Assembly (NCBI GenBank): GCA_965203095.1
Contig: OZ241877.1
Coordinates: forward strand, 1,056,001 to 1,120,000
Length of the DNA stretch: 64,000 bases
Origin: Bdellovibrionales bacterium
GTDB lineage: Bacteria; Bdellovibrionota; Bdellovibrionia; Bdellovibrionales; UBA1609
Reading direction: 5' to 3'
Shown: in pieces, positions 1 to 64,000 of the stretch
How the letters are laid out: each line of letters starts with the position of its first letter
Numbering within the stretch: the stretch's first letter is position 1
Notes under the pieces: generated by a model
The model's database searches: none
The model's input: only the letters and a program-made list of their open reading frames with translations
Told to the model about the DNA's origin: nothing
Program-made: the position numbers and the translations under genes

Positions 1-1
1 T

Positions 2-55
2 AAAAACAATGCCCATATAAAAAAATCTCATGAAATATTAGCAATTAAAACTTAA
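2..55 (+). CDS. 3' end of a gene entering the window, probably a DNA methyltransferase
   Basis: Frame 2 reads KNNAHIKKSHEILAIKT*, resembling Dam/D12-class MTase C-termini; directly upstream of a GIY-YIG endonuclease. Confidence 0.4.
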   Translation, partial: KNNAHIKKSHEILAIKT

Positions 56-68
56 AAATGATTTTCCC

Positions 69-626
69 ATGAAAATACAAGACACAAAAGGATTTGTGTT
101 AATAGCTAAATGTATTAAAAACACTAAGCAATCAAAAGCATTGATAAGATTTGATTATTCTGTCTGCAAAGACAAACAACTAATTAAGAAAAGAGGAGGA
201 AGAGTATATTTGATTTGCGTTAATGATGAAATTTATAAAATAGGTTATTCTATAGATAAAAATGGAATGAAAGGAACACTTGGCTTTTATCAAGGGGCTA
301 TGGCTGGAAAACCAAGTATCAGAAGTTATGGGATACATAAACTGATAAATAAAGAATTAGAAAAAAGCAAAAATGTTTCCGTTTATGTAAAGTATTCTAA
401 AAAAATAAAAATAGATTCACTTATAATTGGATTAAACAAGGAGCATTCTATACAAGTAAGCCCATCCAAAGAGTTCGAGGATATATGTAAAAAAGATTAT
501 TATGAATTTGAAGAAATAAAATATCCAAAATGGAATTTTCAGGAAAATGGAAAACAATGGCCAAAAGATATTCAACTTTCTCATAATCAACATGGAAAAA
601 AACAAATTGACAAAAGAAAAAAATAA
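69..626 (+). CDS. GIY-YIG family (Hpy188I-like) type II restriction endonuclease
   Basis: GRVYLICVNDEIYKIGYS matches the GIY-YIG hairpin; size and conserved Glu helix (SKEFE) fit Hpy188I-type enzymes. Confidence 0.7.
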   Translation: MKIQDTKGFVLIAKCIKNTKQSKALIRFDYSVCKDKQLIKKRGGRVYLICVNDEIYKIGYSIDKNGMKGTLGFYQGAMAGKPSIRSYGIHKLINKELEKSKNVSVYVKYSKKIKIDSLIIGLNKEHSIQVSPSKEFEDICKKDYYEFEEIKYPKWNFQENGKQWPKDIQLSHNQHGKKQIDKRKK

Positions 627-677
627 TGTCAAACTATTACACTACAATATAAAATCTAACTCTGCGAATGGAAGAAT

Positions 678-2267
678 ATGGCTGAAGACAAACATATAGA
701 ATGGAAAGAATCCTGGAGAGATGAATATCTCAAATGGATTTGTGGTTTTGCTAATGCTCAAGGTGGGATTCTTGAAATTGGACGAAATGACAAAGGTAAG
801 GCTATTGGAGTCAAAAACATATCCAAGCTTTTAGAGGATCTGCCAAACAAAATAAGAGATATTTTAGGAATCCTTCCTGAAATAGATCAAACAAAAGAAA
901 AAGGCAAAAATCTTATTCAAATAAAAATAAGATCTTATACTCATCCTGTAAATTTCAAAGGCCAGTTTTATTATCGAAGTGGTAGCACCAATCAGGAATT
1001 AAGAGGTTCTGCTCTTCATCATTTCCTTTTAAAAAAACTGGGTAAGACATGGGATAGTATTCCTGTTGAAAAGCTATCTGTTTCTAATTTAGATACTGAT
1101 GTTATTGCAAGATTTTGCAAAATGGCTGTTGAGAAGAAACGACTTACTCCCGGCACCTTGAAAGAAACAAACAATAACTTGATTAAGAAACTGCAATTAA
1201 AAGAAGGGAATCAGCTAAAGCGTGCGACTGTTCTGCTTTTTCATCCTGAGCCTGAATCCTACTTCACAGGTGCTTATATCAAAATCGGTTATTTTGCGAA
1301 CCCCGCGGATATTTTATATCATGATGTTGTTCATGGAGATTTATTTACTCAAGTGGAAAGGACTATGGAACTTCTTTTAACAAAATATCTCAAAGCATTT
1401 ATTTCTTATGAAGGTTTGTATAGAAGAGAAACTTATCCTGTTCCTGAAGAGGTATTGCGGGAGGTGATTTTAAATGCTGTTATTCATAAGGATTATACAA
1501 CGGGAGCACCAATTCAAATCAGAGTTTATGAAGATAAAATTGTAATTTGGAACAGTAGCCGTTTCTCTGATAATTGGACAGTGAAAAAACTGCTTTCAAA
1601 ACACATATCGGATCCGTTTAATCCCAATGTGGCAAAAGTGTTTTTCCTGTCAGGGATGATTGAAGCTTGGGGTAGAGGAATTGAGAAAATGATAGAAGGA
1701 TGCAAAACACATGGAGTTCCAAAGCCTTTGTTTCGTGGGGAGACAACTGGTCTGTGGGTTCAGTTTAAAAACCATGATGCGGAAATGAAGAAAAAGCTAA
1801 AAAAAACGCCTATAGAAACGCCTATAGAAACGCCTATAGAAACGCCTATAGAAATCCTTAAAATACTGGCCTCAAATCCAAATATGACAATTCCTGAACT
1901 GGCACAAAAGATTAAGAAATCAGAGAGTGCTACTTGGCGAGCTGTTCGTAGCCTTAGAAAGTCTGGTCATTTAAAACGAATAGGATCAACAAAAAGTGGA
2001 CATTGGCAAATCATGAAAACAAAAATAAAGAAAAAACTAAAAAAAACGCCTATAGAAACGCCTATAGAAACGCCTATAGAAATCCTTAAAATACTGGCCT
2101 CAAATCCAAATATGACAATTCCTGAACTGGCACAAAAGATTAAGAAATCAGAGAGTGCTACTTGGCGAGCTGTTCGTAGCCTTAGAAAGTCTGGTCATTT
2201 AAAAAGAGTGGGATCAACAAAAAGTGGGCACTGGAAAATCATGAAAAATCAAAATAAAACAAGGTAA
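678..2267 (+). CDS. AlbA_2/Schlafen-like + HATPase_c_4 (RecG C-terminal-like) ATP-binding protein with duplicated C-terminal HTH
   Basis: EDKHIEWKES, ICGFANAQGG, YPVPEEVLREVILNAVIHKDY, IEAWGRGI; two near-identical HTH modules. Confidence 0.85.
   Translation: MAEDKHIEWKESWRDEYLKWICGFANAQGGILEIGRNDKGKAIGVKNISKLLEDLPNKIRDILGILPEIDQTKEKGKNLIQIKIRSYTHPVNFKGQFYYRSGSTNQELRGSALHHFLLKKLGKTWDSIPVEKLSVSNLDTDVIARFCKMAVEKKRLTPGTLKETNNNLIKKLQLKEGNQLKRATVLLFHPEPESYFTGAYIKIGYFANPADILYHDVVHGDLFTQVERTMELLLTKYLKAFISYEGLYRRETYPVPEEVLREVILNAVIHKDYTTGAPIQIRVYEDKIVIWNSSRFSDNWTVKKLLSKHISDPFNPNVAKVFFLSGMIEAWGRGIEKMIEGCKTHGVPKPLFRGETTGLWVQFKNHDAEMKKKLKKTPIETPIETPIETPIEILKILASNPNMTIPELAQKIKKSESATWRAVRSLRKSGHLKRIGSTKSGHWQIMKTKIKKKLKKTPIETPIETPIEILKILASNPNMTIPELAQKIKKSESATWRAVRSLRKSGHLKRVGSTKSGHWKIMKNQNKTR
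1788..2247 (+). repeat. Intragenic ~240-bp tandem duplication containing 12-bp AACGCCTATAGA repeats (4 copies, then 3)
   Basis: 1788-2019 is nearly identical to 2028-2247; encodes (TPIE)n + HTH twice. Confidence 0.95.
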
Positions 2268-2277
2268 GAGGTTTTTT

Positions 2278-2412
2278 ATGAAGGAAGAATTACTGAAGAT
2301 TTTATTAAAGTTTCAGGACAAATTGCTTGATTTGTCTAAAAGAAATAAAATGATAAATTCTAATTTTCAATCTCGATCAAGAACCCACTTTAGAATCATT
2401 GAAAAAATATTT
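2278..2412 (+). pseudogene. 5' stump of a DUF4011-domain helicase gene, in frame with the downstream lipoprotein
   Basis: KFQDKLLDLSKRNKMINSNF matches the DUF4011 N-terminal motif LLDLSxRNxLxN. Confidence 0.6.
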
Positions 2413-3228
2413 ATGAAGAAATTTAAAAATTATTTTATTTACGGTATTTTCTTAAGCGTTTTAAGCATTTCTTGTTCTCAAAAAACTGTTCCTGCTTCTG
2501 TGCCTATCCCTCTTGAAAGAAGTCCACATAAAGCATTTTCCTGTCAAAAGGAGAGCCAGGCATGTTGGGGCTTTCCCGCTTGTGTTCGTTTTTGTGAAGA
2601 ATTGTTTTTTAATAAAGAAAGCCGGAAAAAATGTCTCCAATGGCCGATGGTTTTGTTTGAAGATTTTAACAATTTATTAAATATAATAAGGACACAACCC
2701 TTTCAAGAAATTGATTTAAAGGTTTTAAAATGTTTTATGGATCTCTCAGAAGAAGATAAAACCATCCTTTTTAAACGGCTAAATAAAGATTCAGCTCAGG
2801 AGTTTTTAGAAGAAATAGCCAAAACACCGGAACTGGCATTGATTTTAGCTAAAGAAGATGATAAAAATTTCTCTATTTTTCGCACATTAACAAAAAAAGT
2901 GAGTAGCCGAATTCCCACAGCCATAAAAGGCCGGGGAGGCTCTAAAAATTTTCTTATTTTGCTAAATGAAAATGAAAACCGACCGGCTGGAGTTTGGTTA
3001 GACGACTTTATCAGCCATTTTTGCCGAAGAGACTCCAGTTGCGATGAACCTTTAGATTACTATTGTAAAATTTTAGACAAAACTCGCTCCGAACCTTTAA
3101 AAGACTTTTTTGAAAATGCTTACTTTAAAAAAGAATATAAAAGAAATATTGAATCCAAGTCTTGTGGATCCCAGAACTGTGAGTATGGGAATCTGATTGA
3201 TTTTCGATCCCTCTGTCGTTCATTTTAA
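2413..3228 (+). CDS. Cys-rich lipoprotein of unknown function
   Basis: Second ATG gives the lipoprotein signal MKKFKNYFIYGIFLSVLSIS-C. Confidence 0.7.
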   Translation: MKKFKNYFIYGIFLSVLSISCSQKTVPASVPIPLERSPHKAFSCQKESQACWGFPACVRFCEELFFNKESRKKCLQWPMVLFEDFNNLLNIIRTQPFQEIDLKVLKCFMDLSEEDKTILFKRLNKDSAQEFLEEIAKTPELALILAKEDDKNFSIFRTLTKKVSSRIPTAIKGRGGSKNFLILLNENENRPAGVWLDDFISHFCRRDSSCDEPLDYYCKILDKTRSEPLKDFFENAYFKKEYKRNIESKSCGSQNCEYGNLIDFRSLCRSF

Positions 3229-5210
3229 AAAGTGAGAGGCAGAGCCTCCCACCGGATCAACTCTTTAGGAATTTCTGAGAGGAATCGGCTGGGAGCATTG
3301 TATTGATCTCTCCCCCAAAGCTTTCTCCGTTTCGCGTAAGAAAGTGTCAACCTCTCTTTAGCTCTGGTCATTCCCACATAAGCCAAACGACGTTCTTCTT
3401 CTAAATTATTATCCTCAACACTTTGAAAGGAGGGGAAAAGATTTTCCTCCATACCGGTAATAAAAACAGAATTAAACTCCAACCCTTTTGAGTTATGAAG
3501 AGTCATTAAGGTCACACAGTCCTGCTCTTCACGAGTTTTGTCCTCTTGTGCCAACAAACTCATTTCCTCTAAAAAATCCTCTAAAGCTATTGATCCCTCG
3601 CTGTGCTCCTCTTTTTGCTCAATGAGATGGCCCAATTCCTGTAAATTTTCAATACGGCTTTGCGACTCCATAGATCGATGAGCTTGCAAAGCTTCAACAT
3701 AGCCACTGCGATCTAAAATCAAACTGTAGATGTCATGAAGAGTAGCCCCTTTAGCTTTTTCACTTTTAGCCTCCTCTATACAACGAATAAAATTATCGAT
3801 CTCTAAAAGGCTTTTGCCCTGGATTCGCCCTTGACGAGCTTGCTCTTTTAAACAATTATATAGGCTTTTTCTCTCCCGCGAAACCTCTTCCTGCAAGCGG
3901 GAGAGAAAACGAGGCCCTATCCCTCGGCGAGGGCTGTTAACTATACTGAGAAAAGAGACATCATCATTGCTATTTAAAACTAACTTCATATAGGACAACA
4001 GATCTTTAACTTCTTTTCGCTCATAAAATCTCAGCCCTCCCACAATTTTATAAGGCACTCCTTCAGCACGAAGATGATCCTCTATCATACGAGATTGAGC
4101 ATTAGTCCGGTAAAGCACAGTGAAATCCCCATAGTTATTTTCATTTCCTGCACAAAAAGAGCGAATGCTTTCTGAAACAAATCGCCCTTCCTCGTAATCA
4201 CTCAATGCCTCGCAGATATGTATTTTCCTGCCGGGTTTTTTTTGGGTTCTAAGGCTTTTCCCTTTGCGAATGCGATTGTGTGAGATAAGCCCATTAGCCC
4301 CTTGGACAATGTTTTGTGTGGAGCGATAATTTTCCTCCAGAAAAAAAGTAGAGCAAGGCTGAAAATCTTTTTCAAAATCCATAATGTTGTTAATATCCGC
4401 CCCTCGCCAGCTATAGATAGACTGATCCTCATCCCCCACAACACATATATTCCTATGTTTTTCCGCCAGTTTTTTTATCAACAAATATTGGATATGGTTA
4501 GTGTCTTGATACTCATCCACACAGATATACTGAAATTGATTTTGAAGGGACTTTAAAAAATCCGGCCACCGGAGCATTAAACGATAAGTTTCTAAAAGGA
4601 GGCTCTCAAAATCAAAAGCATCGGCTCGTTTAAGGGCTTTTTCATAATTTTGATAAATGAGTTCAAACTGCTGATCGTAAAAAAGATGAGGTTGTGAGCT
4701 TATCTCATGAGGGGCCAGCCCCATCCTCTTGCACAAATTGATTTGAGATCGAAGGTTTTTTGGATCTTTAATTTTAGAATCTATATTCAAATCCCTTAAA
4801 ACTTTTTTAATCAGTTTTAACTGATCAGCTTGATCGTAAATGTTAACGGATTTTCTGCCATGTAAAAGATGTGTATTTTGCCTTAAAATTTGAGCACAAA
4901 CGGAATGAAAAGTGCCTATCCAGGGAGTCCAACCTATACTTTTCCCATAAAAGGAAAGTAAATTGAGTGCTCTCTCCTTCATTTCCCTTGCGGCTTTGTT
5001 GGTGAAAGTGACAGCCAGAATGTTATCCCAAGAGCTTATACCCTCTAAAACCAAAGCGGTAATCCTGTAAACTAAAACACGGGTTTTCCCTGAGCCGGCT
5101 CCGGCCCAAACTAAAACCGGCCCTTTAAAAGTTTTAACTGCTGACCGTTGGCTGGTATTAAGATCTTTATACAAATCCCTTTCCGAGCTTTTTAAAAATA
5201 AATTTTCCAT
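3225..5210 (-). CDS. pcrA: UvrD/PcrA superfamily I DNA helicase
   Basis: AGAGSGKT, VDEYQDTN, VGDEDQSIYSWRGA, LEENYRS, TLHNSKGLEF, EERRLAYVGMTRA. Confidence 0.95.
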   Translation of the reverse strand: MENLFLKSSERDLYKDLNTSQRSAVKTFKGPVLVWAGAGSGKTRVLVYRITALVLEGISSWDNILAVTFTNKAAREMKERALNLLSFYGKSIGWTPWIGTFHSVCAQILRQNTHLLHGRKSVNIYDQADQLKLIKKVLRDLNIDSKIKDPKNLRSQINLCKRMGLAPHEISSQPHLFYDQQFELIYQNYEKALKRADAFDFESLLLETYRLMLRWPDFLKSLQNQFQYICVDEYQDTNHIQYLLIKKLAEKHRNICVVGDEDQSIYSWRGADINNIMDFEKDFQPCSTFFLEENYRSTQNIVQGANGLISHNRIRKGKSLRTQKKPGRKIHICEALSDYEEGRFVSESIRSFCAGNENNYGDFTVLYRTNAQSRMIEDHLRAEGVPYKIVGGLRFYERKEVKDLLSYMKLVLNSNDDVSFLSIVNSPRRGIGPRFLSRLQEEVSRERKSLYNCLKEQARQGRIQGKSLLEIDNFIRCIEEAKSEKAKGATLHDIYSLILDRSGYVEALQAHRSMESQSRIENLQELGHLIEQKEEHSEGSIALEDFLEEMSLLAQEDKTREEQDCVTLMTLHNSKGLEFNSVFITGMEENLFPSFQSVEDNNLEEERRLAYVGMTRAKERLTLSYAKRRKLWGRDQYNAPSRFLSEIPKELIRWEALPLTF

Positions 5211-5942
5211 TTACAAAGAGACCTCTTCTAAAAATATTTGAGAAAAAGGAGAAGGCTCAGGAATGGATTTTTTAAACTCTAAAGCCTTTTGTTTTGAAGG
5301 GAAAGGCCCTAAATAAACACGAACATGGCCACTGTGGGCTTTTATCAAAAAACTCCATAGAGGGTAAAATTTTTTCATCTCCTGAATATAATCCAAAGCC
5401 TTTTCCTGTTCAGAAAACACATCAATAAGAAAGCTGAACTTCCCATCTATTGTAAAAAATTTTTGATTTCCCGCAATTTTAATAAGTTGTGCACGATTTT
5501 TTTTGTCATATTCCTCTTGCAGTTTTTGCCACTCAAAGTTCTCCATTTTTTCCGGAGGAGGTAGTGAAGGGTTGAGGACAGCTGGTGCCGGATCCATCTT
5601 TTTTTGAGGAGGAGGAAGGTTTTTAATAGGGGCTAATTTTACTGGCCGAGGTTTAAATGGGCTATTTTCCCCTTTTATTGAGGAAGTTCCTTTAATAAAA
5701 GAATCCATTTTATAAGGATCAAATAAAAACAAGATGTTATCCTTCATTTCTGTGAAAAATGCGGGGTTTTTCCCCTCTTTTGAGGGAGGAAGATTCTCCC
5801 TCCCTGGAACTAAAGAACTTGCCTTTAAATCAGTTTTTTTGGCCATTCCGCCGGGAATCACGAAAACAGCCGTCCCCCAACCTAAGAGAAAACTTACAAA
5901 ACAGAGCAAAAAAACAAACAGCACAGATGGTAAAAAACGCAT
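5211..5942 (-). CDS. Membrane-anchored SPOR-domain protein
   Basis: N-terminal TM helix (start taken at MRFLPS), Pro-rich linker, C-terminal VRVYLGPFPSKQKA. Confidence 0.65.
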   Translation of the reverse strand: MRFLPSVLFVFLLCFVSFLLGWGTAVFVIPGGMAKKTDLKASSLVPGRENLPPSKEGKNPAFFTEMKDNILFLFDPYKMDSFIKGTSSIKGENSPFKPRPVKLAPIKNLPPPQKKMDPAPAVLNPSLPPPEKMENFEWQKLQEEYDKKNRAQLIKIAGNQKFFTIDGKFSFLIDVFSEQEKALDYIQEMKKFYPLWSFLIKAHSGHVRVYLGPFPSKQKALEFKKSIPEPSPFSQIFLEEVSL

Positions 5943-6098
5943 TTTTGCTATTATACAAAAAAGAGGATTAGACTCAACGGGTTTTTCCACTAATAGGCTT
6001 GAAAAAACAATGTTTTTAAGCTGGATTCTGCTCTTGACAAAAAAAGCCCTCTAATGTATGCAAACACAGTCAATTAACCATCTATCAACTTGTGAGCA

Positions 6099-7007
6099 AT
6101 GAGATCTATCCGATCCTTTTTTAAAATTTATTGCCAGCTCAGCAAAATAGGCATTGTTCTTTTTGCCCTTTTGACAGCAGGTTTAGCTTATATTTTGTCA
6201 TGTCAAAATTTTTCTTCAATCTCTTGGTCCCAGTTGAGCTTTTTTGTATTGGGTTTTTACATGGTTTGTAGTGCCGGCTTTATTTTGAATCAAGTTCAGG
6301 AGCGGGATTGGGACAGAAAAATGAAGCGAACCCAAAATCGCCCGATTCCCCTTGGCAAAATATCCCCTTTACAAGCTTACGGCTTATCCCTGTTCTTTTT
6401 ACTATTGGGCTTATGGATTTTATTTTTGCTTAAGCCCCAGACCGCCTTATTGGCTTTGTTGGCAGTGGTGCTTTATAATGGTTTTTATACTTTATTTTGT
6501 AAGAAGTTTATGAAGTATGGGGCTGTTCCGGGGGCTTTGCCGGGGGCTTTGCCTCCAATAATAGGCTGGTCTCTTGGGGAAAGCAGTATTTATAGTGCTC
6601 CTTGTGCTTATTTGTTTTTGCTTTTGTTTTTATGGCAACTGCCTCATTTTTGGAGTTTGTCTCTTCATTACAAAGAAGATTATAAAAAAGCGGGTTGGCC
6701 TATGTTAGCTGTTTTGTCTGCCAGATCAAAAACACTCTATTATATTGGGCTTTACCTTTTAGCTTATATTGGACTGGCTTTGATTTCCCCTTTATTTTTG
6801 CCTGCTGGCTGGTTGTATATGTTTTTGATAGTCCCTTTAGCTTTTATGCTTTTGTATCAATTTTATAAATATATGAAAAATCCCACCCGATGGCTTAAGT
6901 TTTTTTTGTGGGTGAATGCCAGCATTATTGTCTATTTTGCCGTTCCTGTTTTGGATCGTTGGATTTTTTATTATTTTACTCATTGGCAAGTTTTTCATGG
7001 AACATAG
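6099..7007 (+). CDS. cyoE: Protoheme IX farnesyltransferase
   Basis: NQVQERDWDRKMKRTQNRPIP, GALPPIIGW, LWQLPHFWSL, DYKKAG. Confidence 0.93.
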   Translation: MRSIRSFFKIYCQLSKIGIVLFALLTAGLAYILSCQNFSSISWSQLSFFVLGFYMVCSAGFILNQVQERDWDRKMKRTQNRPIPLGKISPLQAYGLSLFFLLLGLWILFLLKPQTALLALLAVVLYNGFYTLFCKKFMKYGAVPGALPGALPPIIGWSLGESSIYSAPCAYLFLLLFLWQLPHFWSLSLHYKEDYKKAGWPMLAVLSARSKTLYYIGLYLLAYIGLALISPLFLPAGWLYMFLIVPLAFMLLYQFYKYMKNPTRWLKFFLWVNASIIVYFAVPVLDRWIFYYFTHWQVFHGT

Positions 7008-7026
7008 CAGACAACAAAAAAGCTTC

Positions 7027-7106
7027 TTATACTGATTACATTTGAGATTTCCGGTCAAAACAGAATAGAGAAAGCAGGAATTTTTAAACAAAATCAGTAT
7101 AAAATA
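7027..7106. repeat. MITE-like ~76-bp element with 11-bp terminal inverted repeats (copy A)
   Basis: TTATACTGATT (7027-7037) and AATCAGTATAA (7092-7102); similar copy at 28456-28530. Confidence 0.55.
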
Positions 7107-7114
7107 TTTATGCC

Positions 7115-7693
7115 TTATTTTTTTAAAGAAGAGTGGTAATTAACAGAGTGTAAAAACTCTGGTTTGGGCATAATCCTTCTTATCTCCCCTGTCCAAGGAT
7201 GAGTTTTACAATCCATCATTTTCCAATAGCCACTATCCTTAGGTCTTGTGTTTTTTGGCACGATGGCTTCGGTATAGGAAAACCAGTTTAATTCCTCTTT
7301 TGAAAGCGATCCCCCACGAGAAAAAGTTTTGTCATTTCTTTTTTTTCTAAATGTATAAATGGCAACTATTCCATTTTCAGATGAATATTTAAGCATTTTT
7401 TCAAAACAAAGTCCGGCCCCATTTTTTTCTCTGTTGAAAAACATATTTCTTTCTTGAGACGAGAGATAAATCATACAAGCATAAGGTAAGCTCGTCCATT
7501 TGTAAAGTCCAAGAGTAAACATAAGTTCGTCTTTTTTAAAAGCACCAAAAATACAAGGGAAAGGAGAAGATCTAAAATAAGCAGATAAATTATCATTAGG
7601 ATCATATAATAAAGGTTTATTTTTTATAAACTCTATAAACTGGGCTTTATGCTTTTCACTTAAGCGAATAACCGATAATTCTTTTTTGCTCAT
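7115..7693 (-). CDS. Hypothetical protein, possibly a divergent GNAT fold
   Basis: 192-aa ORF overlapping the upstream gene by 4 nt; FGAF and GAGLCFEKMLKYS...IYT pattern. Confidence 0.55.
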   Translation of the reverse strand: MSKKELSVIRLSEKHKAQFIEFIKNKPLLYDPNDNLSAYFRSSPFPCIFGAFKKDELMFTLGLYKWTSLPYACMIYLSSQERNMFFNREKNGAGLCFEKMLKYSSENGIVAIYTFRKKRNDKTFSRGGSLSKEELNWFSYTEAIVPKNTRPKDSGYWKMMDCKTHPWTGEIRRIMPKPEFLHSVNYHSSLKK

Positions 7694-8601
7694 TGGATTA
7701 GCACTCCTTCCCTCTTTATTTTTTCTGCCAAGGATAGGGCAGGGTAGTAGAGGATTTGGTTTTTATTTAATGGGTTTTTAGAAAATTTTGCTCTAAACAC
7801 GGCATCTTCTTTTTGCAGGTTTTCAAACCCTGTTTGTTTCTCCCTTATTTTTAAGCCAAAATGTTTATAGTAAAATTGGCTTTTGTATTTCATAAAATCA
7901 AAATAATCTCCAGGAGCTTTTAAAAGGGATTGAGTTAAGGGATCTTTTAGTTGGGAATAAATGATTTCTACTGTTGCGGAAAAGAAATGAACAAAAGCGG
8001 GCATTCTTTTTTTATAAAAAAACTTAGGCCAAGCATAAAATTTTTCCTCCTCTTCCATAAACCATAATTCACCCCCCCCCCCCCCATATTTGAAGTAAAG
8101 ATCTCCCCCTCCAAGAACAACAAAACCCTCCAGCTTTTCACTAACAATTAGAGGCAAGATCAGTTGTGGAGAAGCGGTTTGAGACATTTCAGAAACTCTT
8201 TCTCCATCGAATTTCCATTTTTGAACAGGATCTAATTCTATGACTTTAGGCTTTAGTTTTTCTGAATCACAAAATTCATAAGCGAACCGCAAATCATATT
8301 CATTGTGCCCGCCTGAATATTTTAAAATAATGGGTTGGAAATCTGCTTTTACCTCTTTTAAAGAAAGAGCTATGGCGGAGCTGTCTATACCTCCAGATAA
8401 AAAAAGTAAAATACTTTGTCCTTTAGCCAGTTTTTTTATGTGAGCGGCCAGGCCCAAGCATTCTGTCCGCCAATCTTTAACTGGCCTTTTAATTGGAGGG
8501 ATATAGATTTGAAGTTTGTCGGAAGGCGATTTTCTTCTCATTTCACCATGGGGTTCATAAAAGAAGAAGGGATCTGTTTTTGAGGTCGAAGGCTTAAGCA
8601 T
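7690..8601 (-). CDS. N-type ATP pyrophosphatase (asparagine synthase C-domain-like) protein
   Basis: LFLSGGIDS PP-loop, VLGGGD, REKQTGFE; start placed at MLKPS. Confidence 0.7.
   Translation of the reverse strand: MLKPSTSKTDPFFFYEPHGEMRRKSPSDKLQIYIPPIKRPVKDWRTECLGLAAHIKKLAKGQSILLFLSGGIDSSAIALSLKEVKADFQPIILKYSGGHNEYDLRFAYEFCDSEKLKPKVIELDPVQKWKFDGERVSEMSQTASPQLILPLIVSEKLEGFVVLGGGDLYFKYGGGGGELWFMEEEEKFYAWPKFFYKKRMPAFVHFFSATVEIIYSQLKDPLTQSLLKAPGDYFDFMKYKSQFYYKHFGLKIREKQTGFENLQKEDAVFRAKFSKNPLNKNQILYYPALSLAEKIKREGVLIQ
8072..8085 (-). repeat. G14 homopolymer inside the coding sequence
   Basis: 14 consecutive C on the + strand encoding YGGGGGE. Confidence 0.9.
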
Positions 8602-8626
8602 AATTTGTGAAAACCTAAAAATAGCA

Positions 8627-9076
8627 TTATATTTTTTTAAACATATAAAGATGAGGGCCATACTCAAATTGTTTTGTTATCCCACAATCTTTCATCCCTA
8701 CAGATAAATAAAAAGCCTTTTTAGAATGCCGGCATAAGCCCCAAAGGCTTGATCCTCCTCTCTTTTTGGCTTCTTTTTCCACCTCAAAAAAAAGCCGAGA
8801 GCCTAAGCCCTGTCTCCTGAAATTTTTAAAACAATATAAACCCCTAAAGCGAAACTCATGAGGGCGAGTCCTTTGGCCACTCACCACCCCAACAGTTTGC
8901 CCTTCCTTTTCCATTTTTAGAAAAAAAGCCTCATGGGATTTATAACTCATATCTATCCCCCCTTTAAAAAGAAGAGCACTTGTGGCTTCAATAGGACTTT
9001 CCCTCTCCGGCCAAAGATTATTCCTCCAGATAGGGAAAACTATTGAAAAATCAGTTGCGGAAACAACATATTGCAC
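8627..9076 (-). CDS. GNAT family N-acetyltransferase
   Basis: FRGLYC...FRRQGLGSRL acetyl-CoA motif A; AFYLSVG motif B. Confidence 0.85.
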   Translation of the reverse strand: MQYVVSATDFSIVFPIWRNNLWPERESPIEATSALLFKGGIDMSYKSHEAFFLKMEKEGQTVGVVSGQRTRPHEFRFRGLYCFKNFRRQGLGSRLFFEVEKEAKKRGGSSLWGLCRHSKKAFYLSVGMKDCGITKQFEYGPHLYMFKKI

Positions 9077-9219
9077 AGCTCTTTATATCAAAATTAATGG
9101 AATCAGTCAATTCCTCTTAATAAAAAAGCCCAAGTCCGGGCAAATATATATAAAATAATGAAAATTTGGCAAAAAATCCTTGATTGTCTTTAAGCTTTTG
9201 TCTTACTATTCGATAAGTT

Positions 9220-9384
9220 ATGAGCAAATCTGTAAATAAATTAACAAGAAAAAAGTATTTCCAAATAAAAGAGGTGGAAAGGCTTTATAAAACAATTCAT
9301 AAATACAATTTAAGGCTAATAGCTTATAAAAAGTTATTACAGCTGTATATACAATTTAAAAAAAATCAATGCGATAATAGCTAA
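9220..9384 (+). CDS. Small basic hypothetical protein (54 aa, not in the ORF track)
   Basis: ATG 9220 to TAA 9384: MSKSVNKLTRKKYFQIKEVERLYKTIHKYNLRLIAYKKLL... Confidence 0.45.
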   Translation: MSKSVNKLTRKKYFQIKEVERLYKTIHKYNLRLIAYKKLLQLYIQFKKNQCDNS

Positions 9385-9402
9385 TCTGTCAACAAAAATT
9401 TC

Positions 9403-9600
9403 TTGAAAGTTTTAAGCTTTGATCTGTCCATTGATTTTAACATTTATTATGACAATAGTAGAGATAATCCTGTAAATCCCGATCCAAAAAGAACAGTGTC
9501 TTTCGGTCCCTTTACCAGTGAAAATGAAATGCATGACTGTTATTTCTCTTTTCTTGTTCCTTCTGATTCTCAAGATCACTTATTATGGATTATGAAATAG
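9403..9600 (+). pseudogene. C-terminal fragment of a copper type II ascorbate-dependent monooxygenase-like protein
   Basis: YDNSRDNPVNPDPKRTVSFGPFTSENEMH matches the YDNSxxNPxNPDP...EM C-terminal motif; the rest of the gene is absent. Confidence 0.6.
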
Positions 9601-9621
9601 TCCTCTGTAAAACCAGATTCT

Positions 9622-10131
9622 CTATCCTATAGAACGATTTTCTAAACGGGAAAAATACTGAACTTCAACTGTCAAATTCTTGCCTAAGGCTAAAGGATGG
9701 AAATATCCTTTGCCACTAAAAAATATTCTTTTTTTGTTGGGTTTTTGCCATTTTTCTGTTGTCAAAAAATGTTCTTGTTTATAGTTTTCCTCATTTTCCT
9801 TTAGAAAACGATCATGAATGGCTTTGTTTTTAAAAAGCAATGTCCAAAAATGATGCTCATTAAGAGTCCATCTTTTTTCACTAAGAATGGCCGAGTTCTT
9901 TTTATAGTGCTGGACCAACCGGTTTTCTCTTTCAAAATCATAAATACGAGACATCAAATCTTTATATTTTTTATTTTTATAAGGAAATTTTACCTTCATA
10001 TTGAAAGAACAAAACCCTGATTCAAAATCTCCCCCTTGAGCTATTGCTGGTGAAAGCCCTTTTAAAAGCCCGCTAAAAAATCCCAAAATAAGAAATCGCA
10101 ATAAAAAAAATCTTCTTGTTATGCTTTTCAT
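9622..10131 (-). CDS. Hypothetical protein with a twin-arginine-like signal peptide
   Basis: MKSITRRFFL...hydrophobic...AIA. Confidence 0.6.
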   Translation of the reverse strand: MKSITRRFFLLRFLILGFFSGLLKGLSPAIAQGGDFESGFCSFNMKVKFPYKNKKYKDLMSRIYDFERENRLVQHYKKNSAILSEKRWTLNEHHFWTLLFKNKAIHDRFLKENEENYKQEHFLTTEKWQKPNKKRIFFSGKGYFHPLALGKNLTVEVQYFSRLENRSIG

Positions 10132-10291
10132 AATTATCTTTTATGGTTTAAAATAAAACTTAAAAGCATCTTACACCAAAAACTTCCTTTATGAAAGAAA
10201 AAAATGCAAAATTTTGTAGTAGAAAGCTCTTTACTCATAAATTTTGCGATTATCTTTCCTGATTCAACTCTGCCCACAACGGGTTGAGGAT

Positions 10292-10897
10292 TTATTTCAG
10301 GCATGAAATTTCTTTATGGATTATTTTTGTCACAGTTTCAAAATAAAAAGCTTTCTCCATTTTTTTGACTCTTTTTTCTAACTCTAAGGCCGACTCTCCT
10401 TTTTTCACAGCTATTTTTTTTTGAGCTAAAACCCTGCCCTCATCATAATTTTTATTAACAATGTGAATGCTTACCCCAGTATAGCTTTTTTGTGCTTGAA
10501 TTACTGCTTGATGAACTTTTGAACCATACATCCCTGGCCCGGAAAATTCCGGCAGTAAAGAAGGGTGAGAGTTAATGATTTGATTGGGGAATTGACTAAG
10601 GACTAGGGGCCCAATTTTTTTTAGAAAGCCGGCTAAAAGGATGAGATGGGGTTTGTAAGACAGTAGAATTTGGCAAAGCTCTTGATCCCAAAGTTTAAAA
10701 TTTTTGTTTTTGCATTCCACTATATGGGCGGGCCGGTTAAATTTTTTAGCCACAGACAGAACTCCGGAGTGAGGATTTTCTGTGACAAGGGCTTGAATTT
10801 GAAAGTTCTTTTCCCCTTCTGAAATCGCTTTTTCACAAAAAAACTCTATGGTAGAGGCTTTTCCTGATCCTAAGGCCACAATAGGATGACAACTCAT
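10292..10897 (-). CDS. purN: Phosphoribosylglycinamide formyltransferase
   Basis: LLAGFLK, IINSHPSLLP, GMYG..VH, TGVSIH, YDEG. Confidence 0.88.
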   Translation of the reverse strand: MSCHPIVALGSGKASTIEFFCEKAISEGEKNFQIQALVTENPHSGVLSVAKKFNRPAHIVECKNKNFKLWDQELCQILLSYKPHLILLAGFLKKIGPLVLSQFPNQIINSHPSLLPEFSGPGMYGSKVHQAVIQAQKSYTGVSIHIVNKNYDEGRVLAQKKIAVKKGESALELEKRVKKMEKAFYFETVTKIIHKEISCLK

Positions 10898-10962
10898 AAA
10901 AAAAGACTATTTCACAATAGTAGCAAAAGTCCATCTCTAACCTAAGTCCCTTATGAAAACTC

Positions 10963-11010
10963 GTCTTTCCCTCTCAGCATACCCCTGTGAAAGCAGAGGG
11001 CAGGAATCCA
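10963..11010 (+). repeat. Degenerate/nested REP-like palindrome
   Basis: GTCTTTCCC...CCCCTGTGAAAGCAGAGGG...GGAATCCA, the same ends as the REP units at 36.1, 45.9 and 59.0 kb. Confidence 0.55.
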
Positions 11011-11068
11011 TACCAAAACAGCAAAAAAATATTTTTTAAGTTTTCTTGTCAATGAGCCGATAAAGGTA

Positions 11069-11752
11069 ATGATGAAATATTTTTTCAGCTTTTTTTTAGC
11101 TGTTCTTTTTTTAAGCTGTGACAAAAATGTCAGTGTGGGTGGAGGCTTGACAAAAATGCCAAATCGTATCCTCGTCACTACAACCCCTCCTGCCACAGTC
11201 CAACACATTGTTTATGGAAATCATTTTCAAGTTCAAAACAGCTCTGTATATCAAAGCCTGTTGGAAACCTGCCGGCGATGTGGAGCCAAGCGATTTCAGA
11301 CAGATGCTTTTGGAAGAACCACTTATCAGAGGATTTATGCCTTCCGGTCCAACCCCAAACGGTGCGAAAGCTGGCTGAAGAAGGGCTATCTACAAATCAC
11401 ATTTGCGGAAAACAAACTGCCGAGCCAAGCCTCCGTTTTGATTCAGCCCCAATACACTGTCGCCGGAAGCTCTACATTTTGGGGAGAGCCTTTTGAACTC
11501 AAGACTACAGCCCAGCCCATCAATCAAAATAAAGGCTTTCAAATTTTAATCAATCCCTCAGATGGATTGGGTGGGGCCCATGCTTTAAATGTCTATTCCG
11601 ACAGCTCTAACCATATCAATAACTCTGAATTGCATGTGACAGTCACTTTTGGAGCGGGAAGAGGGCAGTCCATTATCTCTAAACCACTGGCAAAACTGTC
11701 AAAAAAAGCTGTTCCAGTGGCCAATTATGATTGTAGCACTTACACAAACTGA
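11069..11752 (+). CDS. Lipoprotein of unknown function
   Basis: Lipobox FLAVLFLS-C. Confidence 0.75.
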   Translation: MMKYFFSFFLAVLFLSCDKNVSVGGGLTKMPNRILVTTTPPATVQHIVYGNHFQVQNSSVYQSLLETCRRCGAKRFQTDAFGRTTYQRIYAFRSNPKRCESWLKKGYLQITFAENKLPSQASVLIQPQYTVAGSSTFWGEPFELKTTAQPINQNKGFQILINPSDGLGGAHALNVYSDSSNHINNSELHVTVTFGAGRGQSIISKPLAKLSKKAVPVANYDCSTYTN

Positions 11753-11764
11753 CTTTTTTGGCTT

Positions 11765-11791
11765 AAAAAGCCCCCCAATGTGGCTTTTTTT
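11765..11791 (+). terminator. Intrinsic terminator
   Basis: AAAAAGCC-loop-GGCTTTTT followed by further T, right after the stop codon. Confidence 0.55.
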
Positions 11792-11972
11792 AAAAAAATC
11801 CCTTGATTTCCTGATAAAATTGTCAAAAATAGGGCTTTGAATTGGTTTTGTTTGAATTTTCACGAGCTTTCATTCTCAAAAGGCTGAAAAGTCTTGAATG
11901 AGCCTTGGGGGAATAAACCGGGATTTTTTAAACAAAACCAGAAAATAACATTAACAAAAAGAGGAGTCATAA

Positions 11973-12245
11973 ATGAACAAATCAGAAATTGTAAGTGCCA
12001 TTGCGGCTAAAACCAATTTATCCAAAGCCAAAGTGGATGAAGTGGTCTCTTGTTTTTTTGAAACAGTCAAAACCGCTGTGAAAAGAAAAAAAAGTGTAAA
12101 GCTTATTGGTTTTGGCACTTTTTCATCCAGTGAGAGGAAAGCAAGAACAGGGCGTAATCCTCAGACAGGGGATAAAATACAAATCCCTTTCTGTCATTAT
12201 CCAAGATTTAAGCCCGGCAAAGAATTTAAAGATTATTTGAATTGA
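11973..12245 (+). CDS. hup: DNA-binding protein HU
   Basis: MNKSEIV, LIGFGTF, RTGRNPQTG, PRFKPGK; RBS GAGGAG. Confidence 0.95.
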   Translation: MNKSEIVSAIAAKTNLSKAKVDEVVSCFFETVKTAVKRKKSVKLIGFGTFSSSERKARTGRNPQTGDKIQIPFCHYPRFKPGKEFKDYLN

Positions 12246-12322
12246 TAAGCCCTTAGGTTTTCTAAAACTTCAGTTTTAAATTTCTTTCTTGCCTGCTAAA
12301 AAACAAGACGGGAAGACGACTA

Positions 12323-12832
12323 ATGACAAAAAGCTTTTGGCTAAGCTTGGCTATAGTGGGCTTGACTGGTTTTTTGCCTGCCTGCTCATCCATTAAGAAA
12401 AAAGCTTTAAGCTTTTACTTGGGCCGTTTTCAGGATCAAAAGGCTGAGGAGATCCATTTTATTCCTCCTTCTGCTCCTTATAAAAAACAAAGCCATCCCG
12501 TTTTGGATGGCTTTTATTGGAATGCTTTAACTAAAAGCTCTATTTCGTATTTTTCTAACTGCTCCAAAGTCCAAAAAACTTTGGAGGAATTTCAAAAAGA
12601 TTCGTTCCCCCAAACAACCCCTTATAAGCTTCTCAAACAACTGAAGGACAAAAATGGCTTATATTCTATTTTGCAAATATCTAATTCTTCACAAGCTGTT
12701 TATAGTGGGGTTTGGACTATTCGCCAAAAAAAATGCCTGTTTAACATTAACTTAGTGGCTGGTTCTCTTATTTCTTTTGAAAAGGAGGAGCCGGTGTTTA
12801 AAAAATTTGTCAAAAGCTTTCGATCTCAATGA
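12323..12832 (+). CDS. Lipoprotein co-transcribed with the Mla/MCE transporter
   Basis: Lipobox FLPA-C; overlaps the mlaE start (ATGA). Confidence 0.7.
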   Translation: MTKSFWLSLAIVGLTGFLPACSSIKKKALSFYLGRFQDQKAEEIHFIPPSAPYKKQSHPVLDGFYWNALTKSSISYFSNCSKVQKTLEEFQKDSFPQTTPYKLLKQLKDKNGLYSILQISNSSQAVYSGVWTIRQKKCLFNINLVAGSLISFEKEEPVFKKFVKSFRSQ

Positions 12833-13608
12833 AACAGTCTCTTCAAGTTTTAAACCCTGCATGGCTTTTTGTTAAAAGTTTTTTGGCTTTATCTGGTTTG
12901 GTTTTTGCTCATTTTTGGAAACGGCCTTTTTACTATCGCCTCATCATTAAAAACATGTATGATTTTGGATACCGCTCCCTTTTTATCATTATTTCTTTTG
13001 GCATCACTATTGGTATTGTGCTCACTTTGCATATTGGGCTTTCTTTGGAAAAATACGGTGCTAAACTCTATGTCCCTAAGATCATAATTCTCTCTCTTTT
13101 TTCAGAGGTGGGAACTGTATTAGTGATTTTTGTTTTAGCGGGAAAGATTGGAGCAGGCATTACTTCTGAAATTGCCTCCATGAAAGTGACTGAACAGTTG
13201 GACGCTCTTAGAGCTTTAGCCGTTTCCCCCATTAAGAGGGTGATAGCCCCTAAGGTGATTGCTTGCCTTATTATCATACCTATTCTCTCCATCATTTTAA
13301 ACGGTATTGCTTTTTTAACCAGTGCCTATGTGGGAAAAGTAGAGCTACTCTTAGATCCTATCAATTTTTTAGCCAGAGGATTATACACGCCGACTTTAGC
13401 TTTTTTTCTTTTTGGAGTTTTTAAAACCATTGTATTTGCTTTTTTTATTGCTATCACATCTTGTCATTATGGCCTAAACATTACAAAAGGTTCTTACGAA
13501 GTGGGTCGGGCCACAATGAGGGCGGTTGTGGTCTCTTTTATTCTCATTATTTTTGGAGATCTTTTACTAACTAAATTTTATTATAGTTTTTTACATTTAT
13601 CTGGGTGA
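12829..13608 (+). CDS. mlaE: MlaE family ABC permease
   Basis: AGKIGAGITSEIASMKVTEQLDALRAL, VGRATMRAVV. Confidence 0.92.
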   Translation: MKQSLQVLNPAWLFVKSFLALSGLVFAHFWKRPFYYRLIIKNMYDFGYRSLFIIISFGITIGIVLTLHIGLSLEKYGAKLYVPKIIILSLFSEVGTVLVIFVLAGKIGAGITSEIASMKVTEQLDALRALAVSPIKRVIAPKVIACLIIIPILSIILNGIAFLTSAYVGKVELLLDPINFLARGLYTPTLAFFLFGVFKTIVFAFFIAITSCHYGLNITKGSYEVGRATMRAVVVSFILIIFGDLLLTKFYYSFLHLSG

Positions 13609-13614
13609 AATAAA

Positions 13615-14355
13615 ATGAGCAAAGCCCTAATTGAATTTAAAAATTTTCATGTCGCTTATGGTGACAAAATGATTTTAAAGGATTTGAATTTCACTGTTCG
13701 TGAAAAAGAATGTTTTACTATTTTAGGAGAGTCGGGAGCGGGTAAAACCACACTCCTTCGCACTATCATTGGTTTAAAGAAACCTACTAAAGGGGAGGTG
13801 ATAGTGGAAGGGCAAAATATTGTGGAAATGAATGAAGACGAGCTGGCCCCTGTTAGAAAAAAGGTAGCCTATGCTTTTCAAAATGGGGCTTTGTTTGACT
13901 CAATGACTGTTTTTGAAAATCTGGCTTTTCCCCTTTTAGAACATAAAAAAATCCAAAAAAAAGCCCTTAAACAAAGAGTTCAAGCGGAACTAAAGGAGTT
14001 TGAATTGGCGGGAACACAAGATCTTTATCCCTCTGAACTTTCCGGAGGTATGAAAAAAAGAGTTGGCATTGCCCGTTGTATGATGTTAAAACCTAAAGTG
14101 ATACTTTACGATGAACCCACAGTGAGTTTAGACCCTTATAATACAGCTAACTTAGTTAAAACTATGATTAAATTAAAAAAAAAGGGCACGACTTCTGTTT
14201 TAGTGACTCACAATATGTCTGTAGCTCTTAAAATTTCCGATCGAATAGCCCTCCTATCAGACGGGAAAATTTCAGCTATTGGAACACCCAAAGCTATTGA
14301 AAAAGATTACAATGTTTTATTAAAAAACTTTATAGAAGGAGTTAAAGGAGGATAA
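13615..14355 (+). CDS. mlaF: MlaF family ABC ATPase
   Basis: GESGAGKT, FQNGALFDSMTV, LSGGMKKRVGIAR, YDEPT. Confidence 0.92.
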   Translation: MSKALIEFKNFHVAYGDKMILKDLNFTVREKECFTILGESGAGKTTLLRTIIGLKKPTKGEVIVEGQNIVEMNEDELAPVRKKVAYAFQNGALFDSMTVFENLAFPLLEHKKIQKKALKQRVQAELKEFELAGTQDLYPSELSGGMKKRVGIARCMMLKPKVILYDEPTVSLDPYNTANLVKTMIKLKKKGTTSVLVTHNMSVALKISDRIALLSDGKISAIGTPKAIEKDYNVLLKNFIEGVKGG

Positions 14356-14360
14356 GTAAT

Positions 14361-15095
14361 ATGAAAAACTTTTTATTAAAAGAGCTTATTGTCTGGCTGA
14401 TCATTTTGACCGGTTTAATTGTTTTTTCTGTTTTTGCTTATATTATTGCTGTAAATAAAGGCCGGCTTTTAACCAGCCTTGTATCTTATAAAACCCATTT
14501 ATCAGAATCCACGGGTATTTATGTCGGCACAAAAGTCACTATTCAGGGGGCTAACACGGGGAATGTGATTAAAACCACTCTTCTTCCTAATGGAAATGTA
14601 GAAATTCGCTTTAGTGTCCGGAAAAGTCATGCTTTTGGAATCACATCAGCCAGCAGGGTTCAAATAAAAAACTCAGGAGCTTTAGGGGATCGTTTTATTA
14701 ATATTGCCACAAAGGACATTTCTGCTCCCGTTTTAGAAAAAGGCTCTCTGATACCTTATGAGTCGGCCAGCACTCTTTTGTCTGTTTTAACAGAAGGCGG
14801 AGGTGAGGTTAAAAAATCCCTTCAAAGTGTTATATCGCAAATTGATGAATTGCTTGGCAACCTCAACGAAAAAGGAGCCAGTGGGCTTTTGTCTGAAAGC
14901 CAACAGGAAGATATTTCTCAAATATTAAAAAGTGCAAAAAGTATTTTAGAAAAAGCAGATTCTGGGAAAGGGACACTGGGAGCCTTAATCAATGATCGTT
15001 CTCTATATAACCGTCTCCTCATTCTTTTAGGGAAACAGCCTAAGAGCAATTACTTGCAGGAGCTGTCCCATAAATCAGGGCAACCATCAAAATAA
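14361..15095 (+). CDS. mlaD: MlaD/MCE domain protein
   Basis: N-terminal TM, GTKVTIQG, GALGDRFINI, GKGTLGALIND. Confidence 0.85.
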   Translation: MKNFLLKELIVWLIILTGLIVFSVFAYIIAVNKGRLLTSLVSYKTHLSESTGIYVGTKVTIQGANTGNVIKTTLLPNGNVEIRFSVRKSHAFGITSASRVQIKNSGALGDRFINIATKDISAPVLEKGSLIPYESASTLLSVLTEGGGEVKKSLQSVISQIDELLGNLNEKGASGLLSESQQEDISQILKSAKSILEKADSGKGTLGALINDRSLYNRLLILLGKQPKSNYLQELSHKSGQPSK

Positions 15096-15124
15096 CACTT
15101 TTTGTTATAGGCTTTTTGAAATAT

Positions 15125-16327
15125 TCATCTCATTCCATTTTTAGTCCAAATATTTACCCACACAGCGAAGGCTCTGGATGGAAGTCTATACGAACCTTTC
15201 TGATTAGGATGATCTATAATAATTTGTCGCTCCTTTAATGCTCTTAAGGCATTGTTGATAGTGCTGGTTTTTATTTGTGAATTTTTTACTATATCCGATC
15301 GAGTCACCCATACATCAGATTGCCGGGCCATGTATTGCAAGACTTTTCTATAATCATTGGAATCTATTTTATCATAAAACATATTATTAAAAAGCTTCTC
15401 CCCTAATTGCTTTAAAGCTCCTTCGTTTTCATCATAGATTCCTTTCCTGACATCCTTTTCATCAATAATATCATCTTGATCCACTTCAAAAGAACTATAA
15501 CAGAACTGTTGCAAAAAATAAGGGTATCCTTCTGCCAGCTCAACTATTAAATCTTTTGCTAATTTTTTAATAATTATTTGTCTTTTATTTTTCGCATTGG
15601 CCTCTTTCATCCCTAAATCTATGACAGTTTTACTGTCTTCTAATGTTAAAGGCTGAAGATTCAAAATGTGAAAAATTCTTAATGAAGACTCATGGCTTTG
15701 TCTTAATCTATTTATAGTTTCCGGAAGACCAGATATTCCAAAACAAACATTATTGCTCTCTATTGTAGCCAACCTCTCAGTCAACAGCTTGAAAAAAGCT
15801 CCTAAATCAGCCTTTCCTTTAGGTTTATCCACATCATCAATCAAAACACATATACCGTCTATTTCCTTTCTTTGGCCAATTTTTTTAAAAAGATTAGCTA
15901 TATGTGGAATGAGCATGTGATTTGGTGTTTTTCTTTCTCTTATTGAGATATATGAAGATTGAATGTTTGCAATTAAGTCTTTTACATGGCTAAAAACTTC
16001 TCTTTTGTTTATTTCTATTTCTGTTTCAGAAATTAATTTGCCAATTATGTTTAAAAAGCTGTCATGTCTCGGTTCTAAATCAACTTTAATAATTGCAAAC
16101 TTATACTTTTCACTATGATCTTTATTTAAAGCACCGTCGGCCAAAGCTCTGGCATATAGCATTAATGACGATTTGCCTATCCCTCGCTCCCCTTGTATTA
16201 AAAAATTTTGTGAGTTCCCATACTTCGCTTGAAACAAACTTTTTTCTATAATTTCTATTTCTTTCTTTCTTCCAGAAAACATGCCAGGATGAATAATACT
16301 GCCCGGTTTAAATGGATTGTATTTCAT
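15125..16327 (-). CDS. AAA_16/STAND-related P-loop ATPase with C-terminal winged HTH
   Basis: NPFKPG...FSGRKKE, GERGIGKSS (Walker A), LIDDVD (Walker B), GYPYFLQ, C-terminal wHTH; RBS AGGAGG. Confidence 0.8.
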   Translation of the reverse strand: MKYNPFKPGSIIHPGMFSGRKKEIEIIEKSLFQAKYGNSQNFLIQGERGIGKSSLMLYARALADGALNKDHSEKYKFAIIKVDLEPRHDSFLNIIGKLISETEIEINKREVFSHVKDLIANIQSSYISIRERKTPNHMLIPHIANLFKKIGQRKEIDGICVLIDDVDKPKGKADLGAFFKLLTERLATIESNNVCFGISGLPETINRLRQSHESSLRIFHILNLQPLTLEDSKTVIDLGMKEANAKNKRQIIIKKLAKDLIVELAEGYPYFLQQFCYSSFEVDQDDIIDEKDVRKGIYDENEGALKQLGEKLFNNMFYDKIDSNDYRKVLQYMARQSDVWVTRSDIVKNSQIKTSTINNALRALKERQIIIDHPNQKGSYRLPSRAFAVWVNIWTKNGMR

Positions 16328-16350
16328 TGTTTATTTTCCTCCTAAATTGA

Positions 16351-16670
16351 TAATAACAGCTAATAATCGGTAATAATAGCTAATAATCGGTAATAACAGC
16401 TAATAATCGGTAATAATAGCTAATAATCGGTAATAATAGCTAATAATCGGTAATAATAGCTAATAATCGGTAATAATAGCTAATAATCGGTAATAATAGC
16501 TAATAATCGGTAATAATAGCTAATAATCGGTAATAATAGCTAATAATCGGTAATAATAGCTAATAATCGGTAATAATAGCTAATAATCGGTAATAATAGC
16601 TAATAATCGGTAATAATAGCTAATAATCGGTAATAATAGCTAATAATCGGTAATAATAGCTAATAATCGG
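16351..16670. repeat. Tandem array of 16 x 20 bp (TAATAATAGCTAATAATCGG) flanked by TAAATTGAT direct repeats
   Basis: Counted directly; units 1 and 3 read TAATAACAGC; TAAATTGAT at 16343-16351 and 16671-16679. Confidence 0.97.
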
Positions 16671-16678
16671 TAAATTGA

Positions 16679-16830
16679 TCAAGCCTTTTGAGAGATGGAG
16701 TAAATAAGCACATCAAAGCTCATCCCATCTCGTTTATAAGATTGTTTTATCATTTTCTTTTTTTTCATGCCAATTTTTTCAAACATTCTTTGGCTAATAA
16801 TTTTGTTCATGGCACTTAAACTTTGTAGCA
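16679..16830 (-). pseudogene. C-terminal fragment of a RimJ/RimL-type GNAT acetyltransferase
   Basis: NKIISQRMFEKIGM...DVLIYSI matches the NxxSxRxxEKxG motif; N-terminal part absent. Confidence 0.55.
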
Positions 16831-16839
16831 TTCTTGGGC

Positions 16840-17696
16840 TTAATCGATATGGGAAAGCCATTTTTTTCCTGCTTGAACATAATCTGGATTGATCTCTATC
16901 CCTAAAAAATCAATGCCTAAACTTTTGGCCATAGCACATTCTGAACCCGAGCCCGCAAAAGGAATGAGTGCCATCCCCCCGCTCCCATTGATTTTAGATT
17001 TTAAAAGCCGGGCCGAAAGCTCTAAGGGCTTTTGTGTGGGATGTCTTAAAGGGCTCCTTTCCACCAAACCTTTCCCACCAGCAAGGGCTGAGATTTTTAA
17101 AACATCTCTTGGCAAAGCCCCGTTTTTATGGCCATTATAAATAGTCTCTTTTTGGCCAAATCGGCTGGGAGTCCCCTTTCTCTTTTTACCAATGCACTTT
17201 TGATAAGCCGAAGTATAAGGTTCTCTGATTTGATCTATTTCCAACTGAGGTCTTTTCCCACTCCAAAAGCATAGGTTCATGACACTTTCATGGCTGGTTT
17301 GCCAAAATTTAAGAGAGGGAACAGTTTTGTTAGTGTAATGCCAGACTAACCATTTTTGATTTTTCAAAGGGAATTGGACAGATATATGAGACAGTATTTC
17401 CGGAAAGCCATAAACATAGAGCAAAGCTCCATTTTTTAGACGGGAGAGGCAAAGTTTTATCCAACAAACAGACCAATCCACATAATCCTTTAAATCCCGG
17501 CGATCTTTGTTATTCCCAAAATCTTTCCCTATATTATAAGGGGGATCGGCAATAATCACATCAAAGTTCAGCTGAGAGGGGAGTTTTTAATTACTTCTAC
17601 GCAGTCTCCTAATACAATATTGTTTAATACAGGATTGGGATTTTTGAAAGTTTTTTGGGGAGTGGTTTTTTCTTGTTTTGCTACGCAAAAAGCCAT
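16840..17696 (-). pseudogene. Site-specific DNA methyltransferase (N6A/N4C, beta class) with a 1-nt frameshift
   Basis: RBS GGAGG + ATG 17696 give NNIVLGDCVEVIK then a stop; one extra A in the A5 run (17584-17588) joins it to FDVIIADPPY...HPTQKP...PFAGSG. Confidence 0.8.
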
Positions 17697-17793
17697 GTTT
17701 TCCTCCCTTAAGTAGAAATATAAACTGGGGGAGGCTGAGCCTCAAGCTTTAACGGCTTTTGTCAATTCCGAATCGGCTTTAGTCGGGCTGGCT

Positions 17794-17828
17794 AAAAAAA
17801 GCCCAAACTTAAGAAAGCTTGGGCTTTT
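17794..17828 (-). terminator. Intrinsic terminator of groESL
   Basis: AAAAGCCCAA/TTGGGCTTTT stem with a U-run on the minus strand, just after the groEL stop. Confidence 0.75.
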
Positions 17829-17850
17829 CAGGTTAAACAAAAGAAGTTTT

Positions 17851-19503
17851 TTACATCATAGGCATTCCGCCACCCATGCCTCCGCCGGGCATTCCGCCAC
17901 CAGCTGGCATTGGAGGATCCTCTTTTTTCGGCTCATCAGCAACCATAGCCTCAGTGGTAAGCATTAAAGAGGCTACAGAACTGGCATATTCCAAAGCACA
18001 ACGAACCACTTTTTTAGGGTCAATCACCCCCGCTTGGAAGAGGTCTTCGTATTTACCAGTCCAGGCATTAAAACCAAAATTCATTGTGTCTTTTGATTGG
18101 AGGGTGCGATCCAAAACAATCGCTCCGTCCACTCCCGCATTAACGGCAATCTGACGGATCGGGATCTCACAAGCTTTTTTAACAATGTTCACCCCAAACC
18201 GCTCCTCTTCACTCACTTTAAGAGAATCTAAAGTTTGTGCGGCCCTTAAAAGTGCCACTCCGCCTCCGGGAACAACCCCTTCCTCCACAGCCGCTCGTGT
18301 AGAGTTAAGAGCGTCTTCCACACGGGCTTTCTTCTCTTTCATTTCCACTTCAGAGGGAGCACCCACATGAATTACAGCCACCCCACCGGAAAGTTTAGCC
18401 AATCGCTCTTGGAGCTTTTCTTTATCGTAATCGGAGGTGGATTCCTCAATTTGTGCCCGAATTTGCTGAACTCTGGCAGAAATAGCCGTTTTGTCCCCAG
18501 CCCCGTCAACAATTGTAGTGTTGTCTTTGTCAATCACTACCCGTTTGGCTCGGCCTAAAACTTTAAGGCTCGCGTCTTCTAATTTATCGCCACGCTCTTC
18601 ACTCACTAATTGGCCTTTAGTTAAAATGGCAATGTCTTCTAACATAGCCTTCCGGCGATCGCCAAAGCCGGGAGCTTTAACTGCCGCCACCTGCAAAGTG
18701 CCTCTGAGTTTATTGACAACCAAAGTGGCTAAAGCCTCCCCTTCCACATCTTCTGCAATAATCAAAAAGGGTTTTCCTGCCTGAACCACACTTTCCAACA
18801 GTTTCACAATGTTTTTCATGGAGCTGACTTTTTTGTCATGAATCAAAATGTAGCAGTCTTCTAAAACGGTCTCCATCCTCTCTGCATTTGTCACAAAATA
18901 AGGGGATAGATAACCTCTATCAAACTGCATGCCTTCCACAACATCTAACTCTGTCATGGAGGTTTTGCTCTCCTCAATGGTGATAACACCCTCTTTCCCC
19001 ACTTTGTCCATAGCTTCGGCAATGATCTCGCCAATCTCTTTATCATTATTGGCAGAAATTGTGCCCACTTGAGTGATCTCCTTTTTCCCTTTCACGGGTT
19101 GAGAAAAGGTCTTTAACTCTGAGATCACCTTTTCTACCGCTTTATCAATCCCTCTTTTAATTTGAGTGGGGTTGTGATGGGCACTAATGTATTTTAGCCC
19201 CTCATTGTAAAGGGCTTGAGCCAAAATAGTAGCAGAAGTTGTGCCGTCCCCAGCTTCATCGTTGGTTTTGCTGGCCACTTCCTTAACCATTTGAGCACCC
19301 ATGTTTTCAAATTTGTTTTTCAACTCAATCTCTTTAGCCACAGTCACCCCGTCTTTTGTGATGACTGGCGAACCAAAAGATTTTTCAATCGCCACATTCC
19401 GACCCTTAGGCCCAAGAGTGGTTTTTACAGCATCAGCCAGAATGTTAACTCCTCTGGCAATGGAGTTTCTGGCTTCTGAGCTAAAACGCAATTCTTTGCT
19501 CAT
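17851..19503 (-). CDS. groL: Chaperonin GroEL
   Basis: [32 protein letters not shown] tail. Confidence 0.99.
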
Positions 19504-19563
19504 CCTTACCTCCTTATTATATGTAAGTTAATGGCGACCCTAAAAAGCCACCTGATGAATTTT

Positions 19564-19854
19564 TTAGTTTAAAACTCCGTAAATATCCTCTTCCCTCATC
19601 ATCAGATATTCATCTCCGTCTAACTGAAACTCGGTTCCCGCATATTTACCAAAAAGGACTTTATCCCCTTTTTTAACATCTAAAGGTAGAACTTTGCCTT
19701 CGTCGTTTACGCGACCTTTCCCGATAGCCACAACTTCCCCTTTAAGAGGCTTTTCCTTAGCGGTGTCAGGGATAATGATCCCACCAGTGGTTTTGTTCTC
19801 CTGCTGGAGTCTTTTAACTATAATCCTGTCTTGTAATGGTCTTACTGACATCAT
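19564..19854 (-). CDS. groS: Co-chaperonin GroES
   Basis: [31 protein letters not shown]. Confidence 0.99.
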
Positions 19855-20089
19855 TTTCTTCCTCCTTATTTATTTGTAGAGTAAAATAAGCGGATTTTAC
19901 AAAAAGAAGTCAAGCTTTTTAATGATTTTAATAAAAATTTTTTGGATTTTCGCCAAAAAAGCTCATAAAAAGGGGCTTTTTATAAACTTTTTGAGACATT
20001 TTTAAAGTCAGGGAATGCCTTTTTCTTGCTTTTTTCAAAAAAACAGCTTAAAAATCAGGAGATTTTAAATAAGAAAGGGTTCAATTATT

Positions 20090-20443
20090 ATGAAAGTGGC
20101 TTTTTTGATTTTTTTAATAACTTGTGCTATGGGCACTCAAGAGGCTTTGGCCACCCAGAAATATATAATAAAATGTGATTGTCACTTTAGAGCCTCAGAA
20201 GGAACAGAATCATCAACATTTCTGGTTAATGGCTTTGGATATGGGGATCCCGATGCTATTCGTAATGCTTATGATAATTGCACAAAAAACCTTGAGGGAG
20301 TGAGCATCTCAAATTGTCGCCGGATAGAGGTAGATTCTTGTGAAAGCTCACAACAAAGCCGAAGAAAAAACCAAAAAGGAAACCAAACAGCACGGGATGT
20401 GACTATGATTCGGGAGTCGTTAAATGATTTTGAGAATCAGTGA
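20090..20443 (+). CDS. Small secreted Cys-rich hypothetical protein
   Basis: Signal peptide ending ALA; several Cys. Confidence 0.6.
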   Translation: MKVAFLIFLITCAMGTQEALATQKYIIKCDCHFRASEGTESSTFLVNGFGYGDPDAIRNAYDNCTKNLEGVSISNCRRIEVDSCESSQQSRRKNQKGNQTARDVTMIRESLNDFENQ

Positions 20444-20663
20444 GGCATTGGTTTTGATATTGTTGGCCCAATTCTTCTAAATGTTCATCCGCCTTTAGGG
20501 CCTGTGCTTTTGCTTTTTGGACTTCTTCCGCTTTGACTAAAGCCATCACTAAGGCCACTTTTCTTTCTAAATCCAATTGGCGACAGCTCTCCTCTTGGTC
20601 ACTAAAAAGAAAAGGCGAAAAAAAAACACAAATAAACAAGATAAAAAACTTCATTTTAATCAT
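20403..20663 (-). CDS. Small secreted helical hypothetical protein
   Basis: Signal peptide; two Cys bracketing a helical segment. Confidence 0.5.
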   Translation of the reverse strand: MIKMKFFILFICVFFSPFLFSDQEESCRQLDLERKVALVMALVKAEEVQKAKAQALKADEHLEELGQQYQNQCLTDSQNHLTTPES

Positions 20664-20666
20664 TTA

Positions 20667-21770
20667 CTAACTCCAAAACCAATTTTTTGACCATTTTAGC
20701 CCCCGCTCGTCCCGTTCCCGGCGGGAAAGGGATGAAGTGACCCCTCGGGCCCTACGAGATGTGGCCGACAGATCTCCTGAACCGTTTTGAGACAAAAGAT
20801 GTTTTATCCTATCAATATGAGGGCCTCCGTTAAGATTATTATGTGTGATACTGCTAAAGGCCACTAAGCCCACCAACTCTCCTTGGTTATTGAAAACAGG
20901 GCCACCGCTGTTTCCGCCACCAATAGGAATATCAAAAGTGATGCATGCATTACAGCGATAACCATCATATTCTAATGGTCTGCTGGGGTTTTTGTTGGTT
21001 AAATGCCCTTTAGAGCTTGTCCATTTTATTCCATTGGGGCTACCTATGGTCCAAAGCTCATCTAAGAGCTTAAGGGAATCCAAACTTCCATGGTCAGGCA
21101 CCTTTGTATTGGGCAAAGCTCTAACCAATACCCCAAGGGCAATATCATCTTCATCATCATACCAAGCCACTGAACTCAATACCTCCCGATTCCCAGAGTG
21201 ATTTTCCGCAATGGTCAACATATTATACCTGTGTTTCCCAGCTACCGTATAAGCACCAATGACCTCTCTAATCACATGGTGATTGGTTAAAACACTGGAG
21301 GAGGTTTGGAAAACTCCGCTTCCATGATATCCCGTTGTTATACAAGTATTAGCGGTGTCGCAAGTATCTATACAAGCGTTGACGGCGGTCACTGTGTTGT
21401 AAGTGTCCGGATCAAGACAACCCAAATCCGTTTCAACATCTGGATCTCCTAATACACAATTTTTATGGGTGGTTTCAGAAGAGGCAGAATCGCATACCCC
21501 CACCAATTTATAGATATAAACAGCAGTATCTAAATAATCTTCCACTGATAGATTGGGGTTTGTGCTCAAAAAAGAAAATCCCGAACGAGAAGACGAGGAG
21601 CTTGAACTCCGGCGGGAAGAACTTCCCCGGCTACGATAAGATCCACTATCTCGCTCCCGGCGGGAAGAGCCAGAAACCGCTCCTGTAGAAGCCCGAACAA
21701 TAAGCTGACCCTCCTGAGGCTGGACCATGCAGGCCGGCAAAAGCAAACAAAAAGCAAAAAAGAACCTCAT
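20667..21770 (-). CDS. Trypsin-like (S1) serine protease lipoprotein
   Basis: Lipobox LLPA-C from ATG 21770; triad TNHHV / DDIAL / GNSGGP; Ser/Arg-rich linker. Confidence 0.85.
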   Translation of the reverse strand: MRFFFAFCLLLPACMVQPQEGQLIVRASTGAVSGSSRRERDSGSYRSRGSSSRRSSSSSSSRSGFSFLSTNPNLSVEDYLDTAVYIYKLVGVCDSASSETTHKNCVLGDPDVETDLGCLDPDTYNTVTAVNACIDTCDTANTCITTGYHGSGVFQTSSSVLTNHHVIREVIGAYTVAGKHRYNMLTIAENHSGNREVLSSVAWYDDEDDIALGVLVRALPNTKVPDHGSLDSLKLLDELWTIGSPNGIKWTSSKGHLTNKNPSRPLEYDGYRCNACITFDIPIGGGNSGGPVFNNQGELVGLVAFSSITHNNLNGGPHIDRIKHLLSQNGSGDLSATSRRARGVTSSLSRRERDERGLKWSKNWFWS

Positions 21771-21958
21771 GTTTTTATTTTCGGCAAAGTTGGTCTCAAA
21801 TTTTAAAAAAATCTTCCGGCCCAAGGTTTTGTGCTTTCTACAACCTTTTTTTGGCATTGAGTTATTTTCATAAAGTGTCTATACTCAACAAAAGTCGGGG
21901 AAATTTTTGTGAAACCTCTCCCGGACATAAAAACAGCTTATAAATTCAAGGGGAAAAC

Positions 21959-22858
21959 ATGAGAGAACCTGTGAGCATTTTAGAAGTGGGCCCCAGAGAT
22001 GGCCTTCAAAATGAAAAAATTCTTCCTTTAAAGTGCAAATATGATTTTATCCAAAAGCTTTCCCACTCTGGCCTCCACCGGATAGAGATAGGCTCTTTTG
22101 TTTCTCCTCAGTGGATTCCTCAAATGCAAGACACTTTGGAGCTAAGCCAAAAAGTTTTAAAAGCTCAAAGGCAGGGGCAAATCCCTAAAAAAATCAAGTT
22201 TTCGGCCTTAGTTCCTAATCTTAAGGGCTTAAAGAAAGCTCTCAACTCTGGCCTCCGGGAGATCTCTGTTTTCCTGTCCGCCACAGATTCTTTCTCCAAA
22301 AAAAACCTCAATCGCTCTATGGAAGAAAGCTATCTCATCTATAAAGAAGTTTGCCGGGAGGCTTTAAAAGAAAACTTAAAAATCCGAGCCTATTTGAGCG
22401 TTTGTTTTGACTGCCCTTATGAGGGAAAAGTCCCCATCGCCTCTGTTTTGGAATGGGTTAAAAAAATAGAAGATCTCTCTGTTTATGAAATCTCCATTAG
22501 CGACACCACTGGCCGGGCCAGAGCTTGGGAGGTTCAAACTCTTCTGGAAAAGCTTTTCCGCTTTATTCCTAAAAACAAAATAGCCGGGCATTTTCATGAT
22601 GTCCATGGCATGGCTTTGGCCAATATTTTAATGGCCTATCAGATGGGGGTTCGTAGTTTTGACGGGAGTGCGGGAGGATTGGGCGGATGCCCTTACTCTA
22701 AAACCCCTTCGGGAAATGCCCCCACAGAGGCTATTATTTATCTTCTAAAAGATCCCAAGGATCCCACTATTAAAAATTTGATTAAGACCGCTCTTTGGCT
22801 GGAGAAAAAATTAGGGAAAAAACTCCCCTCTCCCTTCCTCCATGTAAAAAAAAATTAA
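21959..22858 (+). CDS. Hydroxymethylglutaryl-CoA lyase
   Basis: EVGPRDGLQNE, SFVSPQWIPQM, HFHD, GLGGCPY. Confidence 0.93.
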   Translation: MREPVSILEVGPRDGLQNEKILPLKCKYDFIQKLSHSGLHRIEIGSFVSPQWIPQMQDTLELSQKVLKAQRQGQIPKKIKFSALVPNLKGLKKALNSGLREISVFLSATDSFSKKNLNRSMEESYLIYKEVCREALKENLKIRAYLSVCFDCPYEGKVPIASVLEWVKKIEDLSVYEISISDTTGRARAWEVQTLLEKLFRFIPKNKIAGHFHDVHGMALANILMAYQMGVRSFDGSAGGLGGCPYSKTPSGNAPTEAIIYLLKDPKDPTIKNLIKTALWLEKKLGKKLPSPFLHVKKN

Positions 22859-25029
22859 GTATCAGGCAAAAGCTCCTTTAACTCTAAAAAACCCTCATTA
22901 TATAGAGTCTCAATATAGTCCAAAGCAGATGATTGAAGGTTCTCAATGTTTTTTAAAATATTGAGAACCAGCCTGCGAACTTGAGGATCGGGATCTCTAA
23001 TGTAATCTAAAAAAAGAATCTGAATTTCCGGGTGAAGCCATATTAAAGCCTCTAACTTTTTTAAAACTTCTTTTTTAAGTCTTGCAGAAGGTTCTTGCTG
23101 AAAAAGCAAAAATCGATGATGGATACCTAAATCCCTCATTTTTTTGTTTTTAGATAGCATTTCTAAAGTCGCTAAAAGCAAGTCTTCATCCTCTTTTGAT
23201 TCCAAAAGTTGGTAAAAAAAAGACAAACTGAAATCATAAAATTGGGATGTGTTTTGGAAAGCCAGAATAACTTTTCCTCTAAGGGCTTGAGGAATAGGGT
23301 TTTGAATAATATATTGAATGATCTTTTCCTGAGCTGTAGGACTTTTTATATCCATCTGGCTAAAACTCCAAAAAATATCTTCTATTAAAGCCTCATCCGC
23401 TTGGGGCAAGAGCTTGGCTATATCCTCTTGAATATCCTCATAAGGGCTTTTTAAAAATGCTAAAGCCTCTAAAGCTTCTTTTGATAGTAGCGGATCATTA
23501 CTTATCAAGAGGTCGGCCACTTTTCGGTGAGTTTCATAATCCTCAAGCTCGCTTTGCCCTATCAGGCGAACAGCATAATAAACCAAGCTATCGTCTGAAG
23601 AACTTAAAAATTCAGAGCTTTTTTTTGCTATTTCTGGGAGAGGTTCTAAATGGGCTAAAGTATTTAAGGCCTGATGGCAGATCACAGGTTTTTTTTGAAG
23701 TTTGTCTTCACAGTATTTGAGTATATCTTCTTGCCATTCTGAGCCTATCACTTTTAATTTTTCAAAAATCAAAAGTCCCCATAAATTTTGAACATATTTT
23801 ACCGGGAGATCTTGTTTGGAAATATAAAATTGCCCCGCCTCAATTTGATTTTCTTTTAATAAAAGGAGGACAGAGATATAAGCCTCCAGCCCTGGATTTT
23901 TAATCAGATCTATAAGGTTCTCCCTTCTCAAAATATGCAAATCAAAAGGATTTATCCATCTCAACATTTCCAGCACATTCAAATAAACCAAACGAATATA
24001 AGGCAAAAAATTCAAATGCTCATAATAAGAGAGAAATTGAGAGGAAAAGGTAGAGCTGGCCCTAATGGATCGAAATATCTTTCGCCCCTGCCCCTCTATC
24101 ATCTCTTTTTTGTTGCGATTGAGAAACCTCTCAATAGCAAAAAAAGCTCGCCCGGACTTTCCCGATTGAAACAGATCTTTGAAAGCCTTTGCTCTTTTAT
24201 CAAAATCCTGTTCATCATTATAAAGGAGGCACTTATTATTAAAAAACTCTTGTTCTTCAATCTTCTCATTAGATAAAGATATACGGGACTGATTGAGGCT
24301 GAAAATAGAGGGGGGCAGTTCATGAAACAGCTCTTTATTTTCTAGCCTTTTGTATTTCTCTGTTTTTAAATAATTAGCATAGCCTCCAAATTTTCTATTG
24401 ATAGCTTGAAAATATTTTTCCAAAGGGTTTTTTATATCAGGCCCTAAGGGGCTTAACTCATCAAAGCCGTAAATAGTTTCTGACCCGGAAAAAACAAAAT
24501 TCATTCTATCATGAAAGGGGGTTCCCAAGGGGGAGTAGCGGTAAGCCACTACCCTTTCTGCCTCCTCTCTGGCCATTCCATCATCTAATAGAACTTGCAA
24601 ATACTCTGTATAGGTCCGGCGGTCTTTGGCTTTACTGGCCAAAGTGTTGCATCCAAACAAAAAAATCTCTTTGACAGAGGATAAAATGCCTTTGCAGGAG
24701 TTTTGGCAGGCCTTTTCCTCTAAAAGTTCTGTAGGTAAGCTGTAGCCGGACTTTCCAAAAAAGATGCCACCAAAATGGCCAGATACGACTAAAATATCAC
24801 AAGAAATGTCTCTTTTACAAGCCGAGTCAAACCAATGAGAGCTATGGTCCTGAGCCTTGTTGATATGAGAGGGCAAAAGCTCTATAAAATCAAAATCGCT
24901 ATCGGGCAGAAACTTCTTAAAAGCCTCTATTTCATCTGATGAGTTGATAGTGATGGAGCAAACCTGATATTTAGCCAAAGCTGAAGGTGAGAGAAAAAGC
25001 AAGCACAGCCCAAACAACTTGTAAAACAT
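22855..25029 (-). CDS. Secreted protein with a possible caspase/CHAT-fold N-domain and C-terminal HEAT-like repeats
   Basis: Signal peptide; ILVVSGHFGG and IFLFGCNTL; HEAT-like DPDPQVRRLVLNIL, SNDPLLSKEALEAL. Confidence 0.55.
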   Translation of the reverse strand: MFYKLFGLCLLFLSPSALAKYQVCSITINSSDEIEAFKKFLPDSDFDFIELLPSHINKAQDHSSHWFDSACKRDISCDILVVSGHFGGIFFGKSGYSLPTELLEEKACQNSCKGILSSVKEIFLFGCNTLASKAKDRRTYTEYLQVLLDDGMAREEAERVVAYRYSPLGTPFHDRMNFVFSGSETIYGFDELSPLGPDIKNPLEKYFQAINRKFGGYANYLKTEKYKRLENKELFHELPPSIFSLNQSRISLSNEKIEEQEFFNNKCLLYNDEQDFDKRAKAFKDLFQSGKSGRAFFAIERFLNRNKKEMIEGQGRKIFRSIRASSTFSSQFLSYYEHLNFLPYIRLVYLNVLEMLRWINPFDLHILRRENLIDLIKNPGLEAYISVLLLLKENQIEAGQFYISKQDLPVKYVQNLWGLLIFEKLKVIGSEWQEDILKYCEDKLQKKPVICHQALNTLAHLEPLPEIAKKSSEFLSSSDDSLVYYAVRLIGQSELEDYETHRKVADLLISNDPLLSKEALEALAFLKSPYEDIQEDIAKLLPQADEALIEDIFWSFSQMDIKSPTAQEKIIQYIIQNPIPQALRGKVILAFQNTSQFYDFSLSFFYQLLESKEDEDLLLATLEMLSKNKKMRDLGIHHRFLLFQQEPSARLKKEVLKKLEALIWLHPEIQILFLDYIRDPDPQVRRLVLNILKNIENLQSSALDYIETLYNEGFLELKELLPDT

Positions 25030-25394
25030 TACTGACTAATTTAACGGAAAAAAGAGATTTATTAAAGCAAAAAACCAGCGAGGTTTAGGCATTATGTCCA
25101 GTTTATTTTGTTCTATTTTTTTAGGAGGGCTATATTATTCCCTCAAGAAAAACCTTGCCTAATAAGAAAGCTAAGACTATAGTCTTATTTATACAAAGCA
25201 TAAAAAAGCAAAGTCGGCTTTGTTTTTTGACAAATAGGAAAAATACTGCAAATATATGGTTTAACAGCCCGTGAAAAGTTTGTATTTAACAGATGGCATA
25301 AAAATCCAGCTTGTCCGGGGAAAAACACCTCAGCCCTTCACTGTTGGGATTTTTATGTTATAATTTCATAAGGGAATAATTTAAAATTACATTT

Positions 25395-27452
25395 ATGATG
25401 GATACAGCAAAAGATAAAAAAACTATTGATAATCCCTCTCAAGATAGCTCTCCTGAGCCTTTAGGCCAAGGGAAAACCATTTATGACATCATCAACTCAG
25501 AAGAGCTGGAGCTTTTATATAAAAAAAACACACATCTTTTAAATCGCCTCTCAAAAACAGGGAAGGAAAACACCCGGCTTTGTGCTCAGCTCTCTACCCT
25601 CAGTCGCAAAACTTCTCATTTAGGAGATAAAAACACAGTTTTAACTAATAAATTTTTAGGTTTGAAGGAGCAGATCTCTTTATTTGCCCGGCAACATCGC
25701 GAATTTAACTATCAATCAAAAAAACTAAAAGAAGAGCTAAAAAAAGCCAAAGAGTTAAAAATTCAGGAAACAGAGAGTAAGCAAAAAGCCACTCTTACCC
25801 AGAAAGACAAACAAATCCATCTGTTGGAAAAAAAGGAGCAAGTTTATAAAACACAAATTAAAAACCTGCAAAATTTATCTCAAAAAATAAAAATGGAAAG
25901 GCTGGAGGAGCAAAAAGCGAGGCTATCGGAGAGCGAAAAAAATAAACAGGCTTTAAGGGCAGAAGTTCAAAAACTAAACCAAAGCTTAACAGAGGAGAGG
26001 AAAAAAACTTCCAAAATCTCTAATTTAAAGACAATAAATCAAAGCAGAGCTATTAAAGGTTTAGAAAAAGAGCTGGAGCACCGGAGCCAAATCTGCCAAA
26101 CCGCTTTACGGGAAAGCGACCGGTTAAAACAGGAAACGGAAAAACTAAAAAAAGTTTTAGTAAAACAAGCTCAAAACCAGACTATTTTAGAAAAAAAGTG
26201 GAGTTCAGCCAAAAAAAAGCTCCAAAGTTTAAATGGGAAAAAGCACTGGATGGCTCAAAAGGCGGAGAAACTAAAAAAAAGAGAGCAATGGCTTGCCCAA
26301 TCTATCAAAAAAATTAAAGAGACAGAAAATAAAATTCAGCATTTTGAAAAAAACCAGCAAGAACTTTTAAATTGTAAAGCTCAGATCCTTGAGCTGAAAA
26401 AGCAAAAAGAAAAATTAAAATCTGGTTTTTCTACTCAGTTAGATCTTTTTATTAAAGAAAAAGCCACTTTAAAACTAAAGTGCGAAAATTTAAAAAAAGC
26501 TCTTGTTGTTGGCAAATCGGGTTTTGACCAAGCCATGTTATCCTTCCAAAAAAAGTATGCCAACCTATATAAAAATCAAAAGGACTGGCAAAAACAGATA
26601 GAGGAAAAGGCTTGTTATGCACAATCTTTAGAACAAAAAATACTTTATATCCAAAAGCAAAAAGAAGAATCAGAAAATCAATTAAAAAAAGAAAAAAGGC
26701 AATATATCAACTCTCTCCAAGGCAAATTAAAAGCCAGTCAAGATCGGGAGGCAGAATTAGAAGGCCAAATTCAACTTTTTAAGTCTCAATCGGAAAGCCT
26801 TGTTTTTAAAGAGAAAAAACTCCTTCAAGAAAAACTTAAAAATATCCAATGGGATAGGGATAAAAGTTTAATGCGAATGGAGGAGCAGAACAAAAAAGGA
26901 TTAGAAGATTTAAAATCAGATTATGAAAAGCGGATAGATCGGATAGAGGCCAGTTGGAAAAAACGATTGGAGCATATTCAGATAGAGATGGAAAATGACC
27001 TCTGTAGTGAAAAAAAGCGACATGAAGTTTTTAAAAGTATAAAGATGAGGGAATTTCAAGAGATAGAAAAAAGAGAGGCAGGCTTGCAGGAGGAAAATCA
27101 TAAATTAAAAACAACAAAATTTGTTTTGGAAAAATCTTTAGAAGAGATCAAAAGGAAACAGGAGCATTATTTAAAAAACAGTAAAAAATGGAAAGATCAA
27201 ATGGAAAGCCTGAAAAGCCTTTGGCAAGAGGGGCAAAAACAAAATGAAGCTAAAGATCAACAGATTCGTGCTTTGCAAAATCTCAACAAAGCTTTAAGTT
27301 GTTCTTTAAATCAAAACAAAAAAACAAAACATCTCACTAAGGATCAAGCTCAGTCGGAAGGGGCAAACTCAAATACAGTCTCAAAAAAGCCAGAGGCCAA
27401 TGAGGAATCACCAGCCTTCAATCATGTTCTGGCAAACATTTATTTTGAGTAG
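25395..27452 (+). CDS. Long coiled-coil protein
   Basis: 685-aa K/E/Q/L heptad-rich ORF with no Walker motifs. Confidence 0.75.
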   Translation: MMDTAKDKKTIDNPSQDSSPEPLGQGKTIYDIINSEELELLYKKNTHLLNRLSKTGKENTRLCAQLSTLSRKTSHLGDKNTVLTNKFLGLKEQISLFARQHREFNYQSKKLKEELKKAKELKIQETESKQKATLTQKDKQIHLLEKKEQVYKTQIKNLQNLSQKIKMERLEEQKARLSESEKNKQALRAEVQKLNQSLTEERKKTSKISNLKTINQSRAIKGLEKELEHRSQICQTALRESDRLKQETEKLKKVLVKQAQNQTILEKKWSSAKKKLQSLNGKKHWMAQKAEKLKKREQWLAQSIKKIKETENKIQHFEKNQQELLNCKAQILELKKQKEKLKSGFSTQLDLFIKEKATLKLKCENLKKALVVGKSGFDQAMLSFQKKYANLYKNQKDWQKQIEEKACYAQSLEQKILYIQKQKEESENQLKKEKRQYINSLQGKLKASQDREAELEGQIQLFKSQSESLVFKEKKLLQEKLKNIQWDRDKSLMRMEEQNKKGLEDLKSDYEKRIDRIEASWKKRLEHIQIEMENDLCSEKKRHEVFKSIKMREFQEIEKREAGLQEENHKLKTTKFVLEKSLEEIKRKQEHYLKNSKKWKDQMESLKSLWQEGQKQNEAKDQQIRALQNLNKALSCSLNQNKKTKHLTKDQAQSEGANSNTVSKKPEANEESPAFNHVLANIYFE

Positions 27453-27774
27453 CTGAAAAAGACGAAACAGCCTCCTCCTCACTACGGAAAAGGGCCGAGT
27501 GCAAACCTTCATTTTGAAAATATTTTTCAAACTCTGAGCTGGCACAACAGATTTTTAAATCACTATCTTTATTTATAAAATCCAAAGTTTCTGAAAAAAC
27601 TCCTACTCCTTTAGAACCAACAAAAGATAGCGATTTGAGGTTAAAAACAATCTTTTTTTTCTGAAAAGATTTGCTGAAGCAAAAAGATTTTAAACTATCA
27701 ACCCCTTTGAGGTCTAAATTCCCCTCTACATCAATGAAGTAAATGTCTTTGTCTTTTCGGAGTCGAGTTTTCAT
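27418..27774 (-). CDS. STAS-domain anti-sigma factor antagonist
   Basis: VEGNLD, IVFNLKSLSFVGSKGV. Confidence 0.8.
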   Translation of the reverse strand: MKTRLRKDKDIYFIDVEGNLDLKGVDSLKSFCFSKSFQKKKIVFNLKSLSFVGSKGVGVFSETLDFINKDSDLKICCASSEFEKYFQNEGLHSALFRSEEEAVSSFSATQNKCLPEHD

Positions 27775-27875
27775 TACGAGGCTATTATAAACGATAAAAA
27801 TAGTTAACAGGGAAAAAACCCGGCCAAAGCCTTATCACTTATAAAAAAACCTCTTTATTATATTATAGAGAAACA

Positions 27876-27894
27876 AATGAAAATGATTATTATT
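27876..27894. promoter_or_regulatory. Fur box upstream of fur
   Basis: Reverse complement AATAATAATCATTTTCATT matches AATGATAATCATTATCATT at 17/19; adjacent TTGACT at 27899-27904. Confidence 0.65.
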
Positions 27895-27935
27895 TTTATT
27901 GACTTTCTTCTAAATTTTTTTAAAAATTTGGAAAA

Positions 27936-28445
27936 ATGAGAAAACATCACCTATCAACACCGGACCTTCCTTTTGGACAAGATCAAGACATTTTAATTGA
28001 ACCCAGAAAGCCCCTGGGTGAGGAGGAATTTAAAAACATTTTACAAAAATGTGGCTTAAAAATAACAACTCAAAGAATGGCGATTTTAAGAGTTTTAAAC
28101 TCAGGCCCCCGCTATCACAAAACCGCTCAAGACATTTTAGATGAAGTCAAAAAAACAGGGCTTTCTTCCATTGGCTTTGCCACAGTCTATCGTTTTTTAA
28201 AAAAGCTGGCCAAATCTCAAATGATTTCAGAAATATCTATGGGAACCGGCTCTTCTTGTTATGAGCTCAAATCCAATCAGTTTCACTATCACATAGCTTG
28301 TGTCCGGTGTGGCAAAATTGTTGAGTTTAAAAACAGATCGATTGAGAGGACTTTAAAAAAAATTGTCTCTGAGAAAAATTATAAAATGCAAAATCAAATT
28401 TTAGAAGTTTATGTGACATGCGATTCAAAAAAATGCCAGAAGTAA
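27936..28445 (+). CDS. fur: Fur family transcriptional regulator
   Basis: GLKITTQRMAIL, IGFATVYRFL, HYHIACVRCGKIVEF, C-terminal Cys pair. Confidence 0.9.
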   Translation: MRKHHLSTPDLPFGQDQDILIEPRKPLGEEEFKNILQKCGLKITTQRMAILRVLNSGPRYHKTAQDILDEVKKTGLSSIGFATVYRFLKKLAKSQMISEISMGTGSSCYELKSNQFHYHIACVRCGKIVEFKNRSIERTLKKIVSEKNYKMQNQILEVYVTCDSKKCQK

Positions 28446-28455
28446 GTTGTCCTGC

Positions 28456-28530
28456 ACTGATCACAGTTGAAGTTTCCGGTCAAACAGAGCCAAGAAAGTA
28501 AGAATTTTTCAAAAAAATCGATATAAAATA
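28456..28530. repeat. MITE-like element, copy B (degenerate)
   Basis: ACTGATCACAGTTGAAGTTTCCGGTCAAACAGA...GAATTTTT...TATAAAATA aligns with 7031-7106. Confidence 0.55.
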
Positions 28531-28545
28531 AAAGGCTTGTTCTTC

Positions 28546-30063
28546 TCAAAAAGTTCCAGTAGTCCCTGCCTCTGTGCTCTCAACAGGAACTTCACACACA
28601 ATTTCCACTTTAAGACGAGCATCTAAGCGAAGCTCTCTTGGTTCCATAATTAAAGTTCGCCCTTCAATTTTTTGTTGGAAACGGATCTTTCGATTATTGG
28701 CAAATAATTTTACACTTCGAGGGTCTTCACAAGAAAGCGGGACACGAATTTTCTGTGTGGACAAATCCACCCTTTGCATTTGAGAACCATAATTTCTATC
28801 ACATATAGAAATAACAGATCCTTTAATCAAGTTGCCGTATTTTGTAATCTCTTGATCCCGCCGGCGGGCTTGCGATAAGCGGGCGTATTCCTCCCCATAA
28901 TAACCTCTTCCTGTTCCAAAACCTCCATGGCTGTCTCGGTTTTGCTCGTTCAAGCAAGAGCTGTCCCCCGGAGGAATAATGATGGAGTGAACACTAAAAC
29001 TTTTTAAAGGTCCGAAATGATTATAAAAATTTTGGGCAAGGACTTCTGGATAATCTTCGTTTTCATAAGCATAAATTTCATTACCAGGTTGTTGGATATA
29101 TTCTTTAGAACTTCTATTATCTTCATCACTCAAAATAATGATCATTAAATGATCTAAAGGATCGAAAAAACTTTGATGTTGAGGATTGTTAATCGCCCTA
29201 TTTAAAGCGTAAATCCCTCTTTCATCATGGCTGGGGCAAGCTTGAGGAGTTGGGGAAGTGCTACTCCCTTCATAAAGTTGGTCAAACCGGTTTCCGCTGG
29301 CCCTTCTTTGAGGGAAATTACTTGTATCGCACTGTTGAGTTTCTGGACGAACAATAGCACTTTTAAAATCTTCCACTATTTTTTGAGAGGGCTTTCCGCC
29401 TAAATTTTCATTTTCCAAAAAAAGTTTTCCTCCAATAGGGATGAATCGACCATCTTGATAAGAAGCATTTCTGACTGGATTTTCAGGAGAAGAGCTAATA
29501 TCTGTCGTAATGACAGCAATACGGTATTTTATGTTTTTGATCCGATTCAAAAAATTTCTGAATTGCTTAGCTAAACTCCGATGCTCTTTAGCCATAGAAC
29601 TGGAGTTATCAATTACAAAAAGTATCTCCACATTGCCTAAGGCCAAATTATAGGATATTTTAATTCTCTCAGTTGCGGGTTGGGAAGGGCGATCTTCTTC
29701 ATAATACTCTCCCTCTCCTCTTTCCGAATCATAATACCCGTCTTCTCCTGCCCCTTCTGGATAATCGCCATCTTGGCCAGAATACCCATCCCTATCGCCT
29801 CTGTCAGATTCGCCATCTGCTCTTCCATCCGCTCGATCTCTTCCTCTGGTCCGGTCACTGCCCCCTTCACCGGTGGGATCAATGTAATCACTAACATCAA
29901 GCCGTTCCTCATTGCATTCCGAACCCTCTGGCATAAAAGCACAGCCCGTATAATCGCTAACTCCCACAAAGCCAGTGGGAGAACACCCCGGCATACCTAT
30001 AGCGTAAATTAAGCCGGCCAGGGCCAAAACCAAAAAAATTTGAACAGAACGACGAAAAAACAT
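28546..30063 (-). CDS. vWA-domain lipoprotein (CglB-like adhesin)
   Basis: Lipoprotein-like signal (GMPG-C), acidic Gly-rich linker, MIDAS ILFVIDNSSSM, IIILSDED. Confidence 0.75.
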   Translation of the reverse strand: MFFRRSVQIFLVLALAGLIYAIGMPGCSPTGFVGVSDYTGCAFMPEGSECNEERLDVSDYIDPTGEGGSDRTRGRDRADGRADGESDRGDRDGYSGQDGDYPEGAGEDGYYDSERGEGEYYEEDRPSQPATERIKISYNLALGNVEILFVIDNSSSMAKEHRSLAKQFRNFLNRIKNIKYRIAVITTDISSSPENPVRNASYQDGRFIPIGGKLFLENENLGGKPSQKIVEDFKSAIVRPETQQCDTSNFPQRRASGNRFDQLYEGSSTSPTPQACPSHDERGIYALNRAINNPQHQSFFDPLDHLMIIILSDEDNRSSKEYIQQPGNEIYAYENEDYPEVLAQNFYNHFGPLKSFSVHSIIIPPGDSSCLNEQNRDSHGGFGTGRGYYGEEYARLSQARRRDQEITKYGNLIKGSVISICDRNYGSQMQRVDLSTQKIRVPLSCEDPRSVKLFANNRKIRFQQKIEGRTLIMEPRELRLDARLKVEIVCEVPVESTEAGTTGTF

Positions 30064-30210
30064 AATCTACTATATAAAACGGGATTTTAGATAGGAATCT
30101 TTAAAAAAATTGCAGGAATGCGGGATTTTAAGCTTTAAAAGGGCAGATAAAGCAAAGCCTTCCTCTTCCTTTGAGCGGTTTTAGCTCAAAAAACAAGACC
30201 AATACCGCTT

Positions 30211-30861
30211 TCAAGAACCGCTGTTTTTGAGACTATTGATGCGAGAGGAGTAATTTTTGCCTTGGAAAATGTAATTTCCAGAGACCAATACATCCACATT
30301 CTGAAGATAGGGGCTGATTTCAGGACGAATACCTCCATCCGCCACAAGTAGAGGGGGAGAGGGAAGGGAATGGATTTTTTCTCTGAGAATATCCGCTTTT
30401 TTTGCCTGTTCCTTTAAAAAAGTTTGCCCACTGGCTCCCGGTTCTACTGTCATAATTAAAATCAAATCCAAATCTTTCAAAAAGGGAAAAAGACTTTGAG
30501 CTGGCGTCTCTGGCCGAATAGCCAACCCGGCTTTAATATTTTGCTTTTGAATAGCACGAAGGATTTTTTGAGGTTTTTGACTAACCTCTAAATGAAAACT
30601 GATATGATCCGCTCCCGCCTGGGCTAAAGGCTCTATTAAATTCTCCGGATGAGATACCATAAGGTGAGCGTCAAAGGGCAACCGGCTATATGGCCTTAAG
30701 TCCTGAAGAGCTTTAGGGCCAAAGCTCAGGTTAGGAACAAAATGAGCATCCATAATGTCCCAATGGATCCAGTCCGCTCCGGCCTTTTCTAAAGCCTTAG
30801 CCTCCTCTCTCCACTGAGAGAAGTCACTGGACAGCAAACTGGGAGCTACTAAAAAAGCCAT
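30211..30861 (-). CDS. rpe: Ribulose-phosphate 3-epimerase
   Basis: APSLLSSDF, HWDIMDAHFVPNLSFG, DAHLMV, MTVEPG, DGGI. Confidence 0.95.
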   Translation of the reverse strand: MAFLVAPSLLSSDFSQWREEAKALEKAGADWIHWDIMDAHFVPNLSFGPKALQDLRPYSRLPFDAHLMVSHPENLIEPLAQAGADHISFHLEVSQKPQKILRAIQKQNIKAGLAIRPETPAQSLFPFLKDLDLILIMTVEPGASGQTFLKEQAKKADILREKIHSLPSPPLLVADGGIRPEISPYLQNVDVLVSGNYIFQGKNYSSRINSLKNSGS

Positions 30862-30864
30862 GAT

Positions 30865-31845
30865 TTACCTTATCCTCCGGCGGACTGCTTTTTTATTTTC
30901 TTTTCCCAAAAGATCTCTTAATTTAATGGGGCAACCTTTTAAAAACTCTTTAATGTTTTGTTTGTTTTTCCCCTCCCTTTGCAGTTCTATAAGGCTTAAA
31001 GCCCCCTTCCCACAAGCTATAAAAAGGGCATCTTTTTTAACAAGGCAGACCTCTCCGGGCGAAAAACCCGGAAAATTTGTGAAGAGAGCCTGGCTTTTAT
31101 AAATTTTGAGTCGCCAGCCTCTCCAAAAAGAAAAGGCCTGAGGCCCTAAAAACAAAGCTCTGATTTTATTATGAAGACTAAGGGATTCCTCTTCCCACAG
31201 GATTTCCCCTTCCTCTTTCTTGATTTTTTTAGCCACTGTTCTTTTTGAGTGATCTTGCGGAAAGGCCTTAAGCTCTCCTTTAAGGTATTTTATCAGTTCG
31301 GATTGCAATAAAAAACGGGCCTCTTTTAGGGCCTTTTCAAAAACATTTCCGGCATGATCACTCTCCTCAATCACAAAACTTCTTTGGCCAATAAGATCCC
31401 CTGTGTCTAAACCTTCTGTCATTATTTGTAAAGATACTCCCGTTTTTTGATCTCCTGCCATTAAGGCTCTTTCCACTGGAGCCGCCCCACGCCATCGAGG
31501 CAGAAGGCTAAAATGCAAATTGATCCCCCCCTTAGGAAAAATCTGAAGATAAGCTAAAGGGAGTATTTGCCCATAAGAACAAACAAAGGAAAAGTCACAT
31601 TTCTTTTGCCTAATTTCATTTAGAAAATGGGGCTTATCTGTTTTTTCCACAGTCCATACTGGAAAAGCCTGTTTTTGAGCGAAAGCCTTAATTAAAGAGC
31701 TTTGTTTTTTTAGCCCGCGACCTCTTAAACTATCGGGCCGAGTGAGCAGACCTTTAAGGCTAAAAGCCGGGCATTTCATCAAAAGCTGAAGGCAGTTTAA
31801 GGCTGGCTCTGAGGTCCCCACAAAAATAAAGGAAAAGTTTTTCAC
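30865..31845 (-). CDS. fmt: Methionyl-tRNA formyltransferase
   Basis: INLHFSLLPRWRGAAPV, GLDTGD. Confidence 0.95.
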   Translation of the reverse strand: MKNFSFIFVGTSEPALNCLQLLMKCPAFSLKGLLTRPDSLRGRGLKKQSSLIKAFAQKQAFPVWTVEKTDKPHFLNEIRQKKCDFSFVCSYGQILPLAYLQIFPKGGINLHFSLLPRWRGAAPVERALMAGDQKTGVSLQIMTEGLDTGDLIGQRSFVIEESDHAGNVFEKALKEARFLLQSELIKYLKGELKAFPQDHSKRTVAKKIKKEEGEILWEEESLSLHNKIRALFLGPQAFSFWRGWRLKIYKSQALFTNFPGFSPGEVCLVKKDALFIACGKGALSLIELQREGKNKQNIKEFLKGCPIKLRDLLGKENKKAVRRRIR

Positions 31846-32441
31846 AAAGGCGGGCCTGCTGGCTGTTCTTCCGGGTAGCCATTTTTTTTAATTTCTTCTT
31901 TCAACTTTTGAGCTTTTATAAAGCTCAAGTGATCGATAAAAAGCCGGCCATTTAAATGATCTATCTCATGTTGCAAGCATATAGATAAAAGCCCATCAGT
32001 TCGAATAAAAATATCTTCTTCCTTTTCGTTCCATGCACGAACTTCTACAATTTCTGCTCTACTGACTTCAGCAAAATAAGAGGGGAAACTCAAGCAACCT
32101 TCGCTAAAAACAACTTTTCCCTCTTTTTTGACTATTTCCGGATTAAACAAAATCAAAGGTTGTGGGATTTGAGCCACCAGCTTTTGGCTTAAAGAATCTG
32201 TAGAATAACGAGGGGGGGGATCAACTTCTTGGTTGTTTAAAAGCTCTGGCCTTGTATCCGCCACTAAAAGCCGAACAGGACGAGCCACTTGAATGGCGGC
32301 CAAGCCCACGCCATTTTGCTTTGACATAGTTTCTAACATATCTTGAGCCAGTTGTTTCAACTCTGGAGTGATTTTTTTAACTACCTGACCTTTATGCCTC
32401 AGGCGGGGGTCGGGAAACCTCAAAACATTTAACAGAGCCAT
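31842..32441 (-). CDS. def: Peptide deformylase
   Basis: GVGLAAIQV, EGCLS, QHEIDHLNG. Confidence 0.96.
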   Translation of the reverse strand: MALLNVLRFPDPRLRHKGQVVKKITPELKQLAQDMLETMSKQNGVGLAAIQVARPVRLLVADTRPELLNNQEVDPPPRYSTDSLSQKLVAQIPQPLILFNPEIVKKEGKVVFSEGCLSFPSYFAEVSRAEIVEVRAWNEKEEDIFIRTDGLLSICLQHEIDHLNGRLFIDHLSFIKAQKLKEEIKKNGYPEEQPAGPPL

Positions 32442-32652
32442 AATTCCCCTCAAAAAATTTTCTAAGAATTTACTGGATTTTTTTCAAAATGTCAATATTG
32501 CCTTTTCTTAACAGGCTTGAAGGAAGGCTCAAAGGTGGTGGGCACGAGCAAAAGAATGATTTTTTTAGTTCAGCTTGAACATTCCGCTAAAATGAGTCAT
32601 AGTTTGATCTTGAGATTGTTTTTAAGCTCTTAATTCCACAAATGGAGGAAAG

Positions 32653-33750
32653 ATGAGCTTTCATGTCGCTTTAGTTGATAAAAGTGAGATCATCAAAAAA
32701 ATGCTCTCACACTGTCTTTATTATTTTTCAGCTGATGTTTTGCGTTTTGATCAGCTAAGGGATATTAAAAACCATTTTTCAGACAAAAATCCAGATATTA
32801 TTTTTATGGATTGGGATGTTGGAGGAGGGGAAGAGGCTGTTTCTTCTGCAATAAATGAAGTTCAACCAACTCCTATGGTTTTGCTTTACCGCTCTGAGGA
32901 CGAAGTGCAGATCTCTTCCACGGCTTTAAACCTGCCTCATAAAATCAAAAAGCCTTTAGACCCTAAAGCAGTGAGGGATGTTTTCACAAAACTTGTGCCT
33001 CAAGCTAAGGACTCCAAAATTCATCCTTTCTTAAAATTCCCTAAAAGTTCAGTAAAAAAAGAATCGGCCCCAACTCAAGAGGCCCCTTCATCCTCTCATT
33101 TGAAAGGAAAACCAGTGGCAGGGGAACAGGACAAAAAAGACATGCAAAAGCCTTTTCCTGAAGTTTCGACAAAGCCGACACCGGCTAAAGAGAGGCTTAG
33201 CCATACCTCATCAGCCATTGCTCCTGAACAACCGGTTAAAAAAACAACAGATGTTCTAAGCCCAATAGCCAATAAAGCTTTTTCTATCCATCGCTCCTCC
33301 CCGCGAGAGAGTGTGGATTTGGCCAACAAAAAAAATCTCTCTGGCAAAAAAATAGATAAAGAAAACATTAACATAGATGAGAACACCCAAAACGATTTAG
33401 CCCCGATGGCCATTAAATCCGAATCTGATCTTAAAAGAGCACAAGATATAAAAAACTGGAAGTTGAGCGAAAAAGACATTTTGCGAGTTTTAAACAAGTA
33501 TAAAGACAGTTTGGAGTTTCAAGAGCTTATGGAAGGGGTATTGAGTGAATATGCCAAAAAGACTGTGACAAATATTCTTCAGGGGGATAAGGTAGTGGAT
33601 CTCCTCCGCCAGCCTTTAAATGAATTTAAAGAAGGAGAAAAATTTAAAGCCTTAGTGGAGAAAGAGATCATTCAATATGTCCGGAAAAATCTCCCTATTT
33701 TGCTTAAAGAAGTTGTGGAGCAGGAGATTAAAAAAATCATTGGAGATTGA
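32653..33750 (+). CDS. romR: RomR-like response regulator (receiver, Pro-rich linker, C-terminal helices)
   Basis: VALVDKSEIIKKM...PDIIFMD...KKPLD; low-complexity linker; LPILLKEVVEQEIKKI; upstream of nadC-like and birA as in deltaproteobacterial romR loci. Confidence 0.6.
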   Translation: MSFHVALVDKSEIIKKMLSHCLYYFSADVLRFDQLRDIKNHFSDKNPDIIFMDWDVGGGEEAVSSAINEVQPTPMVLLYRSEDEVQISSTALNLPHKIKKPLDPKAVRDVFTKLVPQAKDSKIHPFLKFPKSSVKKESAPTQEAPSSSHLKGKPVAGEQDKKDMQKPFPEVSTKPTPAKERLSHTSSAIAPEQPVKKTTDVLSPIANKAFSIHRSSPRESVDLANKKNLSGKKIDKENINIDENTQNDLAPMAIKSESDLKRAQDIKNWKLSEKDILRVLNKYKDSLEFQELMEGVLSEYAKKTVTNILQGDKVVDLLRQPLNEFKEGEKFKALVEKEIIQYVRKNLPILLKEVVEQEIKKIIGD

Positions 33751-34415
33751 ATTTGGAGCCGGTTTTAAGTTTCTCAGCTCATTCTTCAAAAAGTCCACTG
33801 GCTTTTTTTATTCAAGCAGAGCAAGACGGCCTTTTTTTTGGCCGAGATCTTTTAAAGCATTACTTAAAAAACAAAAATGGTCATCTTCCTGATGAAATCA
33901 TAATTTACCCTGAGGAGGCCGGCTGTATTTTTAAAGGTCAAACGATTTTGGCTTATTATGGAGAAGTTTTAAAGCAGAAAACAGCTTTATCCATAGTGAG
34001 TCGTCTTTCTGGAGTTTATACTTTAGTTTCCTGTTTTACTGAGAGAAACTTTGACTTTTCCGTCATGGCATGTGCCTCATCGGATAGTTTTTTTTCTCCC
34101 TGGGAGGAAAAGGCCATCCTCCGGGCCGGGGCCTGTATCCAAAAAAAATCAATAGATAATGTTTGCTTTTACCCTGAAGAGGGCGGGAAAGCTTTAGAAA
34201 GAGGGGACAAGCAAATTGTTTTGAGTAGTTCAAAAATGCCAACAGAAGAGATAAAGAATATTTTAAAGCAAGCCCCTCGATCAACATCTATCAGCTTGCA
34301 AGGTTCTTTTTGGCCTTCAGAATTAGAAGAATTTAGGAATCTCAATTTAAAATCAGTTTATCCTATGGCCTTAAATGGCCTTTTCCCTCTACTACCAATG
34401 AAGATTCGCCCTTAA
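33747..34415 (+). CDS. Degenerate NadC (quinolinate phosphoribosyltransferase)-like protein
   Basis: AEQDGLFFG, ALSIVSRLSGVYT, EKAILRAG; position before birA; TRKT and HR motifs missing; TTG start. Confidence 0.55.
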   Translation: MNLEPVLSFSAHSSKSPLAFFIQAEQDGLFFGRDLLKHYLKNKNGHLPDEIIIYPEEAGCIFKGQTILAYYGEVLKQKTALSIVSRLSGVYTLVSCFTERNFDFSVMACASSDSFFSPWEEKAILRAGACIQKKSIDNVCFYPEEGGKALERGDKQIVLSSSKMPTEEIKNILKQAPRSTSISLQGSFWPSELEEFRNLNLKSVYPMALNGLFPLLPMKIRP

Positions 34416-34993
34416 TGGCAGACAAAAAAATTCTCCTTTGGACAAAAAACTGGCTCAAGCAAAAAAACTATCGGTTTTGTTTTTGTCAGCAAGCCGAAAG
34501 CAGTAATGACTGGGCTAAAGCCTCTGCCTTTAAAAGTCCTGCCTCTCCAGGAATTTTTCTTGTGGCTCAACAGTCTAAAGGACGAGGGCGACAGGGCAAA
34601 TCATGGGAAGACAGCGACTTAATGCTTTCCCTCTTATGGGAGAAGTATTTAAGGGATATTCCAGTAGGAAGTGATACAGCCTTTGCCCTTGATTTGCTGG
34701 AATCTTTAAAAAGAACATGGCCTTTTTTGCCTTTGTCTATTAAAGCTCCTAATGATCTTCTTTTAAAAGGGAAAAAAGCTGGTGGGCTTTTATTAGAATT
34801 GGTGAGCCAAGGCTCTCAAACCGCCCTTGTTTTAGGCTTAGGCTTAAATGTTTTTTCTTGCCCAAAGGCTGTGTCTGGGGCTTGTCTTTCAGATTATGCA
34901 AAAAATATTCATGTCAGAACTTGGGAATTTTTTTTAGAGAATTTGTTTTCCCTTTGGAAAGTAAGAGCTGTGAAAGCCGAACCACTTCTTTAA
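34415..34993 (+). CDS. birA: Biotin-protein ligase (short, no HTH)
   Basis: SSNDWA, AQQSKGRGRQGKSW, IKAPNDLL, KKAGGLLLE, GLGLNV. Confidence 0.85.
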   Translation: MADKKILLWTKNWLKQKNYRFCFCQQAESSNDWAKASAFKSPASPGIFLVAQQSKGRGRQGKSWEDSDLMLSLLWEKYLRDIPVGSDTAFALDLLESLKRTWPFLPLSIKAPNDLLLKGKKAGGLLLELVSQGSQTALVLGLGLNVFSCPKAVSGACLSDYAKNIHVRTWEFFLENLFSLWKVRAVKAEPLL

Positions 34994-34994
34994 T

Positions 34995-36014
34995 TTAAAT
35001 CTCTCTGGGGTCAAAAGCGTCCCTCAGCCCATTTCCTATAAAAGTTAAAGCCAACAGGGTAGAAAAAAGAGCTAAAGAGGGAAAAAGGGCCAACCACCAA
35101 GCTGTGGTAATATGCTTTTCCGCTTGCGAAAGGAGTTCCCCCCAACTGGGAGTGGGGGGCATAAGCCCAAAGCCCAAATAATCTAAAACAGCTAAAGCAC
35201 CTATAAGGCCCGCTAAAGTGAAAGGGGAAAAAGTGATAATGGGGTTTAAACCATTAGGAAAAATATGTTTAAGAATGATTCCCCATTGGCCTCTCCCTAA
35301 AGCCCGGCTGGCCTCTACAAAAGATCTCTTTTTAAGTCGTAAAAATTCCGCTCGCATGTAAAGGGAAATGCTGACCCAACTGAAAAGGCAAAAAACAAAA
35401 ACCATGAAAACAAAACTTCTTCCGATAACTGTAGTGAGAGTAATAAGAACGATGAGGACAGGTAAAGCTTCTATCACTTCTACCAACCGTTGTCCAACTA
35501 TATCCACAAGCCCTCCAAAATAGCCCATGAGGGCACCCAATAAGCTCCCGATAATATAAGAGAAAAGCCATATACAAAAAGCAAACATAATGCCATAGCG
35601 ATAGCCATAGACCAGGCGAGATAAAACATCCCGGCCCCTGTCATCTGTCCCCAACCAATTCAAAGAGCTGGGCGGACTGGGGAATTTTTTAACATTCAAG
35701 TTGCTTTCATAAGGATCCCATGGGACCAGTGGCCACAAAGCCCAGTCCTTTTCATTAAGCTTTAGCTTTTTGTAATCTGTAATGTATTGATCTTTTAAAC
35801 CAAAATTTTCTGGAGGATAGTTTTTAATCACAGGAGCATAAAATGTTCCCTGATGGTATAGGAAAAGAGGTTTGCTATTGGACCAAAACTCAGCAGTTAA
35901 ACTGATGACAAGGAAAAACAAAAGCAACCAAAGGGAAAACCAGCTGGATTTTCTGGATTTAAAAATCCTCCATCTTTTGACTGTTAAAGGATTGGTAATA
36001 AATTTTTCCAACAT
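34995..36014 (-). CDS. yejE: YejE-like peptide ABC transporter permease
   Basis: WLGTDDRGRDVLSRLVYG, MRAEFLRL, LDYLGFG..PPTPSWGELL, GLRDAFDPR; start at MLEKFIT. Confidence 0.85.
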   Translation of the reverse strand: MLEKFITNPLTVKRWRIFKSRKSSWFSLWLLLFFLVISLTAEFWSNSKPLFLYHQGTFYAPVIKNYPPENFGLKDQYITDYKKLKLNEKDWALWPLVPWDPYESNLNVKKFPSPPSSLNWLGTDDRGRDVLSRLVYGYRYGIMFAFCIWLFSYIIGSLLGALMGYFGGLVDIVGQRLVEVIEALPVLIVLITLTTVIGRSFVFMVFVFCLFSWVSISLYMRAEFLRLKKRSFVEASRALGRGQWGIILKHIFPNGLNPIITFSPFTLAGLIGALAVLDYLGFGLMPPTPSWGELLSQAEKHITTAWWLALFPSLALFSTLLALTFIGNGLRDAFDPREI

Positions 36015-36084
36015 ATACGGTGGTTCCAGAATCTTTTTTGTTCCCGCAAAGCTTATTGTTCTCACAAGTTTTCAAAAAAGTCCA

Positions 36085-36238
36085 GTCATTCCCGAATTGA
36101 GTGGGAATCCATAAAGGCCTGCCCTCATGAAAACGGTGGTTCTTCCTGTAAAGCAAGGTTTCTGGATTCCTGCTTTCGTGGGAACCCAAAAGCTTGGGGA
36201 GCTTTTGGGCAAAGCTTTTTAACAAGGTTTTTCACGAG
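36085..36238. repeat. REP/dRS3-like composite repeat cluster
   Basis: GTCATTCCCG...GGGAATCCA at 36085-36111 plus an inverted unit TGGATTCCTGCTTTCGTGGGAA linked to AAAGCTTGGGGAGCTTTT. Confidence 0.8.
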
Positions 36239-36335
36239 TGACTACAACATTAGTGTCCTGTGAAAAAGTCCGCTAAAAAGCTTTTTTTATTGAGCAGACT
36301 TGACAAAAAACAGACTCTTTACATAAATAAAGGAC

Positions 36336-37091
36336 ATGCCCTTTTTCTTGCTTTTGCTATTTTTGTTTGTCGGTTGTGCCCACCACTCAAAACAGCTCAA
36401 AACAGCTCAAAACCCGCAGTTTTATTTAGATAAAGCGATTCATTATAAAAAAAAGGGAGATTATCCTAAAGCCTTAGAGTTTTTAAGGGCATTGAGGAAA
36501 CATTTTTTTTACAGCTCTCTTAACAGCCCGGCTCTTCTTCTGACAGCTGATATTTACTTTGAGCAAGAAAAGTTTTCTCAAGCCGGCAAAACCTACCAAA
36601 AGCATTTAGATATTTACCCTCAAAAGCTCAAAGACTATGCTCTTTACCGTAAAGGCTTGGCGGAAAAAAATCAACTGCCTCAGCGAGTGGATCAGGATCT
36701 GAGCATAGCGGAATCGGCCCTCAAAGCCTTCAATACTCTTTTGCAATCCCCGTCTGATTCCCCTTATAAACAAAAAGCTCTTAAAGAAAAAAAAGAAATT
36801 TTAAACAAAAAAGCTTCGCGAGAGTTAAAAACGGCACTCTTTTTTAAAAAACAGGGCTGGTTGAAGGCCAGCCTTCGGAGAATCCAATATTTTATTGAGC
36901 ATTATCCTCAAAGTCCTCTTTTGCCAAAGGCTCTTCTCACTGGGGCTGAGCTGGCTTATTTTCTCAAAGAAGACCCAAAAAAATGGACAGATCCTCTCAT
37001 TAAAAATCACCCGGAATCCTCAGAGGCAAAGAATATTCCTAAAAGTTGGGAAAAATCCACTCTACAAAAATGGGGAGAAAAATTATTATGA
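36336..37091 (+). CDS. bamD: Outer-membrane assembly lipoprotein BamD
   Basis: Lipobox FVG-C; TPR pattern; RVDQDLS, LPKALL. Confidence 0.75.
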   Translation: MPFFLLLLFLFVGCAHHSKQLKTAQNPQFYLDKAIHYKKKGDYPKALEFLRALRKHFFYSSLNSPALLLTADIYFEQEKFSQAGKTYQKHLDIYPQKLKDYALYRKGLAEKNQLPQRVDQDLSIAESALKAFNTLLQSPSDSPYKQKALKEKKEILNKKASRELKTALFFKKQGWLKASLRRIQYFIEHYPQSPLLPKALLTGAELAYFLKEDPKKWTDPLIKNHPESSEAKNIPKSWEKSTLQKWGEKLL

Positions 37092-37594
37092 AACAAAATA
37101 TTGTTTTTTTAAAAGAAGAGGCCATTCAAAATCTGGTTAAGGGCTTAGCTAAAGAAATTGATCATGATTATAAAACAGAATCAGAGCCTTTGGTTTTGCT
37201 TTGCCCACTTAAAGGTTCTGTATTCTTTTTTTCCGATTTGGTGAGCCACTTAAAAAGCCCCTTAGTTTTGGATTTTATCTCTATTGAAAGCTCAAAAGGG
37301 GATTTTAGCATTTCCAAAGACATTCAACTGCCTATAAAAAATCGCCATGTTTTAATTGTGAAGGAGATTTTAAATGCGGGCCGAAAACTTCTTTTTTTAA
37401 AAAAAAGAATTTTAGCCGCTCAGCCAAAATCAGTTAAAATCGTCACTCTCATTGACAAGCCTTCCCAAAGGGAATTGGATTTGCATCCCGATTATTTTGG
37501 AATGGCTGTAGATGACCGATATATCTTTGGCTATGGGCTGGATCATGAAGAAAAGAAACGGCAGTTAAGGGATATGTATCTTTTTGCTCAATAA
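37088..37594 (+). CDS. hpt: Hypoxanthine phosphoribosyltransferase-like protein
   Basis: LKGSVFFFSDL, LIDKP, DYFG, IFGYGLD; PRPP loop altered to VKEILNAG. Confidence 0.75.
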   Translation: MKQNIVFLKEEAIQNLVKGLAKEIDHDYKTESEPLVLLCPLKGSVFFFSDLVSHLKSPLVLDFISIESSKGDFSISKDIQLPIKNRHVLIVKEILNAGRKLLFLKKRILAAQPKSVKIVTLIDKPSQRELDLHPDYFGMAVDDRYIFGYGLDHEEKKRQLRDMYLFAQ

Positions 37595-37645
37595 TTTTGG
37601 TTTTTCTCCACTTTCTAAAAGTTAAAGGTCTTTTTTGCTAAAAAT

Positions 37646-38455
37646 ATGAAAAAATCGATTTTGTTTTTGGCTTTTTTGGCTTTTTTTGGGAAAAACTCTT
37701 TTGCTGAGAGAAAAAAGATAGAAGCCAACTCCTCTCCCATTCATTCTAAACATTGGTTTTGGCCCTTACCATGGATTAAAGGCAACCCTCTTTTAATTCA
37801 TGATATTTTTATCATTTCTTTTAATTTGGAAAAAAAATTTCCTTCATGGATCGCTTATCATCTTTCGCCAGCTCTGCTTTGGGGGCAAATCAAAGCGGAA
37901 AGGAAATATGTTGCTGATCCTTTATTATTACCTAAGCAGGGTTTAATTTATAAAAATTATAAAGGGTCCAGCCGTTGCGATGGAAAAGGGCCTGGTTATG
38001 ATAAGGGGCATTTGGCCCCATTAGGTTCTTTTAAAGCTTCTCCCTATATCTATCAAGCACAGTATTTGAGCAACATTGTCCCTCAAAGTAGAAATCTCAA
38101 TCAAGGCCCTTGGAGAAAGTTAGAGGAGCGGGTAAGAGATTTTGTGCGAAAAGGGAAGGAATTGAAAATTTTGACCGGCCCCATTTACGGGAAAGAAGGA
38201 AACAAACTTGCCCCTTGTTGGAAATCTGCCCAAGGGAAGTTGCAAGAGATCCCTATTGCCTATTGGAAGGCTGTAGCTTTTAAAACTTCATCTCAAATTC
38301 ATGTTTGTGCTTTTCTCATGCCACAAAAAGCAAAAAAATCAGCTGTTCCCCAAAAATACATCACCGGACTTAAAGAAATAGAGAAAAAAACAGAGCTAAC
38401 TCTTTTATCAAATCAAAAACCCATTCTTCAATCTTGTAAATTTTTATTTCCTTGA
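37646..38455 (+). CDS. Secreted DNA/RNA non-specific endonuclease (NucA/EndoG family)
   Basis: Signal peptide; GYDKGHLAP, SNIVPQ...LNQGPW..LE, TGPIY. Confidence 0.92.
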   Translation: MKKSILFLAFLAFFGKNSFAERKKIEANSSPIHSKHWFWPLPWIKGNPLLIHDIFIISFNLEKKFPSWIAYHLSPALLWGQIKAERKYVADPLLLPKQGLIYKNYKGSSRCDGKGPGYDKGHLAPLGSFKASPYIYQAQYLSNIVPQSRNLNQGPWRKLEERVRDFVRKGKELKILTGPIYGKEGNKLAPCWKSAQGKLQEIPIAYWKAVAFKTSSQIHVCAFLMPQKAKKSAVPQKYITGLKEIEKKTELTLLSNQKPILQSCKFLFP

Positions 38456-38478
38456 AGTTCTTGTTTTTTTATCTATCA

Positions 38479-38970
38479 TTACCACCAATCATAAACAAGA
38501 TCTCTCAAGAGTTGAGCCTCATCGTCTTCTCGTTCAAAAGCCTCTTCAGCTTTTGGATGCCTTCTCAACCAATTTAGAAAAGCAGAACTTTCTTTATCAG
38601 AATAATCACTTATCAAATCAGCTAAAGGATCAGGAGAAATATAAACATAGTTCTCAAAGGCAAGCTCTAATTCTTTGTTATAAAGAGGATTGTCGAAGAG
38701 GCTTTTATAATGGAGTTCGGATTCAGTTGATGAAATAATATATTCTAATTCGTCCTGCAAATGGTCCAGGCTATATACCTCAGCAATGGTAAGCATCTCA
38801 CAGTCTTTTATATTGCTTTTACTGGGTCTATAAATTTCTTTACATATTCTTTTACAGCTATGATTTTCTGCCTCCTCATAACAGTGATTTGCTATGAGAT
38901 TACTGGCTGATACTTCTATTAAAGCCACAGGACTGATTAAAAAAGCGATTAGGACAAAAAAGTTTTTCAT
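38479..38970 (-). CDS. Secreted Cys-rich protein, paralog of 2413-3228
   Basis: Signal peptide; RBS AGGAGG; CKRICKEIY...C and FLNW...EDD pattern shared with 2413-3228. Confidence 0.65.
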   Translation of the reverse strand: MKNFFVLIAFLISPVALIEVSASNLIANHCYEEAENHSCKRICKEIYRPSKSNIKDCEMLTIAEVYSLDHLQDELEYIISSTESELHYKSLFDNPLYNKELELAFENYVYISPDPLADLISDYSDKESSAFLNWLRRHPKAEEAFEREDDEAQLLRDLVYDWW

Positions 38971-39085
38971 AAAACCCTCCTTTATTTTGTAATAATGTTA
39001 GGGAAAAAATATCAACTTCTAAAAATTTAGTCAACAAAAAAATACCTTTTAGTGAATATTCTACAAAAACTTATAATGTCTTAAC

Positions 39086-40180
39086 TTATGAATTTATATT
39101 TTTGAGAAAATCCACCCAAGATTGCTTATAAATATCTACTTTTGCCAAAGCTCCCATACAAAAAATAATTTTGTAAAAATTTTGCATGATTAAGGCTAAA
39201 GAGTTTTTGTGATGAGGGATTTTTATATAAAGATAACTTATTCCTGAAGAGTTTAACAACTTTTTGACAGGGCCTTCCCATTGAGGATAAGTGTTTTTAT
39301 CTATGTCCAAAGCTAAAATTCCAGCTTGATTTTTTTTGGCCATCAGTTCTTCTATCATGGCGTGCCTTAGATCAGGTAAAGTTAAGCTCCTTAAAGCAGG
39401 AGCTAATTTTTCTGTCTCCTGTTTAAAAAGGGATTCTGAGTAGCAAAGCTCCATATAGTGTGCCAACTCGTTTAAACGAGGGTCAAAAGGGATTAGAAAC
39501 AACTCCCTGATCTTGTCAAAATGATGAATAAAAAATTCGATTTGCCGATTAGGGAAATGATTTTCTATCTCTTCATTATGAGCATAGTTTATACCAAAGG
39601 CCCTTAACTGGACTAACCCGCTCAAAGTGAAAAAGGAAAATCGCCCAGGAAGAGAGTCTTTTAGAAAAACAACATTTCCTTCCTGTTTTTGTATCCAACT
39701 TAAAAGAGGGCTTTTGCGGGCTTGGGTAAGAACTGTTATTCTTTTTTTAAAGGAGAGTTTTTTCTTATGATAAATGTTTTGTAAAAAGGATTTGTAAAAT
39801 ATCACCTCTGAAGTGCTTCCACTTTTTGACAAAAACAAAAACCCACAATTCCTCAACTCCTCCTTTGTTTGAGCCAACAGATTGTTTAAATTTTGAGGAT
39901 CCATATCACTTATGAGATAAGCTTTCCCTTTTTTATAAGGGAAAAGGCTCAAAGCGATTTTTGCAGGATGACCTGCACCTCCAAAAGCAAAAATAAAAAC
40001 TTTATTAAAGGATGAGGACAAATCTCTCCATATTTTTTGAGCTTGTTTTAAATTGGTTTTTGAAAATGAAGATAAAGGGCCTTCCCTCTTATATTTTTCT
40101 AAAATAAGGGAATAGAACTCTTTTTCTGATCTCAGAAGAGAGAATTTTGAGGTTTTTATCTGAATATTTTTTGTCCTCAT
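39086..40180 (-). CDS. pgi: Divergent glucose-6-phosphate isomerase-like (SIS) protein
   Basis: FGGA (GIGGS-like), SKSGSTSE, PGRFS, YSESLFK, DLRH. Confidence 0.6.
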   Translation of the reverse strand: MRTKNIQIKTSKFSLLRSEKEFYSLILEKYKREGPLSSFSKTNLKQAQKIWRDLSSSFNKVFIFAFGGAGHPAKIALSLFPYKKGKAYLISDMDPQNLNNLLAQTKEELRNCGFLFLSKSGSTSEVIFYKSFLQNIYHKKKLSFKKRITVLTQARKSPLLSWIQKQEGNVVFLKDSLPGRFSFFTLSGLVQLRAFGINYAHNEEIENHFPNRQIEFFIHHFDKIRELFLIPFDPRLNELAHYMELCYSESLFKQETEKLAPALRSLTLPDLRHAMIEELMAKKNQAGILALDIDKNTYPQWEGPVKKLLNSSGISYLYIKIPHHKNSLALIMQNFYKIIFCMGALAKVDIYKQSWVDFLKNINS

Positions 40181-40312
40181 TTTGTTTAAAACCTAACAGG
40201 ATAGCCAAAGGTCCATGAAAACTCTAATAAAATGGAGCTGGACGGGAAGGCATTGTTAAAAACTTCCAAGACGAGTGGAAAGCTTTGTGGAGTAGCACAT
40301 CCGCTAATGCAG

Positions 40313-41209
40313 TTATTTTTTCTTACTGATCTCTGTCATCCTGCTTTCCTCTTCGCTGTTTTTAGCACCTTCTAAATTGTAAATAGCGGCTCTCAAAGCA
40401 GAAACTGCCCGGCGGGAGCTTTCTTTTAAGCTGTTGTTTTCTACTTGCAAATCTTGATTTTTTTTGTGTGCTCCGTCCAAATTGCTTTTAATTTTTTGAA
40501 TTTGCTTTTTTAAATCGATAATTTGTTTGTCTTTTTCCCTCTGAAGGACAGAATTTTCCATTTTTAAAATTTCAACCCGACTTTCTAAGGAGCTTTCTCT
40601 GGCATGGATCCCCTGCAAATTGCTGGATAACCTTTTCTCTAACTCCTGTTTTTTAGCTTGTAGGTGACGGACCTGAGTTTTAGCCTCTTCTAAGGTGGAG
40701 AGGAGAACCTCTTTTTCCTCCTTAGAGCTGTCTTTTTCCTCTTTCAAGCTGTATTTTAAGTCTTCCAGTTTGGATTTTAAAGAGCTGTTTTTTTCCTTCA
40801 AAATTTCCCCAGCTGAAATTAAGGACTCCTGCTTTTGCCTTAAATCGTTCAGCTCAGTTTCTAAATCTGTGATTTTATCCTGTGCAATCCGTAAGCTTTC
40901 TGATTGCAGGAGATGCATTTGCAGGGGTGAAGATGAGGCGGGTTCGCCGGTCTGTTTTGAAAGCATCTGAAGTTTTCGGGCATGCAGGGCAGTGAGCCTA
41001 TCCTCATGGCTGGTTTGAGTTTGTCCTTCCTTTTTTGAAGAGGAAGCTTTTTGTTGGTTCTCTTTTTTGGTATTTTTTTTGGAAGGGGCTTGAGCATTAG
41101 GCTTTTTTGCCTGAGAGCTTTTAGGATCGGGAGGAACAATGGAGATCTTTTGACTTTTGGGCTTGGCCAAAGTAGCCAATATCTGCTTTAGTTTAGTTTT
41201 TTCATTCAT
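40313..41209 (-). CDS. Coiled-coil protein
   Basis: Low-complexity N-terminus then a long heptad-rich region. Confidence 0.7.
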   Translation of the reverse strand: MNEKTKLKQILATLAKPKSQKISIVPPDPKSSQAKKPNAQAPSKKNTKKENQQKASSSKKEGQTQTSHEDRLTALHARKLQMLSKQTGEPASSSPLQMHLLQSESLRIAQDKITDLETELNDLRQKQESLISAGEILKEKNSSLKSKLEDLKYSLKEEKDSSKEEKEVLLSTLEEAKTQVRHLQAKKQELEKRLSSNLQGIHARESSLESRVEILKMENSVLQREKDKQIIDLKKQIQKIKSNLDGAHKKNQDLQVENNSLKESSRRAVSALRAAIYNLEGAKNSEEESRMTEISKKK

Positions 41210-41482
41210 ATTTTAACCTCATTGCTCGGTCTATAAAGCTTTTCGGCAAAAAAAAGGGATTTCTAAAGTTTTATAGGAATATTTCTGCCTTTTTTAGGGG
41301 ACTTGAGGAATGCTCCTCCATAAACTTTTCTGATGGCCCTAAAAAAGGTTCTATAAAACTATTGACAAAAACATAACTTTGTAGAGAGATAGCTGTTAAG
41401 CCTTTGTTTTTTTCAAAGGCTTTGAAGTGGAAAGGCATTTGGCCATGGACTGTTTTTTTCGTGTTTTGTTATAAGGCTTTTT

Positions 41483-42763
41483 ATGCGTCAAGAACCTGAT
41501 GAGTTATTAAGTAATTTCTTTTACAGAAACACTATCGATTCTATTGAAAGAGCGGGAAAAGTCATAGATGTAGACCTCAATGTTATCGCTCGACTGAGGT
41601 ATCCTCGCCGGGCTATTCGAGTGTCTATACCTGTCCGAATGGACGATCACAGCATTCAGGTTTTCAGAGGCTACAGAGTCCAGCACAATCACACATTAGG
41701 GCCTTTTAAAGGCGGTATTCGCTATCACCCTTCTGTGAGCTTAGGGGAAGTTGCGGCTTTGGCCATTTTGATGACCTGTAAAAACTCCCTTCTCAATCTC
41801 CCCTTAGGCGGGGCTAAGGGAGGGGTTCAGGTTAACCCCAATCTATTATCTAAAATGGAGTTAGAAGCTTTAACCAGAAGATTTGCCACAGAGCTTGGGC
41901 CTTTTATAGGGCCGGATAAGGATATTCCTGCCCCCGATGTGGGCACAAATTCTGAAACTATGGCCTGGATGTTAGACACCTTCTCCTTAGAGACCGGCTT
42001 TTCCCAAACGGGGGTGGTGACTGGCAAACCTGTAGAGATTGGAGGTTCCCGTGGTAGAAATTCCTCTACCGGTTTAGGTGTGGTTTATATTTCTAAACAG
42101 GCTTTAGAAAGCCAAAATAAAGAAATATCCACAGCCACTTTCGCCATTCAGGGTTTTGGTAAGGTGGGCTCTCATGTGGGTATAGAAGCCCATGCTATGG
42201 GGGCAAAAATTGTGGCTGTGAGCGATGTTCAAGGAGGAATTTACAATTCCAATGGCATCAATATCAGTGAGCTTTTCCGCTATCTCAGGAAAAATCGCTT
42301 TGTCCAGGGCTTTCCTAAAACAGAAAATATCTCCAACGAGCAATTGTTGGAGTTGGATGTGGATGTGCTTTGCCCTTGTGCTTTAGAGCATGTGATTCAT
42401 GAAAAAAATGTTCAGCAGATTCAAGCCAAAATCATTGTGGAAGGGGCTAACGGCCCTTTAACTCCAGAAGCCTCAGATGAACTTTCACAAAGAGATATTT
42501 TAGTTGTCCCTGATATTTTGGCCAATGGTGGAGGGGCCGCAGTTAGCTATTTTGAGTGGGTTCAGGATATCAGCTGGCTTTTTTGGACAGAGCAGGAAGT
42601 TCGTCAAAAATTAAGGGAGATTATGACCAATGCTTTTGCAAGAGTTTGGAATTTCACTAAAAAATACCAATCTAAAAAGGACAAAAACAATTTAAGGCTT
42701 TCTGCCATAGCCATTTCCCTTTTGCGGTTAGAAAAAGCTATGAGGCTTAGAGGGCAAATTTGA
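41483..42763 (+). CDS. gdhA: Glu/Leu/Phe/Val dehydrogenase (glutamate dehydrogenase)
   Basis: GYRVQH, GPFKGGIRYH, GGAKGG, DIPAPDVGT, QGFGKVG, EGANGP, SYFEWVQ. Confidence 0.93.
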   Translation: MRQEPDELLSNFFYRNTIDSIERAGKVIDVDLNVIARLRYPRRAIRVSIPVRMDDHSIQVFRGYRVQHNHTLGPFKGGIRYHPSVSLGEVAALAILMTCKNSLLNLPLGGAKGGVQVNPNLLSKMELEALTRRFATELGPFIGPDKDIPAPDVGTNSETMAWMLDTFSLETGFSQTGVVTGKPVEIGGSRGRNSSTGLGVVYISKQALESQNKEISTATFAIQGFGKVGSHVGIEAHAMGAKIVAVSDVQGGIYNSNGINISELFRYLRKNRFVQGFPKTENISNEQLLELDVDVLCPCALEHVIHEKNVQQIQAKIIVEGANGPLTPEASDELSQRDILVVPDILANGGGAAVSYFEWVQDISWLFWTEQEVRQKLREIMTNAFARVWNFTKKYQSKKDKNNLRLSAIAISLLRLEKAMRLRGQI

Positions 42764-42814
42764 GAGAACCAGAAGGCGAGTTTTGCCCTCCGGCCCGCTT
42801 GACTTTTTTAAACG

Positions 42815-43960
42815 ATGGGCCGGTGGCTACTAATGATTGAGAAGGGGAATTATTTCCGGCCCTGGCTGTTCCTGCCAGCACATTGGACCTATTCCCTCAG
42901 TCCTTGGGCCTTAAAAGTTTACCGCCAGATCCGCCCCACAAGCTCTTGTTTGTGGCGATCCTTTAGCTGGAGGGGGATGGACTTTTCTAACCCTTTGGGC
43001 ACAGCAGGAGGTGTGGATAAAAACGCACTTAATATTCAGGATTGGCAAAGTTTAGGGGCCGGCTTTGTGGAGATTGGCACAGTCACTCCTGAGCCTCAAA
43101 AGCCCAACCCGGGGGAAATTTTAGATCGAAGTTTAAGGCACAAATCCCTTTGGAACAATATGGGTTCTCCTAACAAAGGCTTGAACTTTGTCCGGCAAAG
43201 GCTTTCCCTTTTGCCTTCTCATAGTGGTTTAGCCAAAAACTTTCCTATAGAGATAAAAAATCCTGCCCCATCTTTGGGAAAAGATGTTTTGCCTCAAACT
43301 GAACCTAAGGTGGATAAGCCTATAGCACAAAATGGGAATTTTAATGCGAAAACGAAAAATCCTATTCCTATTTTTATAAACATTGGCAAAAACAGGGAGA
43401 CTCCAATTTCTCAAGCGGTTGAGGATTATAAAAAATCCTTAAAGGCTTTGCAAACCTTTGCCTCTGCTTTTGTGATCAATATCAGTAGCCCTAACACAGA
43501 GGGCTTAAGAGATCTTTTTGACAAAAAAACTCTTCCTCAATTTTTAAAATCTATTAAAGGGGCTATGCAGGATTTAAATTTGAATACTCCTTTAATTTTA
43601 AAAATCAGTCCAGATGAAACAGATTTTCTTCGTATTGTGGATCAGTCCATAGAGGCGGGAGTGGATGGCTGGTCTGTTTGCAACAGCACAAGTGAGAGGA
43701 AAATTCCAGGGCTTTTCCCTAAAAAAGGCGGAATTTCCGGAAAGCTTTTAGCCAATAAGTCCCTATCTCTTTTAAAACAGCTGAAAAAGCATTTGAGCAG
43801 GAACAGAGCTGTTGGCTTAGTGATATCTTGTGGCGGAGTTTTAACAGCTGAAGATGCGTTAGAGAGGTTGGAGGAGGGAGCGGACTTGGTTCAAGTCTAT
43901 TCTGCTTTGGTTTTTGAGGGGCCGGGCTTTTTTCGATCTGTTTTTAAAAAACTTTCTTAA
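42815..43960 (+). CDS. pyrD: Quinone-dependent dihydroorotate dehydrogenase
   Basis: NPLGTAGGVDK, EIGTVTP, NIGKN, NISSPNTEGLR, LKISPD, GGISG, LVQVYS. Confidence 0.9.
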   Translation: MGRWLLMIEKGNYFRPWLFLPAHWTYSLSPWALKVYRQIRPTSSCLWRSFSWRGMDFSNPLGTAGGVDKNALNIQDWQSLGAGFVEIGTVTPEPQKPNPGEILDRSLRHKSLWNNMGSPNKGLNFVRQRLSLLPSHSGLAKNFPIEIKNPAPSLGKDVLPQTEPKVDKPIAQNGNFNAKTKNPIPIFINIGKNRETPISQAVEDYKKSLKALQTFASAFVINISSPNTEGLRDLFDKKTLPQFLKSIKGAMQDLNLNTPLILKISPDETDFLRIVDQSIEAGVDGWSVCNSTSERKIPGLFPKKGGISGKLLANKSLSLLKQLKKHLSRNRAVGLVISCGGVLTAEDALERLEEGADLVQVYSALVFEGPGFFRSVFKKLS

Positions 43961-43992
43961 GCCCCCCTTCCCTCTCTTTGACGGAATCTTTT

Positions 43993-44211
43993 TTTAGGGG
44001 TATGTCGTCTGCTTGTCGTCTGCTTGTCGTCTGCCAGAATACTACCGATTATGTCCTTCCGTTCTTGAAGAAAGCCTATAAAATCAATGCTTTCAGGGGG
44101 TATGTCGTCTGCCTGTCGTCTGCCAGAATACTGCTGGTTATGAACCCAATCACTTACAAAAAGCCTATAAAATCAATGCTTTCAGGGGGTATGTCGTCTG
44201 CCTGTCGTCTG
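43993..44211 (+). repeat. 89-bp-period repeat array: 52-bp conserved unit (two full copies, one partial) with nested 11-bp TGTCGTCTGCY repeats and 37-bp variable linkers
   Basis: AAAGCCTATAAAATCAATGCTTTCAGGGGGTATGTCGTCTGCCTGTCGTCTG at 44071-44122 and 44160-44211; partial copy at 43993-44033. Confidence 0.92.
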
Positions 44212-44350
44212 ATCTTTTTATGTTTTTGATCAATTCTTTGGACAAAAAGGCCCGAAACAGCTTAAAGGCTATTCCTATCTAAGTTATTATGACATCTCTA
44301 AGATAAGAATTGTTTATCTTTGGTCTATAAATACTGGTAAAGGTTAAAAA

Positions 44351-45747
44351 ATGGGTTTTTACACAAAAACAGTCTTATTGGAAAATTTTATAAAAGAGTG
44401 GGAACGAGAACAGAAAAAATGACCTCAGGAGAAAAACAAGCACTGGAATTAAAATGTCCTGGTCTTGATTTTTCAAGTTTTGATTATAAAGGAAAAATAA
44501 AAGCTTCTTTAGTTTTAGATTTTGCCAAGTTTTTAAAAAATAGTAACGAGGACTGGGTAAAGTTATCCGCAAGCAATGTTTTGTCTAAACTGAATATAAG
44601 AGATAAAAATGTTTCAGGCATTTTATTTGGAGACTTTTCTTTTAGAGTTGCACATTATAATCAAGAATCTGAACTTACAGATCAGGATGAAAAAGAAGGT
44701 TTATATTCTTTATTAAAAGAGGATTTTATCCAACATATTCAGTCATGGACAAGAACTAAAGCGATCAGTTTAGTTCCTGGTTCTTTATCTATTACAGAGG
44801 AAAAACCCTATCCTGATTCTGTTTTAAGAGAAGTCCTTGTTAATGCTGTTGCTCATTCTGCTTTTGAAAAACAAGAAAGAAAAATAACAGTGGAATTGTA
44901 TCGGAATAGGATTAGAGTCTCAAATCACTGTTCAGCTAAAGCCACAGCTTTTATAAATAAAAAGTTTTCTCAAGGTCATTTTTCTTATAATCCTTTTTTA
45001 ATGAAAATTTTAAGGAAAGCTAATTTTTCTGATGAGTTTGGAACAGGAAAAAATAAAATTTTTAAATATATGATTGAGAGCGGAAGAAGAGAACCCCTCT
45101 TTGAGTATCAGAAAATATCAGATGATTATGGTATATGGTCCGTCACTATATATAATGAACAACCAAATAAAAATTTTTTAACACTCCTTAAAAAGCTTAA
45201 AAAAATATATGAAAGTAATACAGATAAATATAAAATTTCAGCGGCCTTAGTATTATGGAGAGATAAAACTCTGGAAGAAATTTTTAATTACATAGACGAG
45301 TATCATAAAAAGCTTATTCATGAGATTCTTTCTGATAAAAATTCTCCTTTTTTATTAACAACTGAATACTCACAAAAAAATAAGAAAAAACCAGTGGCAA
45401 GAATCCTTTTAAAGAGGTGGGTAAAAGTTCAATTAGAGGGTCAGGAGTCAAAAGTGTTTTCAAAAGCAGAAGAAAATAAATTTAAAAAAATATTACAGAA
45501 CTATGCTTATGAAGAAAATCGAGGTGGTTATATAACCAACAAAGAAGCAAGACATCTTTTTGGTTTATCTAATAGTCAGTCAGAAATAGTGCAATTATCA
45601 AAATTATTTCAACAATGGGAGAAAACCGGTTTTATAGAAAAAGGAAAGAGAAGAAGAGATTGGAAAATCAAGAAAAAACCAAAATCATCAGAGCTTTCAA
45701 TTAAAGATTTATTTGAATACTATTTAAAAAAAGAAGAAAAAAAATAA
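44351..45747 (+). CDS. Compact AlbA-like + HATPase_c_4 + HTH protein (start uncertain; possible frameshift at A6, 44414-44419)
   Basis: GEKQALELK, YPDSVLREVLVNAVAH, DEFGTG, GYITNKEARHLFGL; ATG 44351 frame joins the main frame if the A6 run is A7, otherwise start at ATG 44419. Confidence 0.7.
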
Positions 45748-45837
45748 CATTAAAAAATATAGATTTATCTTCATCAGGGCTTCTTAGACTTTAGTCTATG
45801 ACTGATCACCTGTCAAAAATCTCTACAATTTTCTCAG

Positions 45838-46096
45838 AGTTTGTCCAAAAGTCCCTCCAGACTTCTTAGCTCCCGTGAAAACGAGAATCCAGAAGAGTCT
45901 GCACTCGCGAAAGCAGGGGGCCTTCCCGCAAAGCCTGTTAAAAAGCCCTGTAGACTTTTTCGGCTTGCCCCCGGCAAGTTTGCCAAAAAGCTCCCCAAGC
46001 TTTTTAGCTCCCGCGAAAGCGGGAATCCAGATGGCCTCTCACGAAGCAAGTCATTCCCGTGAAAACGGGAATCCAGAAGAGTTTGCACTCGCGAAA
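45838..46096 (+). repeat. REP/dRS3-like composite repeat cluster
   Basis: Units at 45870-45891, 46008-46029 and 46050-46075 (exact ATTCCC-N8-GGGAAT at 46053-46072); 41-bp direct repeat 45872-45912 / 46056-46096. Confidence 0.9.
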
Positions 46097-46171
46097 AATT
46101 TGCTTATACTATAAATTATTTTCACGGACGACTATTTAATTTTAGGCTGAACCAGCCGATAAGATTCATAT

Positions 46172-46936
46172 ATGGAAACAACTAAGAATATTGAGTATTT
46201 TGTCCATCATAGAAGCAAACAAAGGATCCGGGACTTTGGGGAAGTTTGGACTCCTGCAAAATATGTCCATCAACTGCTGGATATGTTGAACAAATCTATT
46301 TGGACGGACACTAACACTATTTTTTTTGAGCCTACCTGCGGGCATGGCAATTTTGTTTCAGCTATAGTTAAAAGGCGGTTAAATGCTCTTTTAGGCAAAG
46401 CAAAAAAGCAGAAAATTAAAAAGCCTCATTTTTATTCTGTAGCAAACACTTTAAATAATCTTTGGGCTATAGATATTGAATATAGGAACATAGAATCTTG
46501 CAGAGGCAGAGTGCAATCTCTTGTTTTTGATTTTCTGTGGGAGCAGGAAAAAAACAAAAGCTCTTTAAATGAGTTTATAACAGAAAATAAAAGTTTTTTA
46601 GCTCATGCTTTATCTTGTATTGAGTGGCAAATACATAAAAACGAAGTTCTTTCTTGTTTGGAAACAGATATTTTGAAGGCTACGGAGGTGTCTGATAAAA
46701 CAGCTGTCAGCAGAAAATGGTTTAAAAGGAATGGGCATCATCCGATAGATTTTAATAAAACTTGGTTATGGCATTTTTCTGCTTGCAAAAAGAAAAATAC
46801 TATTCCTATTGAATACACAAAAAACTTTAAAATTGTAAGCTTATTAACTAAAAAGAGAGAAAAAATTCAAAAACATAAATCAACTGTTGAGGAGTTTGGC
46901 TTTACAAACTTTAGTTTTAAAGCCAAAGTCGCATGA
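46172..46936 (+). CDS. Short N6-adenine MTase-like subunit (motifs X and I, no NPPY)
   Basis: RIRDFGEVWTP, FFEPTCGHGNF, WAIDI. Confidence 0.75.
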   Translation: METTKNIEYFVHHRSKQRIRDFGEVWTPAKYVHQLLDMLNKSIWTDTNTIFFEPTCGHGNFVSAIVKRRLNALLGKAKKQKIKKPHFYSVANTLNNLWAIDIEYRNIESCRGRVQSLVFDFLWEQEKNKSSLNEFITENKSFLAHALSCIEWQIHKNEVLSCLETDILKATEVSDKTAVSRKWFKRNGHHPIDFNKTWLWHFSACKKKNTIPIEYTKNFKIVSLLTKKREKIQKHKSTVEEFGFTNFSFKAKVA

Positions 46937-46987
46937 AGAGAGAATTGATAAAAATTATAATATTGAAAGAAAAGGAGGGAAAGTTTT

Positions 46988-48448
46988 ATGTCAGCACAGT
47001 TAAAGCTCAATAATGTAAATACTCATGTTGTGGATATTTTAAGTAGTGTCCAAGGGCGAGATCAGCCTGTGATGAAAATGGATAAAGCTGTGGAATTAGT
47101 GAGCTGTCTTGATAAGGAGATTTTTACAAATAATGATTATGTGTTTTTTAATCCTTTTTGCAAAGCTGGAGAAATTTTATTGGCTACAGCTCTTGTTTCA
47201 ATACTGTATAAGTCTAAAAAAAAACTTGCAGATTTGTCTGCTGTTTGTAGAGAAATGTATGAAAGTGATAGATATTTTGCTCTGGCCCCGGATGAAAGGC
47301 ATTACAAGCTCAGCATTAGAACTTTTTATGGAAATGAAAAATCTCACAATAAACATTGGATCAAAAATATTAAAAACGGCAACTACTTGTCAGAAATTGA
47401 CGGAAGGCTTAACAAAGAACAATTTAACAGGAGGCTGAGGACCATGTTAGAATATATAAAAGAAAAAACTGGAAACAAAAAAATTATTGCTATAGGCAAC
47501 CCCCCTTATCAAGAAAATTATAAAGAAACAAATAGCAATACAGGAGCAAATCCTATTTATCATTTTCTTTTAGAATCTCTTATTGAGAGCAAGCGAATTG
47601 ATCAGTTTGTAATGATTATTCCTTCCAGATGGTTTGCTGGAGGTAGAGGCAAATCTCTCAGAAATTTTGCCTCAAAATTAAGAAAATCCAATCAGATAAG
47701 ACAAATATACGATTTTGAAAATTCTAAAGATATTTTTCCAACAGTAGAAATAAAAGGAGGTGTATGTTTTTTACATTGGTCTAAAAATTATAATGGGACA
47801 ACTCTATTTTATAACAGTGCAAGAGACGAAAAGGATAAGTTAAATTTATCTAAAAACAACCTTATAATAAGAGATAAGCTCTCCAGATCTATCGTCCAAA
47901 AAATAAATAAAAAAAGTATGAAATATATTTCAGAAATAGCATGGTCATGGAATCCTTTTGGTTTGTCCAGCAACTACTTTGATAAAAACTCGGAATGTCA
48001 AAAAGGAGACTTAATAGACTGTTTTACAAAAAGAAGGATAAAAAGAAAAATTGATCAATCAAAAATAAATAAAAATAAAGACAAAATAGGAACTTATAAA
48101 ATAGCTTGTCCAAAAGCCATAAAAACAGGAGGAGTGCCCTATAGAAAAGATCAGATTTTTATAATGAATCCAAAAGAGATATGCACAGAAACTTATATGG
48201 TAATTAATAGTTTTAGATCACAAAATGAGGCTAAGAGTTTTTTAAGATATTTAGCTACTGATTTTGTGAGATTTTTAGTCAGTGTGAAAAAAATCACACA
48301 AGACATTACAAAAGAAACATGGTCATTAGTCCCCTATTTTGGAAAAATAAATAAAAATTGGACTGATGAAAAGTTATTTAGATATTTCAACCTCAATAAA
48401 GAAGAACAAAAATATATTAAAAAACAAAATAAAAAATGGGCTACTTAA
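46988..48448 (+). CDS. Eco57I-type gamma-class adenine methyltransferase with target-recognition region
   Basis: FFNPFCKAGE (atypical motif I), IGNPPYQE, IIPSRWFAGG, IFPTVEIKGGVCF, CTETY, WTDEKLFRYFNL. Confidence 0.8.
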   Translation: MSAQLKLNNVNTHVVDILSSVQGRDQPVMKMDKAVELVSCLDKEIFTNNDYVFFNPFCKAGEILLATALVSILYKSKKKLADLSAVCREMYESDRYFALAPDERHYKLSIRTFYGNEKSHNKHWIKNIKNGNYLSEIDGRLNKEQFNRRLRTMLEYIKEKTGNKKIIAIGNPPYQENYKETNSNTGANPIYHFLLESLIESKRIDQFVMIIPSRWFAGGRGKSLRNFASKLRKSNQIRQIYDFENSKDIFPTVEIKGGVCFLHWSKNYNGTTLFYNSARDEKDKLNLSKNNLIIRDKLSRSIVQKINKKSMKYISEIAWSWNPFGLSSNYFDKNSECQKGDLIDCFTKRRIKRKIDQSKINKNKDKIGTYKIACPKAIKTGGVPYRKDQIFIMNPKEICTETYMVINSFRSQNEAKSFLRYLATDFVRFLVSVKKITQDITKETWSLVPYFGKINKNWTDEKLFRYFNLNKEEQKYIKKQNKKWAT

Positions 48449-48521
48449 ATAAAACTTTTGACTTAAAAAATCTGTTCAAGTTAATCAGATTGTAGCATAT
48501 AAACTATGGAGGTAAGCAGTT

Positions 48522-50939
48522 ATGAAAGAATATGAAAATTTATTTTGGGAGTTATTTAAAGCTAATGGAGAGCAAGAAATTAAAGTTATAGAACAAAACA
48601 ATAGCTTACTTCAAAATCCTGATAATTGGTCGCCTTATGGAGGGGATGATACCAACTTTTCAGTTTTTGATAATCAACAGCCGAATCCTGTTTCTGCATT
48701 GATAGAAAAAATAACAAATTCTATTGATTCTATTTTGCTTAAAAAGTGCAAGCTCAAAGACATTGATCCAACAACTATAAATGCTCCTCAGTCTATGAAC
48801 AAAGCTTTAGAACAATTTTTTGATATAAAAAATGGAGAATTAGGTGAAATAACATCTAAAGAGAGAACAGAACTGTCTAAAAGCATCCAACTTATCGCAA
48901 CAGGAGAAGAAAAAAAACCTGATCTCTTGATTTTTGACAACGGTGAAGGGCAACATCCAGAGAATTTTCCTAATACTTTCTTATCTATTAAAAGAGGAAA
49001 TAAAAATAGAATTTATTTTGTTCAAGGTCAGTTTAATATGGGATCAACAGGTGCTGTTGTATTTTGTGGAGATTATAAGTATCAGCTTATAGCTTCAAAA
49101 CAAAATCAAACAATATTTCAAAAAGAAAATAAATATAATAAAAATTCTACAGGATTTACCTTAGTAAGGAGGCATAAGCTCACTGAAATTGAGGAGAGAG
49201 AAAAAAGATATAAGTATAGTTGGTATGAGTATTTTTCAATCAAAGGGAAAATACCCTCATTTGATACAAATGATCTTGATATCGGTTTATGTGATAATAT
49301 AAAATTTAAAACAGGTGCAATAGTAAAGCTTTTTTCTTATAAATTGCCAAGAGGTTGTATGGGCACCATCCATGATGGTCTTTATCATGAGTTAAACCAG
49401 TCTCTTTATAAACCTGCTTTACCTTTTTTGTTAAGCGATAAAAGAGAAAAATATATCTATAAAAAAGGAATTGACAAGTTAACAGTTGCTGGCAATGATA
49501 TACGACTAAGGGATAAAAAAAATATTCTTGAGGAAGATTCATTTTATGCAAATTTTAAACATCAAGATATTGGTTCTGTGAAGATAAAAGCCATCTTGTT
49601 AAAAAAAGGCTCAGACAAAAAACAACAAGATAATAGAAAAAGACGCTTTATTGGGAAAAAATCAATTGTTTTTACTATAAATGGACAAGTTCATGCTTTT
49701 TACGGAAGCACTGAAATTAAAAACTGGGGATTCAATTATTTAAAAGATAGCCTTTTAATTCATGTTGATTGCACAAACATAAGAGTAAATTTCAGACAGG
49801 ATCTGTTTAAAGCCGATAGGTATTCTTTTAAAGAAACTCAAAAGTTAGATAAATTGATAGGTAAAATAAAAGATGCATTAAAGTCCAATTCAGGACTGAG
49901 GGAGGCAAATGAGAATAGAAAAAATCAATTATTAAAGGGAGCGGATGACACAAATTCGAACAATATAATAAAGAATATGCTTTCAAAAAACCCAGCTAAA
50001 AAAGAACTTATAAATTTACTTAAAAATTATGGAAACTTACTTGGAGGAAAAAATAATAACTCAAAAGCACAATCTAAAAGAAAAAAAGAAAAAAAACCTA
50101 TTTCATCCAAAAGATTCCCTTCAATATTTAAAATCAACTTGAAAGAAAAAAACGGAGAAAGAGTCAAGGGTATCCCGCTTGGAGGAAAGGGTATTATTGA
50201 GTTTGAAACTGATGTTCAAAATGATTACTTTCAAAGGCCAAATGAACAAGGAGAGTTGATATTGGAAATTCTGGGATATAATTCCAATTCATCAGAGCAT
50301 CCGAATCCTCAGCCAAGCCCTAATAAAGTGGAGGAACTTTTTAATACAACTATTGTAGGTCCTGATGATCATTCTATAAAGATCACTTTGGAACCAACTC
50401 AAAAATTAAATGTTGGAGATAAAATTCAATTAAATGCAAAATTATCTTCACCAGAGGGAGATATGGAAGCTATTTTTTATGTCAAAATTAAGAAAAAAGG
50501 AGAGACTAAAACAAAAAAAGCTAAAGAATCTCAAAAATTTAATCCTCCTCCGTTGATAAAAATTTCAAAAAAAGACGATAAATGGGTAAAAAATAAAGAT
50601 GAAGACTGGAATGTGGATGATTGGGACGATAGTAGCATCATACATATAATCACAGCAGAAAATAAGATAGATGCCATAGCTATTAACATGTCAGCTAATA
50701 TACTTAAAAAATATATTTCATCAAAAAAAGTTAAGGATGAAAAAACTTTGGAAGCTTTTAAGAGTAAATATATTTCTCAAATCTATTTGCATGGCTTGTT
50801 TTTATTTCATTCTATAGAAAAAAATAAAAAAGACAATGACGAGGATAGTGAGAGTCATGTATCCAAAATTTTTAAAAGCTATGGAGAGGCTTTGCTTTAT
50901 TTGGATCTCAACGAAGAGTTATTAAAATTTATTGAATAA
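48522..50939 (+). CDS. MORC-like GHKL ATPase
   Basis: ALIEKITNSID (N box), IFDNGEG (G1), KRGNK...QGQFNMGSTG (G2), TGAIVKL; RBS GGAGG. Confidence 0.75.
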   Translation: MKEYENLFWELFKANGEQEIKVIEQNNSLLQNPDNWSPYGGDDTNFSVFDNQQPNPVSALIEKITNSIDSILLKKCKLKDIDPTTINAPQSMNKALEQFFDIKNGELGEITSKERTELSKSIQLIATGEEKKPDLLIFDNGEGQHPENFPNTFLSIKRGNKNRIYFVQGQFNMGSTGAVVFCGDYKYQLIASKQNQTIFQKENKYNKNSTGFTLVRRHKLTEIEEREKRYKYSWYEYFSIKGKIPSFDTNDLDIGLCDNIKFKTGAIVKLFSYKLPRGCMGTIHDGLYHELNQSLYKPALPFLLSDKREKYIYKKGIDKLTVAGNDIRLRDKKNILEEDSFYANFKHQDIGSVKIKAILLKKGSDKKQQDNRKRRFIGKKSIVFTINGQVHAFYGSTEIKNWGFNYLKDSLLIHVDCTNIRVNFRQDLFKADRYSFKETQKLDKLIGKIKDALKSNSGLREANENRKNQLLKGADDTNSNNIIKNMLSKNPAKKELINLLKNYGNLLGGKNNNSKAQSKRKKEKKPISSKRFPSIFKINLKEKNGERVKGIPLGGKGIIEFETDVQNDYFQRPNEQGELILEILGYNSNSSEHPNPQPSPNKVEELFNTTIVGPDDHSIKITLEPTQKLNVGDKIQLNAKLSSPEGDMEAIFYVKIKKKGETKTKKAKESQKFNPPPLIKISKKDDKWVKNKDEDWNVDDWDDSSIIHIITAENKIDAIAINMSANILKKYISSKKVKDEKTLEAFKSKYISQIYLHGLFLFHSIEKNKKDNDEDSESHVSKIFKSYGEALLYLDLNEELLKFIE

Positions 50940-51092
50940 GGACAAAAATGCTTAAAATTGGATCTTTATTTTTATATCAGAGAGAGGCTTAACGAGGGAA
51001 GAGTTTGTCTAAATTGGTTGCTAAAACATTGTTGTTAGAGAGAAGATTTGAGGATTTTATTTTTAATTTAAAATAAATATAAGGGAAGTATA

Positions 51093-52082
51093 ATGACTTT
51101 GTTGCAAGAATATTATAAATTAAAAAACAGCTCTAAAGCTCAATACGAGAAATTGTTGAAAAAGCTTTCTAATCAAACAACAAGCCGTGAATTTTTTACT
51201 TTAAATAATGGCATATTTGATTCAAAAAGAAAAAAGTTGCATAATGATATTATTGAAAAATATCTTAAAAAATATCCCTCTCAACATAAACCTTATATTC
51301 ATTTGATATTGGGTTCTATCGGCTCAGGAAAAACATCTCTTAAAGATTCTGTGATTAAGAAAAAAGAAATTCAATCTTTTCTCTACATTAACTTTGACGA
51401 ATTAAAAAACCAACTTCCAGAATATGAAATATTAAAAAAACTCAACCCTAAAAAATCTGCCCAATTTGTGCAATCCGAATCCGCTAAATTAGCTGGAACT
51501 TTATACAAAAAAGCCATTCAAAAAAAACTGAATATCATTTATGAAAAAAATATAAGATTAAATAAAGAAGGTGGCTTACATCTAATTTTTGAAATGAAAA
51601 CTGCATTTCAAAAAAATTACAATGTCTTCGTTCATGTTGTGTTTTTAAACAGTTATCAGGAAGCTTGGAGGAGAGTTCAGTTGAGATACGATAAAATAAA
51701 AAGATATGTTCCACAACAATATGTCAAAGATACATTTGAAGATCTATTTCCTAATCTAAACAAGTTATTAAAAGAAAATTTTAAGAAAAAATACTTGGTT
51801 AAATTCTGGTATAATGGAGAATGGGAGAAGAGTTTTAGCAAACTCAAGGAAGCTCATACAGTTGGAGTTATTTCTTTCCAAAATAAGAAAAACTTAAAGT
51901 ATCAGCCAAAGGATGATTTCATCTTAACATTTAATGGAATAGAAGGCTATGATTTTTATTATCAAGGATTTTTTCTAACAAAAATAAGATTTCTTCCAAA
52001 GTCTGCAAAAAACTCTTTAATGAAACTAAAACGGTTAAAAAATGCACTGAATCTTTTAGATTATCATCACCATCGGACTTGA
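51093..52082 (+). CDS. Zeta toxin family P-loop kinase
   Basis: LGSIGSGKTS, YINFDELKNQLPEY, VQSESA, AWRRVQLR...RYVP. Confidence 0.78.
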   Translation: MTLLQEYYKLKNSSKAQYEKLLKKLSNQTTSREFFTLNNGIFDSKRKKLHNDIIEKYLKKYPSQHKPYIHLILGSIGSGKTSLKDSVIKKKEIQSFLYINFDELKNQLPEYEILKKLNPKKSAQFVQSESAKLAGTLYKKAIQKKLNIIYEKNIRLNKEGGLHLIFEMKTAFQKNYNVFVHVVFLNSYQEAWRRVQLRYDKIKRYVPQQYVKDTFEDLFPNLNKLLKENFKKKYLVKFWYNGEWEKSFSKLKEAHTVGVISFQNKKNLKYQPKDDFILTFNGIEGYDFYYQGFFLTKIRFLPKSAKNSLMKLKRLKNALNLLDYHHHRT

Positions 52083-52144
52083 ATGACGCATAGTGTTAAT
52101 ATAGGATGAGATAAAAATGTTTATAATTAAAAAAAGGAGGAAAG

Positions 52145-52318
52145 ATGAAAAAGAAATATTCAGATAAAGAGATTAAAAAAGCTTTTTCTAAAACGGCCAC
52201 AAAACAAGCTATAAAAATGTGTAAAGAGATGATCGAAGATCCTCAAGCCAGGAAGCAGATTATTACTTTTATTAAAGCTGTAGACGGCAAAAAAATTAGA
52301 AACAAATCAGGAGTTTAA
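52145..52318 (+). CDS. Small helical protein (57 aa), candidate antitoxin; not in the ORF track
   Basis: RBS AAGGAGG 52134-52140, ATG 52145, MKKKYSDKEIKKAFSK...SGV*. Confidence 0.65.
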   Translation: MKKKYSDKEIKKAFSKTATKQAIKMCKEMIEDPQARKQIITFIKAVDGKKIRNKSGV

Positions 52319-52497
52319 AAGCTTGTTTTTTTTAAATCTCACTGTGGTTTTTTCCTCTACTAAGGTTTTTTGAGCCTTACATGAACCTCAATATAAATAA
52401 ATCCTTCTTTTTAACAACTAAGCTAATTTATTCAACTTCCTTTTTAAGTGACCAATCTATTTTATCATGAATCAAAATAATTTTAGATGTCCATTTT

Positions 52498-53415
52498 TTA
52501 GGTGCTAATCCACTTTTCGCTATCATTTTGAAACAATGAAGGTTGTAAACTTGATATTCTTTTATTAGCTATTTTTATATAATTTTTATTTATCTCATAA
52601 CCTATAAATCGCCTATTGTTTTTTAATCCAACAACAGCTGTAGTGCCACTCCCCATAAAAGGATCTAAAACAATATCATTTTCAAAAGAATAAAGTTGCA
52701 TAAGACGAAAGGGCAACTCCTCAGGAAATGGGGCTGGATGACCTATTCTTTTAGCAGATTCTGTGTTCATATTCCAAATAGATTTTGTCCATTCAACAAA
52801 CTGTTCTTTTTGAATTGTGATTTTTTTGTCCTGTTTTTCTCTTTTATAAGTTCCTTTTGAAAAAATCAAAATATATTCATGCACATCTCTTAAAGTGGGA
52901 TTAGAAGGGGAACACCAGCTCCCCCATGCTGTAGAAGTCCCTGATCCAGCAGACTTATTCCAAATAATTTCTCCTCTCATTAAAAAACCTATATCTATCA
53001 TCATTTTAGAAATACAATCAGAAAGAGGGATATAAGGTTTCCGGCCTATATTTGCTATATTGATACAAGCTCTTCCTCCATTGACTAAAACTCTATATGT
53101 TTCTGAAAAGACTTTATTAAGAAAATTAAGATACTCTTCTAAAGATAAATCTTCATCATAATCTTTTGAAACATTATAAGGAGGAGAAGTTATCATTAAA
53201 TGGATGGTTTTATCCGGCAATTCCGACATCTTTGTTGAGGATTTTAAGAAGATTCGATTAACAGCAGATTCTGGAATTGAGCCTTCTATTTTGCTTTGTG
53301 TATCTTCTTTAAAATCTAAATTTTTATACAACTTTGATTCATAAAACAAAGAAGAATCATGCCCTTGTCTTCCTGAGCTTCCAAAAGATTGAGTTCCTGT
53401 TTTGCCTTTTTTCAT
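52498..53415 (-). CDS. Site-specific DNA methyltransferase (beta class, probably N4-cytosine)
   Basis: ITSPPYN, HPAPFP, VLDPFMGSGTT. Confidence 0.92.
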   Translation of the reverse strand: MKKGKTGTQSFGSSGRQGHDSSLFYESKLYKNLDFKEDTQSKIEGSIPESAVNRIFLKSSTKMSELPDKTIHLMITSPPYNVSKDYDEDLSLEEYLNFLNKVFSETYRVLVNGGRACINIANIGRKPYIPLSDCISKMMIDIGFLMRGEIIWNKSAGSGTSTAWGSWCSPSNPTLRDVHEYILIFSKGTYKREKQDKKITIQKEQFVEWTKSIWNMNTESAKRIGHPAPFPEELPFRLMQLYSFENDIVLDPFMGSGTTAVVGLKNNRRFIGYEINKNYIKIANKRISSLQPSLFQNDSEKWIST

Positions 53416-54299
53416 AAAGTCTCTTCAATTAACTGTAAAAACTTTTCTGCTTTTCCTTCTATATTTTTTTCTCTATTTGATTTAGATATAATTTGTCCTA
53501 ATTTTCCCTTCATAACCATTGCAGAAAAATAGATCTTATGGGAATGAATTAAATTTCCTAAAAATTTTTCTAAGTCTTCTTTATTTTCAATAGTTTGAAA
53601 ACCTTTTTTTGGAGTATTTTTAATTACCTCAGTTTTTGAAGGCACTGAAGGATTAAGTGACAAAAAGCCTTGTATAATCCCTAAGCTCTTTAAAGAATCC
53701 ACTTTCTTTTCATAGTGTTTTGTGATAGGTGAATTTCCTAAAACAACCAATGGAATGTTTCTTGCACCTGGGTTGGCTACTCTTATGCTGATTAACTTTC
53801 CTATAGCCTTCAACATGGAATCAGACCTTAATAAAGAGGGATTTCCTTTATGAGTTGTATAATCTCCTATCCATTTAACAATTTTCTCAGTTTTATCAAA
53901 TTCATAGTTTGAAAGTATACTCATTTTTATTTCGAAAATTACTTTTATATCTTGACATTTCTGTTGTTGCTTATCACTTCTACAAAAAGCAATATCCGCA
54001 CTTGATTTCTTGGATAATCCAGCTTCCGGACATATTACATTATTTACAGCATATAAATCAAACTTACGGGCTATTGAAGAAAGCAACTGCTGACACCATT
54101 TTTCTGTAAATTGTCCAATAAGTGAATTTCTGCTTTGTAGTGTATGCCCTGGTGATTTTATATTTTTTGGAATGTAGGCTAAGTATTTATTATCTATCCA
54201 ATAAAATAGTTTTTTTTCAGAAAAATCCTTTCCCTTTCCTAAAAAATGTTGAAAAAATTGTTTTTCAACCATATTATTCCAAAGTTTTGTTGTTTGCAT
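53412..54299 (-). CDS. Putative type II restriction endonuclease (PD-(D/E)xK)
   Basis: GQFTEKW, ADIAF...FEIK; coupled (ATGA overlap) to the MTase. Confidence 0.7.
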   Translation of the reverse strand: MQTTKLWNNMVEKQFFQHFLGKGKDFSEKKLFYWIDNKYLAYIPKNIKSPGHTLQSRNSLIGQFTEKWCQQLLSSIARKFDLYAVNNVICPEAGLSKKSSADIAFCRSDKQQQKCQDIKVIFEIKMSILSNYEFDKTEKIVKWIGDYTTHKGNPSLLRSDSMLKAIGKLISIRVANPGARNIPLVVLGNSPITKHYEKKVDSLKSLGIIQGFLSLNPSVPSKTEVIKNTPKKGFQTIENKEDLEKFLGNLIHSHKIYFSAMVMKGKLGQIISKSNREKNIEGKAEKFLQLIEETL

Positions 54300-54523
54300 T
54301 TCTTAGGTATCTTTACATTAAAAGAGGTCCAATTATAACATCTATCTAAAAAATCTTTATATTTGCATAACGCAGGATATAAAAAACAAGGTTCATGACA
54401 CTTTAAGTTCTATTTTGATAAGGCTTAATTATTTGTTTCTATTAAAGTAATATTCTTCATTTCTTTTTAGCTCTTTGTTTTAAAAAGGTTTTTTTGAGAT
54501 GGAACTAAGGGAGTTTTTATAAC

Positions 54524-55156
54524 TTACTTGATTTGTCCGTTGTGTAAATGAAATTTTTTGTTGGCTAAATCCTTAACATCTTCTTGGTTGTGGGAGACCA
54601 AAAGAAGGGGTAGAGAGTATTTTTGTGAAACATTTTTTACCCACTTTCGAGCCTTTTCACGAGCCAATGGATCTAAATAGGAAAAAGGCTCATCTAAAAA
54701 TAAAAATCGAGGCCGGAGGATTAAAGCTCTGGCCAAAGCCGTTCTTTGTTTCTCCCCTCCAGATAATTTATCTATGGAAAGATCCAAAGCCTTTTCCAAG
54801 CCTAAAAAATTTATCATTTCTTCAAAATCTTTTTTTCTTTCTTTTAAAGAGATCCTTTTGGCTCTTAAGGCAAACAAAATGTTTTGCCGAGCTGTCCAAT
54901 GAGGGAACAACCTCAAATCTTGAAAGCACATTCCTAAACCTCTTTCCGGTGGAGGAAGAGAGGCCAAATTTTGCCCTTGAAATTCCCAAATCAAAGAGGG
55001 GCAGTCCACCAAGCCACAAAGTATTTTTAAAATTGTGGTTTTACCACTTCCGGAAGCTCCTGTAAGGCTGTTTATTCCCTTATCTGAAAGAGGCCACTCC
55101 GGAATGCGGAGTTGAAAGCCCCCAACCTTATAAAATAGATTTTTTACCAAAACCAA
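54524..55156 (-). CDS. thiQ: ABC ATPase, ThiQ-like
   Basis: GASGSGKT, FQDLRLFPH, LSGGEKQR, LDEPFS. Confidence 0.7.
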   Translation of the reverse strand: MVLVKNLFYKVGGFQLRIPEWPLSDKGINSLTGASGSGKTTILKILCGLVDCPSLIWEFQGQNLASLPPPERGLGMCFQDLRLFPHWTARQNILFALRAKRISLKERKKDFEEMINFLGLEKALDLSIDKLSGGEKQRTALARALILRPRFLFLDEPFSYLDPLAREKARKWVKNVSQKYSLPLLLVSHNQEDVKDLANKKFHLHNGQIK

Positions 55157-56654
55157 TCCCCTCTTTTAATATAAAAGAAAAAGGCTTTCTGTCAAAAACA
55201 AAAGCCAAACTTGTCCAAAATAGAAAAACAAAAAAACTCAAAAATAACAAAAGCCAGCTAAGCAAAACAGCTAAATCTAAACGATAAGAGGAAAAAAAAT
55301 CATAAACTATTAAAGACAAACTCAAATGCCCGTTAGAAACAATTAAGCTATAAGCAAAATCCCCACAAGCCCAAAAGCTAACTATACCAGCACACAAAAA
55401 AAACATAGATCGGCTTTGAGGCCATATAATGGCTTGAAAAATAAGCCCCCAACTGGCTCCAAGGAATCTGGCGGTCTCCACTTGTTGAGAGAGTTTATCT
55501 AAAGTTTGCTCCCCTCGAAAGCGATAGATCCAAGGAAAGATCAATAGGCTTAAGCCTAAAATCCATTTTATAAGGATGGCTCTCTCCCCATAAAAAGGAA
55601 CAATAAGCAAAGCAAAACCCATAAAAGCCGATCCCGGCGGAGTGTAAGAGGCAATAAATTTTCTCGCCTTAACATTTTGAAAGGACAAAGAAATTAAAAT
55701 TAACAGTAAGAAAGCAATCCCGCCCGCTCCCAAACTGAGGATTAAAGAGTTCTGGATAGAAGACAAAATAAGAGGAATTAAAGGGAGTAGTTTTAAAAAA
55801 GCCTTTCCATCGGATATAAAAAACAAGCCTGCTAAGGAAAGAACCAAACCTGCTAATGGAATAGCTACAAACAAGGGCTGAGGGATCAGGTAAAGTTTTT
55901 GACCAGCCTGTCCCGTTCTTAAAGGGGCACTTTTAGAAAAAACCTTCCAACAGATCAAAAAAATTAAAGTGCTTTGAAACAAAATCAAACTGAGGGCTTT
56001 GGGCCAGTTTTCAGGATCTTTTAAATGCTCGTAAATAAAAAACTCTAAACTGAAAAGGGGAGAACCGGCAACTAAGAGAGGCAAACTTAAGCTGGAAAAA
56101 CTGCCTGCAAAAACTAAAACAAAAAGGCTTTTTATGTCTTTTCTTAAGACTGTTCCTGAAAGAGCTTTTAAAAAAAACCATGGAGAAAGATCCTGCAAAT
56201 AAGCCCACTCACTGAGGTCTTTGGCCTCTTTTAACAAAATGCGAGAAAGGGGGACAGCACAAAGCCCTGTGTAAGTTAAAGTTTGAGCAAAAATAAGAGA
56301 GGCTAAACCAAAGGGGAAAGGCATGAACTTTTCTACAAGATGAGTTAAAGACAAAACCATTAATAAGGGAGGAATAAATGCCGGCAAAAGGATTAGCCCC
56401 TCAAGTAAAAAAAATATTTTTTTTTGTGAGAGAGCAGTAAGCCCTCGGCTACATAAAATAGCTAAAATCAAACTTAAAGTTGTTGAAACTCCGGCCTGAA
56501 AAGCTGTCCATCCTAATACAATGGCCAGCGGGCCAAACTCCGGCCAAGCTAAAGAGCCCAGCCGAAAAGAAAAAATCAAAAAAGGGGAAAGCAGTAAAAC
56601 ACAAACAATATTACCCGGTAGAGAAACAAAATTTGATTTTAACCTGGAAGTCAT
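55128..56654 (-). CDS. thiP: Fused double ABC permease, ThiP-like
   Basis: Two permease halves; TAFQAGVST, ETARFLGAS, GDFA. Confidence 0.7.
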   Translation of the reverse strand: MTSRLKSNFVSLPGNIVCVLLLSPFLIFSFRLGSLAWPEFGPLAIVLGWTAFQAGVSTTLSLILAILCSRGLTALSQKKIFFLLEGLILLPAFIPPLLMVLSLTHLVEKFMPFPFGLASLIFAQTLTYTGLCAVPLSRILLKEAKDLSEWAYLQDLSPWFFLKALSGTVLRKDIKSLFVLVFAGSFSSLSLPLLVAGSPLFSLEFFIYEHLKDPENWPKALSLILFQSTLIFLICWKVFSKSAPLRTGQAGQKLYLIPQPLFVAIPLAGLVLSLAGLFFISDGKAFLKLLPLIPLILSSIQNSLILSLGAGGIAFLLLILISLSFQNVKARKFIASYTPPGSAFMGFALLIVPFYGERAILIKWILGLSLLIFPWIYRFRGEQTLDKLSQQVETARFLGASWGLIFQAIIWPQSRSMFFLCAGIVSFWACGDFAYSLIVSNGHLSLSLIVYDFFSSYRLDLAVLLSWLLLFLSFFVFLFWTSLAFVFDRKPFSFILKEGIGFGKKSIL

Positions 56655-56716
56655 CTTCTGATTTTATGCTTATCGATCAAAGGCTTTTTATCAAAAAAGA
56701 AGGAAAAACTGAGAAC

Positions 56717-57721
56717 TTATTTACTTGAAAAAACCTGTTGGCAAGTTTTTCCTATTCTTTTTCTTAATGCCCATAATGGCCGACTTTTCTCATATTCACT
56801 TTTTGCGGAAACAAGAATTTGAACCAACTCTTTGTTATTGTTATCAGCCATATCTAAAGGCGTTTTTCCCTCTATGTCCTTGATAGTAAGTAAAGCCCCC
56901 TCAGCCAATAAAATTTGAACTATCTCCAAGTGATTGTTTTGGACAGCTACATGAAGAGGAGTTTGTTTGGATTCGTTTTTAGAATTAGGATCAGCCCCAT
57001 ATTCCAGCAGGGCCTGAACAATATTTGGACTACCTTGCTTAACAGCTATATGAAGAGGCAAATCCCCAAACTTATTTTTATCTCTGATATTGGGGTCAGC
57101 CCTTTCAGCTAATAGAATTTCAACCATTTGCAAATTATCGTTTTCAATAGCTGAAATGAGAGGAGTTTGCCTATATGTATTTCTGAGACTAAAACCGGCA
57201 CCATTAATTAATAGAAGCTGAGCCATCCGTATATTATTGTCTTTAACAGCTATATAAAGAGGAGTGTGTTTAAATTGATCTTGGACATTAGTATTAGCTT
57301 CTACATCTGTCAGGTTTTTCACCATTATCAAGTTATTGTTTCTAACAGCCATGTGAAGAGGGGTCCGTTTATATTGATCCCTTACATTGACATTAGCCCC
57401 TTTAGCCATCAGGACCTGTGCTATATCTAAGTGATTTTTTTTAACAGCTACATGAAGAGGGGTTCGTTTATATTGGTCTCTTGCATTGATATTAGCCCCT
57501 TTAGCTATTAGGACCTGTGCTATTTCTAAACGATTGTCTCTAACAGCTATATGGAGGGGAGTTTGTTTGGATGAGTTTCGCATATTGAGGGATACTCTCT
57601 GAACCAAAAGAGAGAGAACTTGCTGTAAATTATTATCTTCAACAGCTTTATGGAGAGGGAGATCTTCTTTGGAAAAGCCAAAATGCGGAAATAATAATAA
57701 AAAGATAAGCCAGTATTTCAT
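56717..57721 (-). CDS. Secreted ankyrin-repeat protein (about 8-9 repeats)
   Basis: Signal peptide; repeated TPLHxAV...LxxxGA. Confidence 0.95.
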   Translation of the reverse strand: MKYWLIFLLLFPHFGFSKEDLPLHKAVEDNNLQQVLSLLVQRVSLNMRNSSKQTPLHIAVRDNRLEIAQVLIAKGANINARDQYKRTPLHVAVKKNHLDIAQVLMAKGANVNVRDQYKRTPLHMAVRNNNLIMVKNLTDVEANTNVQDQFKHTPLYIAVKDNNIRMAQLLLINGAGFSLRNTYRQTPLISAIENDNLQMVEILLAERADPNIRDKNKFGDLPLHIAVKQGSPNIVQALLEYGADPNSKNESKQTPLHVAVQNNHLEIVQILLAEGALLTIKDIEGKTPLDMADNNNKELVQILVSAKSEYEKSRPLWALRKRIGKTCQQVFSSK

Positions 57722-57843
57722 AATTCCTCACAGCTTGTTGAGCTTTTACAAACCTGTTTTATAAAATAGGTTTTTATTGTTTTTCAAGTAAAAATGAAAA
57801 AAAACTAATATTTTTAGCTTTTTTTGAGATCTTTGCATGTTTT

Positions 57844-58914
57844 TTATTTAAGTTTTCGAAACTCATCAATGCTGATAAGCTTTCCCTTTCTTTTTACACT
57901 CCAAAAAGCCCAACCATTATGGCTGGCTTTGTTTAATATTTTAGCACTGACTTGGTGAATGGAGCCAAAAAATTTTCCGTTTCTTAATGTTCCATCAGCC
58001 ATAACTGTCGCACAATGCTTTTTGTCTTTTGAATATAGTGTTTCGCCGGTTTTTATAGACTGGCTTTCCACCAACTGGCCAAAAACAATTTTAGGTGAGG
58101 TCTGTTCTTGATATAAAAAAGTGAGTTGTTTATCATAAAATTTAACCTTTTTTATTCTCTCCCTGGCTATTTTTACATATTTTTTTTCTCTCTCAAAGCC
58201 TATAAAATTCCTGTTCAGCATTTTGGCCACAGCCCCTGTAGTGCCGGAACCAAAGAAGGGATCTAAAACCACATCTCCCTCTTTTGAACTGGAAAGGATC
58301 ACTCGCCTTAAAAGCTCTTCTGGTTTTTGTGTGGAGTGGGCTTTTTTGCCTTCATTGTTTTTTAGCCTTTCATGGCCACAGCAGATGGGCAAACACCAAT
58401 CACTTCGCATCTGTTTATCATCGTTAAAAGCTTTCATGGTTTTGTAATTAAAAGCCCCTTTGGCATTTTTAGATTTACTGGCCCATATTAAAGTTTCATG
58501 AGCATTAGTGAATCGAGCCCCTCTAAAATTAGGCATAGGGTTGGTTTTAATCCAGATCACATCGTTTAAAATCCAAAAACCTAAGTTTTGTAAAATGGAT
58601 CCTACCCTAAAAATATTGTGATAAGAGCCTATCACCCACAAGGTCCCGGAAGTTTTTAGCACTTTTTTACACTCTTCAAGCCAAGATTTTAAAAAACAGT
58701 CGTAATCTTTAAAGCTTGCAAATTGGTCCCAATGATCTTTTACACCGTTAACTTTTGTCATGTTGGGCCTAAAAAGTTCTTGCTGGAGTTGTAAATTATA
58801 AGGAGGGTCGGCAAATATCAAATCAACAGATTCTATTGGCAATTTTTTAAGCTCTTTAACACAGTCCCCAGGAATAACTTTATTTAAAAAAGGGGCCAAC
58901 TGGGATTTACTCAT
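57844..58914 (-). CDS. CcrM/M.HinfI-like adenine DNA methyltransferase
   Basis: FADPPYNLQL, WVIGSYHNIFRVG, NPMPNFRGARFTNAHETLIWA, DPFFGSGTTG, C-terminal GSIHQV...NGWAFW. Confidence 0.9.
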   Translation of the reverse strand: MSKSQLAPFLNKVIPGDCVKELKKLPIESVDLIFADPPYNLQLQQELFRPNMTKVNGVKDHWDQFASFKDYDCFLKSWLEECKKVLKTSGTLWVIGSYHNIFRVGSILQNLGFWILNDVIWIKTNPMPNFRGARFTNAHETLIWASKSKNAKGAFNYKTMKAFNDDKQMRSDWCLPICCGHERLKNNEGKKAHSTQKPEELLRRVILSSSKEGDVVLDPFFGSGTTGAVAKMLNRNFIGFEREKKYVKIARERIKKVKFYDKQLTFLYQEQTSPKIVFGQLVESQSIKTGETLYSKDKKHCATVMADGTLRNGKFFGSIHQVSAKILNKASHNGWAFWSVKRKGKLISIDEFRKLK

Positions 58915-59041
58915 ATTATCAATTTACAATATATAGGGATTTTCCCGATTCACTTTGTGGTTTTTTCAATAGTCTGTTGAATTTCAGCCTAAAGACCTGC
59001 TCTTTTGCTTATGCGATCTAATGAGCAGGGGTTTTCGGATA

Positions 59042-59174
59042 TGGATTCCCGTTTTCACGAGAAAGACTACTAAGCAAGGGAATGACTTGTTTTTACGGGA
59101 GCCAGAAAGCCCGGGGGACTTTCTGGCAAACTTTACAGGAAGACCCTCCCATTTCCATGAAAAAGACTACTAAG
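59042..59174 (-). repeat. REP/dRS3-like composite repeat cluster
   Basis: TGGATTCCCGTTTTCACGAGAAAGAC, GGGAATGAC, hairpin GCCAGAAAG...CTTTCTGGC, direct repeat AAAGACTACTAAG at 59062 and 59162. Confidence 0.8.
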
Positions 59175-59176
59175 AT

Positions 59177-60190
59177 TTAGTATAAATTTTCTTCCCATAG
59201 ATTTAACAGATCTTTTTTTTCCTTAATAAATTTGTCCAGTTTATTATAAGAGATAGGTTTTATTTCTCTATGGCTCAAGATTTTATGATTCATCCCCTTA
59301 GAGACAGGAAACATGTAATGAGTCTCTAAAATCAGTTTTTGAATTTTTTTTGAAAGCAAAAACTGAGCTAACTCAAAAGCCAATTTTTTGTTTTTTGAAT
59401 ATTTAGAAATAGATAGAAACTCCACTTGATAAGGATGTCCCTCTTTAAAGTAGGAAAAGAAGTAAGACCCTTCCCCCTCCTTTTGATGATAGATAAGAGA
59501 GCTTAAATAAGAAAGCCCCAACTGGCTTTGTCCTTTTTGAAAAGCCCCATAAGATAGAGACCAAGAAAACAAAGGCCCATAAATTTTGCTTTTCATCTGT
59601 TTTAAAAAATGAGCTATTTGCTTTTTATCCCCCTGCATGACCTCATAGATCCAATAATAAAATTGAAGCCCTAATGAGCTGGAGCGAGGTTCAGGAAAAG
59701 TAATAGGGCCTTTTATCTTATAGAGGGATTTCAAGCTTAAAGGTATTGAGATAGGCTTTTTGTGCAAAAAACCAATGGGGGACCAATCTAAGGGAAGAAA
59801 ATAAGGATGGTGTGAAAAATGATTCCAAACAGCCGAAGATGAGATAAGCTGGTTTTTTAAACTGGAAATATCCTCCCATTGTTGGCTGGGGGCTGTTATC
59901 AATGTGATCTGATCCCAACCTATTACAATGTCAATATCAGGCACAATAGCCCATCTCTGCTTAAGGGCTGTGGAATCCTCTGTCAAAAACCATTGTATTT
60001 GGCATTTACAAAATGATTCAAAACTCTGCTGAATGATTCTTCCCGGCCCCAAAACTCCCACAAAAGAGCTGTAGGTTAAAATTTTTAAGACCGGCAGGCG
60101 AGGGCTTTTTGGCCAAAAACAAAACAAAAGAAAAAAGAGAAGAATAAGAGGGAAAAACCAAAAATAAAACTTTCTCGTTTGCAAATTCAT
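59177..60190 (-). CDS. thiB: Thiamine ABC transporter substrate-binding protein
   Basis: LTYSSF..GPG, FESFCKC, PRSSSLG, WSLSYGAF, LSYLSS..YH, HPYQVE, MFPV. Confidence 0.78.
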   Translation of the reverse strand: MNLQTRKFYFWFFPLILLFFLLFCFWPKSPRLPVLKILTYSSFVGVLGPGRIIQQSFESFCKCQIQWFLTEDSTALKQRWAIVPDIDIVIGWDQITLITAPSQQWEDISSLKNQLISSSAVWNHFSHHPYFLPLDWSPIGFLHKKPISIPLSLKSLYKIKGPITFPEPRSSSLGLQFYYWIYEVMQGDKKQIAHFLKQMKSKIYGPLFSWSLSYGAFQKGQSQLGLSYLSSLIYHQKEGEGSYFFSYFKEGHPYQVEFLSISKYSKNKKLAFELAQFLLSKKIQKLILETHYMFPVSKGMNHKILSHREIKPISYNKLDKFIKEKKDLLNLWEENLY

Positions 60191-60250
60191 GTTTTTATTG
60201 AGTGCTTTAGTAGCAATGTCCAGTTCATTATATAGCTCAATAGAAATATC

Positions 60251-62338
60251 TTATTGGGATTTTCCGATCCGTTTTAAAAATGTTTCCCAAGAAAGAATAG
60301 GGATTTTTAACTCCTGGGCTTTTTTTTGTTTAGAACCGGGGTTATCTCCCATAAGAAGAAAACTGGTTTTTTGGCTGACCTGGCTCCCTACCGTCCCCCC
60401 TCGATTTTCAATCCATTTTTTAATTTTTTCTCTATGTTCAGGAAATGTGCCTGTAATAACATAAGAAAGCCCCTTTAAACTCTCCTCTTCCTTTTTTAAT
60501 TTAACAAAATGAACCCCATGCTCTGCCAGCCTTTTCAGATCGGAGATGAGATCTTCATTTTGAAAAGCAAAGTGAAAGGATCGGGCAGACAAAGGCCCAA
60601 TGTCCTCAACCTTTTCCAACTCTTCTATAGTCCAGTTTTTTAGCCAAGTGATGGCTTGCCTGAGGCTCAACTCTTTCTCCCCCCATGTTTCATAAATGAC
60701 TTGGCTGATTTTTTGAGCTGATTGCTCCCCAATCAAAGGGATGCCTAAGGCAAAAATCAAACGGGGCAGACTGGTGGATTTGCTCTCTTCCAAACTTTTC
60801 ACTAAAAGTTTGTGAGATTTTTCTCCGAAACCCTCTTTGTTTTGGATGGGCTTATCTTTTAAATCATAAATATCTGAATAACAATTTAACCAGCCCCAAT
60901 CATAGAATTTTTTAAGGCTTTTCTTCCCTAAGAACTCTATATTCATAGCTCCCTTAGAGGCAAAATGTCTAAATTTGTTTTCTTTAATTGCAGGACATTC
61001 CCCATTGGAACAAAGTAGATAATCCCCTTGAGCTTTTAAAACACTTTGGCAAACAGGGCAATTTTCCGGTGGAGGAAAGGTTTTTAAACCTTTTGCTCTT
61101 TTGTCCTTAAGAGCTTTAATCAATTCGGGAATGACATCCCCTGCACGGTGAACCCACACAAAATCTTTTATGCGAATGTCTTTTCGTTTTAGATCTTGGA
61201 AGTTATGCAAACTGGCTTGACGAATTTGCACCCCGCTTAAAGTCAAAGGTTTGAGCTGAGCTACAGGAGTCACAACACCAGTCCGCCCCACTTGTAAACG
61301 AATATCCTCTACTTGAGTGATCCCTCTTTCTGGCGGAAATTTTCCAGCTATAGCCCAGCGGGGGGAACGAGCAATGGCCCCTAACTCTTTTTGTTGTTCA
61401 AAATCATTGACTTTTATAACTATTCCGTCAATTTCAAAGGGGAGTTTATGGCTCAACTCTAAAAGCTGATCATAGCTATCCCCAATCTCCTCTATGGAGT
61501 GAGTGAGACGGCAAAGTTCTAAAGGAGGCTTAAGCTTTTTTGAAGAGCTGATTTGAAAAGAAGCGAAGGAAAAATTTTGAACCCTCCGGACAAACTCTTC
61601 TTGGCTTTTAATATTCAAACCCTGAATACGGCCCGGACTGTGGATGAAACAATAAAGAGGCCGACTGGCTGTCACTTGAGGATCTAACTGCCTTAAAGAA
61701 CCTGCTGACAAATTGCGAGGATTGGCAAATAAAGAGAGGCCCTTCTCCTTTCGTGAAATATTAATTTTTTCAAAATCTTTCTTAAAAATTAACACCTCTC
61801 CTCTAAATTCTAAAAGAGGGGGAAGCGATCCATCCCCCCTTTTTGTTGAAGGCAGAGGCTTGTCTAAACTGAGAGGAAGCCCTTTCAGGGTTTTGATGTT
61901 TGCGGTAATGTCCTCACCCAGCCTCCCATCTCCACGGGTTAAGGCTTGGCTGAGTTGGCCATTTTTATAGATCAACTCAACAGCCATGCCATCCAACTTA
62001 GGCTCTACAAAACAAGTGAGACTTTTTTTATTTAAAAATTTTAAGGTTTTTTCGTAAAAAGCTTTTATCTCCTCTTTAGAGTAGCTGTTTTGTAAAGACA
62101 GCATAGCCAAGCCATGAGGGGCTTTTTTAAATTTTTCCAAAGCCTGCCCAGGCATTTTTTGAGTGGGGGAATCCTCTGTTTTAAGCTCCGGGTATTGGTT
62201 TTCTAAGTGAGCCAGCTTTTTAAACAGCTGGTCGTATTCATAATCCGTTATTTCTGGTTGATCCAAGTTGTAGTAAAGTCGGTCATGATGGCGGATTTGC
62301 TGTTTTAAAGCCTGAATTTTTTTTTGGATAGATTTCAT
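60251..62338 (-). CDS. ligA: NAD-dependent DNA ligase
   Basis: EPKLDG, TRGDG, FANPRN, IDGIVIK, QVGRTG, Zn finger, BRCT. Confidence 0.98.
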   Translation of the reverse strand: MKSIQKKIQALKQQIRHHDRLYYNLDQPEITDYEYDQLFKKLAHLENQYPELKTEDSPTQKMPGQALEKFKKAPHGLAMLSLQNSYSKEEIKAFYEKTLKFLNKKSLTCFVEPKLDGMAVELIYKNGQLSQALTRGDGRLGEDITANIKTLKGLPLSLDKPLPSTKRGDGSLPPLLEFRGEVLIFKKDFEKINISRKEKGLSLFANPRNLSAGSLRQLDPQVTASRPLYCFIHSPGRIQGLNIKSQEEFVRRVQNFSFASFQISSSKKLKPPLELCRLTHSIEEIGDSYDQLLELSHKLPFEIDGIVIKVNDFEQQKELGAIARSPRWAIAGKFPPERGITQVEDIRLQVGRTGVVTPVAQLKPLTLSGVQIRQASLHNFQDLKRKDIRIKDFVWVHRAGDVIPELIKALKDKRAKGLKTFPPPENCPVCQSVLKAQGDYLLCSNGECPAIKENKFRHFASKGAMNIEFLGKKSLKKFYDWGWLNCYSDIYDLKDKPIQNKEGFGEKSHKLLVKSLEESKSTSLPRLIFALGIPLIGEQSAQKISQVIYETWGEKELSLRQAITWLKNWTIEELEKVEDIGPLSARSFHFAFQNEDLISDLKRLAEHGVHFVKLKKEEESLKGLSYVITGTFPEHREKIKKWIENRGGTVGSQVSQKTSFLLMGDNPGSKQKKAQELKIPILSWETFLKRIGKSQ

Positions 62339-62415
62339 CAGCTCTATTGTTTAAATTTAGTCCATGACATTTTAATAGGTTGTTTTTCAAACAGAATCAG
62401 TATAAAGTAGCCTTT

Positions 62416-62703
62416 ATGGAAATCAATAACAAACTTTTAGAAAAACTGGCTCAGCTCTCCGCTCTTCATTTAAGTGAAGAGGAAAAGCAGGACATGCGAC
62501 AATATCTTCAAGAAACCTTATCTCATTTTGAAAAGATAAGAAAAATAGACACAAAAAATATTCCGCCTTTAGTAAGCCCACTTAAGCCCCCTTTGTTAAT
62601 CCGAAAAGATCAAGTCCAAAACTTTCCCGAAAAGGAAAAGCTTTTGGCTCAAGCTCATACAAAACAAGGAGCTTTGGTTAAAACCCCTCCTGCGGTGGAG
62701 TAG
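62416..62703 (+). CDS. gatC: Asp/Glu-tRNA amidotransferase subunit C
   Basis: EKLAQLSALHL, IDTKNIPP, IRKD; directly upstream of gatA. Confidence 0.85.
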   Translation: MEINNKLLEKLAQLSALHLSEEEKQDMRQYLQETLSHFEKIRKIDTKNIPPLVSPLKPPLLIRKDQVQNFPEKEKLLAQAHTKQGALVKTPPAVE

Positions 62704-62704
62704 T

Positions 62705-64000
62705 ATGGATTTTTTCAGTCTCAGTGAAATTCAAAAACAAATAAAGGAAAAAAAACTTTCTGCAAAAGAGGTTTTTGATTTTTATTTAAAAAAAATCAAT
62801 AAACACAACGGGGATCTGAACGCCTTTTTAACTTTAAATGAAAATTTCACAGAGGCAGAAGGCCCTTTAAAAGGCATTCCTTTAGGTATTAAGGATATGT
62901 TTTGTGTAAAAGGCATGAGGACAACTGCTGGATCCCGTGCTTTGGAAAATTATATCCCCCCCTATACAGCCACTGCTGTGGAAAAGCTGAAAAAAGCCGG
63001 AGCTTTAATTATTGGCAAATGCAACAATGATGAATTTGCTATGGGATCTACAGGGGAAAACTCTTATTTTGGCCCGGTGAAAAATCCTTGGAACCGTCAG
63101 CATTCCGCTGGTGGATCCAGCAGTGGAAGTGCCTGTGCCGTAGCCGGAGGGCTTTGCCCTGCCACTTTGGGCACAGATACTGGTGGTTCTGTTCGCCTTC
63201 CGGCCCATTATTGCCATGTGGTGGGAATTAAGCCGACTTATGGACGAGTGAGTCGCTATGGGATGATTGCCTATGCCTCCAGTTTGGATCAGGCAGGGGT
63301 TTTAAGCCAAACAGTTGAGGATTCCGCTCTGCTTTTAGACATTATCAGTGGCTTTGATCCTTTGGATTCCACAACAGCTCAAAAACCCGCCACTCATTTT
63401 CAGAACAATCTCAACCTGCAAATCAAAAACAAAAAAGTTTTGTTTTTTGATTTATCTCATTTTGAAGACAAAATAGATACTTCTGTCCTGCGGGCACAAA
63501 AAACCTGTTTGGAGATATTAAAAAGTCAAGGTTGCGATCTGGTGGAACGCCCCTGGCCTTTTTTGGAACAGGGGATCTCTGCTTATTACTTGATCTCTGC
63601 CTCTTCTGCTTCCAGCAATTTGGCCCGTTATGACGGTGTTCGCTATGGTCATCAGAGTATGAAAAAAGCAAAAAATCTTCAGGAGTTTTATGCCTTAAAT
63701 CGCTCAGAGGCTTTGGGTTTAGAGGTTCGCCGGCGGATCCTTATGGGGACTTTTTGCCTTTCCACTGGTTATTACGAAGAGTATTTTCATAAAGCGGAAC
63801 AAGTTCGCTATCTGATTCAAAAGGCTTTTGATGAAATATTTTCTCTATGTGATGTGATTCTTTCTCCTGTGGCCAGTGCTCCGGCCCCTCTTTTAGGGGA
63901 AAAGAAAAGCCCTTTGCAAATTTATCTGAATGACCAATTCACTGTATTTGCCAATCTCATAGGGGCACCGGCTCTTAGTTTGCCGGCAGGTTTTTCTAAA
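62705..64000 (+). CDS. gatA: Asp/Glu-tRNA amidotransferase subunit A (runs off the window)
   Basis: Translated by hand from ATG 62705: GPLKGIPLGIKD, GKCNNDEFAMGS, GGSSSGSA, GTDTGGSVRLPA. Confidence 0.95.
   Translation, partial: MDFFSLSEIQKQIKEKKLSAKEVFDFYLKKINKHNGDLNAFLTLNENFTEAEGPLKGIPLGIKDMFCVKGMRTTAGSRALENYIPPYTATAVEKLKKAGALIIGKCNNDEFAMGSTGENSYFGPVKNPWNRQHSAGGSSSGSACAVAGGLCPATLGTDTGGSVRLPAHYCHVVGIKPTYGRVSRYGMIAYASSLDQAGVLSQTVEDSALLLDIISGFDPLDSTTAQKPATHFQNNLNLQIKNKKVLFFDLSHFEDKIDTSVLRAQKTCLEILKSQGCDLVERPWPFLEQGISAYYLISASSASSNLARYDGVRYGHQSMKKAKNLQEFYALNRSEALGLEVRRRILMGTFCLSTGYYEEYFHKAEQVRYLIQKAFDEIFSLCDVILSPVASAPAPLLGEKKSPLQIYLNDQFTVFANLIGAPALSLPAGFSK

Follow-up and report, generated by a model that had tools for sequence, protein, structure and literature searches.

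A DrdVI-type split-methylase locus that lacks its nuclease gene and carries a GHKL ATPase gene, likely as an independent passenger

Type IIG systems with a two-part methylase are known under the name "split methylase", and in the available text of PMC10113651 the cloned pair M1-M2.MaeIV gives single-strand m6A at GCACY in E. coli. DrdVI is composed of M1, M2, and a fused GIY-YIG translocase (PMC4996451). Its methylase, M1-2.DrdVI, is encoded on the plasmid pDrdVI, is a type IIG enzyme that forms m6A at GCAGCC, and has been cloned in E. coli (PMC6430315). Literature naming DrdVI or split methylases was sparse in a search whose scope left out most subscription journals, REBASE, and supplements; within that scope the name was found in print, but the M1/M2 mechanism set out below was not.

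GHKL ATPases dimerise and clamp DNA on ATP binding. According to the main text of Iyer, Abhiman, and Aravind (2008, PMC2292703), MORC and paraMORC ATPases adjoin SF2 helicases and methylases; they have a GHKL and S5 module, are patchy and mobile, and stand beside such genes or alone. The available parts of two further sources describe GHKL ATPases that act against phage and may be encoded as single genes, namely VcSduA, a paraMORC3 Shedu protein (PMC12137116), and Tiamat (10.64898/2026.09.30.754977), both with a C-terminal PD-(D/E)xK nuclease. In the SspABCD systems, whose effectors are SspE or SspFGH, 83.9% of sspBCD sets come without sspE or sspFGH, according to the available text of PMC8092258. 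The term GHKL occurs 0 times in the main texts of PMC10853773 and PMC12914056 (supplements outside scope) and 0 times in the available text of PMC12839542. No paper was found that links the GHKL family described here to Ssp or DrdVI-type loci in a search that left most subscription journals aside, and supplements may list members. In other words, the methylase pair is already known, and no description of the ATPase family came up in the literature searched.

The locus lies in the window, the whole stretch of 64,000 nucleotides that was analysed, on a 1.78-Mb contig of a genome (G000) that is 90% complete. Three + strand ORFs stand in tandem, as the first-pass annotation had described, with intergenic gaps of 51 bp (gene 1 to gene 2) and 73 bp (gene 2 to gene 3). 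The GC content of the locus genes is 27-33%, versus 38% genome-wide. The features are as follows, with R denoting the nuclease-translocase gene of complete loci.

46172..46936, + strand: predicted M1 subunit of a DrdVI-type split m6A methylase, 254 aa; SAM-binding half with motifs X, I, and II, without NPPY
46988..48448, + strand: predicted M2 subunit, 486 aa; degenerate SAM half with the invariant K59, catalytic NPPY, and an Eco57I-type target-recognition domain
48522..50939, + strand: paraMORC-like GHKL ATPase, 805 aa, assigned by homology and predicted fold; likely passenger in the gap between M2 and R
51093..52082, + strand: zeta-toxin-like P-loop kinase (Pfam PF06414, 1e-22); likely second passenger in the M2-R gap
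52145..52318, + strand: 57-aa ORF, directly 5' of the R gene in relatives; its stop codon is the end of homology to R-bearing loci

Sequence comparison shows that genes 1 and 2 correspond to M1 and M2 of a split methylase already in print, that of the DrdVI/MaeIV type IIG family, and the earlier description of a candidate uncharacterised module does not stand for this pair. Gene 1 matches M1 on pDrdVI (32% identity over 116 aa, E 7e-18) and gene 2 matches M2 (30% identity over 341 aa, E 6e-45). The third pDrdVI gene is matched by the R of a relative, G119 (29% over 880 columns, 1e-90), and significant matches thus exist for M1 and M2 here and for R of relatives. At 30-32% identity, the window's lineage is a distant sub-branch with respect to DrdVI. 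Further evidence comes from annotated plasmids, where gene 2 homologues sit in an operon that runs from a short methylase-like gene through an Eco57I-type gene to a DEAD-box/GIY-YIG gene; one of these operons is that of pDrdVI (CP031164) of Deinococcus wulumuqiensis. M2 homologues that matched solely from NPPY onward had been considered as half-length proteins, a reading dropped when those on the four plasmids checked all proved full-length or R-fused.

The motifs of the two proteins complement each other. Gene 1 carries GEVWTP (motif X), FFEPTCGHGNF (motif I), and AIDI (motif II) and has no NPPY; its top PADLOC match is MTase_II (8e-7). Gene 2 carries NPFCKAG and GNPPY and matches Pfam Eco57I (PF07669, 2e-16). 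On pDrdVI the motifs are divided in the same way, M1 having GEVFTP, EPACGSGNF, GIEL, and GDAL without NPPY, and M2 having DPCTKSGVFL plus NPPY. The complementarity reported by the first-pass annotation is therefore real and family-wide, and a short M1 with motifs X/I/II but no NPPY, next to an M2 with the motif I Lys, NPPY, and a recognition domain, is common to DrdVI, MaeIV, and the window. All eight invariant columns of the M1 family (8/8) are retained in gene 1, and M1 and the N-terminal portion of M2 are paralogues (hhalign 97%). The pattern [DNS]PP[YFW] was present in 3 of 80 short-gene (M1) rows, a set contaminated by a few mis-binned fragments. Motif I of gene 2, once called atypical, is instead the family norm: K59 is invariant across 54 aligned M2 proteins, M2.DrdVI reads DPCTKSG, and only the D-to-N change is rare (1/82 rows). 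The motif II Asp is replaced by Thr-Glu in most members of the M2 family.

The window differs from DrdVI and MaeIV in that R is absent and the GHKL, zeta-like, and 57-aa genes follow M2. In relatives, R is a T5orf172/GIY-YIG nuclease with an SF2 translocase. The window's locus holds no helicase or nuclease gene, as had been remarked before, and no nuclease is visible because the R gene is missing there. R was also absent from G000 in a tblastn search with 54 R proteins, in a profile search with working M1/M2 controls, and in a further genome search, and R remnants sought in the window at 50900-52600 gave only negative scores. Since G000 is only 90% complete, R could lie elsewhere in the genome. 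With R found neither at the locus nor in this 90% complete genome, and with M1 and M2 assigned by sequence to DrdVI-type protein families, the locus is an incomplete system.

Is R missing by design or by loss? DNA homology to R-bearing loci breaks off at 52318, the stop codon of the 57-aa ORF, and copies of this ORF that are 51-63% identical lie directly upstream of R in three relatives (G002, G111, and G119). An assembly error at this junction is unlikely because contigs without differing letters span it in two samples of one study, one of which is possibly the source. M2 is present in 14 of 109 family genomes (G000 included). The 13 other loci have R in 11 cases and GHKL in one, and of the two that are R-less, one contig stops inside M2 and the other locus is broken. 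Among the best 80 of 563 metagenome matches to the M2 alignment, M1 was found in 68, R in 64, and the GHKL gene in 0; 15 of the 16 R-less loci end at most 1,324 bases from M2, and one (L173) continues without R across 7,985 bases. The profiles were built from these same loci, and identity is anchored by Pfam T5orf172 and ResIII and by PADLOC REase_MTase_IIG. Counts from separate searches may share genomes, and relatives are not independent. R is missing at the locus by loss, not by design, and a deletion is the likely cause. The first-pass annotation had allowed that the methylases might be truncated remnants of a known type IIG locus; this is approached as far as the missing R goes, but M1 and M2 are full length.

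What does gene 3 encode? Its motifs and predicted structure mark the product as a real ATPase of the GHKL and S5 type, with 1,431 homologues found. The predicted protein (pLDDT 82) consists of a GHKL domain (~41-323), an S5 transducer domain (to ~471), a flexible linker, an Ig-like domain (530-661), and an alpha/beta C-terminal domain (662-805). The GHKL motifs are E62/N66, D139-G141-G143, G169/G174, and G265. Across 134 members, E62 and N66 are conserved in 132, and D139, G143, G169, G174, G265, and R433 in all 134. Position 266 in motif IV is Ala in the window protein (12/134 members) and Ser/Thr in 121; 11 of the 12 Ala carriers belong to the window gene's clade. Residues 41-471 of the model align with GRP94 (Z 17.5, rmsd 4.5, 312 aligned), SMCHD1 (Z 15.5, rmsd 5.2, 324 aligned), MutL (Z 15.3, rmsd 4.8, 293 aligned), and MORC3 (Z 15.2, rmsd 3.9, 295 aligned). 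The Ig-like domain has a common fold (best Z 8.3, rmsd 3.5, 99 aligned). Residues 662-805, modelled alone (pLDDT 85.7), gave a best fold match of Z 5.0 with none clear and no Foldseek match at 0.001, a result that shows neither a new fold nor the absence of a nuclease.

Sequence searches with the GHKL protein in Pfam, NCBIfam, PADLOC, and PDB returned nothing useful, no member of a 41-sequence family alignment matched a relevant PADLOC or NCBIfam model, no phage record matched, and the ESM Atlas gave no clusters other than unnamed or HATPase_c_3 ones. A match to Csm2 (2e-4, in 1 of 41 members) was taken as chance. Only seven polar columns in residues 475-805 are at least 85% conserved, and they form no PD-(D/E)xK motif; a loose version of this pattern occurs in 44 of 134 members, the window protein not among them. 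These results agree with the earlier view of an 805-aa GHKL ATPase that has no recognisable nuclease, and the idea that its C-terminus might be a known nuclease found neither a PADLOC match nor a clear structural match for 662-805.

The protein is MORC-like in its GHKL and S5 module and in its occurrence beside methylases or alone. However, it is not a MORC, because the S5 signature GhXhhpXXRhl was found in 0 of 134 members (residues 325-475). The paraMORC2 ExxxH, paraMORC4 TIR Hx[ST]xD, and paraMORC5 HxH motifs, as given in the main text of PMC2292703 (supplement member lists outside scope), occur in 10, 2, and 4 of the 134 members, respectively, and in none of these forms in the window protein. 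The family therefore differs from MORC and paraMORC1-5, as that text describes them, in having neither the MORC signature nor a conserved ExxxH, HxH, TIR, or PD-(D/E)xK motif, and in combining an Ig-like domain with an unmatched C-terminal domain. Likewise, it differs from the Shedu and Tiamat proteins as described in the available texts, since the PD-(D/E)xK motif of their C-terminal nuclease is not conserved in it. In its mode of action, it would be a clamp of the MORC/MutL type.

The genomic contexts of the GHKL family are varied. The best 80 of 584 GHKL loci have an ssp gene within the fetched flank in 37 cases and sspB, sspC, and sspD all together in 32; SspD was found in 43 of the genomes behind them. 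M1 or M2 was found within the fetched flank in 0 of these best 80, and in one (L021) an R fragment lies directly upstream of the GHKL copy. A tree built from the 134 proteins that reach 700 aa, with shorter pieces left out, resolves an Ssp-linked sister clade (44 rows, of which 40 have ssp genes in the flank retrieved; support 100) and the window gene's clade (22 rows, SH-aLRT 99). The sister clade adjoins sspBCD at the usual effector position of the Ssp systems (available text of PMC8092258), but the ATPase matches no SspE, SspF, SspG, or SspH model and the window copy lies outside this clade. Members of the other clades have no conserved neighbours and stand alone among housekeeping genes (86/103 flanking ORFs scanned). 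Because the family occurs alone, beside sspBCD, or, in the window's clade, with M2/R, its link to the split methylase is optional.

Two members of the window's clade are seen in the slot after M2, those of the window and of G119. A further 16 share a longest-contig size with an M2 homologue and one with an R homologue only (matched by eye). Equal contig size may point to linkage; megabase contigs show no adjacency, and 90% clustering may hide matches. Of the 17 contig sizes common to M2 and GHKL, nine fall below 31 kb and 11 recur among those of R homologues. The operon-linked members span down to about 40% identity. The link to M2/R thus recurs, and R usually comes along. The reading that the trio never co-occurs was dropped on the strength of the G119 locus and the equal contig sizes, and the expectation that the three genes would be found together elsewhere is borne out, directly in G119 and indirectly in the other cases.

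The place where the GHKL gene sits is itself informative. The M2-R gap is longer than 300 bp in 8 of the 11 family loci and in 14 of 78 loci overall, and it may hold a GIY-YIG gene, a gene for a 150-184-aa unknown protein, a zeta-like gene, or YhcG; it is an exchange site for accessory defence genes. In G119 the order is M1, M2 (into which a DDE transposase is inserted), GHKL, GIY-YIG, a zeta-like gene that is truncated, the 57-aa ORF, and R. The window's GHKL protein is 70% identical to the copy in this same slot, and the window arrangement equals that of G119 minus the GIY-YIG gene and R. The zeta-like protein is 54% identical to the G111 copy, which lies in the M2-R gap of a locus that has no GHKL gene. 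The 57-aa ORF was considered as a zeta antitoxin, a reading ruled out because G002 carries the ORF without zeta. The ATPase gene and the zeta-like gene are each likely to be an independent defence passenger of the M2-R gap.

These findings converge on a model, to which a probability of about 0.75 is given, in which the window holds homologues of the DrdVI-type M1 and M2, R has likely been deleted, and the two genes after M2, GHKL and zeta-like, likely ride in the M2-R gap as independent passengers. M1 would dock on M2 and supply the SAM site, forming one enzyme that would place m6A on one strand of a short asymmetric site, in the manner of DrdVI (GCAGCC) and MaeIV (GCACY). Where the locus is complete, R would move along the DNA and cleave sites that carry no mark. 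With R lost, the pair would still write its one-strand mark and nothing would restrict; in other words, methylation would be kept and restriction lost. The GHKL protein may act as a dimeric, ATP-gated clamp that closes on DNA and gives defence by itself, without a nuclease of its own and without needing M1/M2, and its gene likely moves between loci through recombination in the conserved M2 and R sequences on either side.

The window's clade is strongly tied to the operon, and its persistence there could nevertheless mean function rather than hitch-hiking. The GHKL protein might be a working accessory of the split methylase that binds M2/R or reads m6A and helps or replaces R, permitting its loss, a reading close to that of the first-pass annotation. 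In keeping with this, a link to M2, to R, or to both exists for 19 of the 22 clade members (2 seen, 17 through equal contig sizes), contigs of 7,645 and 8,237 bases just suffice for M1-M2-GHKL-R, M1, M2, and GHKL are all intact in the window, and the main text of Iyer 2008 (PMC2292703) sets MORC/paraMORC with SF2 helicases and methylases. However, of the 17 contigs that have both M2 and GHKL, 11 have an R homologue as well, which makes the form without a nuclease exceptional. Moreover, the GHKL gene is absent from 12 of the 14 family genomes that carry M2 and is found in 4 of 109 family genomes and 6 of 384 order genomes; a full M2 was absent from all five (5/5) other GHKL-bearing genomes tested; G118 has a clade member and no M2 in its genome; other clades stand alone; and the correlation of GHKL distances with those of R is weak (Mantel rho 0.30, p 0.09, 13 pairs). 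An accessory role is thus unlikely, and a bolder version of it, in which a nuclease-free clamp family has been recruited by two DNA-marking systems that are unrelated, SspBCD (phosphorothioate) and the split methylase (single-strand m6A), and here replaces the lost R as effector by trapping unmarked DNA, a bacterial silencing in the style of MORC/SMCHD1 without cutting, is somewhat more doubtful.

Could the GHKL protein work in trans with the phosphorothioate system SspBCD of the genome, as its sister clade may, its position in the methylase operon being accidental? G000 does carry sspBCD about 180 kb away (C1:1288765-1294014), as do G006 and G119 in their genomes, and the Ssp linkage of the sister clade fits. 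But SspD is found in 15 of 109 family genomes regardless, G118 is without it, an SspD match turned up in only 4 of the 31 genomes from which L004-L034 come, the ssp locus of G000 has its own SspE-like DUF262-HNH gene, and the window protein falls outside the Ssp clade, which together make this very improbable. The zeta-like kinase as effector of an abortive system gated by methylation or by GHKL is less credible still. Although its gene lies 3' of GHKL in the window and in G119, the G119 copy is truncated, the G111 copy occupies the M2-R gap of a locus with no GHKL gene, such a kinase gene occurs in only 2 of 13 other family loci, and among the best 80 of 584 GHKL loci a zeta-like match appears only at L031 and L058. 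The first-pass annotation had proposed a dedicated methylation-guided effector, GHKL or zeta; this is not the best reading, because each of the two genes is found in the absence of the other and of the methylase.

The preferred reading, that of independent passengers beside a methylase pair without R, makes the locus a decayed known system that carries an uncharacterised passenger ATPase. This is a modest result, in that the window is accounted for by a split-methylase system of a known kind without its nuclease; what the window adds is a DrdVI-linked GHKL clade and the loss of R. The division of motifs between M1 and M2, together with the invariant motif I Lys of M2, offers a concrete working model for split methylases. 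The GHKL family is widespread, with its 1,431 homologues, has no name in Pfam, NCBIfam, or PADLOC as far as searches with the window protein go, and has two separate clades tied to DNA-marking systems.

The place where the relatives of this genome carry R, the T5orf172/GIY-YIG nuclease-helicase gene that follows the split-methylase half M2, is occupied in the window by a type II-like gene pair convergent to the M1/M2 operon. The features surrounding the operon are as follows.

44003-44231 and 45845-46096, short repeats on either side of the gene for a 449-aa protein
44398-45747, gene whose 449-aa product carries a RecG-C/HATPase_c_4 domain
52145-52318, + strand, unannotated 57-aa ORF
52498-54299, - strand, type II-like gene pair
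57844-58914, - strand, a further N6/N4 methylase, presumably CcrM-like, carrying a RAMA domain at its C-terminus

Within the pair, the N4/N6 methylase matched PADLOC MTase_II (4e-123). Its 295-aa partner, which had no matches in Pfam, PADLOC, or NCBIfam, is probably the endonuclease of this methylase. The 57-aa ORF is kept directly 5' of R in three relatives (G002, G111, and G119) and is possibly a regulator of R.

The 449-aa protein has three distant paralogues in the same genome, and no copy of its gene adjoined M1 in the relatives' loci. The repeat copies 5' of M1 are TTCCC-N8-GGGAAT-like and similar to dRS3-type hairpins. Contig branching at the repeats flanking the gene was seen in many strains.

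Near homologues of the window's GHKL ATPase gene were often interrupted by stops or transposases (loci L007, L016, L021, L028, L029, and L030, and genomes G006 and G711), a sign that these genes turn over fast. In the sister clade tied to sspBCD, the GHKL gene and sspBCD have recurring partners, all unnamed (L035-L086). A DndB/DGQHR protein and a 174-aa ORF recur in 13-16 of the loci; the others are a DUF262-only protein with SIR2 or a Ser/Thr kinase, a ParB-like trio, and a GHKL-histidine kinase fusion. The genome holding the window carries an uninterrupted run of ssp and other genes elsewhere.

C1:1288765-1299150 (L089), sspB-sspC-sspD together with genes for a 320-aa unknown protein and a 666-aa methylase-specificity fusion, plus an SspE-like DUF262-HNH gene

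In some loci (L132, L204, and L205), M2 and R form a single protein of 1,330-1,450 aa. A standalone M1 is kept in L132 and L204 despite the fusion, and this persistence suggests that M1 remains necessary even when R and M2 are fused.
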